Shown: positions 1 through 64,000 of the stretch, piece by piece
How positions within the stretch are numbered: the first letter of the stretch is position 1
Layout: every line of letters starts with the position of its first letter
DNA from: a virus
Reading direction: 5' to 3' (one strand)
Length of the DNA: 64,000 nt
Virus record (IMG/VR): IMGVR_UViG_3300008009_000010
Position numbers and translations under genes: made by a program
Notes under the pieces: model-generated
The model's input: the letters and a program-made list of their open reading frames with translations, nothing else
Database searches by the model: none
What the model was told of the DNA's origin: nothing

Positions 1-1884
1 ATAAGAAATAACAAATTGATCTAATAAATCAGCAACAAAAGAAACAATAGAAAGTTCTATATCATTTATTACTTTTATATTTCTTACTAAAGGAGCAGTT
101 GTATTAACATCATATCTATGGAATTCAAAGAAGTTAGTTGTTCCATTCATCATAATATCAGAGAAAAGAATTTTATCCCCTTCAACAACAGGAGCAATAT
201 CTTCATTATAGATTAATCTATTGGTATTAGAATTTGTTATTTTACCTTGAATAGTTCTTAAGTTATAAGGAATATCAGAAGCAGATACACCAAGATCATT
301 ACCAAGTTCATAATTACTTTTAACAAAATTAGTATACATATTAGAGTTAGGAAGTTTTTTAACAGGTAAACTAATAGAATTTTCTTTTGATTCAGCTGAA
401 TTATAAAATGAATCTTTATTAATAACAAAATAGTAAGAAGCATTTATTGTTGATGAAATAATTTCTGGGTAATAATCTGTAATTGATGCTAATTTAGAAT
501 TTCTAAAATATTTTGCATAATCAAAAAAATTATCTAATGAGTAAGATATTAAATCTGCTTTAGCTTTTATTTTTAAATCTTCTTTTTTAGAAGTTGTTAT
601 ATTTTCAGGAAGTTCAATAAATGGTGTTACTTCAACATAAATATATGAAGGTTTAAAAAAATTTAATTTTGTTGATACAACATTATATGTCTCTAATTCT
701 CGTAATAAAGTATTTTCTTCTATTGAAGTTAAATAAATTGAATTATTATCAGTTAAGAAATTAATTTTATTCAAAGTATTAGGAACACCAGAGAGATATA
801 TATTACCTAATTTTTGATCTTCAGAAGAAGGATATAATTCTTCCCCACCAATTACATTAGCTGCCATTATATAAGGATAAGCATTTAAAATATTTTTAAA
901 ATCTTGTTTTGTTACTGCTCTTCCTGATGTTGAAAAATATTTTGGTGCTTTTAATTTAATTTCTTCTAATGTTTCATTTTCAGAACCACCAAAAGTAAAA
1001 GATAAAGGATCTAAAGAATTAAATTTTGATAAGTCCAAAGCAAAAGAACTAACATAAGAATTAGTGTCAATAGGAATAGAAGTCATATATTCATTATTAG
1101 CTAATGATCCCTTTGTTTCAACATATTCAACTGTAGCTGTTTGATCACTTTCTAAGATTTTACCTATAATATTATCCCCGAAAATAATTTTTGGAAAATA
1201 CTCATTTTCACTATCTTCTTCAACAAAAAAGATATTAGAACTTGGTAAATTAAAAATACTTTTTGCTTCTATCCAATCTTCTGCTAAAGCCCCTGATACA
1301 TTTCTAATAACAGACATTTTAAGGGAATTCTCTTCAACAGAAATAGATGGAATTGTAAAAGATTGAAAAGGTGTATTCCCAGCAGCACCAATATATGTAA
1401 ATGTTTTTATTTCACCTTCAAAAAGTTCATATTCAGCTGAAAGTGTATTGTCATCTTGATATGTTAAAATTATGGGTTTTTTGTTTAAATACACATTACC
1501 TTTATTAGATACAAATTTAGAATTTGTTTGTACTGTAATAGTGTCATTAACAGAAAATACAACTTCTGTATCAATGTATGTTAATGTTCCTATTGCTTTT
1601 GCTGATGTTTTTCTTTTTGGTCTATATCCAATTTCTTTTGCTCTTGAAACTGCATTTTTTCTATAGTTAATCGTATCTAAGAAATTATTGTTTGCAACAT
1701 TTGCAACTTGATACGACATTAACATACTAACATAAGACATTGTATCAATTATATATGATATATTTGATGCTGACCAATCAAATGTAGCAGAATATTCTGA
1801 ATTACTCTTTAAAAATTCTATGATCTGTTGTCTAACATCTTCAAATTTTAATAAATTTTGAGAAAAAAGAAAATTAGTAGCCAT
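1..1884 (-). CDS. gp6: Baseplate wedge subunit gp6-like (3'-truncated by the window edge)
   Basis: Not in the ORF track. ATG at 1884 reads MATNFLFSQNLLKFEDVRQQIIEFLKSNSEY..FDWSASNISYIIDTMSY..., the typical gp6 N-terminus. The frame is open where I checked it at the window edge. It lies directly downstream of gp25. Confidence 0.85.
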   Translation of the reverse strand, partial: MATNFLFSQNLLKFEDVRQQIIEFLKSNSEYSATFDWSASNISYIIDTMSYVSMLMSYQVANVANNNFLDTINYRKNAVSRAKEIGYRPKRKTSAKAIGTLTYIDTEVVFSVNDTITVQTNSKFVSNKGNVYLNKKPIILTYQDDNTLSAEYELFEGEIKTFTYIGAAGNTPFQSFTIPSISVEENSLKMSVIRNVSGALAEDWIEAKSIFNLPSSNIFFVEEDSENEYFPKIIFGDNIIGKILESDQTATVEYVETKGSLANNEYMTSIPIDTNSYVSSFALDLSKFNSLDPLSFTFGGSENETLEEIKLKAPKYFSTSGRAVTKQDFKNILNAYPYIMAANVIGGEELYPSSEDQKLGNIYLSGVPNTLNKINFLTDNNSIYLTSIEENTLLRELETYNVVSTKLNFFKPSYIYVEVTPFIELPENITTSKKEDLKIKAKADLISYSLDNFFDYAKYFRNSKLASITDYYPEIISSTINASYYFVINKDSFYNSAESKENSISLPVKKLPNSNMYTNFVKSNYELGNDLGVSASDIPYNLRTIQGKITNSNTNRLIYNEDIAPVVEGDKILFSDIMMNGTTNFFEFHRYDVNTTAPLVRNIKVINDIELSIVSFVADLLDQFVISY

Positions 1885-1887
1885 ATT

Positions 1888-2286
1888 TTATCTCACTTTT
1901 TTTAATTGATATTGGAATGATACAGTTTGATTATCTCTAACTAAAATACTCTTATATGTAATAGTAACATCATAACTTTGTTTATCTTCATTTTTCACCA
2001 CATTAACATTAACATCATCAACACGTGGTTCAAATTTTTCTATTGCATCTTCAATCGTTTTTTGAATTTGTAAACTTGTAATAGGATCAATAGGGGAAAA
2101 TAAATATTGCTCTAAATTTGTCCCAAATAATGGATCCATGACTCTACTGCCAGGTTTAGTGTTTAAAATATTTCTGATTGATTCAGCAATAGCATTATCA
2201 TTAGTAAGTAATGATACGTCTTTCTTACCTGTAAAATCTCTGCCTATTTTATTTACATCTATATAATAAATATCGCTATTTTCCAT
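1888..2286 (-). CDS. gp25: Baseplate wedge subunit gp25 (GPW/gp25 family)
   Basis: AIAESIRNILNTKPGSRVMDPLFGTNL..YLF..I..AIEKFEPRV motif; adjacent to gp6. Confidence 0.9.
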   Translation of the reverse strand: MENSDIYYIDVNKIGRDFTGKKDVSLLTNDNAIAESIRNILNTKPGSRVMDPLFGTNLEQYLFSPIDPITSLQIQKTIEDAIEKFEPRVDDVNVNVVKNEDKQSYDVTITYKSILVRDNQTVSFQYQLKKVR

Positions 2287-2307
2287 AAATAATTCTCCTG
2301 TTAAGTG

Positions 2308-2315
2308 TATTTATA
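2308..2315 (-). promoter_or_regulatory. T4-type late promoter TATAAATA for gp25-gp6
   Basis: Exact TATAAATA on the minus strand, about 20 nt upstream of the gp25 start. Confidence 0.75.
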
Positions 2316-2399
2316 ATAAAAAAAGAGAGAGAACTATTTCTAGTTTCTCTCTCTCATATATATTTTAATAACTGTATATCTTTTTAAAAATAAATATTT

Positions 2400-2765
2400 T
2401 TATACCTTGATAAGTTTATGAGATTTTTTATATTGAGCTTCACTTAAAATATCTACAACTTCACCATTTTTGTTAAATTTAATCCAATGACAGTTATCTA
2501 AAACACATTCAATTTTTAAGTTTTCTTCTAAAAATGGAATGAGAATCAAAGCAGACCGAATAAGCATAGAAGTATTTAAAGAATCATTAAATGAAATATA
2601 ACAAATATCATTTTCATCTTTATTTTTAATAATAACAATATTAAATAAACTGGAATAAAAAATATTATCTTCCTCATCAAAAATAACTAATTCTTCAGAG
2701 GTATCAATATCAAATAATTCTTTAATTAAATTATTTAATGTTGTTGAAAAATCTTTATAATTCAT
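2400..2765 (-). CDS. Hypothetical protein
   Basis: 121-aa ORF with an AAAAGGA RBS, co-oriented with neighbours. Confidence 0.7.
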   Translation of the reverse strand: MNYKDFSTTLNNLIKELFDIDTSEELVIFDEEDNIFYSSLFNIVIIKNKDENDICYISFNDSLNTSMLIRSALILIPFLEENLKIECVLDNCHWIKFNKNGEVVDILSEAQYKKSHKLIKV

Positions 2766-2781
2766 AAAATTCCTTTTTAGT

Positions 2782-2815
2782 AGTGAGTGAGTAAGTTAAT
2801 AAAAACTCACTCACT
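2782..2815 (-). terminator. Hairpin after gp32 (terminator-like)
   Basis: 11-bp inverted repeat AGTGAGTGAGT/ACTCACTCACT right after the gp32 stop. Confidence 0.5.
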
Positions 2816-2832
2816 CACTTTATATAGCAAAG

Positions 2833-3747
2833 TTATTTAAGACTATTAAAAAATGCCAAATCTTCATCTTCATCATCATCATCACTAACATTAGTTTCAG
2901 GTGAATCAAAAGATGGTTCATTTTTTTCATCAACAGTATCATTTGTTACAGTTTCTTCTTTAGAAGATGAAGAAGATTGTTTTGGTTCTTCATCATTCAA
3001 GCAAAGAACAGAGCCTAAAGTACGAATAGTTTCTTCATTAGTTGGGAATTCACTTTCATCAACAAAAGGAGTTAAAGAATAAGTTGAATTCATTATTTGT
3101 TCAATTTTTTTATCATCCCCATTAAAAAGAGGTTTTTGTTTTGTGAATTTACTATTATCATAGTTAGGGAAATCTCCTTGTTTTGTTACTGCAAGAAGAA
3201 AATCTGCCCCTTCATAAAGATCAAATGGCACAAATTGTTTGAAATCTTCATCCATTAAATCTGTTTCAGAAGGAAACATTTTTTGTTTAATTTTATCATA
3301 AATTTTAGTCCCAAATTTATAAAGATAATTTTTACCTTCTTCTTCTGGACAATTAGGATTTTTTAATACAACAATATTTGCAATATATTGAAGTTTACGT
3401 TTACGTTTACTAGCAATAGCTTTATCAGATTCAAAAGCTGAGTTCCAGAGTTCCATATTTTTTTTACAAATAGGGCAATCTCTATCATAACCAAAAGTAT
3501 TAATACAATTACGAATCCACCATTTTTTAGCTCCATTTACTTGATAAGGAAATCCATGATTATAAATTTTTACAAAAGGATTACCTTCTTTATCAGGAAT
3601 AAAACGAATTACAGCATTTGAAACACCAAGGGAATCTTTTGTCGGCACCCAAAATCTCTCATCTTTTTCAAAAGATTTTGATTTTTTCTCATCATCTTTT
3701 TTGATATTCTCTTTAACTGCATCCCAATCAAATTTAAACTTAGCCAT
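2833..3747 (-). CDS. gp32: Single-stranded DNA-binding protein gp32
   Basis: DERFWVPTKD..NAVIRFIP, NCINTFG..DCPIC zinc site, LYKFGTKIYDKI, FPNYDNSKF, acidic C-terminal tail. Confidence 0.95.
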   Translation of the reverse strand: MAKFKFDWDAVKENIKKDDEKKSKSFEKDERFWVPTKDSLGVSNAVIRFIPDKEGNPFVKIYNHGFPYQVNGAKKWWIRNCINTFGYDRDCPICKKNMELWNSAFESDKAIASKRKRKLQYIANIVVLKNPNCPEEEGKNYLYKFGTKIYDKIKQKMFPSETDLMDEDFKQFVPFDLYEGADFLLAVTKQGDFPNYDNSKFTKQKPLFNGDDKKIEQIMNSTYSLTPFVDESEFPTNEETIRTLGSVLCLNDEEPKQSSSSSKEETVTNDTVDEKNEPSFDSPETNVSDDDDEDEDLAFFNSLK

Positions 3748-3842
3748 ATTTTACCTTTCCTTTCTTTCCGCTTCATTCAAGAAGGGATTATATTCCACTA
3801 CCATTATTGGTAGGGTAATTTATAAAAATTATTATAATTGGG

Positions 3843-4466
3843 TTAAACCCAAAAATTCCCCCAATATTTACCTAGTAACATTCTTCCATTAACAATTCTA
3901 TTATTATACTCTAAATATCCTTTTTTGTCAAACCAAAAAGTATTTTTTTCGGTTTCTACCATTTCTAAATATTTTTCATCTTCACAGGGGACAAACTCAA
4001 CATCTAAATTTCCATGATAAAATTGTTCTTCCCATGATTCATCAATAGTATTTTCTAATGCAAAAATAATTTCATTTGTAACATAATCCCATCTTTTATC
4101 ATAAAATTCATCTATTTCATAATTAGATTTTTTTTCTTCTTTTGAATTACTACTCCTAATATTTTCAGGTACATCTTCATCTTCAACAAAAGGAATACCA
4201 TGTTTTTCTTTTAAACTCTTTTTAATTATTGGTAAAATTAATTGAGCCATAGTGTTATATCCAGCCCATGTGTCCTGATAACTACATTTAATAAAACTTA
4301 ATCTATTTAAGTTTGTATACCAAGAATTCCATAAAACATTTATAATAGGCTGAAATATAAAACCAATAAATTCTATATATTTATCATATTTATCAGGTAA
4401 ATTCTTTAAAGGTGTTGAATATATAATAGAAAAATGGTTTCGATACTTACCAATAAATGCAATCAT
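3843..4466 (-). CDS. Hypothetical phage protein
   Basis: 207-aa ORF in an operon; KRWDYVTNEIIFAL..GRMLLGKYWGNFW looks like a conserved phage family, function not recognised. Confidence 0.7.
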   Translation of the reverse strand: MIAFIGKYRNHFSIIYSTPLKNLPDKYDKYIEFIGFIFQPIINVLWNSWYTNLNRLSFIKCSYQDTWAGYNTMAQLILPIIKKSLKEKHGIPFVEDEDVPENIRSSNSKEEKKSNYEIDEFYDKRWDYVTNEIIFALENTIDESWEEQFYHGNLDVEFVPCEDEKYLEMVETEKNTFWFDKKGYLEYNNRIVNGRMLLGKYWGNFWV

Positions 4467-4469
4467 ATT

Positions 4470-5423
4470 TTATCTCCAAGCTGTTTGTACTGTATTTATC
4501 AAATAATTATTTATATTATCAAAATTAGGAACTTTTGGTAAAAAAACTGATTTTTCTATAGAATCTAATTCCAGTTTTAACTCATCAGCAATAGCCAAAA
4601 CTTCTTCTTTTGAATATTTCCCATTTCTAATATCAAGTAATAAAGCTTTTTCTTTTAAGGGAAAAATTAAATTTCCAGTTTTTATTAATTCTAATCCTTC
4701 TAACATAAGTCTGCAACAATGCATACCAAACTTTGAATCAAACCCATATTTTGTGATTAATTCTTTCCTGTTCCCTACTTTTGCCATTCGTTCATCAATT
4801 TTATCTTTAACTTTATATATATATTCTTTTAATGAAATATTTAAATCCCCTATTTTAGCGTGTTGTTCAAAAAATTTAATTCCTTCAGGAAAATTATCAT
4901 TCTTAAATTCAGCCAATAAACATTTCTTATTATTTTTTTCTAATAAAGTTGCTAACCATTCTTGTGAATTTTTTAGAATTGTATAATTATCAGCTTTAAT
5001 ATGCATTTTGTGCATTTGAGAAATAGCATAACCAATAAATTTTTGTTTGATCAACATACTAGGAAATATATCTCTCATTTCTCTAAGTTGTTTACCAATT
5101 TCATTTTCATAAATAATATTTTCATCATTAACAAAAATAGTTTCTATTAATGAAGGGTTTCCTTCCATTAATAGTTTAATGTATTTCCTGAATTCATAAA
5201 ATTTTTTATCAACTGCTTCTTTATTATTTTTACCATTTTCTTGTTTTGATATAATAGATAAATCAACTTCATTGAGTGTTTTAAGCCCTAAATAATATTC
5301 TTTTGGCGCTATAAAAATTCCCATGAAATCTTCATCTGATGTTTCAATATTAGTTCCATATAAATGTGAACCAACTCGTATTTCAAGAATTTTATTTTCT
5401 TTAGCGTATTCTTTAATATTCAT
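4470..5423 (-). CDS. Pol-beta-superfamily nucleotidyltransferase (RlaP/DUF-type)
   Basis: RVGSHLYGTNIETSDEDFMGIF (GS..YG....SD.D motif), GNPSLIE, KYGFDSKFGMHCCRL. Confidence 0.85.
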   Translation of the reverse strand: MNIKEYAKENKILEIRVGSHLYGTNIETSDEDFMGIFIAPKEYYLGLKTLNEVDLSIISKQENGKNNKEAVDKKFYEFRKYIKLLMEGNPSLIETIFVNDENIIYENEIGKQLREMRDIFPSMLIKQKFIGYAISQMHKMHIKADNYTILKNSQEWLATLLEKNNKKCLLAEFKNDNFPEGIKFFEQHAKIGDLNISLKEYIYKVKDKIDERMAKVGNRKELITKYGFDSKFGMHCCRLMLEGLELIKTGNLIFPLKEKALLLDIRNGKYSKEEVLAIADELKLELDSIEKSVFLPKVPNFDNINNYLINTVQTAWR

Positions 5424-5596
5424 ACGTTCTCAAAATCCTTTTTTATTTCTCTTCTTTCTTCATTGATATGATATGTTTTTGATATATTAATAGCTTTCAA
5501 AATTACCCCTGGAGTGTCTTGAAATTTTTCCCCCCAGTGATACCTTGTTTTTGATTTTAAACGCTCTCTATAGTATCTTCTTGAGGCTCTAGTCAT
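5420..5596 (-). CDS. Small hypothetical protein (58 aa)
   Basis: Read manually: MTRASRRYYRERLKSK...KDFENV; ATGA overlap with the next gene. Confidence 0.5.
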   Translation of the reverse strand: MTRASRRYYRERLKSKTRYHWGEKFQDTPGVILKAINISKTYHINEERREIKKDFENV

Positions 5597-5605
5597 ATAT
5601 TATAC

Positions 5606-5869
5606 CTACCAAATGTAATCATCATCATCATCTTGATAAACAAGATCTATATTAGGTTCTAAAAAATATTCTAAACCACAATGAGTAGAAAGTAATAGTT
5701 GTATTTTTTCAAGATCAGAAAAATCATCATAATTTTTTGATAAAAAATCTTCTGTAAGTAAACATGAATCACATATATGATTTTCTAATTCAATTCTAAT
5801 TTCTGATAAATAATAAGATTTAAATAACCAACTAGGATATGAAATCTTATATAAACTATAACTTTTCAT
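5606..5869 (-). CDS. Hypothetical protein
   Basis: 87 aa; ATGA overlap with the CCA-enzyme stop. Confidence 0.65.
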   Translation of the reverse strand: MKSYSLYKISYPSWLFKSYYLSEIRIELENHICDSCLLTEDFLSKNYDDFSDLEKIQLLLSTHCGLEYFLEPNIDLVYQDDDDDYIW

Positions 5870-6963
5870 AAAGTATTATATGCCTTTACATATTCATGTT
5901 CAACATAATCAATAATACTTTTTTTACCTTTACTTTGAATTTCTTTTGGCACACAAATTTGAGTTTTTTCAAAAACATCTTTCATTTTAAAAAGAATTGT
6001 ACTTTTTGAAGAATCTATAGTGTTTGTAGCATCATAAATTTCGATATATTGAAATAAATTTTTTTTAATTTTCTTAAAAAATTGTACAACCTCAATAATA
6101 GATAATGTTTCTAGATTATCAAAGTCTTTTTTAATAAGATTAAAATTTATAATCAATTCATTTTGTTTTGCTGTAAATTTGTGTTTATTAATAAAAGTTC
6201 TCAATTTTTTATCATCAATATTATGGAATAATGCTGCTAATGCCACATCAAACGAATAAAAATTTTCTTTTGCTTTATTAAAAGCGTCAAGATTAGACTT
6301 ATAAATTTTTGGTTCTAAAATATCAAAATGATAATCAATAGCATTAATATCTTTCAAAAAATCAAAAAATAATGAAGGAGTTTTAGCTTCATTATATGTT
6401 TTTTTGAGTTCAATATAAACTCTTTCATTATTTACAGCTTTTAAAATATGTTTATGTTCTTTTATTAATTTTAATGTTTCCTTCTCAACAGTTAAATTAA
6501 ATCTAGCAATAAATCTTGCTCCTCTATAAATTCTAATAGCATCTTCAATAAAAGCTTTAGGATTTACACAACGAAGTATTTTATTTTTAATATCATGAAT
6601 ACCATTGAAAGGATCAACATATTCATGTGTTAAATAATTTTTAGCAATACTATTAATTGAAAAATCTCTTCGAGATAAATCACTTTCAATAGAAACGTTT
6701 GTTTTTACTTCAAAGTCATGATAATTACCACATTCAGAAGTAGCTCTTTCAACTCGTGCTAAAGCAATTTCTGAGTTTAGTTCACTATGAATATAAACAG
6801 GAAATGAAACTCCAACTTTTTTATGTTCTGGAAATATACTTTCATATTCTTCTGTACTTGTTTTTTCAATGACATAATCTATGTCATGAGGAATTATATT
6901 CATAATTCCATCTCGAACACATCCTCCTACATAATAAACTTTATTATTTAATTCTTTAAACAT
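5866..6963 (-). CDS. cca: CCA-adding tRNA nucleotidyltransferase (class II); C-terminal HD domain looks degenerate
   Basis: YYVGGCVRDG...DIDY, DLSRRDFSINSIA, DPFNG..DI, EDAIRIYRGARF; LAALFHNI where HD would be expected. Confidence 0.9.
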   Translation of the reverse strand: MFKELNNKVYYVGGCVRDGIMNIIPHDIDYVIEKTSTEEYESIFPEHKKVGVSFPVYIHSELNSEIALARVERATSECGNYHDFEVKTNVSIESDLSRRDFSINSIAKNYLTHEYVDPFNGIHDIKNKILRCVNPKAFIEDAIRIYRGARFIARFNLTVEKETLKLIKEHKHILKAVNNERVYIELKKTYNEAKTPSLFFDFLKDINAIDYHFDILEPKIYKSNLDAFNKAKENFYSFDVALAALFHNIDDKKLRTFINKHKFTAKQNELIINFNLIKKDFDNLETLSIIEVVQFFKKIKKNLFQYIEIYDATNTIDSSKSTILFKMKDVFEKTQICVPKEIQSKGKKSIIDYVEHEYVKAYNTL

Positions 6964-7027
6964 TTAATCCTATCTCCTATTTGTTATAGAAATATATTAT
7001 CATTTAAAGATAATATATGTCAATAAC

Positions 7028-7252
7028 TTATTCTTTCATAAAAGATAAAATATTAGATTCATTTTTCATTTCTGGTAAATAATGTTTGTCAATAAATTCT
7101 TGTCTAACTTTATCAACAATATTTTGATTTACTATTTCTAATACATCTTCAACATCAAGAAAGTTTTCAGCTGCATAATCAACAATAGATTCAATATAAG
7201 AATTATTTTCTTTTGTTTTTTTCTCAATCAATAAACTTAATGGATCAATCAT
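7028..7252 (-). CDS. gp33: Late-transcription coactivator gp33-like
   Basis: SYIESIVDYAAENFLDVEDV..IVNQNIVDKVRQEF pattern; 74 aa. Confidence 0.75.
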   Translation of the reverse strand: MIDPLSLLIEKKTKENNSYIESIVDYAAENFLDVEDVLEIVNQNIVDKVRQEFIDKHYLPEMKNESNILSFMKE

Positions 7253-7421
7253 TCTGACTCCTTTTTGAGTAAAAAGTTTTCTCTATTTTTACTATATGAC
7301 AAATTTTCATTGTCAAGAAAATACTTATAAAATTCACATAAAAAACGTTTTGATAAAAATAACTTAAAACATTTTTCGTCATAAGCACAACCAAATGAGA
7401 CATATTTACAACAATCAGAAG

Positions 7422-8333
7422 TCATAATAGTTCTTTCATTATATGAATAAAAACTTCCATGAATTGTTCTATATCAGATTCTGAAACTGCAATACCAGAA
7501 GTTTTTTCATGACCTCCTGATATTATTTTTACTTCTTTCATGATTCTATCATGAATTTCATGTGTTGTCAAATTTATTTTATTACTAATTCTTAATGAAA
7601 ATGTAAATTGTGAATCTTTAAATCCATTTAATATTAAATAAACATCATATTCCGGATAAAAAATGGTGAAATCATTTACAAAATAGATATTTGCATTCAT
7701 AATTATTAAAAGATTATTATATATATAACTATGATTACTCATAGAATCTTTTAAATATGCTGTTCGTTCATTTGTATTTTTTTCTAATATTAAATTATCT
7801 TCCTCATCAAGATGATACCCATTTTTAAATTTTTCAATAAATTTTTCAGCATTATATTTCCAGAAAAGTGCATTTAGTGGATATGATAATTTCATAAAAT
7901 CTTCATTAGAAGTATCCCATATATCATAAATATTAACAATTCTATTTAATTCATATAAATGAGAAATTTTACTATTATTTAAAAATTCATATAGTTGAAT
8001 ACAAGCACATTTTGAAGAATCAAGTTTTAGAGTTATATGTAATTTTTCACATAAATCATGTACATCAAACTCATAAACATGATGATCAATATAGATTATA
8101 ATATTTTTATCTGTTTTAAAAGACCCAATTTTTCTAAGTTGTTGTTCAGTATAATTAAGATCTGTTATAAATAAAACATCAAAATCTTTATCAATCTCAT
8201 CAATTAACTTATCAATTTTTGTATAACCAGATGCTTTCCATTGATAATCAGCATTTTTTGGAATAAAATTTAAAACATTAATAACGCTTGTTATACCATC
8301 AAGATCCCAATGTGATAAATGTCTAATTTTCAT
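7422..8333 (-). CDS. DHH-family phosphoesterase (RecJ/NrnA-like)
   Basis: HLSHWDLDG, ITDL, IDHH and C-terminal SGGH motifs. Confidence 0.9.
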   Translation of the reverse strand: MKIRHLSHWDLDGITSVINVLNFIPKNADYQWKASGYTKIDKLIDEIDKDFDVLFITDLNYTEQQLRKIGSFKTDKNIIIYIDHHVYEFDVHDLCEKLHITLKLDSSKCACIQLYEFLNNSKISHLYELNRIVNIYDIWDTSNEDFMKLSYPLNALFWKYNAEKFIEKFKNGYHLDEEDNLILEKNTNERTAYLKDSMSNHSYIYNNLLIIMNANIYFVNDFTIFYPEYDVYLILNGFKDSQFTFSLRISNKINLTTHEIHDRIMKEVKIISGGHEKTSGIAVSESDIEQFMEVFIHIMKELL

Positions 8334-8356
8334 TAATTAATTCCTTTTTAAGTTAT

Positions 8357-10585
8357 TCATAAAATACCATCAAAAATAATTAATTTATTTTTTGCTCTTG
8401 TAATACCTGTATATAACCATTTTCGATGAAAATCATTATCTCCTAATCTTTCTTCAAAAAGAATAACTTTTTCAAATTCCGAACCTTGACTATTCCAACC
8501 ACAAAAACCATTTTGTAAAAATTTATGGGATTTTTCCATTTCTAAACAATAAGTATGACATTTAATATTATTCATAGAAATTATTTTATCAAAGAATATT
8601 TCTCCTTTTGAGATATTTTTTAAATAATTATAATCTTCATCATCTTTAATATAAGGTTCAATATATTGTAATATCTCTCTCAATTTAGTAAGATTAACAT
8701 TATCTCTTGTTAATGAAGTTTGAAATGGGTTGTTAGAAATATTGTATTTTGTAAATATTTTTTTAATAATATAACTAATATTTGGTATTTCTTCATCTAT
8801 TACATGGAATTCATTATCTATTTTATTATATGTCCATATAATCCCCATATTAAGTAACATCATTCTAATTTGATCTATCATATATTTTGATTTACTTTCA
8901 AATTTTGTATGATCAAGAAAATCTTTTTTCCTATTAATCATATCATTTTCAAATAGAGATTTTAAAAATTCTATTTGATATTCTTTATCAGCACTTAAAA
9001 TACAATCAGGAACAAATTTTTCATGATCTTGTATACCTTTTATTTTTTTACAAAAATTTTGTATATCAAGGGAATTTATTTCAATCATAAAATAATCAGA
9101 ATATTTCATTGAAATTTTTGAATTCATACAACCAAATAAATTCTCACTAATTCTTTTGAAATCAAAAATTACTTTTTCATATCTATTATAAAATTTTATT
9201 GATTTTTTAGATACTGTACCATCAGCTACCATATAACCAAGGAATTTAGCAAAATCTTTAGACATTATTATAGGACTATTAAATGCATTATAAGTTTCTT
9301 TAATATTCCAATCAGTAGGTAGAGATAAAGTATTGGCATAAATATTTTGGTTACACTTTAAGACTAAAACATCATTTTCTTTAATATCAACAACATTTTT
9401 TCTTTTTATATAGCCATCATTATCTAAAACATCTAAACCATGGTCTAAAGTTGGTGTTATATTATAACCTTTTTTTGTTAAAATTTCTTTACAATCTGAA
9501 ATACCATTATCAATAAAATTTGTTGGTGTTTCAAGGGTTTCCCCATTAAAAACTTGTGTTGTTTTATAAGTTTTTTCTAAGTCAATTAATTGTTTAATTC
9601 CTTTATCAGTAAATATAAAAGTATCGCCACTCAAACATTTATGAGTTGTTATGGTATAACCATAATCAAAGGATTCTATATCTTTTTGATATTTTATATC
9701 TTCATTTGTAAATATACCTTTATGTATTTTTAAATTTTTGAAAAGTTCATTTTCATCTGACATAAAATTTAATTTTGATTTTTTCTCATTAAAATTTACA
9801 CATTTTCCTAACATACCATTTATTAAGCCATTTAAATTATTATTTCTTAAACAAATTAATTTATCATTTACTTCTGGGTAAATATTATTAAACCCATAAC
9901 CTTTTCTCATTTGGTTATTAATATTAATTCTAGTAGCATTTTTTCCACAAAGAATTTGATTAGATTTTGTTAATGTTTCAAAATGAAGGTTATTAGTTTT
10001 TAAGACAGATTCGCCATATCGGCCAGGTTTAATATATTTACCTTGTCTAACTTCATTAGAAAGCCAAATAATAGGATTATCAAGTGCTTGTCTATGAATT
10101 TTCTGTAATGTAAAATTAGCATTATTCATTAAGCTAATAATATCTTTAGAAATAGGTGGAAGTTGACCAGAATCACCTACATATAAAATAGGGATTCTAA
10201 AAGATTCTAAATCTTTTTGTAATTCTTTACCTATCATTGAAGCTTCATCAACAATAATAAGTTTAATAGAAGAGGCTAATTTATATAATTTTTTGAAATA
10301 TATATCACCTTTTTCATCTTCTCTTGGTTCATAAATAAGTGAATGAATTGTTGTTGCTTCAAGACCTTTATTTTTCATTACTAAAGCAGCTTTTCCAGTA
10401 TATGCAACATATCTAATATTATAATCTGAAATATTAAGTTCTTCAGAAATTTTAGAAACTACTGTTGATTTACCAGTTCCTGCATAACCAGCTAAAACAA
10501 AAGGAATATGTTTTTTATAACTATTAAACCATTTTTTTATTAATTTAATAGCATAATTTTGTTCATCTGTTAAAATAATATTCAA
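8357..10585 (-). CDS. SF1B (Dda/RecD2-like) DNA helicase containing an intein
   Basis: LAGYAGTGKST Walker A, IIVDEASM, VGDSGQLPP, IHRQA, THK/SQGSEF (split by the intein), LYTGITRAK. Confidence 0.9.
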   Translation of the reverse strand: MNIILTDEQNYAIKLIKKWFNSYKKHIPFVLAGYAGTGKSTVVSKISEELNISDYNIRYVAYTGKAALVMKNKGLEATTIHSLIYEPREDEKGDIYFKKLYKLASSIKLIIVDEASMIGKELQKDLESFRIPILYVGDSGQLPPISKDIISLMNNANFTLQKIHRQALDNPIIWLSNEVRQGKYIKPGRYGESVLKTNNLHFETLTKSNQILCGKNATRININNQMRKGYGFNNIYPEVNDKLICLRNNNLNGLINGMLGKCVNFNEKKSKLNFMSDENELFKNLKIHKGIFTNEDIKYQKDIESFDYGYTITTHKCLSGDTFIFTDKGIKQLIDLEKTYKTTQVFNGETLETPTNFIDNGISDCKEILTKKGYNITPTLDHGLDVLDNDGYIKRKNVVDIKENDVLVLKCNQNIYANTLSLPTDWNIKETYNAFNSPIIMSKDFAKFLGYMVADGTVSKKSIKFYNRYEKVIFDFKRISENLFGCMNSKISMKYSDYFMIEINSLDIQNFCKKIKGIQDHEKFVPDCILSADKEYQIEFLKSLFENDMINRKKDFLDHTKFESKSKYMIDQIRMMLLNMGIIWTYNKIDNEFHVIDEEIPNISYIIKKIFTKYNISNNPFQTSLTRDNVNLTKLREILQYIEPYIKDDEDYNYLKNISKGEIFFDKIISMNNIKCHTYCLEMEKSHKFLQNGFCGWNSQGSEFEKVILFEERLGDNDFHRKWLYTGITRAKNKLIIFDGIL
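8492..9637 (-). mobile_element. Intein (382 aa, residues 317-698) with LAGLIDADG homing-endonuclease domain
   Basis: Begins CLSGDTFIFTDKG, block B TLDH, LAGLIDADG-like FLGYMVADG, ends KFLQNGFCGWN followed by Ser+1. Removing it restores THKSQGSEF. Confidence 0.92.
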
Positions 10586-10597
10586 AATATTTTACCT

Positions 10598-10828
10598 CTA
10601 ATCTAATGTTAATGCAAACCAATCGTCTGAATCATAAGCTATAACGATTAAATCATCCATTTCTAATAACTCAATCCAATCATCAAGATATTCATATTTA
10701 ACTGTTAATTCAATAGATTGATCATAATTAATAAAATAACCAGATTCTGAGTCATAATAAAAATTATATTCTGGAAGTTTTTCTTTTATTTTTTCTTTCA
10801 ATATTAAAAATCTATCAGTCATAAGCAA
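10598..10828 (-). CDS. Hypothetical protein
   Basis: 76-aa ORF, operonic. Confidence 0.6.
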   Translation of the reverse strand: MLMTDRFLILKEKIKEKLPEYNFYYDSESGYFINYDQSIELTVKYEYLDDWIELLEMDDLIVIAYDSDDWFALTLD

Positions 10829-11024
10829 CTACTTCTTTACCAAAAACAATTTTTTTATTTTCACGTCTTACAAAAAATTCAATTTGTGCCCCACGATGCC
10901 CTGTTATTTTATACCATTTAACAACTGTATTACCATCTTTATCAAATCCTATTTTCCCTTCATAGGCATAACCATTTTTAATTGCAAATTTACCAAGATT
11001 TTCTTTTTTTGTGATTTTTGGCAT
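10815..11024 (-). CDS. Hypothetical protein
   Basis: 69-aa ORF with an AAGGAG RBS. Confidence 0.65.
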   Translation of the reverse strand: MPKITKKENLGKFAIKNGYAYEGKIGFDKDGNTVVKWYKITGHRGAQIEFFVRRENKKIVFGKEVVAYD

Positions 11025-11078
11025 TTTCTTTCTCCTTGTGAATATCTAAATATAATATAATATATTATTCAAAAATAT

Positions 11079-13589
11079 TCAACTAAAAAAATCATCTAAA
11101 GAATATTTTTTTTCTGTTTCCCAACCAATAGCTTTGAATATATTTTGTAAGGGAGCAACAAAACTTTTTTGAAATTGTAAATCATAATCTATTTCTAATT
11201 TATCTTTCCATTCTTCAGGAAATTTTGTTGAAATAGCAATAACATCAGATTGAATGATATTAGGAACTTTAATATAAGAGAATTTTAATTTATCTCCATC
11301 AGAAATTTCAGGGTAACGTTCTGTTAAATTTTCTTTATTCAAAAAATCATTATATTTCAAAGCTCCTCTAACAGCAATAGGTAATCCTTTAGAATCTAAT
11401 GTATAATTTGAAAAATTACATCCCCTAGGGAAAGCAATATCTCTAAAAGGTAAAGTTATAAATTCTTTTTTTGTTTCTTTAATAAAATCTAATAAACAAT
11501 CATTATTTTTTGTATCAAAAATTAATTTAACAGCCTCTTTAAGTTTTCTTCTACAATATTCAGGTGTAGATGTTCTAACAATTTCAACACCTCGAACTTT
11601 TTGTTCTGGGTTATCAAGATAAAATTTACCCTCTTCCCAAATTTTATTCATGATATATTTTTTCTTAGCAATCATAATAGAAACTTCAGCAATACACTCT
11701 GCCTCCATTACTATTGTAAGTTCTTTCATATTCATATTAACTGATAGTTTTTCAAAAAACTCATTACATTTTGGTTCAATAACATTTTCTGAAAGTTTTA
11801 ATAAAAAATTTAATACCGTTTCTTTGTCAGGAATTTTATTTTTAAATCTTTTTGCAACTAAAGGTTCAAGTTTTAAAAAAATAGAATCAGTATCACAATA
11901 TTTGTTCTCAATACCTAAATTATCATAAATATATTTTTCAGCCCCTCTAACTGATAATTGACCTCCTGAGGTAATAGCTTCAGCAATTCTTATATCATAA
12001 TATCTTGAATGTTGATTACTTAAATTTCCATATCCGGAATTTAAAAGAATTTTTTCAGCATATTGAATAAGATCTAATTGAGTTCCAAGTTCTTTATTAC
12101 CATCTTTGAAAGCTTTTTTTGCATCTTTTTTATGTTGTATCCGTTCTTTAAATAATTTACTATAAACACTAGAAATAAATCCATCAATATCATTTCTAAA
12201 AAATTGTCCATTACAAGTAAATGATACTCCATATTTTTGTAAAATAGGTGCAAGTTCTTTTGTTTTTTCAACATCTAAACAAGATTCAATTGTACTATAT
12301 TTAAGTTTAATATCTTTCAATTCATCAGGTAAAATACATTCATCAATAATTGTTTCTGAGGACATATTGTATGAACGAATTTGGTTAGGATAACTTGAAA
12401 CAATATCATAAACAGCTAACCATTCACATAATTCAGGTTCTGTATCTTTTACATAACCTCCAATAAAATCTTCCTTTTCATGATGTTTATCTGGTGGACA
12501 TAATTTTTTCGTTTTTAATAATTCATTATAAAATATACAATCCCATGGTTGAACTGTTCCAAAAATTGATTCTGGTGAACATTTTGCTTTGTACATGATT
12601 GATAAAGCAAGTTCAATAAATCGTAATTTATAATTTAGTTCATATACTAGTTCAACGTCTTTTTTATTATAATCTACAAATGTTTGAAAATCATCATAAT
12701 AAAGATTTTCTAATGTTTCATGTTCTTCAGCATAAGATACTTTACCTTCTCCTAATTCAATCATAGCAATATCATTTAATTTGAATGATTCTCTTGGTTT
12801 TCCTATATATTTTTTATAAAGATCTAAATAATCCCAACAAATTGTTCCTTGTAATAAATACGTTGTTTGGATTCTACCATTCATAGTTGTTGTTTCTTGT
12901 TTTTTAACAACTCTATCAAGTGATAATTTTTTCATCCATTCTGTGCCAAGAATTTTATTTGTTCTATTTACAAGATAGGGAATATCAAACCCATTAGTAT
13001 TCCATCCAGTTAGAATTCTAACTTTATTATCATTAAAAAGTTTTATATACATCTTTAATAACTGGTCTTCATCTTTACAATTAATATATGTTACATTTTT
13101 TTCTTCTGTATAATAATCATCTTTAAATCCAAGAATAATATATTCATTTTTATATATATTTTGAATTGTAATTGTTGAAACTGGATATTCAGATTTTAAA
13201 GGATTAGGAAATCCTTTTTTTTGAGGAATTACAGAATTTCTATCACGTATTGTTTCAATATCTATATTCCATGCTACAAGTCCATTTGTTTGAAGTGGTA
13301 TATCATATTGATATTGAGATGCTATGAATTGAATATGAGGTGCAACATCACCATATATGTCAAACATCCCTTTATTTTCTTTTTTCCAAATTTTCATTTC
13401 TGTGATAGAATCAAATACTTTCACTTTAAGTGGATTGTTGAATATATCTGTCCACTTTGTTTTTTCATTTGTCATTATACCAAGAAATGGCTTAAATTTA
13501 ACTTTTTCTTCATGACAAATTCCATTTTCTATAAAAATGTGTTTTATTGTATTTGCTGAATCTTGATAGGCATTTATAAAACTTTTCAT
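11079..13589 (-). CDS. gp43: B-family DNA polymerase gp43 (single chain, with 3'-5' exonuclease)
   Basis: ExoI DIET, ExoII TGWNTNGFDIPYL, ExoIII YNKKD, polymerase motifs YDIVSSYP, KILLNSGYG, YCDTDS, C-terminal clamp-binding SLDDFF. Confidence 0.97.
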   Translation of the reverse strand: MKSFINAYQDSANTIKHIFIENGICHEEKVKFKPFLGIMTNEKTKWTDIFNNPLKVKVFDSITEMKIWKKENKGMFDIYGDVAPHIQFIASQYQYDIPLQTNGLVAWNIDIETIRDRNSVIPQKKGFPNPLKSEYPVSTITIQNIYKNEYIILGFKDDYYTEEKNVTYINCKDEDQLLKMYIKLFNDNKVRILTGWNTNGFDIPYLVNRTNKILGTEWMKKLSLDRVVKKQETTTMNGRIQTTYLLQGTICWDYLDLYKKYIGKPRESFKLNDIAMIELGEGKVSYAEEHETLENLYYDDFQTFVDYNKKDVELVYELNYKLRFIELALSIMYKAKCSPESIFGTVQPWDCIFYNELLKTKKLCPPDKHHEKEDFIGGYVKDTEPELCEWLAVYDIVSSYPNQIRSYNMSSETIIDECILPDELKDIKLKYSTIESCLDVEKTKELAPILQKYGVSFTCNGQFFRNDIDGFISSVYSKLFKERIQHKKDAKKAFKDGNKELGTQLDLIQYAEKILLNSGYGNLSNQHSRYYDIRIAEAITSGGQLSVRGAEKYIYDNLGIENKYCDTDSIFLKLEPLVAKRFKNKIPDKETVLNFLLKLSENVIEPKCNEFFEKLSVNMNMKELTIVMEAECIAEVSIMIAKKKYIMNKIWEEGKFYLDNPEQKVRGVEIVRTSTPEYCRRKLKEAVKLIFDTKNNDCLLDFIKETKKEFITLPFRDIAFPRGCNFSNYTLDSKGLPIAVRGALKYNDFLNKENLTERYPEISDGDKLKFSYIKVPNIIQSDVIAISTKFPEEWKDKLEIDYDLQFQKSFVAPLQNIFKAIGWETEKKYSLDDFFS

Positions 13590-13618
13590 TCGTTTCCCTT
13601 TGTTTTTGATTTTTTATT

Positions 13619-13647
13619 ATTATATAATATAAGAAAAGAATTGTCAA
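13619..13647 (-). promoter_or_regulatory. Sigma70-type promoter for gp43
   Basis: TTGACA-N17-TATAAT perfect consensus on the minus strand. Confidence 0.8.
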
Positions 13648-13734
13648 TTTTAATTATATATAAAAAAATTAGAATTAAAAGGTATTATTAAATTCTTTTT
13701 AATTCTAGTTCTATATATTATTAAATTAAAAATG

Positions 13735-13818
13735 TTAGATTAAATTTTTATGATAATTTTCTGAACAAGAAATTCCTGTTAGATTAGATCCTACAATTGT
13801 TAAATCGCCAATTCTCAT
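13735..13818 (-). CDS. 27-aa small ORF (peptide or gene remnant)
   Basis: AAGGAG RBS, MRIGDLTIVGSNLTGISCSENYHKNLI, minus-strand TATAAATA about 30 nt upstream. Confidence 0.4.
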   Translation of the reverse strand: MRIGDLTIVGSNLTGISCSENYHKNLI

Positions 13819-13848
13819 ATTAAATATACTCCTTAAGTAGTTTATATT

Positions 13849-13862
13849 TATTTATATAAATA
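13849..13862. promoter_or_regulatory. Overlapping divergent T4-type late promoters
   Basis: TATAAATA on the minus strand (13849-13856) and the plus strand (13855-13862) at the strand-switch point. Confidence 0.65.
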
Positions 13863-13889
13863 ATAATAAAAGATTTTAAAGGATAAAAA

Positions 13890-14213
13890 ATGAGTGATAC
13901 CTTAGATATACATTCAGTAGCGGCATTATTAAATGATGCCCGAGAAAGAATAAAAGAATCTGAAGAAAGATCAAAAGAAACAATTAATCTAACAGAAATA
14001 AGATTAATAAAAAAAATAGATGAAATTCAACAGACTCTAAATGTATTTGGGCAAGATTACTCGAAATGGATACCATTATTAACATCTTTACAAAAAAACG
14101 AAGATAATAAAAAAACCTTAACAATTGCGTTAATAACATCTTTCATAACTAATATTGCAGCGTTAATAGTTACTTTATTTGTTTTCTTCGTGAAATCAGG
14201 GGTTATTAAATAA
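13890..14213 (+). CDS. Coiled-coil protein with a C-terminal transmembrane helix
   Basis: Heptad-like N-terminus, hydrophobic TLTIALITSFITNIAALIVTLFVFFV; late promoter upstream. Confidence 0.7.
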   Translation: MSDTLDIHSVAALLNDARERIKESEERSKETINLTEIRLIKKIDEIQQTLNVFGQDYSKWIPLLTSLQKNEDNKKTLTIALITSFITNIAALIVTLFVFFVKSGVIK

Positions 14214-15067
14214 TGAATTTGGAAAATCTCCATGATTTAATTCATGGTAATGTTGATACACCTTTAGGAATATTTTCACATGGAATTTGGAATATTTTTT
14301 CATTAATAAATGGTAATCCAGATTTATATATGTCAGGTATAAGACTTTTTCTTTCTATCTTTTTCACAATCCTACTCATTATTATTCTTAATATCAGAAC
14401 TAAAATGAATTTTGATAAAATGCATCTAATAGCATTTATTGGAGTATTGTTTTTATTAGCTAGAAATTTTATTTTATTAGGGTTTCAATGGGGTTGGGAA
14501 ATAAAATTATATGACGATTATATTCTTCATTTTCTTTTTCCTCCTCTTGATTATTTTTTTAATATGATGTATATAGGTTGTATAGCATATTATAGTTTAA
14601 ATACTTATAATTATTATCCTGGAATTTTAAAACGTATAATATGGTGGATTCCATCTTTTATTACTTTATATTTCATTTATATGAGTATTACTTGGAAACA
14701 TTTTTTTTATTCAAACCTTCCTGTTGTTGTTCAATTCAATAATTCTTCTGTTGATTGGCAATCTCATTGTATTATTTCTTTATTTTGTGTTTACGTTTTA
14801 TGTGTTGCAGTTTTAAAACATAAAAAATATTATCTCTTTTTAAGCTCTTTTTGGTTTTTTAATTCTATATCACAAATAACAATAGCTATTACTTCTTTTT
14901 ATAATTACCAATCTTCTGAATTAACAACAATTTTTCAAGCTGTAGAATTATGGTCAATCCCTCTTCTGTTTTTACATTTTGTTAATGCTTATATTATTAG
15001 AACACATAAATTTATTCAAAGAAAACCTTGCTTGAGACATGATTGTCCTTCAAGAATTTTTTTATAA
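14213..15067 (+). CDS. Polytopic integral membrane protein (about 7 TM helices)
   Basis: Multiple long hydrophobic segments; start overlaps the stop of the upstream gene. Confidence 0.75.
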   Translation: MNLENLHDLIHGNVDTPLGIFSHGIWNIFSLINGNPDLYMSGIRLFLSIFFTILLIIILNIRTKMNFDKMHLIAFIGVLFLLARNFILLGFQWGWEIKLYDDYILHFLFPPLDYFFNMMYIGCIAYYSLNTYNYYPGILKRIIWWIPSFITLYFIYMSITWKHFFYSNLPVVVQFNNSSVDWQSHCIISLFCVYVLCVAVLKHKKYYLFLSSFWFFNSISQITIAITSFYNYQSSELTTIFQAVELWSIPLLFLHFVNAYIIRTHKFIQRKPCLRHDCPSRIFL

Positions 15068-15075
15068 AAAAAAGC

Positions 15076-15104
15076 TTGACAGATCCGGTTCTAGATGATA
15101 TAAT
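15076..15104 (+). promoter_or_regulatory. Sigma70-type early promoter
   Basis: TTGACA-N17-TATAAT exact. Confidence 0.75.
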
Positions 15105-15252
15105 GAGGCTTGTCCGGTACCCCTTTGAATATCTATATTATAAGACAAAAATAAAAAAATTATATATCAATAAAAAATATTGACAAATTATCTCCTTAAT
15201 AGTATTCTTTATTTGTTCCCAACAAAAACTATTTAAGGAGAGAAATAGAAAA

Positions 15253-15810
15253 ATGATTAAAAAAGAATGTCAAGAAATTTTGATTAAATTCTGTGATGAA
15301 CATTCCCTTCCTTATCCTAAACTTCGTTTCTCAAATGGTTTGAAAAAAGCAAATGGTATTTATAAATATTCTTATGATATTATTCTTTTTAAAACAGCTA
15401 ATACATTAGAAGAAATTTCAAATTCACTTAAATCTTTTGAAATAGTTATTTCAAATTTAATGATTAAATTTTTTAATAATGAACAAGTCAAAAAAACATT
15501 GATACATGAATTAACCCATCATTATTGTCTTTTTCATAATAAGAATGCTAATCATACAGAATACTTTAAACAAAAATGTTCAGAGTTTGGGGGTAGTATG
15601 AGTAGTATTTTAGCAGGTTCTATATATGCTGATTCAGTTTCAGATAATTATATTACTAAAAAAATTGGATTTAAATTAGAATGTCAATGTGGAAAACCTG
15701 GGCATGGTATTCAGCATTATATACGTAATCCCAAAAAAACAACATTAACTAAATATTGTTGTCCTATCTGTAAAACTTTAATGAAAGAATGGAAAAGGAT
15801 TGAAAAATGA
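15253..15810 (+). CDS. SprT-like zinc metalloprotease with a C-terminal zinc ribbon
   Basis: TLIHELTH (HExxH), H..YFKQKC..FGG, CxC...CPIC. Confidence 0.85.
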   Translation: MIKKECQEILIKFCDEHSLPYPKLRFSNGLKKANGIYKYSYDIILFKTANTLEEISNSLKSFEIVISNLMIKFFNNEQVKKTLIHELTHHYCLFHNKNANHTEYFKQKCSEFGGSMSSILAGSIYADSVSDNYITKKIGFKLECQCGKPGHGIQHYIRNPKKTTLTKYCCPICKTLMKEWKRIEK

Positions 15811-16169
15811 AAAAATTTACTAAAAACCCATTTTACGAAGAAATTCTAAAAGAAGCAATTGAAGAAGCTAATAAATCATCAAAGAACTGGATGATTGAAA
15901 ACACAAAAGACCGAGAAAAAACAGCACTTTTAGGAGATTGTGGTTTATCTTTTATTAAAATCACTGATAAGAGATGGTCTTTTGTAAAATATTATATCCA
16001 ACGTGAATTAGTAAAAACAGGACAAAAATATAATCGAATTTATATTCCTCATGAAAATTCTGGTAGATTAGAAATTGGGCCAAAATATTCAGCAATGGTA
16101 TCAGCTATGAATGTTTTCAAAAAATATTCTGTTGATGCTGGTCTTGAAATAAAAACTTTTATAGATTAA
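15807..16169 (+). CDS. Hypothetical protein, paralog of 42215..42592
   Basis: Shared pattern LL.DCG..F/V, KR..F.K, C-terminal ..ID. Confidence 0.7.
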   Translation: MKKFTKNPFYEEILKEAIEEANKSSKNWMIENTKDREKTALLGDCGLSFIKITDKRWSFVKYYIQRELVKTGQKYNRIYIPHENSGRLEIGPKYSAMVSAMNVFKKYSVDAGLEIKTFID

Positions 16170-16173
16170 ATAA

Positions 16174-16726
16174 ATGAAAATATATCAAATTTTCTTTAAA
16201 GAAGAACATTTAGCTTTTCTTCATCCTGATTTAATTCATTATGATAATTCTAATGATAATTCATTACAATTTGAATATTGTATTATGAGAAAAAAATATT
16301 TTATTAAATCCTGGTTATGATTGTTATGCATTTAACCCGCATGATTGGGTTGAAAAAAATATTTGGAAACAAGGGGATGCTTCAAGTTATAAAAACATTA
16401 AAATGTCTTTTATAACACAATTAATGTTTGACAAATTAGGATATTCCTATAAAATAACAGATAGAAAATATTCAATAGATGAGTTTTCTTTTTGTAATTA
16501 TTGGATTGCAAATAAAAAATTTTGGGATGAATATATTTTATTCATTGAACCATTTCATCATTTGATGATTAAAAATAATAAAATATATAATAATTTATTT
16601 TTTGATGAAGAAGAATCTTTATATGGGTATTATCCTTATATTATAGAAAGATTATTGTCTGAATTTATTTGGTTGAAAAAAGATGTTTTTAAAACTAAAA
16701 TATTTTATAAAGGAAATATAAAATAA
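16174..16726 (+). pseudogene. Deleted and frameshifted paralog of 17088..17735
   Basis: MKIYQIFFKE..FEYCIMRK matches the 17088 N-terminus. After a frameshift, FNP..IWKQG and FCNYWIANKKFWDEY match its middle and C-terminus. About 30 codons are missing. Confidence 0.75.
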
Positions 16727-16802
16727 ATTTTTGAAAAAATCTCATATAAATAAAATGGAATTTATAAATTTAAACTTTTATTAATATAAAGGAGAATAGA
16801 AA

Positions 16803-16994
16803 ATGAAAATGCCAGCAAAACAAAAAAAACTTTATGATTGGTACATCTCATTAAATTATGAATATGTTGAAGAACTTCCAGCTAAAGGAGTTATTCTTCT
16901 CAGAAAAGGGGAAAAGGTTGGGGATGCAATTTATTGGAGTTATGTTACTCTTTATAAAAATGGAAATGTTAAAAATGGTAATCATTTAAAATAA
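16803..16994 (+). CDS. Hypothetical protein
   Basis: 63 aa, AAGGAG RBS. Confidence 0.65.
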   Translation: MKMPAKQKKLYDWYISLNYEYVEELPAKGVILLRKGEKVGDAIYWSYVTLYKNGNVKNGNHLK

Positions 16995-17025
16995 CTAACT
17001 CTCTCTCTTATAATAATTGACTGTT

Positions 17026-17069
17026 AAATGATTCATATAATAGCTTTTTGTCTATTATATGAATCATTT
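17026..17069 (+). terminator. Perfect 18-bp inverted repeat followed by a T-run
   Basis: AAATGATTCATATAATAG-N8-CTATTATATGAATCATTT then TTT. Confidence 0.6.
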
Positions 17070-17087
17070 TTTAAAAAAAGGGTATAA

Positions 17088-17735
17088 ATGAAAATTTATC
17101 AAATTTATTATGATGAAAAATCAAAATCTAAAATAAGTCGGTTATTAATGCCTTATAATAATTCTAATCCTGATAAGCCATTTGAATTTGAATATGGTGT
17201 TATGAGAAAACTTTATAAAAACTTTGATTTTGAAAAAGAAAAATATCTTGGTGTTTTATCTTGGAAGTTCAAAGAAAAAAGTAGGATAGATCCGTCAAAA
17301 TTAGTGCTTTGGCTTGATAAAAACAAAAAGAAAGACGTGTATACCATTAACCCTTTTTATATGCTTAATAAGCGTTATAAGAGTTTATGGGAACAAGGGG
17401 AATATTTTAATCCAGGAATTAAAAATATTACAAAAGAATTATTAGAAAGAGCTAATATTAATCTTGATCTTGAAAGAAGTCATTCAGCAAAAGTTGCTTG
17501 CTATTGTAATTATTGGGTTGCTAATAAAAAATTCTGGGATCTTTATATGAGTTATACAGAAAAATTGTATGAAGAAATGTATAACTCTGATGAAGAAATG
17601 TATAAAAAATTATTTATTGAAAAAGCAGATAAAGAAATAAATTCAGGGATGTTTTCATTTATCATGAAAAGAATGTTCAGTTCAGTTCTAGAAAAACATC
17701 AAAATGAATTTAAAATTCTTCCATATTTCACATAG
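17088..17735 (+). CDS. Hypothetical protein in the glyco-modification cluster (possible glycosyltransferase-like)
   Basis: 215 aa; GVLSWKF, YCNYWVANKKFW; first gene of the GT/MTase cluster; fold not confirmed. Confidence 0.6.
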   Translation: MKIYQIYYDEKSKSKISRLLMPYNNSNPDKPFEFEYGVMRKLYKNFDFEKEKYLGVLSWKFKEKSRIDPSKLVLWLDKNKKKDVYTINPFYMLNKRYKSLWEQGEYFNPGIKNITKELLERANINLDLERSHSAKVACYCNYWVANKKFWDLYMSYTEKLYEEMYNSDEEMYKKLFIEKADKEINSGMFSFIMKRMFSSVLEKHQNEFKILPYFT

Positions 17736-17764
17736 AATTCTTAATTATATAAAGGAAATAAAAA

Positions 17765-18349
17765 ATGAAATTTGATATTTACGATAAATCATTTTATAAT
17801 ATGCACTTACAATGGAAACCTTATTATAAAATGATTTCAGAATGGATTCTTAATCAGTGTGAATTTGAAACATCAATAGAATATGGTTTCGGAAATGGAT
17901 TTCTTTCTGAATTTCTAAAAGAAGCTGGGAAAAATATTTCATGTTCAGATTTTTCAAAAGAATCTGTTAATTTTATTGATTCTTCTATTCGTCCTTTCTT
18001 TTCTAATATTGATATGACAGTTTCTATTGTTACACCAGATAAAAAAGATTTAGCCCTTTGTTTTGAAGTTGCTGAACATATTAACCCAGAAGGTACTGAA
18101 GTGTTTTTTGATAATTTAGTATCATCAGACCCAAAATATATTCTTTTTTCATCTGAACCAACAACAAATGGTCATGGACATATTAATTGTCATCCAGAAG
18201 AATTTTGGATGACAAATATTTGTAAAAAAGGCTATTCTTTAAATAAAGAAAAAACTTATAGTTTTAGAAATGAATTAGACCCAAAAATTCAACCTATTTC
18301 TTGGTATCCAAATAATTTTTTGTTTTTTGACAAATTATTTATTTTTTAA
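17765..18349 (+). CDS. Class I SAM-dependent methyltransferase
   Basis: EYGFGNG motif I, CSDFS, DLALCFEVAEHI, GHGHINC. Confidence 0.85.
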   Translation: MKFDIYDKSFYNMHLQWKPYYKMISEWILNQCEFETSIEYGFGNGFLSEFLKEAGKNISCSDFSKESVNFIDSSIRPFFSNIDMTVSIVTPDKKDLALCFEVAEHINPEGTEVFFDNLVSSDPKYILFSSEPTTNGHGHINCHPEEFWMTNICKKGYSLNKEKTYSFRNELDPKIQPISWYPNNFLFFDKLFIF

Positions 18350-18435
18350 AAAAATATTGTTTTCTTTAATATATTTTGATATTGTATTTATATCACTAAA
18401 AAGAGTTTCTAATATCTTTATAAAAGGAGAATAAA

Positions 18436-18648
18436 ATGAGTTACCCAGAATATGATCAGTATAAAATCAAAAATCTTTGTCCGAAACAAGATAGTTGTGA
18501 ACAATGTCGCAATGCCAGAATGAATGATGAAGGTTATCAAAATTATCTTGATAACAAAAGAAAATTTGAAAAAGAACAATATAAAATTTTTCTTAATAAG
18601 ATAAGAAATGGTAATGATGAATATCGTAAACAACATTATGGAGTATGA
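18436..18648 (+). CDS. Hypothetical protein (Cys-containing)
   Basis: 70 aa, AAGGAG RBS, CP...CEQC. Confidence 0.6.
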   Translation: MSYPEYDQYKIKNLCPKQDSCEQCRNARMNDEGYQNYLDNKRKFEKEQYKIFLNKIRNGNDEYRKQHYGV

Positions 18649-18686
18649 TTAATTATAAATTTCTTTTAATAAATGGAGATTAAAAA

Positions 18687-19409
18687 ATGAATATAGTAGT
18701 TTATACATTAAGTTGGAATGAAGAATTTATGATGCCATTTTTCTTAAAACATTATAGTAAATATGCATCTAAGATTGTTGTTATAGATAATGAATCAACA
18801 GATTCAACACAAGAAATAGTAAAATCTTTTAATAATACTGAACTAAGAATTAGGTCAAGTAATAATCAAATTAATGAACAACACCATATTGACATAAAGA
18901 ATAATATTTATAAAGAATCAAGAGGTAAAGCTGATTGGGTGATTGTATGTGATGTTGATGAATTTCTTTATCATCCAAATTTTATTAAAAAATTAGAACA
19001 ATATAAGAAAACAGGTATTAATTATCCTAAAGTAAAAGGATTTGAAATGATGCCTAATTGTGAAATTTCTTCGGAAGATGATCTTTGTGAAAAATATCAA
19101 ATGGGAGCAAGATTTAAAAATTTCGATAAACGTGCTATCTTTGACCCTAATCTTGATATGGAATTTTGTGCTGGTTGCCATAGAGCAAAAACACCAATGA
19201 ATGCTCATGAATCAGCTATGCCTGATATTCGTATGATGCATTATAAAATGTTGAACTTGAACTATTTTATTAATCGCAATCAACTTCTTGGAACTAGATT
19301 GAGTGATCTTAATAAAAAAATGGGTTGGAGTTTACACTATACTTTGTCAAAAGAAGAAATGACAAAAACATATAATGATTTTCTCTCTAAAATAGAGAAA
19401 GTAATATAA
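18687..19409 (+). CDS. GT-A fold glycosyltransferase (GT2-like)
   Basis: WNEEFMMPFFLKHY, VIDNESTDST, DWVIVCDVDEFL (DxD). Confidence 0.88.
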   Translation: MNIVVYTLSWNEEFMMPFFLKHYSKYASKIVVIDNESTDSTQEIVKSFNNTELRIRSSNNQINEQHHIDIKNNIYKESRGKADWVIVCDVDEFLYHPNFIKKLEQYKKTGINYPKVKGFEMMPNCEISSEDDLCEKYQMGARFKNFDKRAIFDPNLDMEFCAGCHRAKTPMNAHESAMPDIRMMHYKMLNLNYFINRNQLLGTRLSDLNKKMGWSLHYTLSKEEMTKTYNDFLSKIEKVI

Positions 19410-19449
19410 ATACTAATATATTTAAAAAAGTTCATAGGAAAAATAATAA

Positions 19450-19591
19450 ATGAGTAAAATTGAACTAGTTATTATTAGCAGTGGTAGATATGATTATCTT
19501 GAAAAAACATTAGAATCTTTTTAAAAATGCTGAGTTTAAAAATAATACACATATTGGTATCGAAAGAGTAGACAATTATAGTGATTTCTAA
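19450..19591 (+). pseudogene. Glycosyltransferase remnant with most of the gene deleted
   Basis: MSKIELVIISSGRYDYLEKTLESF* resembles a GT2 N-terminus; an HIGIER C-terminal piece follows in another frame. Confidence 0.5.
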
Positions 19592-20558
19592 TAATGAAAA
19601 ATTAACTCAATTATATTCAAGTTTTGGTGATAAATTACTTCAACATACGGATGTTCTTTATTCTATCCAATATAATAAAAAATTTAAACCTATTACTGTT
19701 CAACTTTGCCCTACTAATAAATGTGACTTATCCTGCTCTTATTGCTCTGTTTCTAATAGAATTAAAAATTCTGAAATACCTTTTGATACAATAAAACAAG
19801 GTTTAAATGATTTTGTAAAATTAGGGGCAAAATCACTTGAAATATCAGGAGGAGGTAATCCACTTTTATATCCTGAAATTAATAAAATAATTTTATACGC
19901 TCATAAGTTGGGTTTAGAAATTGGTATTATTACTAATTCAACAAAACCTCATAAATATTTATCACAAGAAAGTATTAAAATTATTAAATGGATTAGAGTA
20001 TCTTTATCAGCAATTGATTACCATAAAAATTATGACCTAAATAAAATACCAACAAAAAAATTAGCTTTGTCTTATATTATTAATGATAAAACAACTTATG
20101 AAAATATTCATGATATTTCTTTAATTTCAAAAAAATATGATGTTAAATTTGTTAGACTTGCTGCTGATTGTACTGGCGATGATTCACTTTTTGTTAAACA
20201 AAAATGGAATAGATTTATTAATTCTGAAAATAATTCAAAACTTTTTATTAAAGAAATTAATGATAATTACCATGCTTACCAACATTGCTATGTCGGTATG
20301 ATCCGCCCTTATTGGGTTCCTGAAGGTGTTTTTATTTGCTCTTCTCATGTTTTAGAAGCTCTTAACTATAATGAAAAATATAAATTATGTGATGTGAAAA
20401 ATATTCTTGACTTCTACCAAAAAGCAAATTATAATGTTTCTATCGGTAAACTACCTTATTGTATTGATACAGAAAAATGTTTCCATTGCTATTATTATAA
20501 CAATAATAAAATTTTACATACTGTTGTTTCTGACTTGCCTGATAAAAATTTTGCTTAA
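19581..20558 (+). CDS. Radical SAM enzyme, probably with a SPASM/twitch-like C-terminus
   Basis: CPTNKCDLSCSYC (CxxxCxxC), ISGGGNPLLY, IITN, WIRVSL, C-terminal C...CFHC. Confidence 0.92.
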   Translation: MISNNEKLTQLYSSFGDKLLQHTDVLYSIQYNKKFKPITVQLCPTNKCDLSCSYCSVSNRIKNSEIPFDTIKQGLNDFVKLGAKSLEISGGGNPLLYPEINKIILYAHKLGLEIGIITNSTKPHKYLSQESIKIIKWIRVSLSAIDYHKNYDLNKIPTKKLALSYIINDKTTYENIHDISLISKKYDVKFVRLAADCTGDDSLFVKQKWNRFINSENNSKLFIKEINDNYHAYQHCYVGMIRPYWVPEGVFICSSHVLEALNYNEKYKLCDVKNILDFYQKANYNVSIGKLPYCIDTEKCFHCYYYNNNKILHTVVSDLPDKNFA

Positions 20559-20708
20559 ATATTTTTTTATGTAACTTCAAGAATACTAAGTTTAAATCTC
20601 TCTCCTTTATTACCTGTGTTTTTAGATAATTTCTCTCTTTTTTTGTCTTGACATTTTTTCACAAATAGATTATTATATAGTTGTTTTAATAAAAATAAGG
20701 AGATAAAA

Positions 20709-20981
20709 ATGTATTTAAAATTAAAAGAACCTAAAGGTATTTATCTCGTTTTGCAAAAACCAGTTGAAGAATGGACATTAGAAGATAAAAATCTAATTGC
20801 TAATCAACATAGAAAATTACTATGTGATAACATCGTTTGTTATTCAGGAGTAGATGTACTTAATAGCCTATGGAGTGTAATAGATCAAATTCCTCCATGT
20901 GGTCTAGGAGTTATCTTGTGCGCAGCAGCACAAGAAATAGATGCATTACGAAAATTGAATGAAAAAAATGAAACATTATAA
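20709..20981 (+). CDS. Hypothetical protein
   Basis: 90 aa, AAGGAG RBS, early promoter upstream. Confidence 0.65.
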   Translation: MYLKLKEPKGIYLVLQKPVEEWTLEDKNLIANQHRKLLCDNIVCYSGVDVLNSLWSVIDQIPPCGLGVILCAAAQEIDALRKLNEKNETL

Positions 20982-21044
20982 AGATTTTTGTTGAAAAAAA
21001 CCAAAATTATTCCTATGTTTATAAACTCAATATGTGAGGAAATT

Positions 21045-21359
21045 ATGAAAATTCTAGTAGTAGTTATTCTATTAGTAACAATTTCTTTTTCTACTCCCTC
21101 TTATGCTCTTGAATCAAAAGTATGTAAAGAAGTTAGTAGTATTGCAATTTCTGTGATGGAAGTTAGACAAAATGGAGTTAATATACAGGATCTTACTGAA
21201 TTATTAGATCAGAAAACTTTTTCTAAAGATATTGAAATTATTATTAAAAATATTATTATTGTGGCTTATAAAAACCCTATTGTTACAGGTAAAGAAAATA
21301 AAGAAGCAGTTGTAAAAGAATTTGCTGAACAAGTTTTTATTTTTTGTTACCAATTATAA
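21045..21359 (+). CDS. Exported hypothetical protein (signal peptide)
   Basis: Likely start at 21045: MKILVVVILLVTISFSTPSYA|LES with a GAGGA RBS. Confidence 0.65.
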   Translation: MKILVVVILLVTISFSTPSYALESKVCKEVSSIAISVMEVRQNGVNIQDLTELLDQKTFSKDIEIIIKNIIIVAYKNPIVTGKENKEAVVKEFAEQVFIFCYQL

Positions 21360-21398
21360 AAATGAAAAAAGTCTAATCTAATTTTAAAGGAATAAAAA

Positions 21399-21617
21399 AT
21401 GAAAAAAGAAAATAAGATCGTTTTTGTAATGGCACAAATTGCCCTTATGAATTGTGAACGCGCAGGAATGGAAGCTGAAAATACATATAGACTAAATTGT
21501 GGTCAAAGTATTATCTATGGGGATGAAGCATTCCAGTCTCTTTATGACAAATATGCCCCGTTGATTGGTAGAAACGCTTTCCCTGAGATGTTCATTTTAT
21601 CAGAACGTGAAACCTGA
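21399..21617 (+). CDS. Hypothetical protein
   Basis: 72 aa with RBS. Confidence 0.6.
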   Translation: MKKENKIVFVMAQIALMNCERAGMEAENTYRLNCGQSIIYGDEAFQSLYDKYAPLIGRNAFPEMFILSERET

Positions 21618-21737
21618 CTTAAGAATCATTTAGCTATCACAAGACAGGACAGAAAATAAAAAATGAATACGGAATTATTGCAATCGTATTCAGTGATAAT
21701 AACAATTAAACCAATTCAATAACAGAAAGGATAAATC

Positions 21738-22037
21738 ATGAGTGGAGGCCACTTTGATTATAATCAATATAAAATTGAAGAAATTGCAAACGAAATCCAA
21801 GACATAATTAACAATAATGGAAAAAATATTATTAATTCATTTGGATATGATCAATATCAAAATTACCCCGTTGAAATTATTAATCGGTTTAAATTAGCTG
21901 TTAATACCTTGCGTAAAGCAAAAGCAATGGTACAGAGAATTGACTGGTTGTTGTCTGGTGATGATGGGGAAGAGTCTTTTCTAGAACGATGGAATGAAGA
22001 AGTAATGCCTTTTTATGAATCTGATGATTTAAAATGA
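21738..22037 (+). CDS. Conserved phage hypothetical protein
   Basis: MSGGHFDYNQY..IA..I ... RIDWLLSGDDGEESFLER pattern. Confidence 0.75.
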   Translation: MSGGHFDYNQYKIEEIANEIQDIINNNGKNIINSFGYDQYQNYPVEIINRFKLAVNTLRKAKAMVQRIDWLLSGDDGEESFLERWNEEVMPFYESDDLK

Positions 22038-22450
22038 ACTACACAAAAAGTTGTGCTTAGTTATTGATCTTTGTCTTGATGAAAGAATGTGAAAATTGTA
22101 AATTCAAATGTTTTTTTGATAACAAGATTATAAAAATACTCTTCCCATAAAAATGATATTATGCTTACAGATGAAAAGTACAAAAATCTGATAATATCAT
22201 CTAATCTGCTTTTTAGTAAAAAATATCTTGACAAAAAATGAAAATAAAGATATATTTAAATCAACCTTAAGAGAGAGAGGATTTTATGAATACTGAAATT
22301 TTAGTAAATGATTTGTATTACTACCCTAAATGTGATGTAGAATATAATATTTAATTAAAGATTGAGATACTTTTCAAGACGATAAAAAATAGTCTGCTGA
22401 TGAATGACTTCATTAGTAATATAAAGTCAAACCTCCTAAAGGAGAATTTA

Positions 22451-22693
22451 ATGAAACCTCTATGTGAACCATTCGAGTTTGTTACACACACTGTCCTCGG
22501 GAAGAAACACGTTCAAACACGTCAATATTTTGAGATTGAAGCGTCTGACCACAAAATATCTAATTGGTTGGGGTATGGACAGCCTGACAAGACAGTCTAT
22601 GCCCACGAATTAGGTAAGAAACTTTGTCATTATAAAGATGACACTGGATGAGGTTGCTGGTCATTTGCTGCTGACAACACTACTGATTTATAA
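22451..22693 (+). pseudogene. Hypothetical ORF with an in-frame TGA (22649-22651)
   Basis: AAGGAG RBS then MKPLCEPF...HYKDDTG*GCWSFAADNTTDL. Confidence 0.5.
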
Positions 22694-22751
22694 GCTACAG
22701 AGCTTATACTACTTTATAAATGGTTATACTTATATCTATAGGAGAAATAAA

Positions 22752-23147
22752 ATGAGTGACAATCTTATCAAACAAGCAGAGCAAAACGTTCTTAACATCT
22801 GTAAAGAGATGGAATTAGCAATTGATGCATTGGATGCATTCAAGAGGTTTGGCAATAGAGCATTGAAAGATTATATCTCAAAACCTAAATTTTTTGAAGG
22901 TTTAGAGTTGATGTTTCAGGCTGTTAGACAAGAATATGTGGAACAAATTTCAAGATGTTTCGCGTTATCAGGAGTAGGAGGCAAAGAATCTCATGCGTAC
23001 GCTAAAAGTAGGGCAAAAGATTATTTTGGGGGGAATTACGAAATTATGTCTTTTTTAGATAGATGGGGAGCAATGGGGTCATATAAATCTGATCTTGAAA
23101 AAGAATTCAAAACACAATTAAAAAATGCTATTAAAGAGGAAAAATAA
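22752..23147 (+). CDS. Hypothetical protein
   Basis: Likely start at 22752 (AGGAG RBS), MSDNLIKQAEQ... Confidence 0.65.
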   Translation: MSDNLIKQAEQNVLNICKEMELAIDALDAFKRFGNRALKDYISKPKFFEGLELMFQAVRQEYVEQISRCFALSGVGGKESHAYAKSRAKDYFGGNYEIMSFLDRWGAMGSYKSDLEKEFKTQLKNAIKEEK

Positions 23148-23203
23148 AAAAGTTAATCAGTAATCTTGATATTAGTGTTTCTTATTTTTTAGGGAGTATA
23201 ATT

Positions 23204-23392
23204 ATGGAAAAATATAATTTTAGTAGTATATCTGGTTGTTGTGATCCATGGGATGATAGGAATAATGCTATTGGGTTGTGCCCAGATTGTGGAGAACCTG
23301 TTGACAATGAAGGTAATGCTGTTGTAGGTTGTCATTATTCTCCTGAAGTATGTTCTACTTGTGGCAGTTGTCCTTGTGATATGTATTGCTAA
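23204..23392 (+). CDS. Small Cys-rich zinc-finger-like protein
   Basis: CPDCG..., CSTCGSCPC. Confidence 0.65.
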   Translation: MEKYNFSSISGCCDPWDDRNNAIGLCPDCGEPVDNEGNAVVGCHYSPEVCSTCGSCPCDMYC

Positions 23393-23492
23393 TGAATAAG
23401 ATAATTTTTATGGTATTTTAAATTTTATCTTGACAAAAAATGAAAATGAAGATATATTTAAATCAATCTTAACAGAGAGAGAGTATTTTTTT

Positions 23493-23747
23493 ATGAACAC
23501 TGAAATTTCAGTAAATCTGGGTAATAAAAAAGAACCATTACCTGATTTGTATTACTGTCCTGAATGTGATCTTGAATTTAATACCTCTCAATGTATTCAA
23601 ATTGAGGAATTAGACTGGGAGAATAGACATTATACTGTTCATTCATGCCCAGATTGTGGAGATAATGCGGGTAAATATAGGATGAGTGAAAAAAGATTAA
23701 AAAAATGGTACAAATGGAGAAAAAAAAATCTTTCTTCTGTTATATAA
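23493..23747 (+). CDS. Zinc-ribbon protein
   Basis: Likely start at 23493; YCPECD...SCPDCG. Confidence 0.65.
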   Translation: MNTEISVNLGNKKEPLPDLYYCPECDLEFNTSQCIQIEELDWENRHYTVHSCPDCGDNAGKYRMSEKRLKKWYKWRKKNLSSVI

Positions 23748-23891
23748 GGATTATTTAGAAGAAGACAACTATTCACCCCCAGATGATGTAATGATTTATC
23801 TTATCAGGTGATCGGGAGAAAATTATTAAGTCATTTAATATTTCAGAATGCCAAGATAATTCATAAATGAAAACTGAAAGGGGTTAATACA

Positions 23892-24116
23892 ATGCAACAT
23901 AAACCACACTGTAATCTTTTAAAAAATGCAACAGGATCGCTTTACTCCCATCTACCTTGTAATTGTGGTGCAAGGGTTAATGAAGCGACAGTTAATGAAC
24001 TGTACGAAGCATTGGAACTAGCTTTAGAAATAATCAACAAATATACATACAAAGAATATATTGCTGGTATTTCAGTTATTGAAGATACGTTAAATAAATT
24101 TAAAATAGAGGAATAA
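23892..24116 (+). CDS. Hypothetical protein
   Basis: 74 aa, HCN..PCNCG. Confidence 0.6.
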   Translation: MQHKPHCNLLKNATGSLYSHLPCNCGARVNEATVNELYEALELALEIINKYTYKEYIAGISVIEDTLNKFKIEE

Positions 24117-24140
24117 AGATACACCACAAACGCAAACTAT

Positions 24141-24215
24141 GCTCCGGTAATTCAATGGGAGAATAGGCGACTTATAATCGCTCTATGGAAGGTTCGAATC
24201 CTCCCCGGAGTACCA
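24141..24215 (+). tRNA. tRNA-Ile (anticodon UAU)
   Basis: Acceptor GCTCCGG/CCGGAGT, D-stem ATTC/GAAT, anticodon arm GGCGA-CTTATAA-TCGCT, T-loop TTCGAAT, encoded CCA. Confidence 0.92.
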
Positions 24216-24264
24216 ATACAATAAATTCAGATGAAGTATCTGCCCTTAGAAGGGGGAGAAATAA

Positions 24265-24504
24265 ATGGCTAAATTTAATAGTTCGCGATGTAATGTTCTT
24301 TATAACAATACCTCGTTTCACGACTGGGAACATATTAAATACATACCAGTTGTACCAGAAATTACTATAGTTCCCTATGATGAGGTTGACTCAATTCCTA
24401 GTACCTTACCTCACAACGAAATTAAAGAATGCAGAAACTGTAGATTATGCTGTGTTTTTGATCATACTGGCACAATAGTTAAAATATTACATGGAGCCTA
24501 TTAG
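24265..24504 (+). CDS. Hypothetical protein
   Basis: 79 aa, GGGGAG RBS, CRNCRLCC. Confidence 0.55.
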   Translation: MAKFNSSRCNVLYNNTSFHDWEHIKYIPVVPEITIVPYDEVDSIPSTLPHNEIKECRNCRLCCVFDHTGTIVKILHGAY

Positions 24505-24816
24505 ATTAGGAGCATAAGAGATTATGCGGGAGCAACTTACTATATCCAGTCGTCATACCTTTTGTTCTAGGTGCCTGATTATGATGGGGAAACGCCCAGT
24601 CATAGAGATAAATACACCACCAACAGTAAACATAGGTGGTGTAACGTTAAGGATAAGTGATGACTAACGGACAGTTACCAAAAGGATACCCTCGGGAATA
24701 TAGACCTAGACCAGTTACTTACTGTATTGACTGTGGATACCCGCATATATCCTTACTTGATGCTAAACTTTGTTGTTTGGAAAAGCAAGTAGAGAGAAGA
24801 AAACGAGAGATAAGCG

Positions 24817-25011
24817 ATGAAAGATAAAGAGATTGAAGAAAACTACATTCACATGAGACTAGTCCTAAACGACTGTGTTGTTGAAAAACTTATCCCATTG
24901 GCTTTGGTTTTAACATCGAATGTAGATGAAGTGGCAAGATTTGCTACTCAAACATGGACAGAACTTCGCGAGAATAATGAATTTGCTGCATCGAGGGAAC
25001 TTCGGCACTAA
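24817..25011 (+). CDS. Hypothetical protein
   Basis: 64-aa ORF. Confidence 0.5.
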   Translation: MKDKEIEENYIHMRLVLNDCVVEKLIPLALVLTSNVDEVARFATQTWTELRENNEFAASRELRH

Positions 25012-25155
25012 GACGTATCTGTGGGGTCTTACCCCACGAGATGTAAGACTATAGGCCACGCCCGAAAGGGGCTATCAGTGGATGACGACATACAGAGAGT
25101 TAGCGACCTGGACAGCAACTCTTGCTGGCAGACCGAGAGTAAAAATAGTCTGCCC
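25012..25155 (+). ncRNA. Putative structured non-coding RNA
   Basis: GC-rich intergenic cluster of hairpins: GTGGGG/CCCCAC, a GAAA tetraloop hairpin, CAGCA/TGCTG, GGCAGAC/GTCTGCC; complementary loops ACTCT/AGAGT. Confidence 0.4.
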
Positions 25156-25215
25156 TTCAAATATAATAATTTTAATACTAATAAACATGACCAGAATAAT
25201 CAAAAGGAAAATAAT

Positions 25216-25443
25216 ATGTTGTTCAAGTACATTTATCTTGATGTTCCGTGGAGCTTGAATTATGTAGTTTATCGGAGCTTTTCTGATCTAAAAAAGTACA
25301 ATGAGAAGGATATGGTCAAATTCCACCGAGTGTGTACGTTCGTTACTGAATATGAGGCTCGTGATTATTGCGATTATCGAAATGAAATGGTCAAAAAATA
25401 TGAATCAGACGATGTGAATCTTATCGTTCGGACTAACATCTGA
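25216..25443 (+). CDS. Hypothetical protein
   Basis: True start probably 25216 (AAAGGA RBS), not 25021. Confidence 0.6.
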   Translation: MLFKYIYLDVPWSLNYVVYRSFSDLKKYNEKDMVKFHRVCTFVTEYEARDYCDYRNEMVKKYESDDVNLIVRTNI

Positions 25444-25463
25444 AAAGTCACAAAGGATACGAT

Positions 25464-25706
25464 ATGAGTGAACCAAAAGTACCAAAAGGGTTTGTAATGA
25501 TCTACACTGATACACAATCAATCTGTATGCGTATAGACCATATTATTTCAGTTGCAGTAGAGTGTGGCAAAAGCAAAGCACTCCACATTACAACAACAAA
25601 CGGAGATACTTATAAAGCATCTAATGACTTTGAAGACTTTTTAAAAAGTCTAGATGAAGAAGAAGATAAACCAGAATGGAATGGATATGGGTACAAGATA
25701 GGATGA
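25464..25706 (+). CDS. Hypothetical protein
   Basis: 80 aa with RBS. Confidence 0.6.
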   Translation: MSEPKVPKGFVMIYTDTQSICMRIDHIISVAVECGKSKALHITTTNGDTYKASNDFEDFLKSLDEEEDKPEWNGYGYKIG

Positions 25707-25790
25707 CCTTTACTAGTCACAGCAACATAGACAGTCAATTCATAATATTTGTCATGTTAATAAACATGATCAGAATAAAAGGTAGATAAT

Positions 25791-26240
25791 ATGAATATTG
25801 AAATAAATATTGATGATTATTTAAGTGAAGACGAAAAAAAATATGCTGTAACTACAGCTTTTAAAGAACTTGTCAAGTCAAATTTTAAAAGAGAAACAGA
25901 CTTAACAAGAATATTGTCTAATACAGCGTATGAAATAGTTCATAAAACAGTAGATGATATTTTAGGAGAAAGCACAAAAAGCATCATTGCAAAAGAGGTT
26001 AAACGAATTGTTCAGGATAAAAGTACACTAAAACACTCTATTTTTAAGAAACCAGATGCATGGGATAGAGAACCTAATAATGCCTATAAATTCCTCCAAA
26101 AATGTATTGAAGAACAATTTTCCGTTATCAAACAAATAGTTCAGGAAAATATCGAGAAAGAAACACTTAGTCTATTAAAAGAAAACTTAAATGATTATAT
26201 TGTAGAAGCAGTACAAGATCTTTTCATAGTTAATAAATAA
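25791..26240 (+). CDS. Conserved phage hypothetical protein
   Basis: 149 aa; IDDYLSEDEKK ... RILSNTAY ... AWDRE. Confidence 0.7.
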   Translation: MNIEINIDDYLSEDEKKYAVTTAFKELVKSNFKRETDLTRILSNTAYEIVHKTVDDILGESTKSIIAKEVKRIVQDKSTLKHSIFKKPDAWDREPNNAYKFLQKCIEEQFSVIKQIVQENIEKETLSLLKENLNDYIVEAVQDLFIVNK

Positions 26241-26453
26241 TTAATTTTTTATAATATAACCTACCTAAAAAATTAACTTTATTGTTTCAAGAATAAAAGA
26301 TATTCTTACCAAAAAATATAGAGTGCAATTATGTTAAAAATAACTCTTGACTTTTTAACATAATTGAAATATTATAAGTTATAAAGAATTTAAATTATTT
26401 TAAAGAAAGTTAAATTTTATCCTTAATATCAGATAACGTAAATAGGAGATGAA

Positions 26454-26774
26454 ATGAGTATTATTGAAGCATTAAGAGAAATCTATCTTGGGAACCTTCC
26501 ACGACCGGTTTACGGTATTTGTGGTAATATCAACAAATTGGCAGAGGGTTATTCTGATTTAGTGAATCATGATTGGTGGAGAAAAGCTTTAATTTCTTGG
26601 GACAAGTTCACAGGGGATTTTAATTATCCTATACCAGCAACAAATAAAAAATACAATCCCAGTGAACAATACAATAAAACTAAACAGTTATGGAGTGGTA
26701 AACAGGGGGAACTTCGTAAAGAACTGGTAAATCATCTTATTAAATTTACAGAGGGGTTAGACAAAAATGAATGA
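26454..26774 (+). CDS. Hypothetical protein
   Basis: 106 aa; GICGN, WDKFTGDFNYPIP, LW.G..GELR. Confidence 0.7.
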   Translation: MSIIEALREIYLGNLPRPVYGICGNINKLAEGYSDLVNHDWWRKALISWDKFTGDFNYPIPATNKKYNPSEQYNKTKQLWSGKQGELRKELVNHLIKFTEGLDKNE

Positions 26775-26967
26775 TCATAAAACCGAGAAGACTGTCTGTA
26801 TGGTAGGCAAACAACAATACAAAGAAATTGGTATCGTACCAGAGCTTTGTGAACAACTAGAAGATACGCTGCATTGGTTAGAAGATATAGCGTCTCTGGG
26901 AATCACTAATGATGATCTTTATTCATCCATTGAGTATGTGTTGAATAAGGCTAGAGGAGAAAATTAA
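26767..26967 (+). CDS. Hypothetical protein (segment paralogous to part of 27499..27891)
   Basis: WLEDIASLGITNDDLYSS vs WLEDAASLETNNDDPYSS. Confidence 0.6.
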   Translation: MNDHKTEKTVCMVGKQQYKEIGIVPELCEQLEDTLHWLEDIASLGITNDDLYSSIEYVLNKARGEN

Positions 26968-27458
26968 TGAACGACCATATCGAACGAATGAAAACTGAAC
27001 ATAAAGAGTTGAAAGAACGTATTGATAAGTTGAACACATTTATTTATTGTAATGATATGTTCCAGCGTCTGGATGATCAGGAAAAAGTTCGGATGATAAA
27101 GCAATCCGGATTTATGGAATCCTATCTGTCAGTACTTGAGTCTCGCATTTGGTGTGGTGAGAGTGGGAACTTAAGGTTGAATACCCTACACAAAAATGGA
27201 AAAGAGTGCCTTGGCCCTGGGTGTATGTACTGTGACGAGGATGAAATATTAAACAAAAACGAATGGAGAGTGAGAATGACTGAACATACAAGCGGGTTCA
27301 GAAAAGTGATAGAAATTACCAATAAACATTGTGAAGATATAATGGATGATATTTACTTTGTCTCTAAATCAAGAATGGAAAACATTATTGATTGTTTAGA
27401 GAGCGGGGCAAAGGAAATAAAGAACCTTAAAGAGAAACAGCGTGACGACTTTTTATGA
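26967..27458 (+). CDS. Chimeric hypothetical protein with an N-terminal crAss001_48-like module
   Basis: HIERMKTEHKELKERIDKLNTFI...Q...MESYLSVLESRI; the remainder is built from modules repeated downstream. Confidence 0.55.
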   Translation: MNDHIERMKTEHKELKERIDKLNTFIYCNDMFQRLDDQEKVRMIKQSGFMESYLSVLESRIWCGESGNLRLNTLHKNGKECLGPGCMYCDEDEILNKNEWRVRMTEHTSGFRKVIEITNKHCEDIMDDIYFVSKSRMENIIDCLESGAKEIKNLKEKQRDDFL

Positions 27459-27498
27459 CGTGGTGATTTATTAAAAAGAATGTCTCTGACCTGGATGT

Positions 27499-27891
27499 AT
27501 GTACTGTGACGAGGATGAAATATCAAACAAAAACGAATGGAGAGTGAGAATGACTGAACATAAAATCAAGCAGACAGGTATCATACCACCGTTGAGCTGG
27601 CTGGAAGATGCGGCGTCTTTGGAAACTAATAATGATGACCCATATTCTTCTACTGAAGATATTTTGGGCAAAACGAAAAAAGCAAAAAAACCTGGAGAGA
27701 AACAACACGATAACTTCTTATGGCGTGGTGATTTATTAAAAAGAGCCATTCCCTATCTTGAAGCTGATTTACTTGGAAGATTGTATTCTGAGTTACAAGG
27801 GGTGGTTGAAAATAAAGTTCTGTGTGACGCGCTAGAACAAGAATGTTGTGCCCTCGAAGCGTTAATTGAGGAAATAAGGTCGCAATTATGA
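27499..27891 (+). CDS. Mosaic hypothetical protein (duplicated modules)
   Basis: Begins with a near-exact copy of 27215-27290. Confidence 0.5.
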   Translation: MYCDEDEISNKNEWRVRMTEHKIKQTGIIPPLSWLEDAASLETNNDDPYSSTEDILGKTKKAKKPGEKQHDNFLWRGDLLKRAIPYLEADLLGRLYSELQGVVENKVLCDALEQECCALEALIEEIRSQL

Positions 27892-28183
27892 ATACTCATT
27901 TAGAAAGAGCAAATAAAATGAACTGGCGCGTAAAATACTGGAGATGGATAAACGAATATGGAGGTGAGTGATGTATATTATACTCGGAATATTGATTGGA
28001 TTAGTAACCTTTTTAGTCTTAGAGATTGTTACTAATAGTCATAAACTACCAGACGACCACGATTTTACGTGTAAAAAAAATACGCTAAAAAGCACTCAAC
28101 TGGATGATAAGCAGCGCCATGAATGGGTTTAAATAATCCGGGTACTGGGTCGCAAGGCAGACACTCTTTCAGAAAGAGGTGAA

Positions 28184-28351
28184 ATGACAATGCTAGGATT
28201 GCTAAAATCACTGACCGATGTTGCCACAGATGTAGTCAAAACCATAGCCGCACCTGCGGAAATAGCGGTTGACCTGACCAGAGCCGTTACCAAACCTATT
28301 GCCGACACCGCCGATGAACTGGTGAAAGAAGTGAAAAAAGCTACGAAATAA
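28184..28351 (+). CDS. Small amphipathic hypothetical protein (55 aa)
   Basis: Read manually: MTMLGLLKSLTDVATDVVKTIAAPAEIAVDLTRAVTKP...; AGAGGTG RBS. Confidence 0.6.
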   Translation: MTMLGLLKSLTDVATDVVKTIAAPAEIAVDLTRAVTKPIADTADELVKEVKKATK

Positions 28352-28437
28352 CGAACAGTGACCGTATGAGGTCAGCGGTTGTGTAGAAAGCAGCTTATAC
28401 AACATCATTGTAACTACGTACACTGAAAGGATTTGCT

Positions 28438-28650
28438 ATGCCGTTTTTACGTACCGAATCAACTGGGACAATCGAGATCAGTCAGGCTGATTACAACTGG
28501 ATTGCTGAGAGGATGAACACAGCACCATCCGGAACTGTGTCGTTTAGCAGTGCAGCGATAAAACGCTATCGGAAAATTACCGGGCAGGAATTTGAAGAAG
28601 TGTGGAAAATAAAATCTGAAATGCTTAATGAGTTTGGACATTTGGCATAA
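28438..28650 (+). CDS. Hypothetical protein
   Basis: 70 aa, AAAGGA RBS. Confidence 0.55.
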   Translation: MPFLRTESTGTIEISQADYNWIAERMNTAPSGTVSFSSAAIKRYRKITGQEFEEVWKIKSEMLNEFGHLA

Positions 28651-28693
28651 GAGTATTGATAAGTAGAAAATCAACCAACTAAAGGAGAACAAA

Positions 28694-28873
28694 ATGAAAT
28701 TTACACTTGAAGATTTCCAAGAAAATGTTAATAAATGTGAAAGCGCAGAAGAAATTGATGCACTCTGTATGTCTTGGTTGAACCTCTTGTGCATGGACAG
28801 CGGTAGAGATGGAGATATAGCAAAAGCTTTACTTCGTGTTGTTGGAGATCTAATCGGGTGCGACCAGATTTAG
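28694..28873 (+). CDS. Hypothetical protein (59 aa)
   Basis: Read manually; AAAGGAG RBS, MKFTLEDFQENV... Confidence 0.55.
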   Translation: MKFTLEDFQENVNKCESAEEIDALCMSWLNLLCMDSGRDGDIAKALLRVVGDLIGCDQI

Positions 28874-28898
28874 CATTACAACGTAATAGGAGAACCTA

Positions 28899-29150
28899 AT
28901 GACCCTAAACGAAGCAATCAACTGGGTAGAGAAAAACTGTACAGAAGAAGTCTGTAAAAGAATTCGTTCACGCGCTGTTGCTCGTACCTTATTAGATGAA
29001 ATTGAAAGACTCCAAACTAATCTCATTATTGCAGCATACGACACATTACTACAGGACGTTTGCAATGAATATATGGACGTAAACGACGACGGAAGATTCA
29101 AAAGTCACAACGAATTGGCAGAAAGAGTGAACAAGTTATTGGGAATCTAA
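28899..29150 (+). CDS. Hypothetical protein
   Basis: 83 aa, AGGAG RBS. Confidence 0.6.
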   Translation: MTLNEAINWVEKNCTEEVCKRIRSRAVARTLLDEIERLQTNLIIAAYDTLLQDVCNEYMDVNDDGRFKSHNELAERVNKLLGI

Positions 29151-29246
29151 CGATTGAAGCCAAAGCCTTGAGAGACCAAATTGCGGTTCTTAAAAAAGGC
29201 ATCAGTGATCGTGATAACAATACTTATTAAAAAGGAAACGAGTGTT

Positions 29247-29426
29247 ATGAGATATATTCACCACGTTGGTTCAATGATATTTGGGTATTTTCTCTACATT
29301 CTGGCGTTCAAAATTTTCGACGTGCATCCTGACAATCGCTTTTTCTGCAAAGCACTTCCGTATATGGGTTACTGGGGCTATCACCCGAAAGAGTTGAGGT
29401 GGTGGAAGCCTGCACAGAAAATCTAA
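29247..29426 (+). CDS. Small membrane-associated hypothetical protein
   Basis: Likely start at the GTT-ATG at 29247. Confidence 0.5.
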   Translation: MRYIHHVGSMIFGYFLYILAFKIFDVHPDNRFFCKALPYMGYWGYHPKELRWWKPAQKI

Positions 29427-29509
29427 CGCCGCAAATAAGCGGCAGACCACCAAGTAGACAAGCATGAACAAAAAACGGCGAAACCGCCCACTGGAGTGAC
29501 TGGTTATGC
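29421..29509 (+). other. attC-like (integron cassette junction) sequence
   Basis: ATCTAAC inverse core containing the upstream stop, GTTATGC core containing the next ATG, 89 bp; inner arms pair imperfectly. Confidence 0.35.
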
Positions 29510-29679
29510 AAAAATTTATAGTGATAGTAACAAATGAAATACTCGGTAATTCTCGGCATGAAATGACTCTTGACCAAATAAAAAAATTTAATCTCTGTGC
29601 TTATCGGCTGGCATTAAAGTCTGCCAAAAACAATGGGCAAGAATATTCAGATGGAATGTGGACGGTTCGGACGACATAG
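29506..29679 (+). CDS. Hypothetical protein (57 aa)
   Basis: Read manually: MQKFIVIVTNEILGNSRHEM... Confidence 0.45.
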   Translation: MQKFIVIVTNEILGNSRHEMTLDQIKKFNLCAYRLALKSAKNNGQEYSDGMWTVRTT

Positions 29680-29730
29680 CAGCGTTAATAGATAGAAAAT
29701 TTACTATTTAACGTAATAGGAGAACATCAA

Positions 29731-30027
29731 ATGATCCAAGAAATTAAAGATCTACTCGCTGACGAATCTGACAAATGGAGATTAGACGCCGATGATTGGA
29801 TTGTATACGTCGAAGAATTAGTTGCAGAGGTCGAAAAGTGGAAGAAGCTCTGCGAACTTCTGTGTCTGGACAACAGGGAAATTGCTGATCTAGCTGAGGA
29901 GAACCTGAGACTTAAAACCAAGATCTTAGAATTGCAGGATTTTGTTAAATGGATGACCGGATGTGGTTATGACTTTGCGGAATTACCATACTTCAGAGCA
30001 AAAAGAGACAAACTACTAAAAACATAG
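29731..30027 (+). CDS. Hypothetical coiled-coil protein
   Basis: 98 aa, AGGAG RBS. Confidence 0.6.
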   Translation: MIQEIKDLLADESDKWRLDADDWIVYVEELVAEVEKWKKLCELLCLDNREIADLAEENLRLKTKILELQDFVKWMTGCGYDFAELPYFRAKRDKLLKT

Positions 30028-30066
30028 AATTACTGTTGTTCCTACTAATAATCGAGATAAAAGACA

Positions 30067-30314
30067 ATGGATGAATACTGGAAACCAAAGAACGAGCAGA
30101 TTGTAAAAGCTGTGTGCTATTCAGATGCAACAAGCCAAAATCGTCTGCTTCACAGACTTGGTCAACACAAAATGCTGTTATCAAAAGACTCCGTGGTCAG
30201 CTTCAAAATTGTGTTAACCACTTAGAGCGAGCAAACAGAAGGTGGCCGGAAAATGAAGAGTTTGAAGCAGCGATAGCTTCTGCAAATAAAGCACTGTACG
30301 AGACTAATAGCTAA
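30067..30314 (+). pseudogene. Frameshifted hypothetical gene
   Basis: MDEYWKPKNEQIVKAVC...RLGQ continues as TQNAVIKRLRGQLQNCVNHLE in another frame. Confidence 0.45.
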
Positions 30315-30338
30315 TTATAAACGTTTTTGGAGGTTAAT

Positions 30339-30533
30339 ATGAAAACGCAAACAGAGAGTATTATTTTGACAAACAAAGAAGGACAGCAATTGAGAATTTA
30401 TAAATTGGAAGGAGAAGGCCCGTTGTTGTTTTGCCTTGGAATAGATGGAGACTCTGAGCATTTTCGGTTTTCAGCTGACGATGCTGAATATATCACAAAA
30501 GAGGTAGATGTGGTTGTTAATTCATTTATCTAA
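30339..30533 (+). CDS. Hypothetical protein
   Basis: Likely start at 30339 (GGAGG RBS). Confidence 0.6.
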   Translation: MKTQTESIILTNKEGQQLRIYKLEGEGPLLFCLGIDGDSEHFRFSADDAEYITKEVDVVVNSFI

Positions 30534-30560
30534 CATTGTAAATGACCAGAAAGGGGAAGC

Positions 30561-30848
30561 ATGAAACTCAAAATAAGGCACGAGACAAAAGAACGAAAAT
30601 ACTTGAGTAGGAACAGTTACCAAAATGTGCTGCGAGACGTTGAACTTGAACCGGTGAAAATTGTACGGACACAATGTGGTATAGGTGCAGCAGAAAACAG
30701 GTATTTTTACCGTGGGTATTTCCCAGCACCAATTGATGCAGAGTTTGTCACAGACGGACTGATTAACGTGAATATTGTGAGAAAACTCAACCCGCAATTT
30801 AAACCGAAAACACTTGATTGGGCAAACAATATTTGTTTGATTGTCTAA
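30561..30848 (+). CDS. Hypothetical protein
   Basis: 95 aa, AAAGGGG RBS. Confidence 0.6.
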   Translation: MKLKIRHETKERKYLSRNSYQNVLRDVELEPVKIVRTQCGIGAAENRYFYRGYFPAPIDAEFVTDGLINVNIVRKLNPQFKPKTLDWANNICLIV

Positions 30849-31152
30849 TATTGTTAATAGCTAGAAAATCTACTGATTAAAACAAAGATAGACATTAGAA
30901 AAGTCAAATAATTAAGAGTATTATCGTTGATGACACTATCTTATATTGTGGGGATTGTCTTGATATTTTGCCGACTGTTGACAAAGGATGAAGATTATTT
31001 TTAAATAGCCAAACAATGAGATGTGTCAAGTACCTTTGTTCTGACTTTAAATATTTCAAATTTTTACAGTTTATTCATTTTTTGTATTGACAATTCAAAA
31101 AACAAATGATAAAGTATACTCATCTTGAACACAAAACAATAAAGGATAAAAT

Positions 31153-31398
31153 ATGTTTATGATGAGTACAGAAACAGAAGAACAAAGGATTGAAAGAGAA
31201 AAAATTGATAACTTCTGTGAAACACTACCAACAATATGGTTGGAAGGAATTGCAGACTGCCGACGTCTCGCTGATACAATTTACTTTTCGGGTTCAACTC
31301 CTTTGTTAGACATTACAGCTAAACATATAGGAATGAGTATTGAGGATATTGAGATTCTACTTACTTCTGCTCTTGATGAGTTTTTCGGGGAAGAATGA
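31153..31398 (+). CDS. Hypothetical protein
   Basis: 81 aa; TTGACA promoter and AAAGGA RBS upstream. Confidence 0.6.
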   Translation: MFMMSTETEEQRIEREKIDNFCETLPTIWLEGIADCRRLADTIYFSGSTPLLDITAKHIGMSIEDIEILLTSALDEFFGEE

Positions 31399-31433
31399 AT
31401 AAAACCTGATATATCTAAAGGAAATAAATTAAG

Positions 31434-32054
31434 ATGAAACCTTCTTCCACTGAAATGATACAAATTGCAAATAACATTAAAAAACCAAGCAAAAAAGATT
31501 GTCTGAAAATTCTAAAAGAGATGGCTGTACTGTATCCGGATAGTATGCATGAATTTGCTAAGCTTTATACATACTTTATGCCTGGAATCCCAATAAAACC
31601 TAAAACTGTATTTCAATGGGTTGCTAAAGCAGTTTCTAATCCAAAGTATTGTAAGGAATTATTGAAATTAGTTTATATTGACAAAGAAAACATTGTTGCA
31701 ACGGATGATTATAGATTACACGTTGCACCGAATTCAGACAATCTTGAACCTGGATATTACTGCCCAAAAACGAGTGATTATCTTTATCCATTAGATAAAT
31801 ATGATTATCCTGATTATAAAAAATTATTGTCTAATGTAGAAGGTCATTCAATCCAAGTAAAAACCACAACATTAAAAGAGGTAAATCAGATTATAAGAGT
31901 CTGTCTTAATGAAGGGCCAGAAGTCAATAAAAAATATCTTGATGATGCTTTGTGCTTCTGTGAAGGAAATATTTTTTATGGAAAGAACGAAAATAATTTA
32001 GTTAAAGTTATCACACCAAAAGGTATTGCAATTATTATGCCTATGGTAAAATAA
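31434..32054 (+). CDS. Protein with a DNA polymerase III beta-clamp-like segment
   Basis: IVATDDYRLH, YPDYKKLL and C-terminal AIIMPM resemble beta-clamp domain motifs. Confidence 0.5.
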   Translation: MKPSSTEMIQIANNIKKPSKKDCLKILKEMAVLYPDSMHEFAKLYTYFMPGIPIKPKTVFQWVAKAVSNPKYCKELLKLVYIDKENIVATDDYRLHVAPNSDNLEPGYYCPKTSDYLYPLDKYDYPDYKKLLSNVEGHSIQVKTTTLKEVNQIIRVCLNEGPEVNKKYLDDALCFCEGNIFYGKNENNLVKVITPKGIAIIMPMVK

Positions 32055-32088
32055 TTACACATATAATTAAAAAAACAAGAGGTAAATA

Positions 32089-32319
32089 ATGGATATTTAT
32101 GATCATGTAGAAAAATATTGGGATACAATTGACAAACACTCCTTAATTAATTTTCTAATGATTACAGAAAGTAGACATAAAGATTTTCTTTATATTTTAG
32201 ACCTTTGTGAAAAAGATCCACAAATAAATGTTGTATTAAGAGACTTAAAACATTATTATATTAATAAAATCAATCTAAGGTTAGCAGTTGAAAAAAGAAT
32301 AAGTAAAGAAAACGTATAA
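32089..32319 (+). CDS. Hypothetical protein
   Basis: 76 aa, GAGG RBS. Confidence 0.6.
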   Translation: MDIYDHVEKYWDTIDKHSLINFLMITESRHKDFLYILDLCEKDPQINVVLRDLKHYYINKINLRLAVEKRISKENV

Positions 32320-32343
32320 TAATTAGGCAAAGTATTCTATATT

Positions 32344-32526
32344 ATGGAGAATAATAAAAAAATGGGAACACACAAAGAATGTATTAGTTATAAAAAAGGA
32401 ATATGTTTACATAAAGACGCTCCTCGTTTATTATTAGGAACAGCATTATGTATTCTTGATTATGAGAGGCATGATCCTCGTATTCCATCTATATGTTTAT
32501 TACAAACAAAAAAGGGATTATTATGA
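32344..32526 (+). CDS. Small Cys-containing hypothetical protein
   Basis: 60 aa. Confidence 0.5.
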   Translation: MENNKKMGTHKECISYKKGICLHKDAPRLLLGTALCILDYERHDPRIPSICLLQTKKGLL

Positions 32527-32780
32527 AGAACTTAAAAAATGATGTAAAATTATGTGAATGTGGAGTTCCTATTTCTCCTAAACAGAAAGTATGTCATGAA
32601 TGTGAAAATTCTCAGCTTCGTCATCAAATTTATTCTTTAGAAATGTCACTTGAAGATAAAAGTAAAAAGATTAAAACTTTAGAAAATTTATTATGTTGTG
32701 TTTTGGAATCTTGGGAATTAGGATTTAAACCAGAAGAAGATAATGGGTTATACATAAAAGCAAAAAATAGTTTAATGTAG
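32523..32780 (+). CDS. Zinc-ribbon plus coiled-coil hypothetical protein
   Basis: Likely start at 32523 (ATGA overlap); CECG..CHEC. Confidence 0.6.
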   Translation: MKNLKNDVKLCECGVPISPKQKVCHECENSQLRHQIYSLEMSLEDKSKKIKTLENLLCCVLESWELGFKPEEDNGLYIKAKNSLM

Positions 32781-32897
32781 AATAGATTTTATTGTTTACT
32801 TTCAAAGGAGAAATATATTTAATTTTTTTATTGACAAAGTAAAAAGGAAATGATAATGTATAATCATCTTTGAGAGAAAACAATAAAGGAGAAAAAG

Positions 32898-33446
32898 ATG
32901 AAGGCAAACATTATGTTTTACAGACCTGAAAATTTTGTTCATCAATTTGTGGAAAATTTTGAAAAAGCTGAAGAAGAAGGATATTGGGATTTATTTGGAG
33001 GTAAACTAGCAGGAAGGCTTGATGATGGAACTTTTTGGTTTCAGACAACAGCAGGCAATCAAGTTTATGTAAAAATAGTTAATACAACTTTTTATGTAGA
33101 AATTGATGCAACAAGACACGCTTTGCATGATTGCAGTAATGTTGCAGGTTTGGCAATGATTGAACTTGGTCTTATAGACATTCAAGGGAATCCAACTGAT
33201 TTAGCAAAAGCCGTTAAAGTTATCAGTTATGCATCAATGCGAAAAGATTGCCCTTGGTTTGTTTATAATCTTGAACATCCAGCTGTAGTAGAATATCGAA
33301 GGAAAGCGTCTGCTGCTGGTAGAAGGTTACCCGAACGTTTAATTTTTTGTGATGGAGTAGTAAAAGAAGAATTTGATACAGAACCAGTCCCAGTATGGGA
33401 AGGAGTAGAATATAGAAGAGCAGCAGCTAATGGAGTAAGTTTATAA
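32898..33446 (+). CDS. Hypothetical early protein
   Basis: 182 aa; TTGACA-N17-TAATGT promoter and AAAGGAG RBS. Confidence 0.7.
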   Translation: MKANIMFYRPENFVHQFVENFEKAEEEGYWDLFGGKLAGRLDDGTFWFQTTAGNQVYVKIVNTTFYVEIDATRHALHDCSNVAGLAMIELGLIDIQGNPTDLAKAVKVISYASMRKDCPWFVYNLEHPAVVEYRRKASAAGRRLPERLIFCDGVVKEEFDTEPVPVWEGVEYRRAAANGVSL

Positions 33447-33463
33447 AAGTTTTTTAATAAAAT

Positions 33464-33718
33464 TTATTTTTCACCCATAATATAAACATCTGGAGAATTG
33501 CCTGTTATGGATTCTTCATTTTTTTTATGAAATATCAACTGATAACCTTCTGTTGTTAAAAAGAATCCTTCAATAATTATATTATTTTTATGTACATTAA
33601 AATGGCAATTAGAGCATAAATAACATATATTATTTTTTCCATTTTTCCCACCTTTTGATTTAGATATAATATGATGTTTATTTTGATAATCATTAATTTT
33701 ACAGATTTGACACTTCAT
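33464..33718 (-). CDS. Free-standing small HNH endonuclease
   Basis: CQIC...HHIISKSKGG...NICYLCSNCHFNVH; a lone minus-strand gene in a plus-strand block. Confidence 0.85.
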   Translation of the reverse strand: MKCQICKINDYQNKHHIISKSKGGKNGKNNICYLCSNCHFNVHKNNIIIEGFFLTTEGYQLIFHKKNEESITGNSPDVYIMGEK

Positions 33719-33887
33719 TTTATCCTACCTATTTGTGCAATAATTTTATTTTTATTTATGTAAAGAAATAATTATCTTGAGAAGGATAATGAAATATGTT
33801 ATAATTTATTATAAATCTAAAAAGGCAAAATGGAGTTAAATATTTTGGGATAAATTTATAGTAAATAAAACAAGGAGAGAGAGAGAA

Positions 33888-34463
33888 ATGTACAATAAAG
33901 AATATTATCAGAGTAATAATTATAAAAATTATTCAGAGCGAGAAAATAAGTATAAAAAGTTAGGGATAGAATTAAATGATATTCTTCATAAAATTGGGTT
34001 AATAGAGGACAAAAGTATTATTATTGATTATGGATGTGGATTTGGTTTTCTTTCAACAGCATTTTTAGATCTTGGTTATAAAAACACATATAGTTATGAC
34101 ATTTCAAAATATGCTGAAAAAATTGCTAAAAATAAAGGATGTAATTGGATAGAAGATAATAATTTTAATAGTGATATTTTGATAGTTCTTGATGTTTTTG
34201 AACACATGACAGATGATGAGATCAATGAGTTTTTCAAAAAAAGTGATTCAGATGTTATGATAGCGCGAATACCAGTAGCAGATTTTTCAGAAAATGATTT
34301 TTATCTTGAAGTTTCAAAAGCGGATAAAACACACATAAATTGTAAAGATAAAAATGGATGGAAAGAATTTTTTATTAAACAAGGGTATAAAAATTTTCTT
34401 TCTTTAAATCTTTTAACAATATATGATACGACAGGAGTTTTTTGTTTCATAGCTTTAAAATAA
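33888..34463 (+). CDS. Class I SAM-dependent methyltransferase
   Basis: IIDYGCGFG, YDIS.YA, LDVFEHM, THIN. Confidence 0.88.
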   Translation: MYNKEYYQSNNYKNYSERENKYKKLGIELNDILHKIGLIEDKSIIIDYGCGFGFLSTAFLDLGYKNTYSYDISKYAEKIAKNKGCNWIEDNNFNSDILIVLDVFEHMTDDEINEFFKKSDSDVMIARIPVADFSENDFYLEVSKADKTHINCKDKNGWKEFFIKQGYKNFLSLNLLTIYDTTGVFCFIALK

Positions 34464-34509
34464 ATAATTTCAATGTTACATATTATCAACATCAACTTCA
34501 GGAGACTTT

Positions 34510-35760
34510 ATGAAAAGTGAGCTAACTTTATTTGATACAAATATTTTATTAGATAATCCAGAAATTTTAGATGATTATGACAATGTAATTTTTTCATGTG
34601 TTGTATTACAAGAATTAGATAAATTAAAATATAATATTAATATAGGGTATGCAGCAAGATGTGCTATTAGAAGTATTCAAGATTACATTAATTCTGGTAA
34701 AAAATATGAATTTGATAAAAATGAAGATAGCAGGATGACAAATGATTTAAATATTATTTGGTCAGCAAAAAGACAAGGTGCTAAATTACTCACAAAAGAT
34801 ATTGCTGCATCTATTTTTGCTGATACTCTTAATATAGATTATGAATTAATTACAGATAAATTAATTACTGATTACACTCCTTATATTGTTGATAATAACC
34901 CTGAATTTCCTTTTGAAGATTTTAATCTTAAAGATGATGATCTTAGAAGATTTAAACAATATATATTAGAAAAATTTAATAAAGAATTAACCCCATGGAC
35001 ATATTATAGTATAAAAAAAGATATATATTGTTATAATCCCATTAAAGAAATGTTAGAATGCATTTCAAGGAATGATGAATATAGAAAACTAGATATATTA
35101 GGTGAAGCAGAATTAATTCCCAAAGATATGTATCAAAAAGCAGCAATTTATTCAATGATGAATGCAGATGCAACACTTCTATTAGGGAAATGGGGAGCAG
35201 GTAAATCTATTTTAAGCGTTGGAACAGCAATAAAAATGGCAAAAGGGAACAAAGTTTATATTATGCGACCAACATTAAGTTGTAAAAAATATGATATTGG
35301 GTTCTTACCTGGGAATCAAGAAGAAAAAATGAGTCAATTTTTTTCAGGATTTATTTCAGCATTACATTCATTATATGGCAACACTAGAAATCAAAAAGGT
35401 AAAGATGGTTATGATTACGATTATGTTAAAGAAGATTTAATGCATAGTAAATTTACTTTTTTGAATTTATCTGAATTGCATGGGTTATCTATTCAAAAAG
35501 GTGATATTATAATTGTTGATGAGGTACAACTTTTAGATAATTCTTATCTTTGTTTATTGTTATCACGTATATGTGAAGGTGCTAAATTAATAATGATGGG
35601 TGACAGAAATCAAACTATGGGGTTACTGAAAAACACGGAAATTGGTTTAAATAAATTAATTAAGTTATTACCTCATAAAGCTTTATCTGTTGTTGAATTG
35701 AAAAATGTATATAGAAATAAAGAACTTACTGATCTAGCTGATAAATTGTTTTATAGTTAA
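34510..35760 (+). CDS. phoH: PIN-domain PhoH-family ATPase (PhoH2-like)
   Basis: FDTNILL PIN motif, V..ELD.LK, ND..I; GKWGAGKS Walker A, GFLPG..EEKM, IVDEVQ, MGD..Q. Confidence 0.9.
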   Translation: MKSELTLFDTNILLDNPEILDDYDNVIFSCVVLQELDKLKYNINIGYAARCAIRSIQDYINSGKKYEFDKNEDSRMTNDLNIIWSAKRQGAKLLTKDIAASIFADTLNIDYELITDKLITDYTPYIVDNNPEFPFEDFNLKDDDLRRFKQYILEKFNKELTPWTYYSIKKDIYCYNPIKEMLECISRNDEYRKLDILGEAELIPKDMYQKAAIYSMMNADATLLLGKWGAGKSILSVGTAIKMAKGNKVYIMRPTLSCKKYDIGFLPGNQEEKMSQFFSGFISALHSLYGNTRNQKGKDGYDYDYVKEDLMHSKFTFLNLSELHGLSIQKGDIIIVDEVQLLDNSYLCLLLSRICEGAKLIMMGDRNQTMGLLKNTEIGLNKLIKLLPHKALSVVELKNVYRNKELTDLADKLFYS

Positions 35761-35794
35761 TTTCTTTAATAATAAAATTAAAATTTTTAAAGAT

Positions 35795-35833
35795 TATAAA
35801 TATAATAAACTTTTATAAATATTTTTATAAATA
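35795..35833 (+). promoter_or_regulatory. Three tandem T4-type late promoters
   Basis: TATAAATA at 35795, 35814 and 35826, upstream of 35853. Confidence 0.75.
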
Positions 35834-35852
35834 TATAAAAATAGGAGTAAGC

Positions 35853-36878
35853 ATGAAAACATTTAAAGAATTTATAACAGAACAAGAAACATTAAATGAG
35901 AAATTAATAATTATAGGCAAAGGTAAAAATTATGGGCAAGTAGTATTTGTTACTGGTGGTGGTGCATCTGGAAAAGGATTTGCAATACAAAATTTCATTG
36001 ATAGTAATAAATTTAAAATTAGAGATGTTGACGAATATAAAACTTTATTTTTAAAAATTTCTAATTTAAAAAATAAATATCCAGAAATAAGGAATCTTTC
36101 ATTAAAAAATCCTGAAGATGTTTTTAAATTACATACATTTGTTGATCAAAAAGATATTAAAGATAAAACATTAAACAAACTATTAACAAATTTAGAACAA
36201 GATAGACTACCAAATATTTTGTTTGATATTACAGGAAAAAATGAAAAATCAATATATGAAACAGCAACTAAATTAATAGAAGTTGGGTATAATCCCAAAA
36301 ATATTAATATTATTTGGGTATTAGCTAATTATGAAATTGCTAAAAAAGCAAATAAAGAAAGAGATAGATTTGTACCAGAAGATGTTTTAATGAGTACCCA
36401 TAGCGGCGCAGCTAAAACAATGGCGCATTTAATATTTACTAATTTAAATAAAACATTGATAAATGGCAGTATTTATGTTATTCTTAATAATAGAGATGAA
36501 ACTAAATTTTATAAAGGGACAAATGTTATAAAAGATTTTACTTATCTTCATTTTAAAAAACCAGGTACTGATGTGAATATGACAAAAGAAATTAAAGATA
36601 AATTAAAAAATTGGATTGATAATAATACACCAAAAGAACCGGAATTATTTAAACCAAAAATTGCTGAAAGTGAAAATAAATTTCATCAAATTGATAAAAT
36701 AAAGTTAACACCTAAACTTTATGCTATTGTTTCTGATTCTGATCCTTATGATGCTATGACATATTTTTTAAATAATAAAGCAATTGCTATGGAATATGTA
36801 CCTGATTACAAAAAAAGAATTGTTGATATAAAAAATGATATTGATTCTTTTATTAAAAAATTAAACAATTTTAAATAA
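35853..36878 (+). CDS. Zeta-toxin-like/AAA_33 P-loop kinase with a capsid-targeting N-terminus
   Basis: MKTFKEFITE; VTGGGASGKG, RDVDEYK, LFDITG, NKERDR.VPE. Confidence 0.8.
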   Translation: MKTFKEFITEQETLNEKLIIIGKGKNYGQVVFVTGGGASGKGFAIQNFIDSNKFKIRDVDEYKTLFLKISNLKNKYPEIRNLSLKNPEDVFKLHTFVDQKDIKDKTLNKLLTNLEQDRLPNILFDITGKNEKSIYETATKLIEVGYNPKNINIIWVLANYEIAKKANKERDRFVPEDVLMSTHSGAAKTMAHLIFTNLNKTLINGSIYVILNNRDETKFYKGTNVIKDFTYLHFKKPGTDVNMTKEIKDKLKNWIDNNTPKEPELFKPKIAESENKFHQIDKIKLTPKLYAIVSDSDPYDAMTYFLNNKAIAMEYVPDYKKRIVDIKNDIDSFIKKLNNFK

Positions 36879-36963
36879 AAGAATATGAATTTAACAGGAA
36901 CGCTCATAGTGAGGTTCCATAACAATATGTTGCCTTCGGGGACATAAGAAAAGGAGAAATGTT

Positions 36964-37386
36964 ATGACAGTAGGAAAAACAGTACCACTAGACGTTATTT
37001 TAGACCAGTTCTTTGGATTTAACGATACAATGTTTAAATCCACAAACAGTAATTTTCCACCAATGGACATTTATACTAAAGGTGATTGCCTTTATTTTGA
37101 TGTAGCTTTAGCTGGTTGGAAAAAAGATATGATAGAAATTGATATTAATCCTGAAAACGATATTCTTACTATCAAATCCAAACATCTTGATTTTCCTGAA
37201 TTTGAAAATTGTAAAGACATTAAATGGATTTCTAAAAAATTAAGTTTTCGTCATTTTGAAGTAAAATATTTTATTCCACCTGTATATGACAAAGAAAATA
37301 TTGATGCAAAATTTGAAGATGGTATTCTTAAAATTTCATTCAAACAACTACCTTCAAAGATCCCTCAAAAAATTCAAATTAAGTAA
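36964..37386 (+). CDS. Small heat-shock protein Hsp20
   Basis: NFPPMDIY, VALAGWKK..IEI, F..P, IDAKFEDGILKI. Confidence 0.93.
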   Translation: MTVGKTVPLDVILDQFFGFNDTMFKSTNSNFPPMDIYTKGDCLYFDVALAGWKKDMIEIDINPENDILTIKSKHLDFPEFENCKDIKWISKKLSFRHFEVKYFIPPVYDKENIDAKFEDGILKISFKQLPSKIPQKIQIK

Positions 37387-37396
37387 ATAAATATTG

Positions 37397-37440
37397 GGTA
37401 CTATCGTTCTTTATATATTTTATATGAGAACGATAGTACC
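37397..37440 (+). terminator. Long inverted repeat after hsp20
   Basis: GGTACTATCGTTCT...AGAACGATAGTACC 14-bp perfect stem plus inner pairing. Confidence 0.5.
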
Positions 37441-37457
37441 TATTTAAGGATATTTTT

Positions 37458-37949
37458 ATGAAAACATTTAAAGAATTTATAACAGAAGCATTTGATTCTT
37501 ATTTTCCTTATAAATGGATTCATATTCCTTCAAATACTAAAACTGATTTTCTAGGTGAATTCAAAACAACTTCATCATTAATTACTTTTGAAATGAAAAA
37601 TGAATATAGCCCTGATGAATATGAAGTTTCTTTCTTTAAATTAACTCCTAATGAAAAATATAACCAAAATTATAATATGACTGGTGAAGGGGAATCTTTT
37701 AAAGTCTTATCAACAGTTCTTAAAATGATTTATGATGCTTTACAAAAATCTAAAAAATTAGAAAATGTTAATATTAAAAAAATAACTTTCTCAGCAGAAA
37801 AAGATCAAGGTAAAGGTGATAAAAAAATAAAAACAGGCAGAGCAAGTTTATATATGAGAATGGCTAAGAAATTTGCTAAGAACTTAGGTAAACTAGATAT
37901 AGAGGATGAAGAAAGATCAACTTATTTTACAATAACTCTTGACAAATAA
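37458..37949 (+). CDS. Putative internal head protein (capsid-targeting N-terminus)
   Basis: MKTFKEFITEA; TGEGESFKVLSTV, ITFSAEK, GRASLY.RM. Confidence 0.7.
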   Translation: MKTFKEFITEAFDSYFPYKWIHIPSNTKTDFLGEFKTTSSLITFEMKNEYSPDEYEVSFFKLTPNEKYNQNYNMTGEGESFKVLSTVLKMIYDALQKSKKLENVNIKKITFSAEKDQGKGDKKIKTGRASLYMRMAKKFAKNLGKLDIEDEERSTYFTITLDK

Positions 37950-38023
37950 ATAATTATTGTATATAATTTTATAAAAAGAATGAATCTAAACTATCTTCTC
38001 TTAATAAAAAATAAGGTTATATT

Positions 38024-38353
38024 ATGACAAAAAATGTTAAAGAAACAACAAAATATGACAATAAACTTGACATTTTAAATACAAGTACAGAAACCCCTCC
38101 TGATCTAATTGATTTTCTTGATATAGAGTTAGATTCTGATGATAATACATATAGACATTGGGTAGGAATGCCAGAATTTATTCAAGAAAAAAATCCACCT
38201 TTTAAAAAACTTATTGTTACTTTTCGTTGAAAAGAAGATTATGATGAGTTTTCAAAAATTATTGGGCAAAACTTAACAAATAAAACTAAAAGTATCTGGT
38301 ATCCTAAATTAGATAAAGAAGAAAATTCTTTAATGCGTTGGATTGAGGAATAA
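38024..38353 (+). pseudogene. Partner of the TAGT-type glycosyltransferase, with an in-frame TGA at 38228-38230
   Basis: HWVGMPEFIQEKNPPFKKLIVTFR*KEDYDEFSKIIGQNLTNKTKSIWYPKL...RWIEE; the frame stays open for 40 more codons. Confidence 0.7.
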
Positions 38354-38359
38354 TAATTT

Positions 38360-39275
38360 ATGAGCAATCCTAGATTTCCTGTTTATATTATTTCTAAAGG
38401 TCGTCATGAATCAATGATTACCTCTAGATCTTTATCAAGAATGAAAGTTCCTCATTATATCAGTGTTGAACCACAAGATTGGGATCTTTATGAAGAAGCA
38501 CTAGATAAATTTAATATCAGAAAGTGGGTAACTTTGTTATTACTTCCATTTTCTAATCATGGTGATGGGCCCTGGAAGAGCTAGAAATTGGTGTTGGGAT
38601 CATAGTATTTCTTTAGGATTTGAAAAACATTGGGTATTAGATGATAATATTTCTGATTTTTATAGACTGAATAAAAATAAAAGAATTAGAGTGGGATCAG
38701 GTGTAATTTTCAGGGCAGCTGAAAATTTTATTGATCGTTATGAGAATGTTCCTATTTCTGGATTTCAATATCGTTTTTTTATTGCACCTAATTTAAAATA
38801 TCCTCCATTTGTAAAAAATACTAGAATTTATTCTTGTTTGCTTATTCAAAATGATTGTCCATTTAGATGGAGAGGTAGATATAATGAAGATACTGATCTT
38901 TCTTTAAGAGTTTTAAAAGCTGGGCTTTGTACTATTCAGTTTAATATTTTTTTACAGGGTAAACTTGCTACTCAAACAGTAAAAGGTGGTAATACTTCTG
39001 AATTCTATCATGTTGAGGGTGACCTGGATAAACAAAAATGGCGTGATGGTAAACTAAATTCTGAAGGTACTATCAATAAATCTCAAATGCTAGTTGATAT
39101 GCACCCGGATGTTTGTTGGTTAGTTTTTAGATATGGTAGATGGCACCATCATTGTAATTATGAACCTTTTAAAAAAAATAAACTTAAATTTAAACCAAAT
39201 ATTAATTTAAATGTTTTAAAACAATTACCTAATGATGAATATGGTATGAAATTAATTACAAATTTTAAAAAATAA
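38360..39275 (+). pseudogene. TAGT/GREB1-like GT-A glycosyltransferase split by a +1 frameshift at 38567-38572
   Basis: PVYIISKGR...SNHGDG(P) continues as GRARNWCWDH..HWVLDDNI..TRIYSCLLI..RWRGRYNEDTDL..KGGNT; removing one base from GGGCCC fuses the two ORFs. Confidence 0.8.
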
Positions 39276-39336
39276 TTTATTGACATAATAATAAATAAAA
39301 GATATTATATCTTTGTTACTAACAAAAAGGAAAATT

Positions 39337-39759
39337 ATGAAAACTATTAAAGAAATTTTTGAAGAAGTTTCTAAAAAAATTGATGATTACCCTGCATCAA
39401 GAAATATTGATAACTCAGCTATTGGGTATGCTGCTATTGCTTTTCGGGAAAATAATGATTATGTAAAAGCTTTAAATGTTGATTTCCCTTTTATCTTAAA
39501 TAGCAAAAATGACACTTGGTTTCGTAAAATTGAAGGAAAAGCTAAAGGATATGGTCTTGCTATTAAAGACGTAAAAATTACAAGCCGTAAACCTATGACA
39601 ATGGGTAATTTCGATATTTATAAAGCTTCTATTAAATATATTGATGATAAAACAGAAGAAGAAAATATTGACAATTTTTGGATTTCAGTTCATAATAAAT
39701 TTTCTATTGATGATGTTATTAATTATATTGATAAACATAAAAATAAATGGGTTCCTTGA
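39337..39759 (+). CDS. Hypothetical protein with a capsid-targeting-like N-terminus
   Basis: Likely start at 39337, MKTIKEIFEE; TTGACA-N17-TATTAT promoter upstream. Confidence 0.65.
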   Translation: MKTIKEIFEEVSKKIDDYPASRNIDNSAIGYAAIAFRENNDYVKALNVDFPFILNSKNDTWFRKIEGKAKGYGLAIKDVKITSRKPMTMGNFDIYKASIKYIDDKTEEENIDNFWISVHNKFSIDDVINYIDKHKNKWVP

Positions 39760-39898
39760 TAAGGAGAATAAAAATTATGTTATTTTTTATTAAAAATTTT
39801 TTTAAATCTCATCATTGTAATAAATGTAATTGGTTGTTTGCCTGTGAAGATTGTTCTTCTGAATATGAACGAATAGATAAAGAAATAAAAAATAATTA

Positions 39899-39927
39899 TT
39901 GACAAACCAATATTTATGTTATATAAT
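39899..39927 (+). promoter_or_regulatory. Sigma70-type promoter for the tRNA operon
   Basis: TTGACA-N17-TATAAT, 24 nt before the tRNA. Confidence 0.8.
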
Positions 39928-39950
39928 ATATAAAAGAAATATACTTCTAT

Positions 39951-40026
39951 GCTCCTATAGTTAAATGGTTATAACGGTTGCCTTATAAGCGATTATTGGA
40001 CGGTTCAATTCCGCCTAGGAGTACCA
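39951..40026 (+). tRNA. tRNA-Ile (anticodon UAU), second copy
   Basis: Acceptor GCTCCTA/TAGGAGT, D-stem GTTA/TAAC, anticodon arm GTTGC-CTTATAA-GCGAT, T-loop TTCAATT, CCA. Confidence 0.9.
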
Positions 40027-40055
40027 TTTTTAAAAATATTAGATTGGAATTATTT

Positions 40056-40208
40056 ATGTCTCAAGAAGAATTAAAAGAAATTGAAAATTATTTCAAAAAT
40101 CAAATCACTTTCGATAATAGATTATCTCCTGATTATGCTGATTCTTTTCGTTGTGCTGAATTAGTAAATAAACTAATTAAAGAACTTTCATTAGAAAGTA
40201 AAAAATAA
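40056..40208 (+). CDS. Small hypothetical protein
   Basis: Likely start at 40056; the track start overlaps the tRNA. Confidence 0.5.
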   Translation: MSQEELKEIENYFKNQITFDNRLSPDYADSFRCAELVNKLIKELSLESKK

Positions 40209-40214
40209 ATTTAA

Positions 40215-40301
40215 GCTCCCTGCCCCCTCATCGGTCTTCTAAACCGATCCTTTAAACGAGGGATGGAAAGGTATGAGATTCGATTTCTCCAGGGAGTTCC
40301 A
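40215..40301 (+). ncRNA. Atypical tRNA-like RNA, anticodon UCU, no canonical D-arm
   Basis: 8-bp acceptor GCTCCCTG/CAGGGAGT + U73 + CCA; 6-bp anticodon stem ATCGGT-CTTCTAA-ACCGAT; 4-bp T-stem with a TTCGATT loop. Confidence 0.8.
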
Positions 40302-40323
40302 TTTTTTAAAAAGAGTCTCAAAA

Positions 40324-40647
40324 ATGAAAAATCAAGAAATTTTTAATATTATAAAAAATGAATTTGATGAAGAAATTGCTATTAATGCAACTATTTTAAT
40401 TTGTATTAATAAAACTTTGATACCTTTAAATAATGAAATGATTAATAATGAATTATATAGTGATAGACTTAAAAAACAATTTGAATCAGTATTATATCAA
40501 CTTACAGATGAAAAAATATCACTTTGTTTAGATATTTGGGAAGTTTGGCATACGTTTGAAATATGTCAAGATATGCATGGAATAAGTGGAATTGTAAAAA
40601 GATCCCTTAAAGAAATAATTCATATTAAAAATAATAAAGGTAAATAA
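40324..40647 (+). CDS. Hypothetical protein
   Basis: Likely start at 40324. Confidence 0.6.
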   Translation: MKNQEIFNIIKNEFDEEIAINATILICINKTLIPLNNEMINNELYSDRLKKQFESVLYQLTDEKISLCLDIWEVWHTFEICQDMHGISGIVKRSLKEIIHIKNNKGK

Positions 40648-40649
40648 CT

Positions 40650-40949
40650 ATGAAAGAATTTGTTGATGTAATTAATCAATTTGAAAAATATAATATTTTA
40701 ATTGAAAAATTATCTGATCTTATCGGATGTGAGGGAATAATTACTATCGGTGATGATTTAAAAACAGCTATTATGTGTTATCTTGAAAAAATGACTAAAG
40801 ATGAATATAAATGGATTGAATATTTTATTTATGAATTAGATTATGGTAAAAAATATAAAGATGGTTGTATTATTGATAGTGATGGCTCTTATATTAAATT
40901 AAGAACTCCTGAAGATTTATATAATTTTCTTGAAAAAAATAAATCTTGA
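40650..40949 (+). CDS. Conserved phage hypothetical protein
   Basis: WIEYFIYELDYGK...DG..I.L.T.EDLYNFL pattern. Confidence 0.7.
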   Translation: MKEFVDVINQFEKYNILIEKLSDLIGCEGIITIGDDLKTAIMCYLEKMTKDEYKWIEYFIYELDYGKKYKDGCIIDSDGSYIKLRTPEDLYNFLEKNKS

Positions 40950-40966
40950 AAGAGAGATAGTAATAA

Positions 40967-41206
40967 ATGCGTAAATATGAAAATGAAACTATTCAAATTA
41001 AAAAGTTATCTGCAATGAAATGTGATATTTGTGGAATGGATATTTTAAACAGCCAGCATGAAGAAGAAGCTACTTCAATTATTAATACTGGTGGCTATAA
41101 TTCTGTTTTTGGTGATGGCCTTATTTATAGTATTGATATTTGTCAATATTGTTTAAAAGAAAAACTTGGGCAGTATATTCATTATTTTGAAGATGAAATT
41201 GTATAA
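40967..41206 (+). CDS. Zinc-finger hypothetical protein
   Basis: CDICG ... GGYNSVFGDG ... DICQYC. Confidence 0.7.
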   Translation: MRKYENETIQIKKLSAMKCDICGMDILNSQHEEEATSIINTGGYNSVFGDGLIYSIDICQYCLKEKLGQYIHYFEDEIV

Positions 41207-41350
41207 ATACTAAAACGTATATATTGCTTGATATCTGATAATAGTAAATACCAGTTTCATAAAATATAATTATATTTCTTTTGACTTTTTTATTGTATAA
41301 TACATATATTGTTTAAAAAATTGAGTAATATTAATCAAGGAGTCAAAAAC

Positions 41351-41845
41351 ATGAAAAGTTTATATCAAATTTTTGAAGAAGTTGAAGCACTAAAGAGTAA
41401 AGAAAAAACAGAATCAGTTGTTCTGAATGCATGGAAAGAAATTATGCCAAATTCTCATCTTTCATATTCTAAAGGTTCTCTATTAAAAAATAGTAATTAT
41501 TCAACATTTAAAGGATATATTGGGAAAGAAAAAAGAGAATTTATTAATAATATTTTAGAAAATGATCCTCTTAATTTAATTTTTTCAGTAACAACAAAAC
41601 CTGATTCTATCACAGTAGAATTTAGTTCTAATTCTCTTTCTATTAAACCAGATAATAAATATATGGCTTATGGGACAAAGAAACTTTCATTTCGTAAATT
41701 CACAGCAAAAACAATGAAAGATTTTGAGAAAAAAATAAAAGATCTTTTTCTCAAAGTTAAAAGTGCAATTCAAGATGCACTTGAAAATGGGGATTTTGAT
41801 GTTTACTCAGATGAAATTAAAGAAATGATTAAAAGCAAAGTTTAA
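41351..41845 (+). CDS. Hypothetical protein with a capsid-targeting-like N-terminus
   Basis: Likely start at 41351 (AAGGAG RBS), MKSLYQIFEE. Confidence 0.65.
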   Translation: MKSLYQIFEEVEALKSKEKTESVVLNAWKEIMPNSHLSYSKGSLLKNSNYSTFKGYIGKEKREFINNILENDPLNLIFSVTTKPDSITVEFSSNSLSIKPDNKYMAYGTKKLSFRKFTAKTMKDFEKKIKDLFLKVKSAIQDALENGDFDVYSDEIKEMIKSKV

Positions 41846-42018
41846 TTTTGAGTCATAATAAAAATATGAGTTTAATTAATATATTTAACTTCAGTTATCT
41901 TTAGAATGATTTCTGAAGTTTTTTTATAAAAAATATTGACATAAGAACGAAAATAAATTATAGTATTTTTGTTGGCAAGAAAAAACAAATAATTTATTTT
42001 TTTAGGAGAAAGAGAGAA

Positions 42019-42213
42019 ATGGAAATAACAATCACAAAACATTTTATTTCTGGTATTTTTAAAGGAATGACATATTGTGAAAAAATGAAATTTGTTAATT
42101 GGGAATATGCTATTAACTGAGCAAAAGGAGTGAATTTCAAAACGAAACTAGATTATGTAGTATCAGAATTAAGTGATGTAAATGGAACTATTCATTCAAT
42201 GAGGAGTAATTAA
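42019..42213 (+). pseudogene. Small gene with an in-frame TGA at 42118-42120
   Basis: AGGAG RBS; MEITITKHFISGIFKGMTYCEKMKFVNWEYAIN*AKGVNFKTKLDYVVSELSD...; ends 2 nt before the next ATG. Confidence 0.6.
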
Positions 42214-42214
42214 A

Positions 42215-42592
42215 ATGTTTACACAAGCAATTAATGAAGCGAATGAAGCAGCACTTGAAGCAGGTAAAACCTGGATGAAAGAAGCTACAACAAGAGGCCC
42301 GGCATTTACAGTTTACAATTCTGATTTATTTGGTAATCTAGGTTCAACTGTTGGAACATTACTTGATGTTTGTGGTAATGCTCATGTTGAATGTTATGAT
42401 AAAAGAACTAAATTTGGTAAATGGATTAAAGAAAAATATAATAAACAATATACACTCACAGTACCTATTATGAATGAATTTAAGTGTAGGCAAGAACATG
42501 GGTTACAATATGCTATGGCTAGTGCTGCAAAGAATGTTCTTGTTGAAAAGTATGGAATCAAAAAACTTCGTATTTGGGATTATATTGATTAA
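42215..42592 (+). CDS. Hypothetical protein, paralog of 15807..16169
   Basis: A..EA.K.W, LLDVCG.A.V, KR..F.K, C-terminal YID. Confidence 0.7.
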   Translation: MFTQAINEANEAALEAGKTWMKEATTRGPAFTVYNSDLFGNLGSTVGTLLDVCGNAHVECYDKRTKFGKWIKEKYNKQYTLTVPIMNEFKCRQEHGLQYAMASAAKNVLVEKYGIKKLRIWDYID

Positions 42593-42603
42593 GGATAAAT
42601 AAA

Positions 42604-42810
42604 ATGACTGATGCAGAACTCAATATTAAGGCAATTAGAACTATATTTAGTTGTATTAATCCATTTCAATTAAAAACAGCAATGGTTTTTAGTACAATGG
42701 TTGCTAAAAAAATATCAAAAAATCGAAATGAATATTTAGATTTTCTGGAATATTATAATCAGGTTAGGAAAAAAGTTGAAAAAAAATTATCAACAAAATC
42801 AAAGGAGTAA
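42604..42810 (+). CDS. Hypothetical protein
   Basis: 68 aa, AAGGA RBS. Confidence 0.6.
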   Translation: MTDAELNIKAIRTIFSCINPFQLKTAMVFSTMVAKKISKNRNEYLDFLEYYNQVRKKVEKKLSTKSKE

Positions 42811-42814
42811 TAAC

Positions 42815-42958
42815 ATGAAAGAATGTTGTGGTAATTGCAAGAAACACACAGGAGAAAGCTCAAGTCCTTTTAAATTAGGATTATGTAGTTCAACATTAAA
42901 TTCAGATGATACCACCCATAATGATGATTGGTGTGAAGATTTTGAGAGGAAAGAATAA
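42815..42958 (+). CDS. Small Cys-rich protein
   Basis: Likely start MKECCGNCKKH...WCEDFE, AAGGAG RBS. Confidence 0.5.
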   Translation: MKECCGNCKKHTGESSSPFKLGLCSSTLNSDDTTHNDDWCEDFERKE

Positions 42959-43527
42959 TGTCATATTTTGATGAAGCTTATGAAAAAACAATGGAACATG
43001 AAGGATATTATTCTAATGATCCAGATGATCCTGGTGGTGAAACATATAAAGGAATTTCAAGAATTTTTAATCCTTCATGGGATGGTTGGAAATTAATTGA
43101 TCTTTATAAAACAATTGATGGTTTTCCTTCTAATTTAAAATTTATGGATAATTTACAAAAAACTGTTAAGATTTTTTATAAATTAAAATATTTTGATGTT
43201 TTTTGTGGGGATGAATTAGATAAAAATTTAGCAATGAAAATGTTTGATTGTGCTGTTAATTTAGGAACATATAGAGCAATTTTATTTCTTCAAAAATCAT
43301 TAAATGTTCTTAATAGAAATGAAAAATTGTATAAAGATTTATTTGAAGATGGATCTTATGGTAAAAAAACTCATACAACATTAAAAACATATTTAATTAC
43401 AGATTCATCCGAATTGTTAGCTAAATTAATAATGATCCAACAAGGGAATTATTATTTTGAAACTATGCGTAAATCACCTTCACAAGAAAAATATGCTAGA
43501 GGTTGGTTTAATCGAATTTACTTATAA
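42958..43527 (+). CDS. Endolysin, glycoside hydrolase family 108 with a peptidoglycan-binding domain
   Basis: HEGYYSNDPDDPGGETYKGIS, MFDCAVNLG, LQKSLN, DG.YG.KT, ARGWFNR. Confidence 0.92.
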   Translation: MSYFDEAYEKTMEHEGYYSNDPDDPGGETYKGISRIFNPSWDGWKLIDLYKTIDGFPSNLKFMDNLQKTVKIFYKLKYFDVFCGDELDKNLAMKMFDCAVNLGTYRAILFLQKSLNVLNRNEKLYKDLFEDGSYGKKTHTTLKTYLITDSSELLAKLIMIQQGNYYFETMRKSPSQEKYARGWFNRIYL

Positions 43528-43559
43528 AAAATATTTTTTTTAAAAAAAGGAATTAAAAA

Positions 43560-43904
43560 ATGAGTCCTATAGAAACTATTAAAAAATTACCGATCTATAT
43601 AAAAGCTTTTGTAGCTGTAATAACATTTTTGATAACTATTGGTGGCGTTATTTTTGCTGCTGAAGATAGATATGTTACTACTGATGAAGTTGCTCAATCT
43701 TTATCTTTATTGAACCAAAAATTATCTTATGATATAAAAGACGTTAAATTATCTTTGATCCATAAAGAATTAGAATATACTAATAAAACATATTATAAAA
43801 TAAAAGATAGATTAATTCTTCATCCTGATGATCCTGAATTATTATTAGAATTTAATGAAATAAAAGAAAAAAGAAAACAACTTAAAGAGGAGCTTAATAA
43901 ATGA
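43560..43904 (+). CDS. Membrane protein with an N-terminal TM helix and coiled coil (possible lysis accessory)
   Basis: AFVAVITFLITIGGVIFA then a coiled coil; directly after the endolysin. Confidence 0.6.
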   Translation: MSPIETIKKLPIYIKAFVAVITFLITIGGVIFAAEDRYVTTDEVAQSLSLLNQKLSYDIKDVKLSLIHKELEYTNKTYYKIKDRLILHPDDPELLLEFNEIKEKRKQLKEELNK

Positions 43905-44107
43905 AATATTATGAAAATAAAGAAAATTTGATTCCTTTTTTTAAAAACCATTTTTGGGCTTTATCACTTGTTGGTTTTATTATGATTATTTTTAGCCCAA
44001 TTTTATTTCCTTTAACATATATTTTATATAACTATAAAAATATTATGAAAGATTTTGTTGAATATTTTAATGAATCATATAGAGCTTTGTTCTTGTTATA
44101 TAAATAA
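43901..44107 (+). CDS. Small membrane protein
   Basis: One hydrophobic segment; ATGA overlap. Confidence 0.55.
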   Translation: MKYYENKENLIPFFKNHFWALSLVGFIMIIFSPILFPLTYILYNYKNIMKDFVEYFNESYRALFLLYK

Positions 44108-44293
44108 ATCTTTTTATAATTTTACCTTAATTATTTTTATTCTTTTATATTAAAATGTTATCTCATAATTCATTATTTTCTATAGATATTATATACATAC
44201 ATTAATTAATACTTACATAATACTCCTTTGAACTATTAAATTCTATTTTTTTCAATAACTTATAATTTAATTATTACCATTTTAATCAACTTT

Positions 44294-44301
44294 TATAAAT
44301 A
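44294..44301 (+). promoter_or_regulatory. T4-type late promoter upstream of the multiheme cytochrome
   Basis: Exact TATAAATA, about 70 nt before the ATG. Confidence 0.6.
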
Positions 44302-44368
44302 GTAATAGAAATAGAGATATATACATAAGGTATGTATCTCTATCTTTTTAGATTAAAGGAGAAAAAAG

Positions 44369-45991
44369 ATGAAAAAAAATGTTTTACTGTTATTTGTATT
44401 ATTAATCATAGTGAGTATTGGCTATGCAGACGATAATGAAAAAAAGAATAGAACTAATGACTTTTTTCAATCATCTTATCAACATGAAGATGACGATGAT
44501 GAAGAGGATGAAAATAAATATTATAGTAAAGAGGATGATGAAGATGAAGAGGATAAACCACAACCAGATATATTAGATTCAGATAATGATGGGGTTTTAG
44601 ATGATAATGATCAATGCCCTAACACTCCTATCAATGATGTAGTAGATGCTAATGGATGTACTATTACAGAGGAAATTCCTTATACTGATGGCCACTATGA
44701 TAACCCTTCTTGTGTAACTTGTCATGATATAGAAGCTAATCAAGTTCATGATTCCATTCATTATCAATGGAATGGCCCTGCAACATATAATATTACTGGT
44801 AATGTTGAACAGGGTAAAGCTAATGGTGCGGTTAATACTTATTGTGGTAATATAATTGGTAACTGGGAAGGTTGTTCTGCTTGTCATATTGGAAGTGGTA
44901 AACAAATTGTTAAAATTCCTACAGAAGAATCATTAAAAGATATTAATTGTTTAAAATGTCATGAAGCACCTGGTAAATCTTCAACAAGAGAAACTTGTTT
45001 AATATGTCACGCTAAAGCTGGTGGTGGTGATGCAATAAAACGTGGAGATTTAGCTCTTGCTACTGGTAATACCACTGATAAAAAATATGATGTTCACATG
45101 GCAACTACTGGTGCTAATTTAACTTGTCAAGAATGTCATATAACAGAAAATCATAAAATAGCTGGGCGTGGTTCTGATATTCGGCCAACTGATCTTGATG
45201 TTCAAGTATCATGTAATCAGTGTCATGATTCACAACCACATGATAATTCAACATACAATAAACATATAGCTAAAGTTGCTTGTCAAACTTGTCATATACC
45301 AATTTATGCTAAAAATGCTAGTGATAGTAATGCAACAGAAGCAACAGAAATTTTTAGAACCTGGAAATCTTCAGAAGCAATATTACCTCCTTTTCACCCA
45401 ACAAATGAACTAGCTAATAATTTAGTTCCTGTTTATAGATTTTGGAATAAAGATAGTTATAATTATAATATTGGTGAAATGACTATTTTTGATGAATCTA
45501 CTGGAACATATAATACTTCTGTCCCTCAAGGTGATTCATCTGAATCAAATTCTAAACTTTACCCATTTAAATATAAAACTGTTGAACAACCAATGACTAT
45601 TGGAAGTAATATTATTATTCCTTTAAATACTAAAATTTTCTTTGCTACTGCTGACACTGAAGCTGCAATAAAATCAAGTTTAGAATTAATGGGTTTATCA
45701 GTTGATACCCCTTATGAATGGATTATTGCAGATACTTACCAAGCATTAAATCACCAAGTTAGCCCATCTTCTGATGCGTTGACTTGTAAACAATGTCATG
45801 TAGGTGGAACTAATAATGTTAATTTACAATCTTTAGGTTATGCCCCAACTTTACCAATTTCAAGTTGTTCTATTTCTTGCCATAGTGCAAATAAAGCTAA
45901 AGAATGGGAACTCGATAATTTTAGTGATTTTAAAGATCACCATGAAAAACATAAACGTTACTCATGTAATAAATGTCATACAAATAAATAA
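44369..45991 (+). CDS. Exported multiheme c-type cytochrome, octaheme tetrathionate reductase (Otr)-like with extra C-terminal hemes
   Basis: Sec signal peptide; 9 CxxCH plus 1 CxxxCH; Otr-type motifs HYQW..GK..N.YC, GGGDAIKRGDL, DVHM, H..KVACQTCHIP, NHQV. Confidence 0.9.
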   Translation: MKKNVLLLFVLLIIVSIGYADDNEKKNRTNDFFQSSYQHEDDDDEEDENKYYSKEDDEDEEDKPQPDILDSDNDGVLDDNDQCPNTPINDVVDANGCTITEEIPYTDGHYDNPSCVTCHDIEANQVHDSIHYQWNGPATYNITGNVEQGKANGAVNTYCGNIIGNWEGCSACHIGSGKQIVKIPTEESLKDINCLKCHEAPGKSSTRETCLICHAKAGGGDAIKRGDLALATGNTTDKKYDVHMATTGANLTCQECHITENHKIAGRGSDIRPTDLDVQVSCNQCHDSQPHDNSTYNKHIAKVACQTCHIPIYAKNASDSNATEATEIFRTWKSSEAILPPFHPTNELANNLVPVYRFWNKDSYNYNIGEMTIFDESTGTYNTSVPQGDSSESNSKLYPFKYKTVEQPMTIGSNIIIPLNTKIFFATADTEAAIKSSLELMGLSVDTPYEWIIADTYQALNHQVSPSSDALTCKQCHVGGTNNVNLQSLGYAPTLPISSCSISCHSANKAKEWELDNFSDFKDHHEKHKRYSCNKCHTNK

Positions 45992-46067
45992 TATTGACAA
46001 CTCCTTTAGAATGATATATAATGTTACTATTAATAACAAAAATATTCATTCTAAAGGAGTTTAAAAA

Positions 46068-46424
46068 ATGGCATACGTTAGTCAAGATGAAAAACGTAAA
46101 CTTTCCCCTATCATCAAAGAAGTCCTAAAAAAACATGGTTTAAAAGGTTCTATTTCTATTAATAATTATACAACTCTTGTTGTAACAATTAAATCCGGCA
46201 CAATTGATTTTAAAGCAGATGCTATCCATAAAGAATACTGGTATAATGTTAATGAATATTTTATTGAAAAACACTATACAGGTAAAGCTCAAAAAGCTCT
46301 GCTTGAACTCAGGGATGCAATGAATATAGGAAATTATAATAATACTCATGCAAATTTAGATGTTGGTTGGTATATTGAAATTAATCTAGGTACCTTGAAT
46401 AAATCTTATATTCTTGAAAAATAA
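46068..46424 (+). CDS. Conserved phage hypothetical protein, tandem copy 1
   Basis: Near-identical N-terminal 90 aa to 46497..46862; has its own TTGACA-N17-TATAAT promoter (45994-46022). Confidence 0.75.
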   Translation: MAYVSQDEKRKLSPIIKEVLKKHGLKGSISINNYTTLVVTIKSGTIDFKADAIHKEYWYNVNEYFIEKHYTGKAQKALLELRDAMNIGNYNNTHANLDVGWYIEINLGTLNKSYILEK

Positions 46425-46496
46425 CTATTGACTTTTGCTTCTTTAAAGTTTACTATGTTTATATAGTTTTCAACAAACTTTAAAGGAGTTTAAAAA

Positions 46497-46862
46497 ATGG
46501 CATACGTTAGTCAAGATGAAAAACGTGAACTTTCTCCTGCTATCAAAGAAGTTCTAAAAAAACATGGGTTAAAAGGTTCTATTTCTATTTATAATCACAT
46601 GACTCTTGTCGTAACAATTAAATCAGGTACAATTGATTTTAAAGCAGATGCTATCAATAAAGAATACTGGTATAATGTTAATGAATATCATATTGAAAAA
46701 CATTATACAGGTAAAGCTCAAACTGCTTTGCTTGAACTGAAAGATGCAATGAACGTTGGAAATTATGATCATTCTGATACAATGACTGATTATTTCTGTG
46801 TTGGTCGGTATATTGAAATTAATATTGGTAAATGGAATAAACCTTATATTCTTACAAAATAA
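46497..46862 (+). CDS. Conserved phage hypothetical protein, tandem copy 2
   Basis: C-terminal DHSDTMTDYF; has its own TTGACT-N17-TACTAT promoter (46428-46456). Confidence 0.75.
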   Translation: MAYVSQDEKRELSPAIKEVLKKHGLKGSISIYNHMTLVVTIKSGTIDFKADAINKEYWYNVNEYHIEKHYTGKAQTALLELKDAMNVGNYDHSDTMTDYFCVGRYIEINIGKWNKPYILTK

Positions 46863-46886
46863 CATATTACATTTTAGGATTAACGT

Positions 46887-47402
46887 ATGCGTGATATATG
46901 GGTAATTTCTGATACACATTTTTTACATAGGGCTATTCTTTCATTTAAAGATAAAAATGGTAATTTAATAAGACCTGATTTTGATGGTATTTATCACATG
47001 AATGAAGTCATAATTAATAATTGGAATTCTGTTGTAAAGGATAATGATATTATATATCATTTAGGTGATGTATTTATGGGGTCTAGAAAAGAATTTAAAA
47101 ATATATGGGAAAGATTAAAAGGTAGAAAAAGGTTAGTTGTGGGTAATCATGATGATATTAAATATTTATCAAAAGAAAACTTTTTCCAGAAAATTACTAT
47201 GTGGAGAATGTTTCCTGAATTTGGTTTGATTTTATCTCATCTTCCACTTCATGCAACATCTTTGAAAAAAGGGGATAAAATTTTATTGAATTTACATGGC
47301 CATATTCATCAAAATAAATCACCTGAAGGTTCTTACCATAATTGTTGTGTTGAAGTTAATAACTATAAACCTATCAATATTGAAGATGTTAGAATTTGCT
47401 AA
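46887..47402 (+). CDS. Calcineurin-like metallophosphoesterase
   Basis: ISDTHF, HLGDV, GNHD, LSH, HGHIH. Confidence 0.92.
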   Translation: MRDIWVISDTHFLHRAILSFKDKNGNLIRPDFDGIYHMNEVIINNWNSVVKDNDIIYHLGDVFMGSRKEFKNIWERLKGRKRLVVGNHDDIKYLSKENFFQKITMWRMFPEFGLILSHLPLHATSLKKGDKILLNLHGHIHQNKSPEGSYHNCCVEVNNYKPINIEDVRIC

Positions 47403-47469
47403 TGAAATAAAAATCATGAAATTTCTCATTACCAAGAATTTTTAAAATATTTTTTAAAAGGAGAATAGA

Positions 47470-47679
47470 ATGTATATTCCAAGTAATGTAACAGCTGAAG
47501 AATTTTTTAAGTATTATTGTACAGATGAAAAATCTATTAGATATTTGGATGAATTAAATGAAAATGAAAAAAATAAAATACTTGAACTAAAAGAAGAAAT
47601 AGAAAATTTAAAAGAAGAAATAATGTTTTTGAATGATGAAAATAATGATCTAAAAATGGAGATTAAAAAAAGTGAATGA
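47470..47679 (+). CDS. Hypothetical coiled-coil protein
   Basis: 69 aa, AAGGAG RBS. Confidence 0.6.
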   Translation: MYIPSNVTAEEFFKYYCTDEKSIRYLDELNENEKNKILELKEEIENLKEEIMFLNDENNDLKMEIKKSE

Positions 47680-47902
47680 TGATTTTATTAAATTTAAAAA
47701 CTTATCAACTTCAAAAGTTGGGGTTTCTAGTATTAAAACTATCATTAATGAAGATGATTATCATATTCATTTAAATGAATGGTGGAATGGTGAAGGAGCA
47801 GATTTATCTATTTCACATAAAGATAAAGACATTTATTTTATTTCATTACCTTTTGAAGTTTTTATTGCTATTAAAGAACTAATTAATGATTTTTATGAAT
47901 AA
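47672..47902 (+). CDS. Hypothetical protein
   Basis: 76 aa; EWWNGEG.D.SI motif. Confidence 0.65.
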   Translation: MNDDFIKFKNLSTSKVGVSSIKTIINEDDYHIHLNEWWNGEGADLSISHKDKDIYFISLPFEVFIAIKELINDFYE

Positions 47903-47986
47903 TATATTTGACAAATCATTTTTTGTTTGTTAGAGTAACGTTATTGATATTCTGTAGTTTACATTTTACTCTAGTGGAGAAAATAC

Positions 47987-48190
47987 ATGAAACTCTATAA
48001 AACAAAATGGAATGAACTTCAATATGGAAACATTAAAGGAATTCATGTTCAACTTCTTAAAAAATCAAAAAAATGTTCTGATTGGAGATTCTTTAATGAA
48101 GGTAATGTAGTTGGGCCTGTTTATCCATCTAAAGCTATTCTATTAGCTGATATGAATAGATATGCCCTTGAATCATGGGGTTTATCTTAA
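47987..48190 (+). CDS. Hypothetical protein
   Basis: 67 aa; VGPVYPSKAILLAD..RYA..WG. Confidence 0.65.
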   Translation: MKLYKTKWNELQYGNIKGIHVQLLKKSKKCSDWRFFNEGNVVGPVYPSKAILLADMNRYALESWGLS

Positions 48191-48231
48191 AAATAATTTA
48201 TTCATCTTATATTTTATGATAAGGAAATGTA

Positions 48232-49341
48232 ATGTTAGTACAAAAATTTTTACGAGATAATTCACTTGAAACACTTGTTGAAAAATATGGGATTAAAGTT
48301 GTTGAACATCCTACTGATGGACGAGTAATTTTAAATTATAGTCAAATAGATTCTGTAAAAACAGAACCCATTGTTATGGAATGTCGAGGACTAGTTCTTG
48401 ATAAGAATAATAATTGGAATGTAGTAGCACGGTCTTTTGATCGTTTTTTTAATTTATTTGAACATTCTGAATTAACAGATACATTTGATTGGTCTGATTT
48501 TTCATGTACTTCAAAAGAAGATGGTTCATTAATTCTTTTTTATTTCTATAATGGAGAATGGCAAATAAATACTCGTGGTTCTTTTGCTGATTCTATTTGT
48601 GGATTTTCTGATAAAACCTGGAAAGAACTTATTATTAATTTACTCCCTAATGATACTTCTATGTTCTTAAAAAATTTCACCTATATTTTTGAGTTTTGTT
48701 CTTTACAAAATAAAATTGTTAGAAATTATAGTGAACCAACTCTTTATTTAATTGGTATTAGAGATAATAAAAATAATAATGATATTAAAAATTCTTCATT
48801 AGATATTGAAGCAAAACACCTTGGTCTTAAACGTCCCGTGTCTTATGATTTTAAATCTCTTCAAGAAATTCAGAATTTTTTGAAACAACAAGAATCTGAA
48901 GATGCAAGTTTTGAAGGAGTTGTCCTAAGAGATAAAAATGGCCTTAGAATGAAAATTAAAAGTTCAACTTATATTGCTCTTCATAGACTCCGTGGGGAAA
49001 ATAATAATATTTTTAATCCTAAATATCTAATTCATTTTGTGTTATCAGGGGAATCTAATGAACTTCTCACTTATTTTAATGAAGCAAAAGATGCTTATTA
49101 TAAATGTGAAGCTCTTGTTCATAATGAACTTTCTAACCTCACTGATATTTTTCTTGCAACAAAAAATATTGAAGACCAAAAAGAATTTGCTTCAGCTGTT
49201 ATAAAAAAATATAATACAAAATTTCCAAATATTCTCTTTAAATTAAAAAAAGAATTTGGTACTCAAGCAACAAAAGAAATTTTGCTTGCTATCTGGAGAG
49301 ATTCAGCAGATATGATTTATAAAGTTATTTATAAAAAATAA
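48232..49341 (+). CDS. ATP-dependent RNA ligase, T4 Rnl1-like
   Basis: ECRGLV, KFF-like RSFDRFFN, motif I SKEDGSLI, INTRGS, IFEF, EGVVL, MKIKS..Y..LH. Confidence 0.9.
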   Translation: MLVQKFLRDNSLETLVEKYGIKVVEHPTDGRVILNYSQIDSVKTEPIVMECRGLVLDKNNNWNVVARSFDRFFNLFEHSELTDTFDWSDFSCTSKEDGSLILFYFYNGEWQINTRGSFADSICGFSDKTWKELIINLLPNDTSMFLKNFTYIFEFCSLQNKIVRNYSEPTLYLIGIRDNKNNNDIKNSSLDIEAKHLGLKRPVSYDFKSLQEIQNFLKQQESEDASFEGVVLRDKNGLRMKIKSSTYIALHRLRGENNNIFNPKYLIHFVLSGESNELLTYFNEAKDAYYKCEALVHNELSNLTDIFLATKNIEDQKEFASAVIKKYNTKFPNILFKLKKEFGTQATKEILLAIWRDSADMIYKVIYKK

Positions 49342-49393
49342 AAGATTCAAAACATTATTTTATTTTTGAAAAATTAAATAAAGGATATTTGAA

Positions 49394-50302
49394 ATGCAAT
49401 TTGATTACAAAATACCTATGTCAGAAAACTTCATTAAAAATAATCAAAATGAATTAGACTGGGATTATATTTCTAAATATCAGAAACTCACAGAAGACTT
49501 TATTAGAAATTTTCAAAATAAAGTAAACTGGAATTATATTTCAACTTATCAAATCATCTCCGAAAATTTCATTAGAGAAAATAAAGATAAAGTAACCTGG
49601 AATTGCATTTATTGTTATCAAAAACTTTCTGAAAATTTTATTAGAGAATTTCAAGATGAAGTAGATTGGTATTATATTTCAAATTATCAAAAACTCTCAG
49701 AAGAATTTATTAGAGAATTTCAAGATAAAATATATTGGGGTTGGGTTTCTTGTTGTCAAAAACTATCTGAAGAATTTATTAGAGAATTCCAAGATGAAGT
49801 AGATTGGTATTTTATTTCTGTTTATCAAAAACTCTCAGAAGAATTTATTAGAGAATTCCAAGATAAAGTAGATTGTTATTGTATTTCTAAATATCAGAAA
49901 CTTTCAGGAGGTTTTATTAGTGAATTTCAAGATAAATTATATATGGAATTCATTAGTGATAACTGGACTTATAAAGATACATCATTCAAAAAAGAACAAG
50001 TTGTTAAAACTGGATTGTATGAATGCTATGATGATTACTTTATTGCTTATAAAGGCATTAGAAATGACCGATATAGCGATTTTAATTTTCAGTACCAGTA
50101 TTTACCTGGTAATACATATAGTTCTTGGGCTGATTCTAGTCTAGATGAAAATTCATTTGGACTTTCTGTATGGACAAAACAAGAAGCTAAAAAATATTGT
50201 ACCCAGTTAGTTATCAAAGTTAAAGTTATGTATTCTGATGTTGCTAGAGTTGTTCATAATGAAGGTAAAATTAGATGTTTTAAACTTACTGTTCTTGATT
50301 AA
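49394..50302 (+). CDS. Trp-repeat (23-aa) protein with a conserved C-terminal domain, copy A
   Basis: 7 repeats of xWxxISxYQKLSE.FIREFQDKV, then a YFIAYKG..GLSVWT..KIRCF domain. Confidence 0.85.
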   Translation: MQFDYKIPMSENFIKNNQNELDWDYISKYQKLTEDFIRNFQNKVNWNYISTYQIISENFIRENKDKVTWNCIYCYQKLSENFIREFQDEVDWYYISNYQKLSEEFIREFQDKIYWGWVSCCQKLSEEFIREFQDEVDWYFISVYQKLSEEFIREFQDKVDCYCISKYQKLSGGFISEFQDKLYMEFISDNWTYKDTSFKKEQVVKTGLYECYDDYFIAYKGIRNDRYSDFNFQYQYLPGNTYSSWADSSLDENSFGLSVWTKQEAKKYCTQLVIKVKVMYSDVARVVHNEGKIRCFKLTVLD

Positions 50303-50332
50303 AACTATGTTTATCAAGCTAGGAGTTATTGT

Positions 50333-50716
50333 ATGATTTTAGAATCTGAAAAAGGAGAAACCGTTTATAGAATACCTATGACTGAAAACTTTATTAGAGA
50401 ATTTCAAGATAAAGTAGACTGAAATTAATTAGTGATAATTGGATTTATAAAGATACTGAGTTTAAAAAAGAACTAGTTCTTAAAACTGGATTGTATGAAT
50501 GTCATGATGATTACTTTATTGCTTATAAAGGTATTAGAAGTGATAGGCATAGCAACTACAATTTTCAGTACCAGTATTTTTCTTGGGCTGATAGTACTTC
50601 AAATGAAGATTCTTTTGGTTTATCAACATGGGCAGAAAAAGAATCTGAAACTATTGTGACCAGTTAGTTATCAAAGTTAAATACAAAGATGTTTTAAACT
50701 TACTGTTCTTAATTAA
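50333..50716 (+). pseudogene. Deleted and frameshifted copy of the Trp-repeat gene
   Basis: PMTENFIREFQDKVD followed directly by a frameshifted C-terminal domain with several deletions. Confidence 0.8.
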
Positions 50717-50850
50717 ACTTTAATTTTATAAATACATTAATATATATAGTTAAAGAGAAAATATATTTTCAATAAAACTCTCTCATAATTTTTAGAAGAA
50801 AAGAAATTGGAAATATTTTTTTATATATAAAAAACAAGAGAAAGTTTCTT

Positions 50851-51576
50851 ATGGAAAAACTAAATCGTATTTTTTTAACAGGTGATATTCATAGTTCCAT
50901 TTCTATTAGAAAACTTTCTAATAAAAATTGGAAAGAAGGACATACACTCAATAAAAATGATTATGTTATTATTCTTGGTGATTTTGGTCTTATTTGGGAA
51001 GAGTATCGTACTAAAGAAAGTGATTTCTGGTTGAAATGGTTAGATGATCAACCTTGGACAACTTTATTTATTGATGGGAATCATGAAAATCATACTTTGT
51101 TGAATAAATTACCTAGAAAACATCTTTTTGGTTCTAAAGTTGGAATTGTTTCACATTCAATTTTTCATCTTCTTCGGGGGGAAGTATATAACATAAATAA
51201 GAAGAAAATACTAACTATTGGTGGTGCTACTAGCCATGATAAAGAATATAGAGTATATGGTAAATCTATTTGGCATGAAGAAGATATTACTCATGATGAT
51301 ATTTCTACTGCTAAAGAAAATGTAAAAAATAATTTATTTGAAGTTGATTATGTTTTAACACATTGTGCACCTCCTAAAATAGCTTTTAAATGTATTGATA
51401 ACAGAAATTCTTTTTATCAACCTGATACTTCTGAAAATCAACTTGATTGGTTTTTTGAATCTTCTAGATTAAAATATAAAAAACATTATTTTGGGCATTA
51501 TCATCAAGATAATGTAAAAGATGAATATGAAAATAAATGGGAATGTCTATATCATAAAATTATCGAAATAAAATAA
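50851..51576 (+). CDS. Calcineurin-like metallophosphoesterase
   Basis: TGDIH, LGDFG, DGNHEN, GGA.S.D, LTHCAP, FGHYH. Confidence 0.92.
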   Translation: MEKLNRIFLTGDIHSSISIRKLSNKNWKEGHTLNKNDYVIILGDFGLIWEEYRTKESDFWLKWLDDQPWTTLFIDGNHENHTLLNKLPRKHLFGSKVGIVSHSIFHLLRGEVYNINKKKILTIGGATSHDKEYRVYGKSIWHEEDITHDDISTAKENVKNNLFEVDYVLTHCAPPKIAFKCIDNRNSFYQPDTSENQLDWFFESSRLKYKKHYFGHYHQDNVKDEYENKWECLYHKIIEIK

Positions 51577-51730
51577 TTTTTAGATTTCCTATCTTCACTA
51601 AAGTATATCCTCTCCTGGTTGTTAATTATCTAATAAATTTATTTTTTTATTGACATAAAGAATAGTATATTATATTATTTATTTGTTGGTAAAAACTACT
51701 TCAAAGGGGGGAAAGAGAGAGAGAGGAAAA

Positions 51731-51901
51731 ATGACAGAACTTGAAATTATCAAAAATAAAATTGAAGAAAATTATAAAAATGGGAATCAACGTTATGCAG
51801 GGCTTAAATCACATGAGATTGGAACATATAATAGAGCTTTGATGTTTGGAGAAAAATACGAAGCTTTTGATGAAGATTATTATAAAAATTATTGCGATTA
51901 A
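51731..51901 (+). CDS. Small hypothetical protein
   Basis: Likely start at 51731 after a GAGAGG RBS. Confidence 0.5.
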   Translation: MTELEIIKNKIEENYKNGNQRYAGLKSHEIGTYNRALMFGEKYEAFDEDYYKNYCD

Positions 51902-51916
51902 GGAGAGAAAATTATA

Positions 51917-52495
51917 ATGAAAGTTATATTATTATGTTTTTTATTATTACCTAACATTTCTTTTGCGGTTGACTGTAATATATTAACAGAAGATCAGATT
52001 TCAAATCTAAAAATGGCTTATACGATTGGGCAAAAAATTACATTTAATAATGATCATTTTGGGGAAACTATTGCTTCAATTCTTTGGCAAGAAACAAAAG
52101 CTGGTTGTGAAAAATATAGGTCAAATGGTTTTATTGTAGGAGATAAAAATAGAAAAGGTAAACCAAAAAGTCTTGGTTTGATGCAAGTACAAATTAGAGC
52201 AGCAAGAGATGTTGAAAAATGGTATCCTAAAATTTTTGAAAAAGAATTTGGTAAAAATTATTCCCCTACAAATGAAGAATTACTTATTCGTTTATTAATC
52301 CAACCTGAATTTAATATTTCTGTTGGGGCTGCATATTATAAAAAAATGCTTTCTATTAAAAAAAATTGGAGAAAATCAATTCTTGCTTATAATAGAGGAG
52401 CAGGAAATGATGGGAAAGATCCTAATAATTATGTGAAACGAGTTATTAAATGGAGAAAACTTATTGTTCAGAAAAATATTGTGTATTTGAAATAA
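51917..52495 (+). CDS. Lytic transglycosylase (SLT/lysozyme-like) with a signal peptide
   Basis: ILWQET (catalytic E), LGLMQV, NISVGAAYY, ILAYNRG, YVKRV. Confidence 0.85.
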   Translation: MKVILLCFLLLPNISFAVDCNILTEDQISNLKMAYTIGQKITFNNDHFGETIASILWQETKAGCEKYRSNGFIVGDKNRKGKPKSLGLMQVQIRAARDVEKWYPKIFEKEFGKNYSPTNEELLIRLLIQPEFNISVGAAYYKKMLSIKKNWRKSILAYNRGAGNDGKDPNNYVKRVIKWRKLIVQKNIVYLK

Positions 52496-52575
52496 AATAT
52501 TCACAAGAAACCTTCTTATTATAATCTATATTTGTGGTTAAAGAGAGAAAAAAACTTTCTAAAGAAGATTTAAAA

Positions 52576-52638
52576 ATGCATTTTGAATACAAAAAATCTA
52601 TGTCTGAAGAGTTCATTAAAGAATTTTAAGATAAATTT
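52576..52638 (+). pseudogene. Tiny remnant of a Trp-repeat gene
   Basis: MHFEYKKSMSEEFIKEF*DK matches the family N-terminus; same leader motif upstream. Confidence 0.6.
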
Positions 52639-52745
52639 TATTAATATAAAAGTTAATCCAGTTTTTTATTGGCAATCTTTTGAAAATGAGTTAATCTATA
52701 TTTGTGGTTAAAGAGAGAAACAAAAATTTTTTAAAGGAGATATAA

Positions 52746-53012
52746 ATGAAATATCGAATTGGCATTGTAGACAAAGAAACTGGTAGAGAACTTGATTCAA
52801 AAAAATATCTCAATGGAATTAGAGATGAGTATAATGATAAATGTATTCAAAATATTGCCAATTGGGTTTTTTGTGACTGTGAGGATGGTTTTTATCAAGC
52901 AGATCAAAATATTGTTTATAGTATTCCTAATGATATTGAATTGCCTGAAAACTCTCTAATTACTGTAATTCAATTTGATGAAGAATGTGATTGTTATGCT
53001 GAATGTCATTAA
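52746..53012 (+). CDS. Hypothetical protein
   Basis: 88 aa, AAAGGAG RBS. Confidence 0.6.
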   Translation: MKYRIGIVDKETGRELDSKKYLNGIRDEYNDKCIQNIANWVFCDCEDGFYQADQNIVYSIPNDIELPENSLITVIQFDEECDCYAECH

Positions 53013-53388
53013 ATTTCCAAAATGGTTTCGGCTTGCAAAAAATGAGGCAGAAAAATCAGAATATCGGTTAAAAGTTGGTTGTGTTGTTGTGAAAGGAGGT
53101 TCTTTAATTTCTAAAGGGTTTAATTCAGTAACATATCGTTCTATTGGTTCAACAAAATATACAGCCTGGAAAGAATCCCTTCACGCTGAACGAGCAGCAC
53201 TTTCTAAAATTAATAAAGAAGATATTAAAGGTTCTACAGTTTATATTTATCGAGAATATAATGTTACAGGAAAACCAGCATTTACAAAACCTTGTGCCCA
53301 ATGTGCTTTTATGTTAAGAGAACTTGGAGTAAAAAAAGTTTATTATACTCATCCAGAATACCCATTTTTTGAAATTATCAAATATTAA
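52975..53388 (+). CDS. Zinc-dependent cytidine/dCMP deaminase-fold protein
   Basis: HAE..A and PCAQC motifs, KVGCVVV, GFN. Confidence 0.88.
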   Translation: MMKNVIVMLNVIKFPKWFRLAKNEAEKSEYRLKVGCVVVKGGSLISKGFNSVTYRSIGSTKYTAWKESLHAERAALSKINKEDIKGSTVYIYREYNVTGKPAFTKPCAQCAFMLRELGVKKVYYTHPEYPFFEIIKY

Positions 53389-53521
53389 ATATGAAACTTT
53401 GCCCAATATGTAATGAAGGTTATTTAACAGATCATTTTTCTGATAATCTAGAATGGTCTCTGTTTGTTCTTTTTGTAAAGCTGAACAAACTTCTTATATA
53501 CAAACGAAACATAATAAGGAA

Positions 53522-54166
53522 ATGATAATGAAAAAATCTTATGAAAAAATTAATATAAGAGAAACAATACATCATTATATAAAAGAATTTATGATAAATT
53601 GTTCAGATTTTTATCAAGATATGCAGAATTGTGACCACAATGAAACAAAAGTAGATTGTTACTCACAATGGCATATTGAAGGATCTGTATGGACACATAC
53701 AATGATGGTTCTTTCACAACTTACTGTTTATCTAGATAATACCTCTAGGTATCATAATGAAAAACTTCTAATTCTTGCTGCCCTTTTTCATGATATTGGT
53801 AAACCAAAAGCTAGATTTTGGAATGATAAAAAACAAAAAATAGTTTTTTATGGTCATAGCGGTATCTCAACTATGTTAGCAAATGAGTTTCTTGAATATA
53901 TTGAACCAAATTTAACAAAAGATGAAAAACTTTATATTCTTAGATTGATTAACTATCATCAAATACTTTTTGATGCTGGAGATCTTTCAGGTAAAACTCT
54001 GAAAAAATTCTCGGAAAAATTCAAAAATTCATTTATTTTACTTGACGATTTATATGCATTACGTTATGCTGATTTTAATGGCAATCTTTCTACTGATAAA
54101 ATGAATCTTTCTTTTAGTGATATTGAAAACATTAAACGAGGTTTTAAAAAATGTCTGATAAATTAA
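53522..54166 (+). CDS. HD-domain phosphohydrolase (RNA end-healing type)
   Basis: HIEGSVWTHT, AALFHDIGKP, GH, YH, AD; likely start at 53522. Confidence 0.85.
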   Translation: MIMKKSYEKINIRETIHHYIKEFMINCSDFYQDMQNCDHNETKVDCYSQWHIEGSVWTHTMMVLSQLTVYLDNTSRYHNEKLLILAALFHDIGKPKARFWNDKKQKIVFYGHSGISTMLANEFLEYIEPNLTKDEKLYILRLINYHQILFDAGDLSGKTLKKFSEKFKNSFILLDDLYALRYADFNGNLSTDKMNLSFSDIENIKRGFKKCLIN

Positions 54167-54609
54167 TTACTATTATGATTGGCCTTCCTGCTTCTGGTAA
54201 ATCTACTATTGCTAATTCTCTTGACCAAATTGTTTTATCTAGAGATAATTTTGTCTTAGAGTTGTCTGGTCATAATAATTATAATCTTGCTTTTAATTCT
54301 GTTGATCAAGTTGAAGTAGATACTTGTTTTAATAACCAACTCTCAGAGCTTTGTAATAGTGGTAAATCCTTTATCATTGATAAAACTCACATGACTGCTA
54401 AGAGTCGTAATAAATCAACTCAAATAGCCCGTTCTAAATGTTATAAGATAAAATTTATTGTTGTTATGACTTCTTATCAAACAATTTTAGAAAGAAATAA
54501 AAACAGAGATAATAAATTTATACCAGAATATGTTATTGAAAATATGATGAAAAGTTTTGAAATGCCTTTTGATAATGAATATGATGAAATTGAATATGTT
54601 GGGATTTAA
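54151..54609 (+). CDS. AAA_33 polynucleotide kinase-like protein
   Basis: IMIGLPASGKST, SRD, IIDKT....SR, RNKNR...IPE.VI. Confidence 0.85.
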   Translation: MSDKLITIMIGLPASGKSTIANSLDQIVLSRDNFVLELSGHNNYNLAFNSVDQVEVDTCFNNQLSELCNSGKSFIIDKTHMTAKSRNKSTQIARSKCYKIKFIVVMTSYQTILERNKNRDNKFIPEYVIENMMKSFEMPFDNEYDEIEYVGI

Positions 54610-54630
54610 CTAAGAATTTTAATATAACAA

Positions 54631-55125
54631 ATGAAAGGAAAGAAAATGAGCGAAGAAACTAAAAAAGAAATTTTCAAATGGACATTAAACAATGGTATTC
54701 TCATTGGTTCAAGAGCATGGGGAGGTAGTACAACTTTTTCAGATTATGATGTAGTTTTTTCAGAAGAAAAATTTAGAAATATCATTTTACCAAATTTTAT
54801 TAAAAATAATATTGTCTTTAGTGATAAAGGTGGTATATCAGATTCAAAATGTGAACATATAATGTATAATATTAGTAATTTTAAATTTTTCTTCCAAGAA
54901 AATAAAATTATTAATATCATTACCTATAAAGAAGATAAGATTCCATTTATTAAAGAAATTAATTCTATTATGCTTTATATGGCAAAATGTCCTAATTTTT
55001 CTATCAAATTAGAAAGTAAACAAGCAAGAATTAGACATTTTGAATTATTGCTTCATACTGCATTTAAAGGAACAACAACTGGTAATAATATAGTATCACC
55101 AGAAGATGATGATATTCCATTTTAA
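54631..55125 (+). CDS. Minimal pol-beta-like nucleotidyltransferase
   Basis: LIGSRAWGGSTTFSDYDVV. Confidence 0.65.
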   Translation: MKGKKMSEETKKEIFKWTLNNGILIGSRAWGGSTTFSDYDVVFSEEKFRNIILPNFIKNNIVFSDKGGISDSKCEHIMYNISNFKFFFQENKIINIITYKEDKIPFIKEINSIMLYMAKCPNFSIKLESKQARIRHFELLLHTAFKGTTTGNNIVSPEDDDIPF

Positions 55126-55139
55126 TAGGAGAAATATAA

Positions 55140-55382
55140 ATGGGACAAGCTATTAAAAGAGGAACTTTTGAAGAACGAAAAACAGCAGCTATTAAAAGAA
55201 AAGATGCTGAAAAAAAAATTCGTGACCAAAAACTTATTGAGTACCGCTTAGAACAACGTAAAATCCAAAAAGAATTAGAAGAGTCAATGTTAATTGATGA
55301 TCTTGAAAAAAGAAAAATAGAACGAAAAAAAATTATGGAAAAATATTTTGCTATTCGTGAATCCTATACAAAATTTCTATGA
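55140..55382 (+). CDS. Hypothetical charged helical protein
   Basis: MGQAIKRGTFEERK motif, AGGAG RBS. Confidence 0.65.
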   Translation: MGQAIKRGTFEERKTAAIKRKDAEKKIRDQKLIEYRLEQRKIQKELEESMLIDDLEKRKIERKKIMEKYFAIRESYTKFL

Positions 55383-55464
55383 TATAATTTTTCAGAATAT
55401 CAAAGTATATTTTTTTATCTAGATTTATTTTTATTCAATAATTATACTCTAAAGGATATTTGAA

Positions 55465-56166
55465 ATGAATATTGGTTACGAAAAACCTATGACTGAAAAC
55501 TTCATTAGAAAAAATCAAGATGAAGTAGACTGGAATTATATTTCTAAATATCAGAAATTTTCTGAAGATTTTATTAGAGAATTTAAGAATAAAGTAGATT
55601 GGATTTATATTTCTGCATATCAAAACCTTTCTGAAAAATTTATTAGAGAATTTCAAGATAAAGTAGACTGGGATAATATTTCTATATATCAAAAACTCTC
55701 AGAAGATTTTATTAGAGAATTTCAAGATAATGTAGACTGGGATTATATTTCTGAACATCAAACCCTATCAGAAGTTTTTATTAGAGAATTCCAAGATAAA
55801 TTATATAATGGAATTCATTAGTGATAACTGGACTTATAAAGATACATCATTCAAAAAAGAACAAGTTGTTAAAACTGAATTGTATGAATGTCATGATGAT
55901 TACTTTATTGCTTATAAAGGCATTAAAAATGATAGGTATAGCAACTACAATTTTCAGTATCAGTATTTAGCTGATAATACATATAGTTCTTGGGCTGATA
56001 GTACTTCAAATGAAAATTCGTTTGGACTTTCTGTATGGACAGAAAAAGAAGCAAAAAATTACTGAAACGAATTAGTCATTAAAGTTAAAGTTAAATATAA
56101 AGATGTTGCTAGAGTTGTACATAATGGAGGCAAAATTAGATGTTTTAAACTTACTGTTCTTAACTG
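55465..56166 (+). pseudogene. Trp-repeat gene copy B, with a +1 frameshift (~55805) and an in-frame TGA (56063-56065)
   Basis: 4 repeats; TTATATAATGGAA vs paralog TTATATATGGAA; Y*NEL vs paralog YCNQL; remainder intact to the TGA at 56164. Confidence 0.85.
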
Positions 56167-56265
56167 ACAATATTTTTAAAAATATATTGACAAACTTTTA
56201 GAAATAAAGTATTCTATATTTGTGGTTAACGAGATAGAAACAATACTTTCTAAAGGATATTTGAA

Positions 56266-57174
56266 ATGAATATTAATTACAAAGTACCTATGACAGAAGA
56301 TTTTATCAGAGAAAATCAAGATAATGTAGACTGGAGGTATATTTCTAAATGGCAAAAGCTTTCTGAAAATTTTATTAGAGAATTCCAAGATAAAGTAAAC
56401 TGGGGTTCTATCTCAGCGTGCCAAAACCTTTCTGAAGATTTTATCAGAAAATTTAAGAACAGAGTAGGTTGGGGTTATATTTCTAGATACCAAAAGCTTT
56501 CAGAAAATTTTATTAGAAAGTTTAAGAATAAAGTAGACTGGAATTGTATTTCTAAATGTCAAGAGCTTTCTGAAGAATTTATTAGAGAATTTCAGGATAA
56601 AGTAAGTTGGGGATGTATTTCAGCTTATCAAAACCTTTCCAAAAATTCTATTAGAGAGTTTAAGAATAAAGTAGGCTGGAATTATATCTCTAGGTACCAA
56701 AACCTTTCTGAAGAATTTATTAGAGAGTTTAAGAATAAAGTAAACTGGAAGTGCATTTCTAAATACCAAAAGCTTTCTGAAAACTTTATTTGTGAGTTTC
56801 AAGATAAAGTAGATATGGAATTGATTAGTGATAATTGGGTCTATAAAGATACATCATTCAAAAAAGAACAAGTTGTTAAAACTGGATTGTATGAATGCTA
56901 TGATGATTACTTTATTGCTTATAAAGGTATTAGAAGTGACCGGTATAGCAACTTTAATTTTCAATATCAATACTTGAAAAATAATACTTATTCTTCTTGG
57001 GCTGATTCTAGTAAAGATGAAAATTCTTTTGGGCTTTCTGTATGGACAGAAAAAGAAGCTGAAAAATATTGTAATCAGTTAGTCATTAAAGTCAAAGTTA
57101 AATACGAAGATGTTGCTAGAGTTGTACATTCAGGAGGTAAAATTAGATGTTTTAAATTTACTGTTCTTGATTGA
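56266..57174 (+). CDS. Trp-repeat (23-aa) protein, copy C
   Basis: 7 repeats plus the same C-terminal domain as copy A; 302 aa like copy A. Confidence 0.85.
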   Translation: MNINYKVPMTEDFIRENQDNVDWRYISKWQKLSENFIREFQDKVNWGSISACQNLSEDFIRKFKNRVGWGYISRYQKLSENFIRKFKNKVDWNCISKCQELSEEFIREFQDKVSWGCISAYQNLSKNSIREFKNKVGWNYISRYQNLSEEFIREFKNKVNWKCISKYQKLSENFICEFQDKVDMELISDNWVYKDTSFKKEQVVKTGLYECYDDYFIAYKGIRSDRYSNFNFQYQYLKNNTYSSWADSSKDENSFGLSVWTEKEAEKYCNQLVIKVKVKYEDVARVVHSGGKIRCFKFTVLD

Positions 57175-57257
57175 AATATGTTGACAATCTTTTAGAAATG
57201 AAGTACTCTATATTTGTGGTTAACGAGATAGATAATTTTTCTAAAGGAGACTTTAAA

Positions 57258-57437
57258 ATGAAATTTGGCCAAAGAGTTTGTGTTACTAAAGGCAAAAATC
57301 ATTATGTTTATGGAATTATTACTGGTATGAAGGGTAAAAAAGTTAAAGTCAAACAAGATCATTATTATGGAATTGAAAAAATTGATCAAGAATGTTTTAA
57401 TGGAGTTTGGGTTTCTCGTTCACAAATTATGGCATAA
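57258..57437 (+). CDS. Small SH3/KOW-like hypothetical protein
   Basis: Likely start at 57258 (AAAGGAG RBS); GQRVCV..G...G.I. Confidence 0.55.
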   Translation: MKFGQRVCVTKGKNHYVYGIITGMKGKKVKVKQDHYYGIEKIDQECFNGVWVSRSQIMA

Positions 57438-57453
57438 GAAAAATAAAATATTT

Positions 57454-57489
57454 ACAATGGAGTTAAAAATAAAATTTTAGCTCCATTGT
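57454..57489 (+). terminator. Inverted repeat, terminator-like
   Basis: ACAATGGAGTTAAAA/TTTTAGCTCCATTGT followed by TTT. Confidence 0.55.
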
Positions 57490-57553
57490 TTTATAAGAAA
57501 AATTAGATATTATTGAGGTAAGATTTTAAATAATTTTCATTTTAAGGGTATAT

Positions 57554-59254
57554 ATGAAAACTTTAGAAGAAATTGCTAATGAAGCATATTACAATGAAGA
57601 GCAATCACTTATCACTGATGAAGAATTTAATTTATTAAGTGATACAGGGTTAGAGATTTCTAATTTTAGAAATAAAACAGAACATTATCAAGCAATGGGA
57701 TCATTAAAAAAAATCAAAACAAAAGAAGAATTTGAAAAATGGGTATCAGGTAAGTACAAAGTAACACCTAAACTTGATGGGAATTCTATTGAGTTAGTTT
57801 ATGAAAATGGAATTTTAATAAAAGCAATAACTCGTGGAAATGGATATATTGGAAATAATTGTACAGATAAAGTAGTACATTGTAATATTAAATATAGTCC
57901 AACAAATATGGAATTACATAGTGTAAAATGTGAAGCTATCATGAAGAAAGAATTTCAAAAATTATTTGAAAAGAACATTAGAAATGTTGTTGCAGGAACC
58001 CTTGGTCGTAAATCAGTTGTTAAAGAAGAACTTAATAAAATTGATATTCTAGTTTTTGAAGAACTTGATTCACATTATTTTAATAGTTATGAAGAAATAG
58101 AAAAACAATTTCATTATTGGAAAGAAAAATATCCTTATGAAATTGATGGAATTGTAGTAGAACTTGAAACTTCTATTTATAAAGAAAGTGACAAGTTACT
58201 GCCAGCAAATATAATTGCACTGAAATTCAATAAAGATGGAATAGATGCAGTTATAGGTAAAGTTGAATGGAATCTAGGAAAACATGGAAGACTCACACCA
58301 GTGTTAATTCTTGAGAAAGCTATTGACATTGATGGTACTATGGTTCAACGTGTTTCCGCCTCTAATTATGGTATTTTGAAAGCAGCAGGGCTAAATGTAG
58401 GAGCTAAAGTAAAAGTCATTAAATCAGGAGATATTATCCCTTATATTTCTTCTGTTATTTCTAAATCAAAACAACAGTTAATGATTCCATGTTGCCCTAA
58501 ATGTGGTTCTGAAGCTGAAATTTCTGAAAGTGGTATTCATGCAACTTGCCCAAATAATAATTGTTTGAGTAAAAAAATTGTTGAATTACAACATATATTT
58601 AAAGTTTTTGATCTTGAATATATTTCTGATTCAACTATTGAAAATTTATTTTATAATGCTGGGTTTATTTCTTTAGAAGATTTCCTTAATGCTTCTGAAA
58701 AAGATTTTGAAAATGTTGCCGGTTTTGGTAAAAGTAAAACTAACAATATTATCTCAAAATTGAAAAATTTAAAATTAACTGAAGCACAAGTCATTGAATG
58801 TGCTATGGTTAAAGGTATCAGTTCTTCACAAAGTAAAAAACTTATTGAACATTTCGGAAATATTGAAAATTTTATTTTCAATGCAAAAAATACAATTATT
58901 TCTGATATTGAGGGCTTTGGCATTGTTTTAGAAAAAACTATTCATGAAAATATCAACCAATTCTTTAAAATTTATTCCACTCTAAAAAATTGTAATGTTG
59001 AAATTATCAAAGAAGTCCATAATGAAAATAAAAAAATGTTTAAAAATATTGGTTTTACAGGAGTGCACCCCACAATGACAAGAAAAGAACTTTCTACATA
59101 TCTTGAAGATAAAGGTTATACAATTCAATCAACAATAAATAAGAATACGGATCTTCTTCTTACTTCTGATCCAAATTCTATTTCTTCTAAAACCAAGAAA
59201 GCTAAGGAATTAAATGTCAATATTATCTCATACGAAGATTTCTTTAAAAGCTAA
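57554..59254 (+). CDS. ligA: NAD+-dependent DNA ligase (compact) with a BRCT domain
   Basis: AYYNE domain Ia, PKLDG, AITRGNG.IG, EIDGIVV, ALKF, LTPV, VIKSGDIIP, CPKC..C Zn finger, HhH GFG, BRCT GFTG. Confidence 0.95.
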   Translation: MKTLEEIANEAYYNEEQSLITDEEFNLLSDTGLEISNFRNKTEHYQAMGSLKKIKTKEEFEKWVSGKYKVTPKLDGNSIELVYENGILIKAITRGNGYIGNNCTDKVVHCNIKYSPTNMELHSVKCEAIMKKEFQKLFEKNIRNVVAGTLGRKSVVKEELNKIDILVFEELDSHYFNSYEEIEKQFHYWKEKYPYEIDGIVVELETSIYKESDKLLPANIIALKFNKDGIDAVIGKVEWNLGKHGRLTPVLILEKAIDIDGTMVQRVSASNYGILKAAGLNVGAKVKVIKSGDIIPYISSVISKSKQQLMIPCCPKCGSEAEISESGIHATCPNNNCLSKKIVELQHIFKVFDLEYISDSTIENLFYNAGFISLEDFLNASEKDFENVAGFGKSKTNNIISKLKNLKLTEAQVIECAMVKGISSSQSKKLIEHFGNIENFIFNAKNTIISDIEGFGIVLEKTIHENINQFFKIYSTLKNCNVEIIKEVHNENKKMFKNIGFTGVHPTMTRKELSTYLEDKGYTIQSTINKNTDLLLTSDPNSISSKTKKAKELNVNIISYEDFFKS

Positions 59255-59406
59255 GAAAAAAATTATTTCTTGCTGTTTTGTTGTGTATGAAAATTCTATT
59301 CCTTGGCACAGTTTGAGAGATCATTCTTCTAATAAAATTGGAATACATACTTATATATTAGTTTCTAATTGTGTTGATTAATATTTTTAAAAAAGGAGTA
59401 TTAAAA

Positions 59407-59754
59407 ATGCCTAATTTTAAATTTAAAATATATGAGAATAAAGAAGATTACTTAAAAATGAAAGAAAATTTTAAATCTTTATTATGTGAAAGAAAAAGCT
59501 TGACTCATTATCATTATATTTTGTATAATCTTTTAAGAAATAAAAATCCTAATATTGATATTACAAAATTTAATGGGGATACTTATTATAAATTGAAAAA
59601 TAAAGTTGAATTTATCATAAATTATAAAATGCTGTTTAACTTAAATTATCATTTTTTAAAAATTTTTAATATATCAGATATAGATTTTATAGAAATTAAT
59701 AATTATATTTATGAAACATACTTCAAAGGGAAAAAACCACATGAAAACATTTAA
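59407..59754 (+). CDS. Hypothetical protein
   Basis: Likely start at 59407 (AAGGAG RBS); HYILYNLLRNK. Confidence 0.6.
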   Translation: MPNFKFKIYENKEDYLKMKENFKSLLCERKSLTHYHYILYNLLRNKNPNIDITKFNGDTYYKLKNKVEFIINYKMLFNLNYHFLKIFNISDIDFIEINNYIYETYFKGKKPHENI

Positions 59755-59956
59755 AGAGTATATTAAATTCGGAAAAATTGAAGGTTATCTATCAGAAGCA
59801 GCTTATGATTCAAATTTAGGTGCTGTTGAAATGATTGCATTCTTTCAAAAAGCATCTCCTGATGAAATTGAAAAAATGGAAAAAATTGTTAAAAATGAAA
59901 ATTGGGATGATTTTAAAAAATTAATTAAAAAAGTGCTAAATGTTCAATTACATTAA
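59741..59956 (+). CDS. Putative small internal head protein
   Basis: Likely start at 59741: MKTFKEY...YLSEA. Confidence 0.65.
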   Translation: MKTFKEYIKFGKIEGYLSEAAYDSNLGAVEMIAFFQKASPDEIEKMEKIVKNENWDDFKKLIKKVLNVQLH

Positions 59957-59996
59957 TTTTTTTAATAATATCTATTTTTAAAAAAAGAGAATAAAA

Positions 59997-60455
59997 ATGA
60001 AAGAAATTCAAGGGGATTTAATAGAATTAGCATTAAATGGTAAATTTGATGTTATAGTTCATGGATGTAACTGTTTTTGTAATATGGGAGCCGGTATTGC
60101 TAAAACAATAAAAGAAATATTTCCTGATGCTTATTATAGAGATTTACAAACAATAAAAGGGGATAAAACAAAATTAGGTACCTTAAATTTTAGTTATGAA
60201 TCTAAAATCCCTTTGTATATTATTAATGCTTATACACAATATTATTATGGCATATCTGAAAATGGTAATGTACCTGTAGATTATGAAGCTATTCGTTCTT
60301 GTATGAAAAAATTAAAATCTTTATTTAAAAATTCTCATATAGGAATGCCACTTATTGGTTGTGGACTTGCAGGAGGTAAATGGGAAATTGTAAAGAAAAT
60401 AATTGATGAAGAATTAAAAGGAATGAATGTAACTATTGTTCATTACAAAGGATAA
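59997..60455 (+). CDS. Macro-domain protein (ADP-ribose hydrolase, T4 Tk.4-like)
   Basis: IQGDL, IVHGCNCF.NMGAGIA, INAYTQ, MPLIGCGLAGGKW. Confidence 0.92.
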   Translation: MKEIQGDLIELALNGKFDVIVHGCNCFCNMGAGIAKTIKEIFPDAYYRDLQTIKGDKTKLGTLNFSYESKIPLYIINAYTQYYYGISENGNVPVDYEAIRSCMKKLKSLFKNSHIGMPLIGCGLAGGKWEIVKKIIDEELKGMNVTIVHYKG

Positions 60456-60754
60456 AGAATGAAAAATTTTATTATAGATGCTTCACATATTGAAGTTTTA
60501 ATATCAGATGATGATACAACTATTTGTGTTTATTGTGGGGTTAAAATTTCTGATAATCCAGATGACGAAATTTGTATTTGTGGTTCTTGTTGTGATAAAT
60601 ATTATAGTTTTCCAAAAAAATGACTAAAATATTCTCTATTATTTTTTAATTAAATTCCTTAGTATATTTTGCTATTGATGGAATTTTTTTATTTTTAAAA
60701 AATCTTTTTAAATAATAACAACTATAAAAAACAGAATAAAAAGGGGTATAACAA

Positions 60755-61294
60755 ATGAAAATATTTATTATTTCAGGAAAAGGTGGTTCAGGTAAAGATA
60801 CATTTGTTGAATTATATAGCAAATATATAGAAAAAAAATATAATGATGTATGTTATAACATTTCATCAGTGGATGAAATAAAAGAAATAGCAAGAAAATA
60901 TTTTGGATGGAAAGGACAAAAAACATCTGAATGGAGAAAAACTCTTTCAGATTTAAAAGATTTACAAACTAGAAGTTGTGATGGGCCATTTAACTATATG
61001 AAAATTTGTTTTTCTAATATTATTAAAGAAGAATTTCATCATAACAGAGAATGTGTTGTATTTTTACATATAAGGGAAACAGAAGAAATTGAACGTGCTA
61101 AAAAAGAATTTAATGCTAAGACAATTCTAATAAAACGTTTTGATGAAACAGTTTCCTATGGTAATCATGCAGATGATAATGTTGAAAATTATAACTATGA
61201 TTATGTATTTGAAAATTATGGAACATTAGAAGAATTGAATGAAAAAGTTATTGAATTAGTAAAAATAGAAGAAAAGGAATCATTGACAAAATAA
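60755..61294 (+). CDS. Deoxynucleoside monophosphate kinase-like protein
   Basis: ISGKGGSGKDT, SSVD.IK.IA..FGW.G.K..EWRK.L, HIRE..E. Confidence 0.8.
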   Translation: MKIFIISGKGGSGKDTFVELYSKYIEKKYNDVCYNISSVDEIKEIARKYFGWKGQKTSEWRKTLSDLKDLQTRSCDGPFNYMKICFSNIIKEEFHHNRECVVFLHIRETEEIERAKKEFNAKTILIKRFDETVSYGNHADDNVENYNYDYVFENYGTLEELNEKVIELVKIEEKESLTK

Positions 61295-61348
61295 ATTATA
61301 TTTGTTATAATGTATAAAATAACAACTTAATTAGGAGAAGAAGAAAAA

Positions 61349-61519
61349 ATGTCACAAAAAAATCAAGATGAATTTGTATTACCTTGTGGTTGTGTTTCAA
61401 TGAAGATTGATGGATTTGGTTGGAAAACAATTCTTTGTGAAGATTGTGAAGAAAATGAAGAAAGTGAATATTTTACACCTCAGAAAGTAGGTAAATTTAG
61501 GGATCAATATTCCCAATAA
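61349..61519 (+). CDS. Small Cys-containing protein (56 aa)
   Basis: Read manually; AGGAG RBS; LPCGC...CEDC. Confidence 0.5.
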   Translation: MSQKNQDEFVLPCGCVSMKIDGFGWKTILCEDCEENEESEYFTPQKVGKFRDQYSQ

Positions 61520-61572
61520 TAAGTTAGAAAAAGATTTTAACTTTAACAAATTAACTAAAGGAGAACTAAAAA

Positions 61573-62253
61573 ATGGGCAAAGAAAAATCTTTTATGTACA
61601 CTGATACCGAAATTACTGTATTGCGTAATTTTTCAAGTATCAACACTTCAATGGTGTTAAAAGGAACAGGATTTAGTGTGATTAATAACTCTAAATCAGT
61701 TATTGGTAATTTTGAATTTGAACAACCTTATGACTATGAATCATTTGGTATTTATGAAACTTCAGAATTTTTAACAGCACTTAATGCAATGAAAGATCCT
61801 AAAATTGTTGTATCTGAAAAATATCTTACAATTATGGATGGTACTTCAAAACTTAAATATTTTACAACAGCACAAGATTTGCTACCTGTTGTTCCTGATG
61901 TTGAAACAAAATTTTCTACTCTTGATTGTGAACTAGATTTTACTATTACAGCTGATAAATTAGCTTTTCTTTTAAAAATGGCATCTATTCTTAAATCTAA
62001 ATTTCTTTTCTTTGAAACGGATTCTAAAAAAATTCGTATAACTGCGGGGGATGAATTGTCTTCAAGTAATAATTCTTATGTTGTTGAAATTTCCGATTGT
62101 ATTAAATCTAATCGCCTTGATGCTCCTGTGAAAATTGCATTAGAATTTTTTAAACTTATTCCTAGTGATTATAACGTTTCTCTAAGCAAAAAAATTAGTA
62201 AATGGGTTTCACCAAATGGAATAGTTTATTATGTAGGATGTTCAGCAGTATAA
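61573..62253 (+). CDS. gp45: Sliding clamp gp45
   Basis: T..VLRNFSSINTS, FGIYETSEFL, F.I....L..LLKMASIL; precedes gp44/gp62. Confidence 0.9.
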   Translation: MGKEKSFMYTDTEITVLRNFSSINTSMVLKGTGFSVINNSKSVIGNFEFEQPYDYESFGIYETSEFLTALNAMKDPKIVVSEKYLTIMDGTSKLKYFTTAQDLLPVVPDVETKFSTLDCELDFTITADKLAFLLKMASILKSKFLFFETDSKKIRITAGDELSSSNNSYVVEISDCIKSNRLDAPVKIALEFFKLIPSDYNVSLSKKISKWVSPNGIVYYVGCSAV

Positions 62254-62367
62254 AATGATTATCTATTCAGAAAAAATATCCCTTAAATGATTTATTTTTT
62301 TAATTAATAAACCATTTGAGGGATTTTTCTAATCATTAAAAGATATATTGATCTGTATAATAAGTGA

Positions 62368-62471
62368 ATAAGACGCAAAAACTAGCATAGAACACAAACT
62401 TTATGATTGAGGCGGGGTAACCTACCAATAGACAAAATAAAGGCTATCAGAAGCTAATTTCAGCGGCTTAT
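62368..62471 (+). ncRNA. Putative rod-like structured RNA or leader between gp45 and gp44
   Basis: Five nested helices ending in a GTAA (GNRA) tetraloop. Confidence 0.35.
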
Positions 62472-62523
62472 AATGTATATTGAAGTAAAAATAAATAAAA
62501 ATACTAAAAATGGAGTTTAAAAA

Positions 62524-63477
62524 ATGGAACAAATTGGGCAAAGTAGTCTTTATTGTGAAAAGTATCGTCCAAGTAAAATTAATGATATTATTTTACCAGC
62601 AAAATATAAAAACTTGATTGAAAATATAATCAAGCAAGGTGAAACCCCTAATTTACTTTTATCAGGAAGTGCTGGAATTGGTAAAACTACATTAGCAAAA
62701 ATCATTGGGATTGAATTGAAATCAGATGTACTTTTTATTAATGCATCTGTTGAAAATGGGATTGATACTGTTCGATATAAAGTTCAACAATTTGCTTCAA
62801 CCTCATCTTTTTCAGATAGTAAAAAAATTGTTATATTAGATGAAATGGAACGTCTTGGTGGTAGTAATGGTTCAACAGGGGCACAAGATGCTTTAAAAGG
62901 TATTATTGAAGCAACAGATAAAAATTGTAGGTTCATATTTACAACAAACAATCTTTCAAAAATTATTGATCCTTTAAAATCTCGAACCCAATTAATAGAT
63001 TTTTCATTCACTAAAATTGATATTCAAGAAATTATCATTCAATATTTCAAACGTTGTTGTTATATTCTTGATAATGAAAACATAAAATATGACAAGAAAA
63101 TTTTAGCAGATTTTATCAAGAAACTTTATCCTGATTTTAGAAAAATTTTAAATGAAATTCAAAAAGCTGTTTCGATGTTTGGTTGTATTGATAAACAAGT
63201 TTTTTCAATTTCTTCTGATGCTGTTTTAGACAACTTATTAACAGCATTGAAAAATAAAAAATTCTTTGATGTACAAAAAATTATCAATCAACTTGATCCG
63301 AATGATCTTTATACACTGCTAGATGAAAAATTATTAGATTTATTGAAACCTGAATGTTTACCTGATATTACATTTATTCTTGGAGAAGGTGCATATAGAA
63401 ATGCAACATCAACAGATAGAATGATTCAAGCAAGAGATACCTGTTGTCAAATTATGAAAACAGCTATCTGGAAATAA
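62524..63477 (+). CDS. gp44: Clamp loader large subunit gp44 (AAA+)
   Basis: EKYRP, LLSGSAGIGKTT, INAS, ILDE, CRFIFTTN, LKSR, PDFRK. Confidence 0.95.
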   Translation: MEQIGQSSLYCEKYRPSKINDIILPAKYKNLIENIIKQGETPNLLLSGSAGIGKTTLAKIIGIELKSDVLFINASVENGIDTVRYKVQQFASTSSFSDSKKIVILDEMERLGGSNGSTGAQDALKGIIEATDKNCRFIFTTNNLSKIIDPLKSRTQLIDFSFTKIDIQEIIIQYFKRCCYILDNENIKYDKKILADFIKKLYPDFRKILNEIQKAVSMFGCIDKQVFSISSDAVLDNLLTALKNKKFFDVQKIINQLDPNDLYTLLDEKLLDLLKPECLPDITFILGEGAYRNATSTDRMIQARDTCCQIMKTAIWK

Positions 63478-63515
63478 TTATAATCTTTATTTTTTCAAAT
63501 TAAAAAGGTAACTTA

Positions 63516-63923
63516 ATGCCAGAATTATTTGATTACTTAAAAAGTCTTACTAATAAAAAAATTAAATATGAAAGCGAAGAAGACTTTAAAGGGTATTCCC
63601 AGTGGATGATTAATCGTTATTTATCAACTATTGATTCTTTATTACCCATTGTTTCCGAAATAAATAGAGAATATATTATTTCGGATAAAGCTCATTATAA
63701 TTTATTTTTTACTATTATACCAAAGTCAAACTCTTATTTAAAATATAATTTTAAAAAAGAAAAAAATGATAAAGAAATTGAATATCTAATGAATTATTTT
63801 AATTGTGATTTTCATTTAGCAAAAACATATTCAGAATTAATATCTAAAGAAGAATTTGAAAAAATTATTTCTTTTTATGAAGATAGAGGTTATAAGCAAA
63901 CAACAAAAAGGAGAAAGAAATGA
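63516..63923 (+). CDS. gp62: Clamp loader small subunit gp62
   Basis: LFDYLKSL, YSQWMINRYLS, HYNL...IPK. Confidence 0.85.
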   Translation: MPELFDYLKSLTNKKIKYESEEDFKGYSQWMINRYLSTIDSLLPIVSEINREYIISDKAHYNLFFTIIPKSNSYLKYNFKKEKNDKEIEYLMNYFNCDFHLAKTYSELISKEEFEKIISFYEDRGYKQTTKRRKK

Positions 63924-64000
63924 ATATACCTGAATTTGTAAATTTTCAACAATGGTTAGGTTGGTATGTTATTATTGTAACTGCTCTTGCTATTATTAAA
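63920..64000 (+). CDS. Start of a membrane protein (truncated by the window edge)
   Basis: ATGA overlap with gp62; MNIPEFVNFQQWLGWYVIIVTALAIIK. Confidence 0.45.
   Translation, partial: MNIPEFVNFQQWLGWYVIIVTALAIIK

Follow-up and report, generated by a model that had tools for sequence, protein, structure and literature searches.

The gene described here comprises 87 bases (40215-40301, + strand) of the window, meaning the whole 64,000-nucleotide stretch of viral DNA under analysis, and probably encodes a functional phage elongator tRNA-Arg(UCU) with a rewired core. The D hairpin is absent, and a long-range pseudoknot, in which strand P ahead of the anticodon arm pairs with strand Q inside the loop of the variable arm, takes its place; covariation among relatives shows that this pairing (40225-40229 with 40258-40262) is real. 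The window belongs to a T4-like phage of ∼25% G+C that encodes a gp43 polymerase, gp32, a Dda helicase and a clamp loader. The element and its upstream neighbors display the following features.

39899-39927 (+): putative sigma-70-type promoter (TTGACA/17 nt/TATAAT, 12/12), upstream of tRNA-Ile and the element
39951-40026 (+): canonical tRNA-Ile(UAU), called by ARAGORN and Rfam; probable first gene of the element's transcription unit
40056-40208 (+): 50-aa open reading frame between tRNA-Ile(UAU) and the element, no family match
40215-40222 (+): acceptor stem, 5′ strand, 8 nt, read directly; 8/8 pairs covary in the family
40223-40224 (+): 2-nt connector CC in place of nucleotides 8-9; varies across the family
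40225-40229 (+): strand P, CCCTC, counterpart of nucleotides 22-25 (3′ half of the D-stem), paired with 40258-40262
40230-40235 (+): anticodon stem, 5′ strand; its A40230, the conserved A that resembles position 26, is here paired with U40248
40236-40242 (+): anticodon loop CUUCUAA, with the anticodon UCU at 40238-40240; invariant in the MAFFT alignment A1
40243-40248 (+): anticodon stem, 3′ strand, read directly and by covariation
40249-40253 (+): variable-arm stem, 5′ strand CCTTT; the stem covaries, more weakly (71-76% of cells paired)
40254-40257 (+): A-rich spacer AAAC preceding strand Q, read directly
40258-40262 (+): strand Q, GAGGG, counterpart of nucleotides 10-13 (5′ half of the D-stem), paired with 40225-40229
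40263-40267 (+): AUGGA, D-loop remnant with putative analogues of A14, G18, G19 and A20
40267-40271 (+): variable-arm stem, 3′ strand AAAGG, read directly and by covariation
40275-40289 (+): T-arm, with a 4-bp stem GAGA/TCTC (40275-40278 with 40286-40289) and loop TTCGATT, read directly and by covariation
40290-40297 (+): acceptor stem, 3′ strand, read directly and by covariation
40298-40301 (+): discriminator U (40298) and encoded CCA (40299-40301), read directly

The acceptor stem of the window element comprises 8 bp, including G1·U, and the anticodon stem 6 bp, and the variable-arm hairpin encloses a 13-nt loop that contains both GAGGG (40258-40262) and ATGG (40263-40266). The gap between the acceptor and the anticodon arm measures only 7 nt and holds no D hairpin, as in the 91 relatives described below. 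Direct reading confirms the 8-bp acceptor stem, 4-bp T-stem, TTCGATT loop, 6-bp anticodon stem and missing D hairpin of the original prediction, which had also given the connector as 6 nt long; its CCCTC part stands, and the true length is 7 nt (CC plus CCCTC, 40223-40229). Several features of canonical tRNAs are present, including (i) a 12-bp acceptor plus T branch, (ii) the T-loop TTCRA, (iii) an anticodon loop of 7 nt in which 33 is U and 37 a purine, and (iv) the 3′ CCA. A run of six T (40302-40307) lies directly 3′ of the CCA, no terminator-like site occurs between the 39899-39927 promoter and the element, and cotranscription with tRNA-Ile(UAU) is plausible.

Standard finders are silent on the element. 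In bacterial mode, ARAGORN calls just two tRNA genes in the window, both canonical tRNA-Ile(UAU), and its relaxed and mitochondrial modes give no correct call of the element, only wrong-strand artefacts; Rfam at the gathering level (29 bits for RF00005, 47 bits for tRNA-Sec, RF01852) returns the same two tRNA-Ile(UAU) genes and not the element, and a search of 40100-40400 even at E<10 reveals nothing tRNA-like and no RF00005 match. Neither tool assigns the element to a canonical or known RNA. The energy of the single-sequence fold is unremarkable (z −1.4); a pairing of the CC connector with the GG of AUGGA in the MFE fold was rejected, since the GG is constant and the connector varies without compensation. 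A covariance model built from 30 relatives, with the window excluded and the P:Q helix included (R2), finds the element as the sole site in the 64 kb, at 84.4 bits and E 5.4e-23 and with every modelled pair standard, which places it far above chance.

BLAST of the 501-bp neighborhood against sequenced phages gave no match, nor did an exact 39-nt pattern in viral contigs, and none of the 80 related loci reached by synteny through the gene of a TET-associated glycosyltransferase (TAGT, PF20691) has the element in place. Proteins that share 66-78% identity with the TAGT itself (38559-39275, +) are encoded by at least 80 viral contigs. The first lead came from one of these TAGT-related loci, L018, with a truncated copy of the element 6 kb away. 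Three degenerate patterns were searched, comprising (i) a first one, drawn from the window element and L018 with UCU forced, which gave the first full relatives; (ii) a broader one, with the anticodon unconstrained and GGATGGA forced; and (iii) a third, with the pseudoknot and the GG motif unconstrained and UCU forced. All D-hairpin-less matches to the anticodon-free pattern carry UCU. A structural parser collected 91 distinct relatives of the same build, from viral contigs and a few MAGs, so that the absence of homologues, which would have spoken against the original prediction, does not apply; a scan of a genome collection yielded at least five MAG contigs with true members, the matches listed being mostly chance.

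The 91 relatives preserve the 12-bp branch in 81 cases, as 8/4 in 69 and 9/3 in 12, and 59 encode the CCA; the discriminator is mixed (T in 35, A in 28, G in 23 and C in 5). The best sub-threshold Rfam scores of type A members are to tRNA-Sec, at 25-30 bits versus the 47 needed, and the anticodon is UCU, not UCA. A minority of loci (L090, L319, L330, L336, L338, L353, L356, L373 and L388) display a variant, type B, with a branch that is mostly 7/5 or 8/5 (9/3 by the parser's reading of L090 and L338), no variable-arm stem in most (a short one in L338) and UCU retained. Its P:Q helix is bulged, the connector starting with TA(T)C in most and the partner strand ending in GUA, followed by AAUGGA or AACUGGA. 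Two type B relatives pass the RF00005 threshold, L090 (32.9 bits) and L373 (35.6 bits), and type B may represent an intermediate between the cloverleaf and type A.

The central structural claim, the CCCTC:GAGGG pseudoknot, was already part of the original prediction and is borne out by the homologues and their covariation. Alignment A3 comprises 83 matches scoring at least 54.9 bits to a covariance model of the acceptor, anticodon, variable and T stems from which the pseudoknot was left out (R1), and is thus not fitted to the P:Q helix. On A3, 94.1% of P:Q cells are paired and four of the five pairs show double-sided changes, one pair occurring as CG 34, GU 21, UA 13, AU 4 and GC 3 times. The covariation score reaches 0.543, compared with 0.147±0.017 after shuffling (0/500 as high) and at most 0.09 when the partners are offset by 1-3 columns. 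On A1, which MAFFT built blind to structure, 93.3% of cells are paired; because A1 misplaces some subgroups by one column, covariance-model alignments were used, and the P:Q figures are conservative, as shifted subgroups count as unpaired.

Pairing of each connector with its own variable region averages 5.02, versus 3.96±0.08 with the regions of other relatives (0/10000 permutations), and a blind ranking by mutual information places helix pairs in all of the top 12 positions, two of them being P:Q. Such shuffle counts overstate significance, since the relatives share ancestry and are not independent, and the variety of compensated pair types, with over 40 distinct P:Q combinations in the family, is the stronger argument. 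Compensatory changes are present in all five helices, the variable stem being weak in some subgroups, and a search by mutual information for extra tertiary pairs outside these five helices found nothing convincing.

The polarity of the two strands tells which part of the D-arm was relocated. A conserved A links strand P without a break to the anticodon stem and is retained even when it is unable to pair (52 A:U, 27 unpaired), the same continuity by which the D-stem 3′ strand of a cloverleaf tRNA (22-25) runs through 26 into 27. After strand Q comes AUGGA (in type B, AAUGGA), which matches the D-loop AAUGGAUA found directly after the D-stem 5′ strand in canonical phage tRNA-Arg(UCU) genes among the loci. 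Because P abuts the anticodon stem and Q precedes AUGGA, the relocated part is the D-stem 5′ strand together with the D-loop; the original prediction was right about the D-loop but had the 3′ strand moving with it, where polarity and motif point to the 5′ strand.

Read in this way from the sequence, the gene order is acceptor, 22-25, 26, anticodon arm, spacer, 10-13, 14-20 and T-arm, from which we infer that, relative to the cloverleaf, segment 10-21 has been swapped with segment 22-43. In folded tRNA, residue 8 adjoins 21/22 at the upper end of the D-stem and 43/44 adjoins residue 10 at the lower end, a geometry from which the swap should be sterically easy. The permuted order could have arisen by partial tandem duplication and two subsequent deletions.

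AGA accounts for 63% of the arginine codons in the long open reading frames of the window. Counted per locus, mostly on fragments, canonical tRNA-Arg(UCU) is absent from the member loci (0/121, and 0/35 among loci with at least five tRNAs), compared with 4/16 control loci that hold one (Fisher p=0.007); L177 and L338, with 27 and 28 tRNAs, respectively, are examples of loci that have none. Many member loci with at least five tRNAs carry Arg UCG, ACG, CCU or GCG. The complete genome of Escherichia phage Av-05 (KM190144.1) comprises 14 ARAGORN tRNAs, none of them for Arg, to which RF00005 adds no Arg, and its tRNA cluster contains the rewired element (∼7397-7478, −), which scores 83.7 bits to R1. 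Two copies of the fold with other arginine anticodons lie directly beside UCU copies, one with UCG (L381:7153-7235, −) and one with ACG (L375:6509-6592, −). The fold is not limited to arginine, since versions with the tyrosine anticodon GUA exist (L355:11389-11474, −; L088:7510-7593, +; L215:3163-3248, +; L113:3994-4082, −); by eye, those of L355 and L088 display a 6-bp helix between the connector and the variable loop, followed by UGGA.

Bacterial ArgRS recognizes A20 as the main determinant, together with C35 and U/G36 (PMC9976931). Within this identity set, C35 and U36 or G36 are found in the UCU anticodon here and in the UCG and ACG of the sister copies, and GGA follows strand Q in the window element and in 41 of the 52 relatives sampled without constraint on the GGA motif. 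The GG of AUGGA is presumed to dock on the T-loop and its final A to act as the ArgRS determinant; in the window element, the A after GG is predicted to be paired in the variable stem, and its reading by ArgRS would need the stem to open. The G1·U72 and U73 of the window element are unusual for tRNA-Arg.

In the proposed mechanism, transcription would begin at the 39899 promoter, jointly with tRNA-Ile(UAU), and ordinary tRNA trimming would release the RNA. The acceptor and T stems would supply the standard 12-bp branch as 8+4 next to an ordinary anticodon arm, the D-stem would be built in altered strand order by the pairing of P with Q, located in the loop of the variable-arm hairpin, and the GG of AUGGA would dock on the T-loop to form the elbow. 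ArgRS would read the A of AUGGA as A20 alongside C35 and U36, and the charged tRNA would decode AGA, the main arginine codon of the phage. An artificial tRNA devoid of the D-arm is accepted by the HisRS, EF-Tu and ribosomes of E. coli, the main limit being degradation by PNPase (PMC11551756), an instability that the rebuilt D-stem would plausibly cure.

The original prediction had left a choice between a rearranged tRNA for AGA and a decoy; homologues and covariation support the rearranged tRNA, and the decoy is less likely because large phage tRNA sets have no other UCU species, a slot that the fold fills. A mimic acting outside translation and displaying an anticodon loop of the arginine type, diverting a host tRNA-targeting nuclease or tRNA-binding factor or serving as a regulator, would fit a phage whose T4-type RNA ligase 1, RlaP nucleotidyltransferase and CCA-adding enzyme suggest pressure from tRNA damage, and certain metagenomic non-canonical tRNAs are charged yet unused in translation (PMC5389517). 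Such a mimic would, however, have no need to be the sole UCU species in sets of 20-28 tRNA genes or in Av-05, nor to retain the 12-bp EF-Tu branch, the CCA end and the A20-like residue, and the sister copies with other arginine anticodons look like isoacceptors; we consider it unlikely. Less probable still is recoding, with AGA read as another amino acid, Ser by virtue of the long variable arm, or Gly or Cys through U73. The 8/4 branch and long variable arm do resemble those of serine-accepting allo-tRNAs (PMC5389517), the window copy has U73, and tRNA-Sec gives the members their best sub-threshold Rfam scores (25-30 bits), but the discriminator is not conserved, type B lacks the variable stem and still has UCU, the fold also occurs with UCG and ACG, anticodons that have only arginine identity in common, and tRNA-Arg has the same D-loop motif, A20 included. 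Recoding would also be very costly, since AGA is the commonest arginine codon of the phage, in conserved replication genes too.

The silence of the standard finders and a fold-energy z of only −1.4 would fit a decayed tRNA-Arg pseudogene or a chance tRNA-like fold, yet we regard either as vanishingly improbable in view of the 91 distinct relatives, in which each of the five helices shows compensatory changes, the E value of 5e-23 from the independent model R2 and the presence of the element in many cultured phages of different families. The original prediction had equated decay with a lack of covariation, and P:Q covaries strongly (0/500 shuffles). An elongator tRNA-Arg(UCU) accordingly remains the preferred reading. 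That its rewiring is an adaptation and not a frozen accident is a tentative idea, which we find doubtful: the altered fold would evade a host defence nuclease that targets tRNA, or the phage's own host-shutoff activity, AGA decoding being kept while canonical tRNA-Arg(UCU) is destroyed. If true, the features read by ArgRS, EF-Tu and the ribosome would all be kept and the surface or topology recognized by the nuclease or shutoff activity altered, which would also account for the Tyr-anticodon versions of the fold; the only hint of such an anti-defence role, a weak one, is the repair genes.

Compared with canonical tRNA-Arg(UCU) (RF00005; L036, L074 and L089), the element shares (i) the loop CUUCUAA, the T-loop, the CCA and often the anticodon stem, (ii) the D-loop motif A(A)UGGAU with A20 and the A at 26, and (iii) the slot in phage tRNA clusters. 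The canonical form has a D hairpin and a 7/5 branch, whereas the element places 10-21 after the anticodon arm, adopts 8/4 and adds a variable-arm helix, and it is missed by RF00005 and ARAGORN. Circularly permuted tRNA genes of the red alga Cyanidioschyzon merolae also depart from the cloverleaf order of segments, and their transcripts are processed back to a normal tRNA. Unlike these, the rewired RNA must keep its permuted topology when mature, because its 5′ and 3′ ends are already the acceptor ends. The tRNA-like structures of plant RNA viruses lie at the 3′ ends of genomic RNAs, form a pseudoknot in the acceptor arm and are not decoders. They resemble the element in that a pseudoknot shapes a tRNA-like molecule accepted by host enzymes, but the element stands as a gene of its own, and both its acceptor stem and its anticodon are normal.

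Allo-tRNAs (Mukai et al., NAR 2017, PMC5389517) likewise display a 12-bp branch arranged as 8/4 or 9/3, a long variable arm and a long anticodon stem, occur in phages and metagenomes, and include 9/3 members with AGA/AGG anticodons. They differ in having a tRNA-Sec-like D stem-loop (long stem, tetraloop), in keeping with the earlier statement that allo-tRNAs keep a D hairpin, which the element lacks; no pseudoknot has been described for them, and they are thought to accept serine (PMC5389517). The D-armless mitochondrial tRNA-Ser(UCU/GCU), as in Ascaris suum (PMC7609411), and the synthetic mini HisT (PMC11551756) share with the element the missing D hairpin and a short connector between the acceptor and the anticodon arm, the mitochondrial tRNA also UCU. 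In both, however, the connector is unstructured, the shape is a flexible Y or boomerang and the G18/G19 dock is absent, whereas the connector of the element pairs with a covarying partner and the GG motif is kept: a 5-bp D-stem and GG are rebuilt by long-range pairing in a molecule with a fully canonical T-arm, and the setting is that of bacterial translation. A review of non-canonical tRNAs lists D-armless forms for mitochondria only (PMC7609411), and, according to a paper from 2024, every known bacterial tRNA is a cloverleaf and natural armless tRNAs occur only in mitochondria (PMC11551756). If charged and used, the rewired tRNA would be a natural and widespread exception on bacterial ribosomes and a second route to the L-shape, by permutation of the D-arm.

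The element occurs across cultured phages of different families, BLAST and the covariance model placing it in E. coli phage Av-05 and Acinetobacter phage KARL-1, among others. BLAST with three members as queries matched (i) 55 records, from Acinetobacter, Vibrio, Aeromonas, Escherichia, Salmonella and Pseudomonas phages; (ii) five records, including Nitrincola phage 1M3-16 and the 440-kb Salicola phage SCTP-2; and (iii) 298 records, mainly from Vibrio phages. The GenBank records inspected never have a tRNA feature under the match, which is unannotated or overlapped by a 'hypothetical protein', so that phage tRNA counts and codon-usage analyses are systematically incomplete; no published description of the fold was found in the non-subscription full-text literature searched. 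Being carried by cultured phages of E. coli, Acinetobacter, Vibrio and Aeromonas, the element can be tested at once; it gives structural studies a means of asking which features of the tRNA core ArgRS, RNase P, EF-Tu and the ribosome depend on, and the rewired fold offers a new scaffold for orthogonal tRNAs.

Further observations concern the window phage and the loci of the relatives. The window encodes a set of tRNA repair and maturation enzymes at 4470-5423 (−), 5866-6963 (−) and 48232-49341 (+), comprising an RlaP-family nucleotidyltransferase, a CCA-adding enzyme and a T4-type RNA ligase 1, which suggests that tRNA damage and repair matter to this phage; Av-05 likewise encodes a tRNA nucleotidyltransferase alongside its rewired tRNA. 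A 540-aa multi-haem c-type cytochrome (Pfam Cytochrome_cB and Cytochrome_C7) is encoded at 44369-45991 (+), near a GH108 lysozyme gene (42958-43527). The stretch 24000-32000 has a G+C content of 0.35-0.37, versus ∼0.25 elsewhere, and small open reading frames only; it starts at the first tRNA-Ile(UAU) gene (24141-24215).

In Vibrio phage 1.084.O (L401, MG592459.1; 1201-1280 and 1400-1978), the rewired tRNA is followed, ∼120 nt downstream, by a gene annotated as an HNH nuclease, and a group I intron match (L119:2556-2760, 55.2 bits) lies ∼740 nt downstream of another family member, which hints that the rewired gene travels with mobile elements. Two other unusual tRNA-like genes were encountered. 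Av-05 (L400, KM190144.1) carries at 7680-7776 (−), ∼200 nt from its rewired tRNA-Arg, a 97-nt allo-tRNA-like gene that reads UAU at the anticodon and combines a long variable arm with a 6-bp D-stem capped by a tetraloop; this gene scores 28 bits to RF00005 and is not called by ARAGORN. A 62-nt tRNA-like gene (L096:5940-6001, −; identical in L126, L179, L189 and L192), with the loop CUUGUAA (UGU, Thr) and 31.4 bits to R1, is devoid of both the D-arm and the variable region, like mitochondrial armless tRNAs, and resides within large phage tRNA clusters.

Follow-up and report, generated by a model that had tools for sequence, protein, structure and literature searches.

We analysed a 64,000-nucleotide stretch of viral DNA (IMG/VR record IMGVR_UViG_3300008009_000010; the window), which belongs to an uncultured T4-like phage with a genome of roughly 158 kb and a mean GC content of 25.3% and carries the T4-like genes gp43, gp44/62, gp45, Dda, RnlA, a baseplate wedge protein and an endolysin. 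A gene for a c-type cytochrome of 540 amino acids lies on its plus strand and is uninterrupted under translation table 11 (Table 1). Upstream of it are a GH108 endolysin and then two small membrane proteins, and downstream two phrog_10415 paralogs, a phosphoesterase and RnlA, in agreement with the lysis genes and early genes that an earlier note on this DNA had described as its neighbours. No ccm, ccs or heme genes and no other multi-CxxCH open reading frame (ORF) were seen in the 64-kb window. The maturation of ten hemes per molecule is a costly task in a lytic cycle. Recoding of TGA (code 4) was considered for an odd region at 22–32 kb and set aside; it has no effect on the cytochrome ORF.

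Table 1. Features of the cytochrome locus, in positions of the window.
Feature	Position	Strand	Basis or remark
TATAAATA, match to T4-type late promoter -10 box	44294..44301	+	exact match, 68 nt before start codon
14-bp hairpin, then CTTTTTAG	44311..44350	+	RNA fold -18.7 kcal/mol, z -5.0
Ribosome-binding site AAAGGAG	44355..44361	+	ends 7 nt before ATG; read from sequence
Coding sequence, predicted 540-aa ten-heme OTR-family cytochrome c	44369..45991	+	stop codon included
Sec-type signal peptide (residues 1-20, ...GYA, then DD; without lipobox)	44369..44428	+	sequence
Acidic low-complexity linker (residues 39-63)	44483..44557	+	alignment; pLDDT <50
Thrombospondin-type-3-like Ca-loop motif, two Cys (C83, C97)	44573..44674	+	alignment, partial NCBIfam matches
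OTR-homologous putative catalytic core, hemes 1-8 (residues 104-492; K150, C159, D221, K224)	44678..45844	+	HMMER alignment to 1sp3
C-terminal extension, heme 9 (CSISCH) and heme 10 (CNKCH), conserved His525, His528	45845..45988	+	family alignment
Perfect sigma-70 consensus (TTGACA-17-TATAAT)	45994..46022	+	12/12 matches, directly after stop codon
Long hairpin	45999..46061	+	RNA fold -24.4 kcal/mol, z -6.7; 0/200 shuffles equal

The protein contains 23 Cys and 23 His, with nine CxxCH motifs at residues 115, 169, 194, 210, 253, 282, 305, 473 and 533 and a tenth, CSISCH (CxxxCH), at residue 500, which confirms the count given before. Its signal peptide, acidic linker and thrombospondin type 3 (TSP3)-like Ca loop were likewise found as described. 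The N terminus reads MKKNVLLLFVLLIIVSIGYA followed by DD; it has no lipobox Cys, forms a helix at residues 2–18 in the structure model and lies opposite the signal peptides in the alignment with bacterial homologs. The acidic linker stands where these homologs have MopE-like, MG2 and CBM2 N-terminal modules, according to the alignment and to precomputed Pfam assignments. Such adhesion-type modules hint at a surface role of the family, and not at a soluble periplasmic reductase. The protein has one TSP3-like loop, DSDNDGVLDDNDQCPNTPINDVVDANGC (residues 70–97), with the consensus DxDxDGxxDxxDxCP at residues 70–84. Residues 70–102 gave partial NCBIfam matches to OmpA-type anchor proteins with the same repeat (E 1.4e-5), and PF02412 itself gave no match at E ≤ 1. 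The loop aligned with the same motif in bacterial homologs P0002–P0006, and PF02412 (TSP_3) is precomputed for P0005 and P0006.

The gene has signals of its own, with a strong ribosome-binding site and hairpins on both flanks. The exact TATAAATA upstream of the ORF and the ribosome-binding site were both present, as reported. However, the placement of the gene under a late promoter was not borne out, since TATAAATA occurs in the window as often as expected by chance (23 copies, with 23.07 expected from shuffles), and the terminator-like hairpin with its T-run sits between the motif and the ribosome-binding site. Intergenic DNA holds 8 sense and 2 antisense copies (4.9 and 4.0 expected). The upstream hairpin, which none of 200 shuffles matched in folding, is the sole terminator-like site in 42800–46600 and either ends transcription of the lysis cassette ahead of it or forms a 5' stem-loop in the mRNA of the cytochrome. 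Behind the gene, the sigma-70 consensus is a candidate promoter of the next gene (at 46068). Its -10 box lies in the loop of the downstream hairpin, whose 3' arm contains the ribosome-binding site of that gene, so that transcripts which read through from the cytochrome gene, and only these, would have this site masked. Expression late in infection and the reprogramming of an anaerobic host, both proposed in the earlier note, may take place.

Position of the gene in the phage genome

The exact protein was found in 75 database blocks, 57 of which had contigs of 50–200 kb with the same context, and 20 further places showed the same neighbours around the cytochrome. The same junctions recurred in many independent assemblies (ENA, JGI, Logan and NCBI), and a second sample was 99.975% identical over 15.7 kb. 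ENA ERZ17986946 and JGI 3300008255 are among the samples with this phage. In one sample a single T was absent at 45838 (GGTTAT, 45836–45841), which shifts the frame after residue 490, and the variant loses the C-terminal part with hemes 9 and 10.

It is hardly credible that the gene reached the window by chimeric assembly or is a bacterial gene beside a prophage. Its GC content of 31.4% exceeds the phage mean and every homolog that we found is bacterial, as would suit such an artefact, but the excess is confined to codon positions 1 and 2. The GC content at position 3 (GC3) is 10.9%, as compared to 9.5–16.4% in six phage core genes, so the AT-rich, phage-like codon usage noted before holds. 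Phage genes, among them T4-like replication, baseplate and lysis genes, run for tens of kb on either side, and no bacterial housekeeping gene was seen there. Because of the phage-like GC3 and the repeated independent assemblies we rejected both the chimera, which the earlier note had raised as a danger, and the prophage-flank reading; the cytochrome lies in a bona fide phage genome.

Relationship to octaheme tetrathionate reductase

In profile searches the protein matched PF11783 with 86.1 bits (cut-off 22.1), and by sequence it matched octaheme tetrathionate reductase (OTR) of Shewanella (1sp3) with E 2.2e-50. TIGR04315 gave E 1.7e-69, yet the score of 235 stays under the curated cut-off of 375, which points to a distinct subfamily, that is, to a superfamily member outside the curated Shewanella-type subfamily. 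An AlphaFold model based on an alignment of 140 sequences reached a pLDDT of 82.3 (50.9 with an alignment of 28 sequences). Its sole PDB fold match at E ≤ 0.001 was 1sp3 (E 3.9e-28, target-normalised TM 0.71, 432 of 436 columns), with a structure-based identity of 28%. All OTR motifs listed in the earlier note (H..W, GK, N..C, GGGD..K.GDL, DVHM and VACQTCHIP) were present in a residue-by-residue alignment to 1sp3. Judged by its sequence and modelled fold, the product is a cytochrome of the OTR family with some ten hemes, as that note had read it.

The eight CxxCH motifs of 1sp3 aligned in the same order with those at residues 115, 169, 194, 210, 253, 282, 305 and 473, and K150, C159, D221 and K224 stood opposite residues K56, C64, D150 and K153 of the 1sp3 chain in the HMMER alignment. 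The GK lysine pointed out before is therefore the exact counterpart of OTR Lys56. Across 140 homologs K150, C159 and K224 were invariant and D221 was at least 90% conserved. In Shewanella OTR a lysine remote from the heme motif, Lys56, is reported to be the unusual ligand of the catalytic heme 2 (Mowat et al. 2004). The physiological substrate is under debate even for Shewanella OTR. In the phage protein the catalytic core would correspond to the eight hemes of OTR, with heme 2 probably ligated by Lys150 and with a putative open distal pocket at this heme lined by Cys159, Asp221 and Lys224.

Both proteins are apparently exported, soluble and encoded by stand-alone genes, and have in common the counterparts of Cys64, Asp150 and Lys153 as well as the GGGD..K.GDL, DVHM and VACQTCHIP blocks. 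Unlike Shewanella OTR, the phage protein has two added C-terminal hemes, one with a CxxxCH motif, an N-terminal acidic linker and a TSP3-like loop; its spacer between hemes 3 and 4 is about 27 residues shorter, and it is encoded by a phage.

Bacterial relatives and viral distribution

To judge from the alignments, the phage protein belongs to a large bacterial ten-heme OTR-like subfamily with at least 1,246 homologs, of which we know of no characterised member. Homologs occur chiefly in Desulfuromonadales, Geobacteraceae, Desulfobulbales and Thiodiazotropha-type bacteria, and the subfamily also has members in Lysobacterales and Nitrospirota; an example is the 'MopE-related protein' of a Desulfuromonadales MAG (P0004/L005). 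The phage protein keeps all ten heme motifs, the nine invariant non-motif His, which are the distal ones, and the catalytic residues of the subfamily. Of 166 alignment columns with a conservation of at least 90% in bacteria it retains 158; its closest bacterial kin retain 93.6–94.8%. The C-terminal extension was present in 28 of 28 aligned family members and missing from 1sp3, where the alignment stops at query residue 492, and the short spacer between hemes 3 and 4 is shared with a bacterial subclade, the nearest bacterial clade having both this spacer and the TSP3-like loop. The two extra hemes and the short spacer singled out in the earlier note do exist, but they were inherited from the bacterial subfamily and are not phage innovations. 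No full member is shorter than the phage copy, which lacks the MopE-like, MG2 and CBM2 modules. Among 38 same-strand neighbours of bacterial homologs no Pfam family recurred, and there was no conserved operon partner.

The taxonomic range bears on an unlikely reading, namely that the protein is an electron wire or surface conduit, in which the Ca-binding TSP3-like loop holds the ten-heme chain at the envelope and electrons pass to acceptors that are insoluble or extracellular, for instance Fe(III), Mn(IV) or partner cells; an electroactive host would be kept respiring by the phage in this way. The concentration in the groups named above would fit it, as would the N-terminal MopE-like, MG2, CBM2 and TSP3 modules of many homologs, which are typical of surface proteins, and a chain lengthened by two hemes. 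Moreover, OcwA demonstrates that terminal reductases at the surface exist among relatives of this superfamily (bioRxiv 10.1101/2022.02.24.481543). However, the conservation of the OTR catalytic residues in the 140 homologs argues for the chemistry of small molecules at heme 2. Of the N-terminal modules just one 30-residue loop is left in the phage copy, and neither in the phage nor in the bacteria does an outer-membrane porin or secretion partner adjoin the gene.

In the phylogenetic tree the phage gene lies inside the bacterial family and nests, with an SH-aLRT of 100, with homologs from a Desulfuromonadales MAG, a Desulfopila-like contig and one other contig. The closest bacterial members are 62–69% identical to the phage protein and their genes have a GC3 of 19.5–38.4%. 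The phage branch is about 2.5 times as long as that of its sister, and amino-acid and codon composition are shifted towards AT. On this phylogeny the donor belonged to the Desulfobacterota, and the source bacteria are sulfur- or metal-respiring bacteria of sediments; the gene itself is a host-type metabolic gene of cellular origin that has adapted to the phage. Its acquisition is ancient, long enough ago for synonymous sites to have reached phage composition. The sister gene in the Desulfopila-like genome sits in a low-GC island (L002). We considered this island as a prophage of the present phage and rejected it, since the cytochrome gene alone is common to both.

The earlier note had suggested a Desulfobacterota-like host, and this part found no support: a 20-kb segment of the phage, compared with 5 named genomes and subsequently with 401 genomes of the phylum of a Desulfocapsaceae homolog (L044/G001), gave no host link. 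The only substantial match was the cytochrome gene itself, in G002 (69% over 1,056 nt), G003, G005, G001 and G075, with one further short, weak match in G290 that also falls inside the cytochrome ORF. No exact spacer-like match to the segment was obtained, and the remaining matches were weak and AT-rich.

Among viruses, no OTR homolog was detected in INPHARED by tblastn, in IMG/VR with the single protein, an alignment or a degenerate DNA pattern for GGGDA.K.GDL, or in BFVD by fold search. Since the pattern recovers the window and 45 of 87 fetched loci, the absence from IMG/VR is meaningful, though not exhaustive. RnlA and the endolysin had no close relatives in IMG/VR; the nearest RnlA relatives were at most 53% identical and had no cytochrome nearby, so that the cytochrome is a lineage-specific accessory gene. 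The 90% cluster of the cytochrome holds four sequences, and one phage population carries the gene.

This restricted distribution could mean that the gene is a neutral or decaying passenger (moron), acquired once, unused by the phage and now being lost. We regard this as very unlikely. The single population, the distant RnlA relatives that lack the cytochrome, the one frameshifted variant and the location at a boundary between gene modules, insulated by hairpins, are in its favour. Yet synonymous sites are fully ameliorated while 158 of 166 conserved columns, ten heme sites and the catalytic residues remain intact, which argues for long purifying selection inside an AT-rich replicon, and the strong ribosome-binding site and the identical protein in 75 blocks do not fit a passenger either.

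The rarity of multiheme cytochromes in phages, also stressed in the earlier note, is thus confirmed for OTR homologs, but viral precedents have recently appeared. Methanoperedens viruses encode multiheme cytochromes with 5 and 6 hemes (bioRxiv 10.1101/2023.08.02.551345), amoC-phages a NapC/NirT-family cytochrome (bioRxiv 10.64898/2026.06.18.733297), and nrfH has been flagged as a viral auxiliary metabolic gene (AMG) in sediment (PMC13243649). Like the present gene, these are host-derived c-type multiheme respiratory proteins proposed to augment the electron transfer of the host. They are, however, small electron-transfer or quinol-dehydrogenase cytochromes with 4–6 hemes, in archaeal viruses or nitrifier phages, whereas the present protein has ten hemes, a predicted catalytic Lys-ligated heme, a different family and a T4-like phage as carrier. 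The classical energy AMGs of T4-like phages are psbA/psbD, petE and PTOX of cyanophages. With these the present gene shares a lytic T4-like phage as carrier, derivation from a component of the energy-conserving electron-transport chain of the host and full adaptation to phage codon usage. The cyanophage genes serve photosynthesis, whereas the present gene is set in anaerobic respiration, its product needs export and covalent loading of ten hemes by host machinery, and it is so far confined to one phage lineage.

Possible role in the infected cell

We consider it probable that the gene product, of Desulfobacterota descent, is a functional ten-heme cytochrome c that is exported by Sec, is soluble in the periplasm and sustains anaerobic electron flow during infection by the T4-like phage. 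The phage lineage would have taken the gene from Desulfobacterota long ago and would have shed the bacterial N-terminal adhesion-type modules while retaining all important conserved residues. An infected diderm host with a cytochrome c maturation system would mature the protein in its periplasm. Electrons would come from generic periplasmic or quinol-linked carriers of the host and would enter through the two C-terminal bis-His hemes, which are probably the electron-entry wire; in the bacterial family the gene lacks a dedicated operon partner. At heme 2 a soluble sulfur or nitrogen oxyanion, such as tetrathionate, nitrite, hydroxylamine or similar, would be reduced, and anaerobic electron flow and energy supply would thereby be kept up for phage production. 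The results above show the identity and integrity of the gene, its place in a phage, its origin in bacteria and its long stay in the phage; expression, its timing, the substrate and the benefit to the phage are what we infer here.

The same active site could serve detoxification, with nitrite, hydroxylamine, sulfite or a similar compound cleared from the periplasm, so that the cell survives until lysis and no energy is conserved; we judge this quite unlikely. In vitro reduction of nitrite and of hydroxylamine is reported for Shewanella OTR (Atkinson et al. 2007, as cited by PMC8840924 and PMC11237559). This activity, the conserved active-site residues and a stand-alone gene without a quinol dehydrogenase partner would agree with such a function. 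However, this evidence speaks equally for respiration, and no stress-response or nitrogen-cycle genes lie near the cytochrome in the phage.

Viral auxiliary genes are known for steps of photosynthesis, carbon metabolism, sulfur oxidation and ammonia oxidation. To our knowledge, phages have yielded almost no multiheme-cytochrome terminal reductases for anaerobic respiration, and the first viral multiheme cytochromes, reported only in 2023–2026, are small carriers. Tentatively, a lytic T4-like phage that infects bacteria of anoxic sediment or groundwater might make its own catalytic ten-heme terminal reductase during infection and so control the final step of anaerobic respiration with sulfur or nitrogen compounds, while depending on host Sec and cytochrome c maturation for the loading of ten hemes. 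If so, a bacteriophage would for the first time be known to encode a catalytic multiheme enzyme. In view of the low-GC island of the Desulfopila-like genome, such phages may also spread the OTR-type enzyme among Desulfobacterota. An intact ten-heme gene at 11% GC3 suggests that a costly, cofactor-laden protein pays for a lytic phage, and if it does, viruses would also influence the respiration of sulfur, nitrogen or metals in sediments. The phage copy is a compact, naturally minimised member of the ten-heme family (540 amino acids, without accessory domains) and could serve as an entry point for the biochemistry of OTR-type enzymes.

A ten-heme OTR-type cytochrome in a T4-like phage

All features that the earlier note had described for the cytochrome gene, from the open reading frame, heme motifs and N-terminus of the product to the ribosome-binding site and the upstream TATAAATA motif, were present (see table), and the protein contains 23 cysteines and 23 histidines. 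The phage itself is an isolated T4-like lineage with a GC content of 25%; no cultured phage has a polymerase more than 36% identical to its own, and in a large protein collection the relatives of its RnlA do not exceed 53% identity. On one side of the cytochrome gene lies a lysis cassette, composed of the endolysin plus two small membrane proteins; on the other is a small-gene block that is preceded by a perfect sigma-70 consensus.

Features of the cytochrome gene, its product and the phage window
Feature	Position	Details
Match to T4-type late promoter -10 box, TATAAATA	44294-44301	
14-bp hairpin, then CTTTTT	between TATAAATA and cytochrome RBS	only terminator-like site in 42800-46600; z -5.0
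RBS AAAGGAG	ends 7 nt 5' of cytochrome ATG	
Cytochrome ORF	44369-45991 (+)	open; 540 residues
Sec-type signal peptide	N-terminus, MKKNVLLLFVLLIIVSIGYA followed by DD	without lipobox
Acidic run	residues 39-63	
Motif DSDNDGVLDDNDQCPNTPINDVVDANGC	C-terminal to acidic run	
Nine CxxCH motifs	residues 115, 169, 194, 210, 253, 282, 305, 473, 533	script
One further heme motif, CSISCH (CxxxCH)	residue 500	script
Sigma-70 consensus TTGACA-17-TATAAT	45994-46067 region, right 3' of cytochrome stop codon	12/12 matches
63-nt hairpin around sigma-70 consensus	within 45994-46067	z -6.7; 3' arm holds RBS of gene 46068
T4-type DNA polymerase	window	phrog_262, E 6e-217
Clamp loader gp44/62, sliding clamp	window	T4-type replication genes
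Dda-like helicase, RnlA, NAD-dependent ligase, CCA-adding enzyme, PhoH	window	
Baseplate wedge protein, GH108 endolysin	window	

The proposed membership of the octaheme tetrathionate reductase (OTR) family was borne out by the Pfam profile, by sequence and by fold. The protein matched PF11783 (Cytochrome_cB, the OTR domain) in Pfam with 86.1 bits, well over the 22.1 required, and TIGR04315 ("tetrathionate reductase family octaheme c-type cytochrome") in NCBIfam with an E-value of 1.7e-69 and 235 bits, which is below the curated 375. The only relative of solved structure found by sequence was OTR of Shewanella oneidensis (1sp3, E 2.2e-50), which the phage protein resembles in three common blocks (GGGD..K.GDL, DVHM and VACQTCHIP) and in K150, C159, D221 and K224, aligned opposite chain residues K56, C64, D150 and K153, respectively. 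In OTR, K56 is the lysine that, though remote in sequence, serves as ligand of the catalytic heme, a residue number that agrees with the alignment; Mowat et al. in 2004 reportedly described a "novel heme ligation" in OTR. With 28 sequences only, AlphaFold gave no usable model (pLDDT 50.9); with 140 homologs as input the model reached a pLDDT of 82.3 and a pTM of 0.76, and 1sp3 was its sole PDB match in Foldseek (E 3.9e-28, target-normalised TM 0.71, 432 of 436 columns).

Bacterial relatives and origin of the gene

A search of 5.8 billion proteins yielded at least 1,246 homologs of the phage cytochrome. All ten heme sites are conserved among 28 aligned homologs, as are nine non-motif histidines (131, 243, 262, 291, 299, 343, 462, 525 and 528) and K150, C159 and K224, and the same conservation was seen in 140 sequences. 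The two extra C-terminal hemes and the short spacer between hemes 3 and 4, previously considered peculiar to the phage, proved in the alignment to be inherited from the bacterial family: the hemes are family-wide among bacterial homologs, and the spacer is a deletion of about 27 residues common to a bacterial subclade including the nearest relatives of the phage protein. Bacterial members are longer because of N-terminal modules (MopE-like (PF11617), MG2, CBM2 or TSP3), from which the phage protein retains only a single TSP3-like loop that aligns with the loop in bacterial homologs P0002-P0006. At columns at least 90% conserved among bacterial sequences (n = 166) the phage protein kept 158. 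For its closest bacterial kin a leave-one-out control gave 93.6-94.8%, and the eight positions at which the phage protein deviates all lie outside the heme sites. No Pfam family occurred more than twice among 38 same-strand neighbours of the bacterial homologs; the enzyme therefore lacks a dedicated partner, which makes transfer as a single gene workable.

The ten-heme OTR-like family (loci L005-L084) spans Desulfobacterota, Gammaproteobacteria (Thiodiazotropha, Lysobacterales), Nitrospirota, Acidobacteriota and others, with varying N-terminal adhesion-type modules and neighbours that are not conserved, and it has apparently not been the subject of any study.

The phylogenetic comparison with bacterial relatives that the earlier note had proposed, a maximum-likelihood tree built from 59 members of the family, nested the phage protein with Desulfobacterota homologs in a four-member clade (SH-aLRT 100). 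The other three members come from a Desulfuromonadales MAG (L005, 62% identity), contig L003 (66%; azlCD synteny in common with the MAG) and contig L002 (69%, the closest homolog), and the terminal branch of the phage protein is 0.59 versus 0.23 for its sister. The citrate synthase of L002 shares 90% identity with the Desulfopila enzyme, so L002 derives from a Desulfocapsaceae bacterium. The Desulfobacterota are therefore identified as donors of the cytochrome gene, which is a statement on the gene rather than on the phage host. When a 20-kb phage segment was searched against 406 Desulfobacterota genomes, substantial matches fell in the cytochrome gene only, the rest being weak and AT-rich, and no spacer-like exact matches to the segment were found in these genomes. 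On L002 (1-4250) the homolog and five small unannotated ORFs form a 32-42% GC island beside Desulfopila-like core genes of 42-49% GC; the homolog has a GC3 of 19.5% and flanks unrelated to the phage. Its arrival from an AT-rich mobile element is a possibility, and transfer between phage and bacterium could run either way.

Residence in the phage and transcription signals

The assembly collection lists the exact cytochrome protein in 75 blocks, of which 57 have contigs of 50-200 kb; the protein occurs in data from NCBI, JGI, ENA and Logan, and the same cytochrome neighbours were found in 20 further places. Over 15.7 kb, the window and a JGI contig from a different sample share 99.975% identity. 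Overall GC is 31.4% for the gene versus 25.3% for the phage, the excess being confined to codon positions 1 and 2, and its GC3 of 10.9% compares with 9.5-16.4% in phage core genes and 19.5-38.4% in the nearest bacterial homologs. As many assemblies repeat the gene with its neighbours and its GC3 is phage-like, an artefact was rejected, and the cytochrome gene holds as a non-chimeric phage gene. Phage-like GC3 in an intact gene indicates long residence in an AT-rich replicon, and such residence while intact argues for purifying selection. The rival reading of an unused passenger is favoured by one JGI sample, 3300008255, in which a single T is deleted at window 45838 (GGTTAT, 45836-45841; second-sample contig L087:11432-11642 corresponds to window 45800-46010). 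The resulting frameshift after residue 490 removes hemes 9 and 10, and the frame runs to 564 aa; the deletion may reflect either a genuine subpopulation or an error in sequencing.

The late promoter suggested for the cytochrome gene was not supported in a chance test, since TATAAATA occurs at chance level on both strands of the window (23 copies versus 23.07 ± 4.09 in shuffles). Intergenic copies gave only a weak trend (8 sense and 2 antisense versus about 4.9 and 4.0 expected). The only clear cluster in the window, three copies in 39 nt, lies at 35795-35833, directly upstream of gene 35853. The 14-bp hairpin could terminate the lysis transcript or serve as the 5' terminus of the cytochrome mRNA. 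Past the cytochrome gene, the RBS of gene 46068 would by its sequence context be masked in read-through and free in transcripts from the sigma-70 promoter, an arrangement resembling T4-style translational gating by promoter choice. Flanked by these hairpins and signals, the cytochrome gene forms a unit insulated from its neighbours.

Directly downstream, 46068-46862 holds two tandem phrog_10415 paralogs (118 and 121 aa) with no assigned function and about 86% nucleotide identity to each other (blastn, L087 versus window). Elsewhere, 27900-31100 is a stretch of 33-40% GC inside the 25% GC phage; its coding strand has no ORF of at least 100 aa (table 11 or 4), Rfam at gathering thresholds returned nothing there, and the stretch may represent DNA of foreign origin or a cluster of RNAs or introns that has escaped recognition.

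Proposed role and precedents

The cytochrome of the window phage, an intact and exported OTR-type protein with ten hemes, originated in Desulfobacterota and has become fixed in a single abundant population of T4-like phages. We propose that it would be matured by the host Sec and cytochrome c maturation systems, that electrons from generic periplasmic carriers would enter through the extra C-terminal hemes, and that a soluble sulfur or nitrogen compound would be reduced at the Lys-ligated heme, sustaining anaerobic energy supply during infection. Alternatively, the protein may act as a surface or extracellular electron conduit, or as a detoxifying enzyme.

The rarity of such genes in phages, for which the earlier note had suggested an IMG/VR search, was upheld. 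No homolog was found in 50,697 INPHARED phage genomes, nor in IMG/VR by protein, family alignment or a degenerate OTR-signature DNA pattern that picks up the window itself and 45 of the 87 loci retrieved, and BFVD yielded no viral predicted structure matching the phage cytochrome. In related phages this gene is missing near RnlA. Methanoperedens viruses carry 5- and 6-heme cytochromes (bioRxiv 10.1101/2023.08.02.551345), amoC-phages carry a NapC/NirT-family cytochrome (bioRxiv 10.64898/2026.06.18.733297), and nrfH is among sediment viral AMGs (PMC13243649); for phages, our literature search gave no account of a multiheme enzyme that is catalytic or belongs to the OTR family. The cytochrome gene is thus a genuine and unusual finding, and its novelty is that of a striking addition to the multiheme cytochromes now emerging as a class in viruses rather than of a new kind of system.
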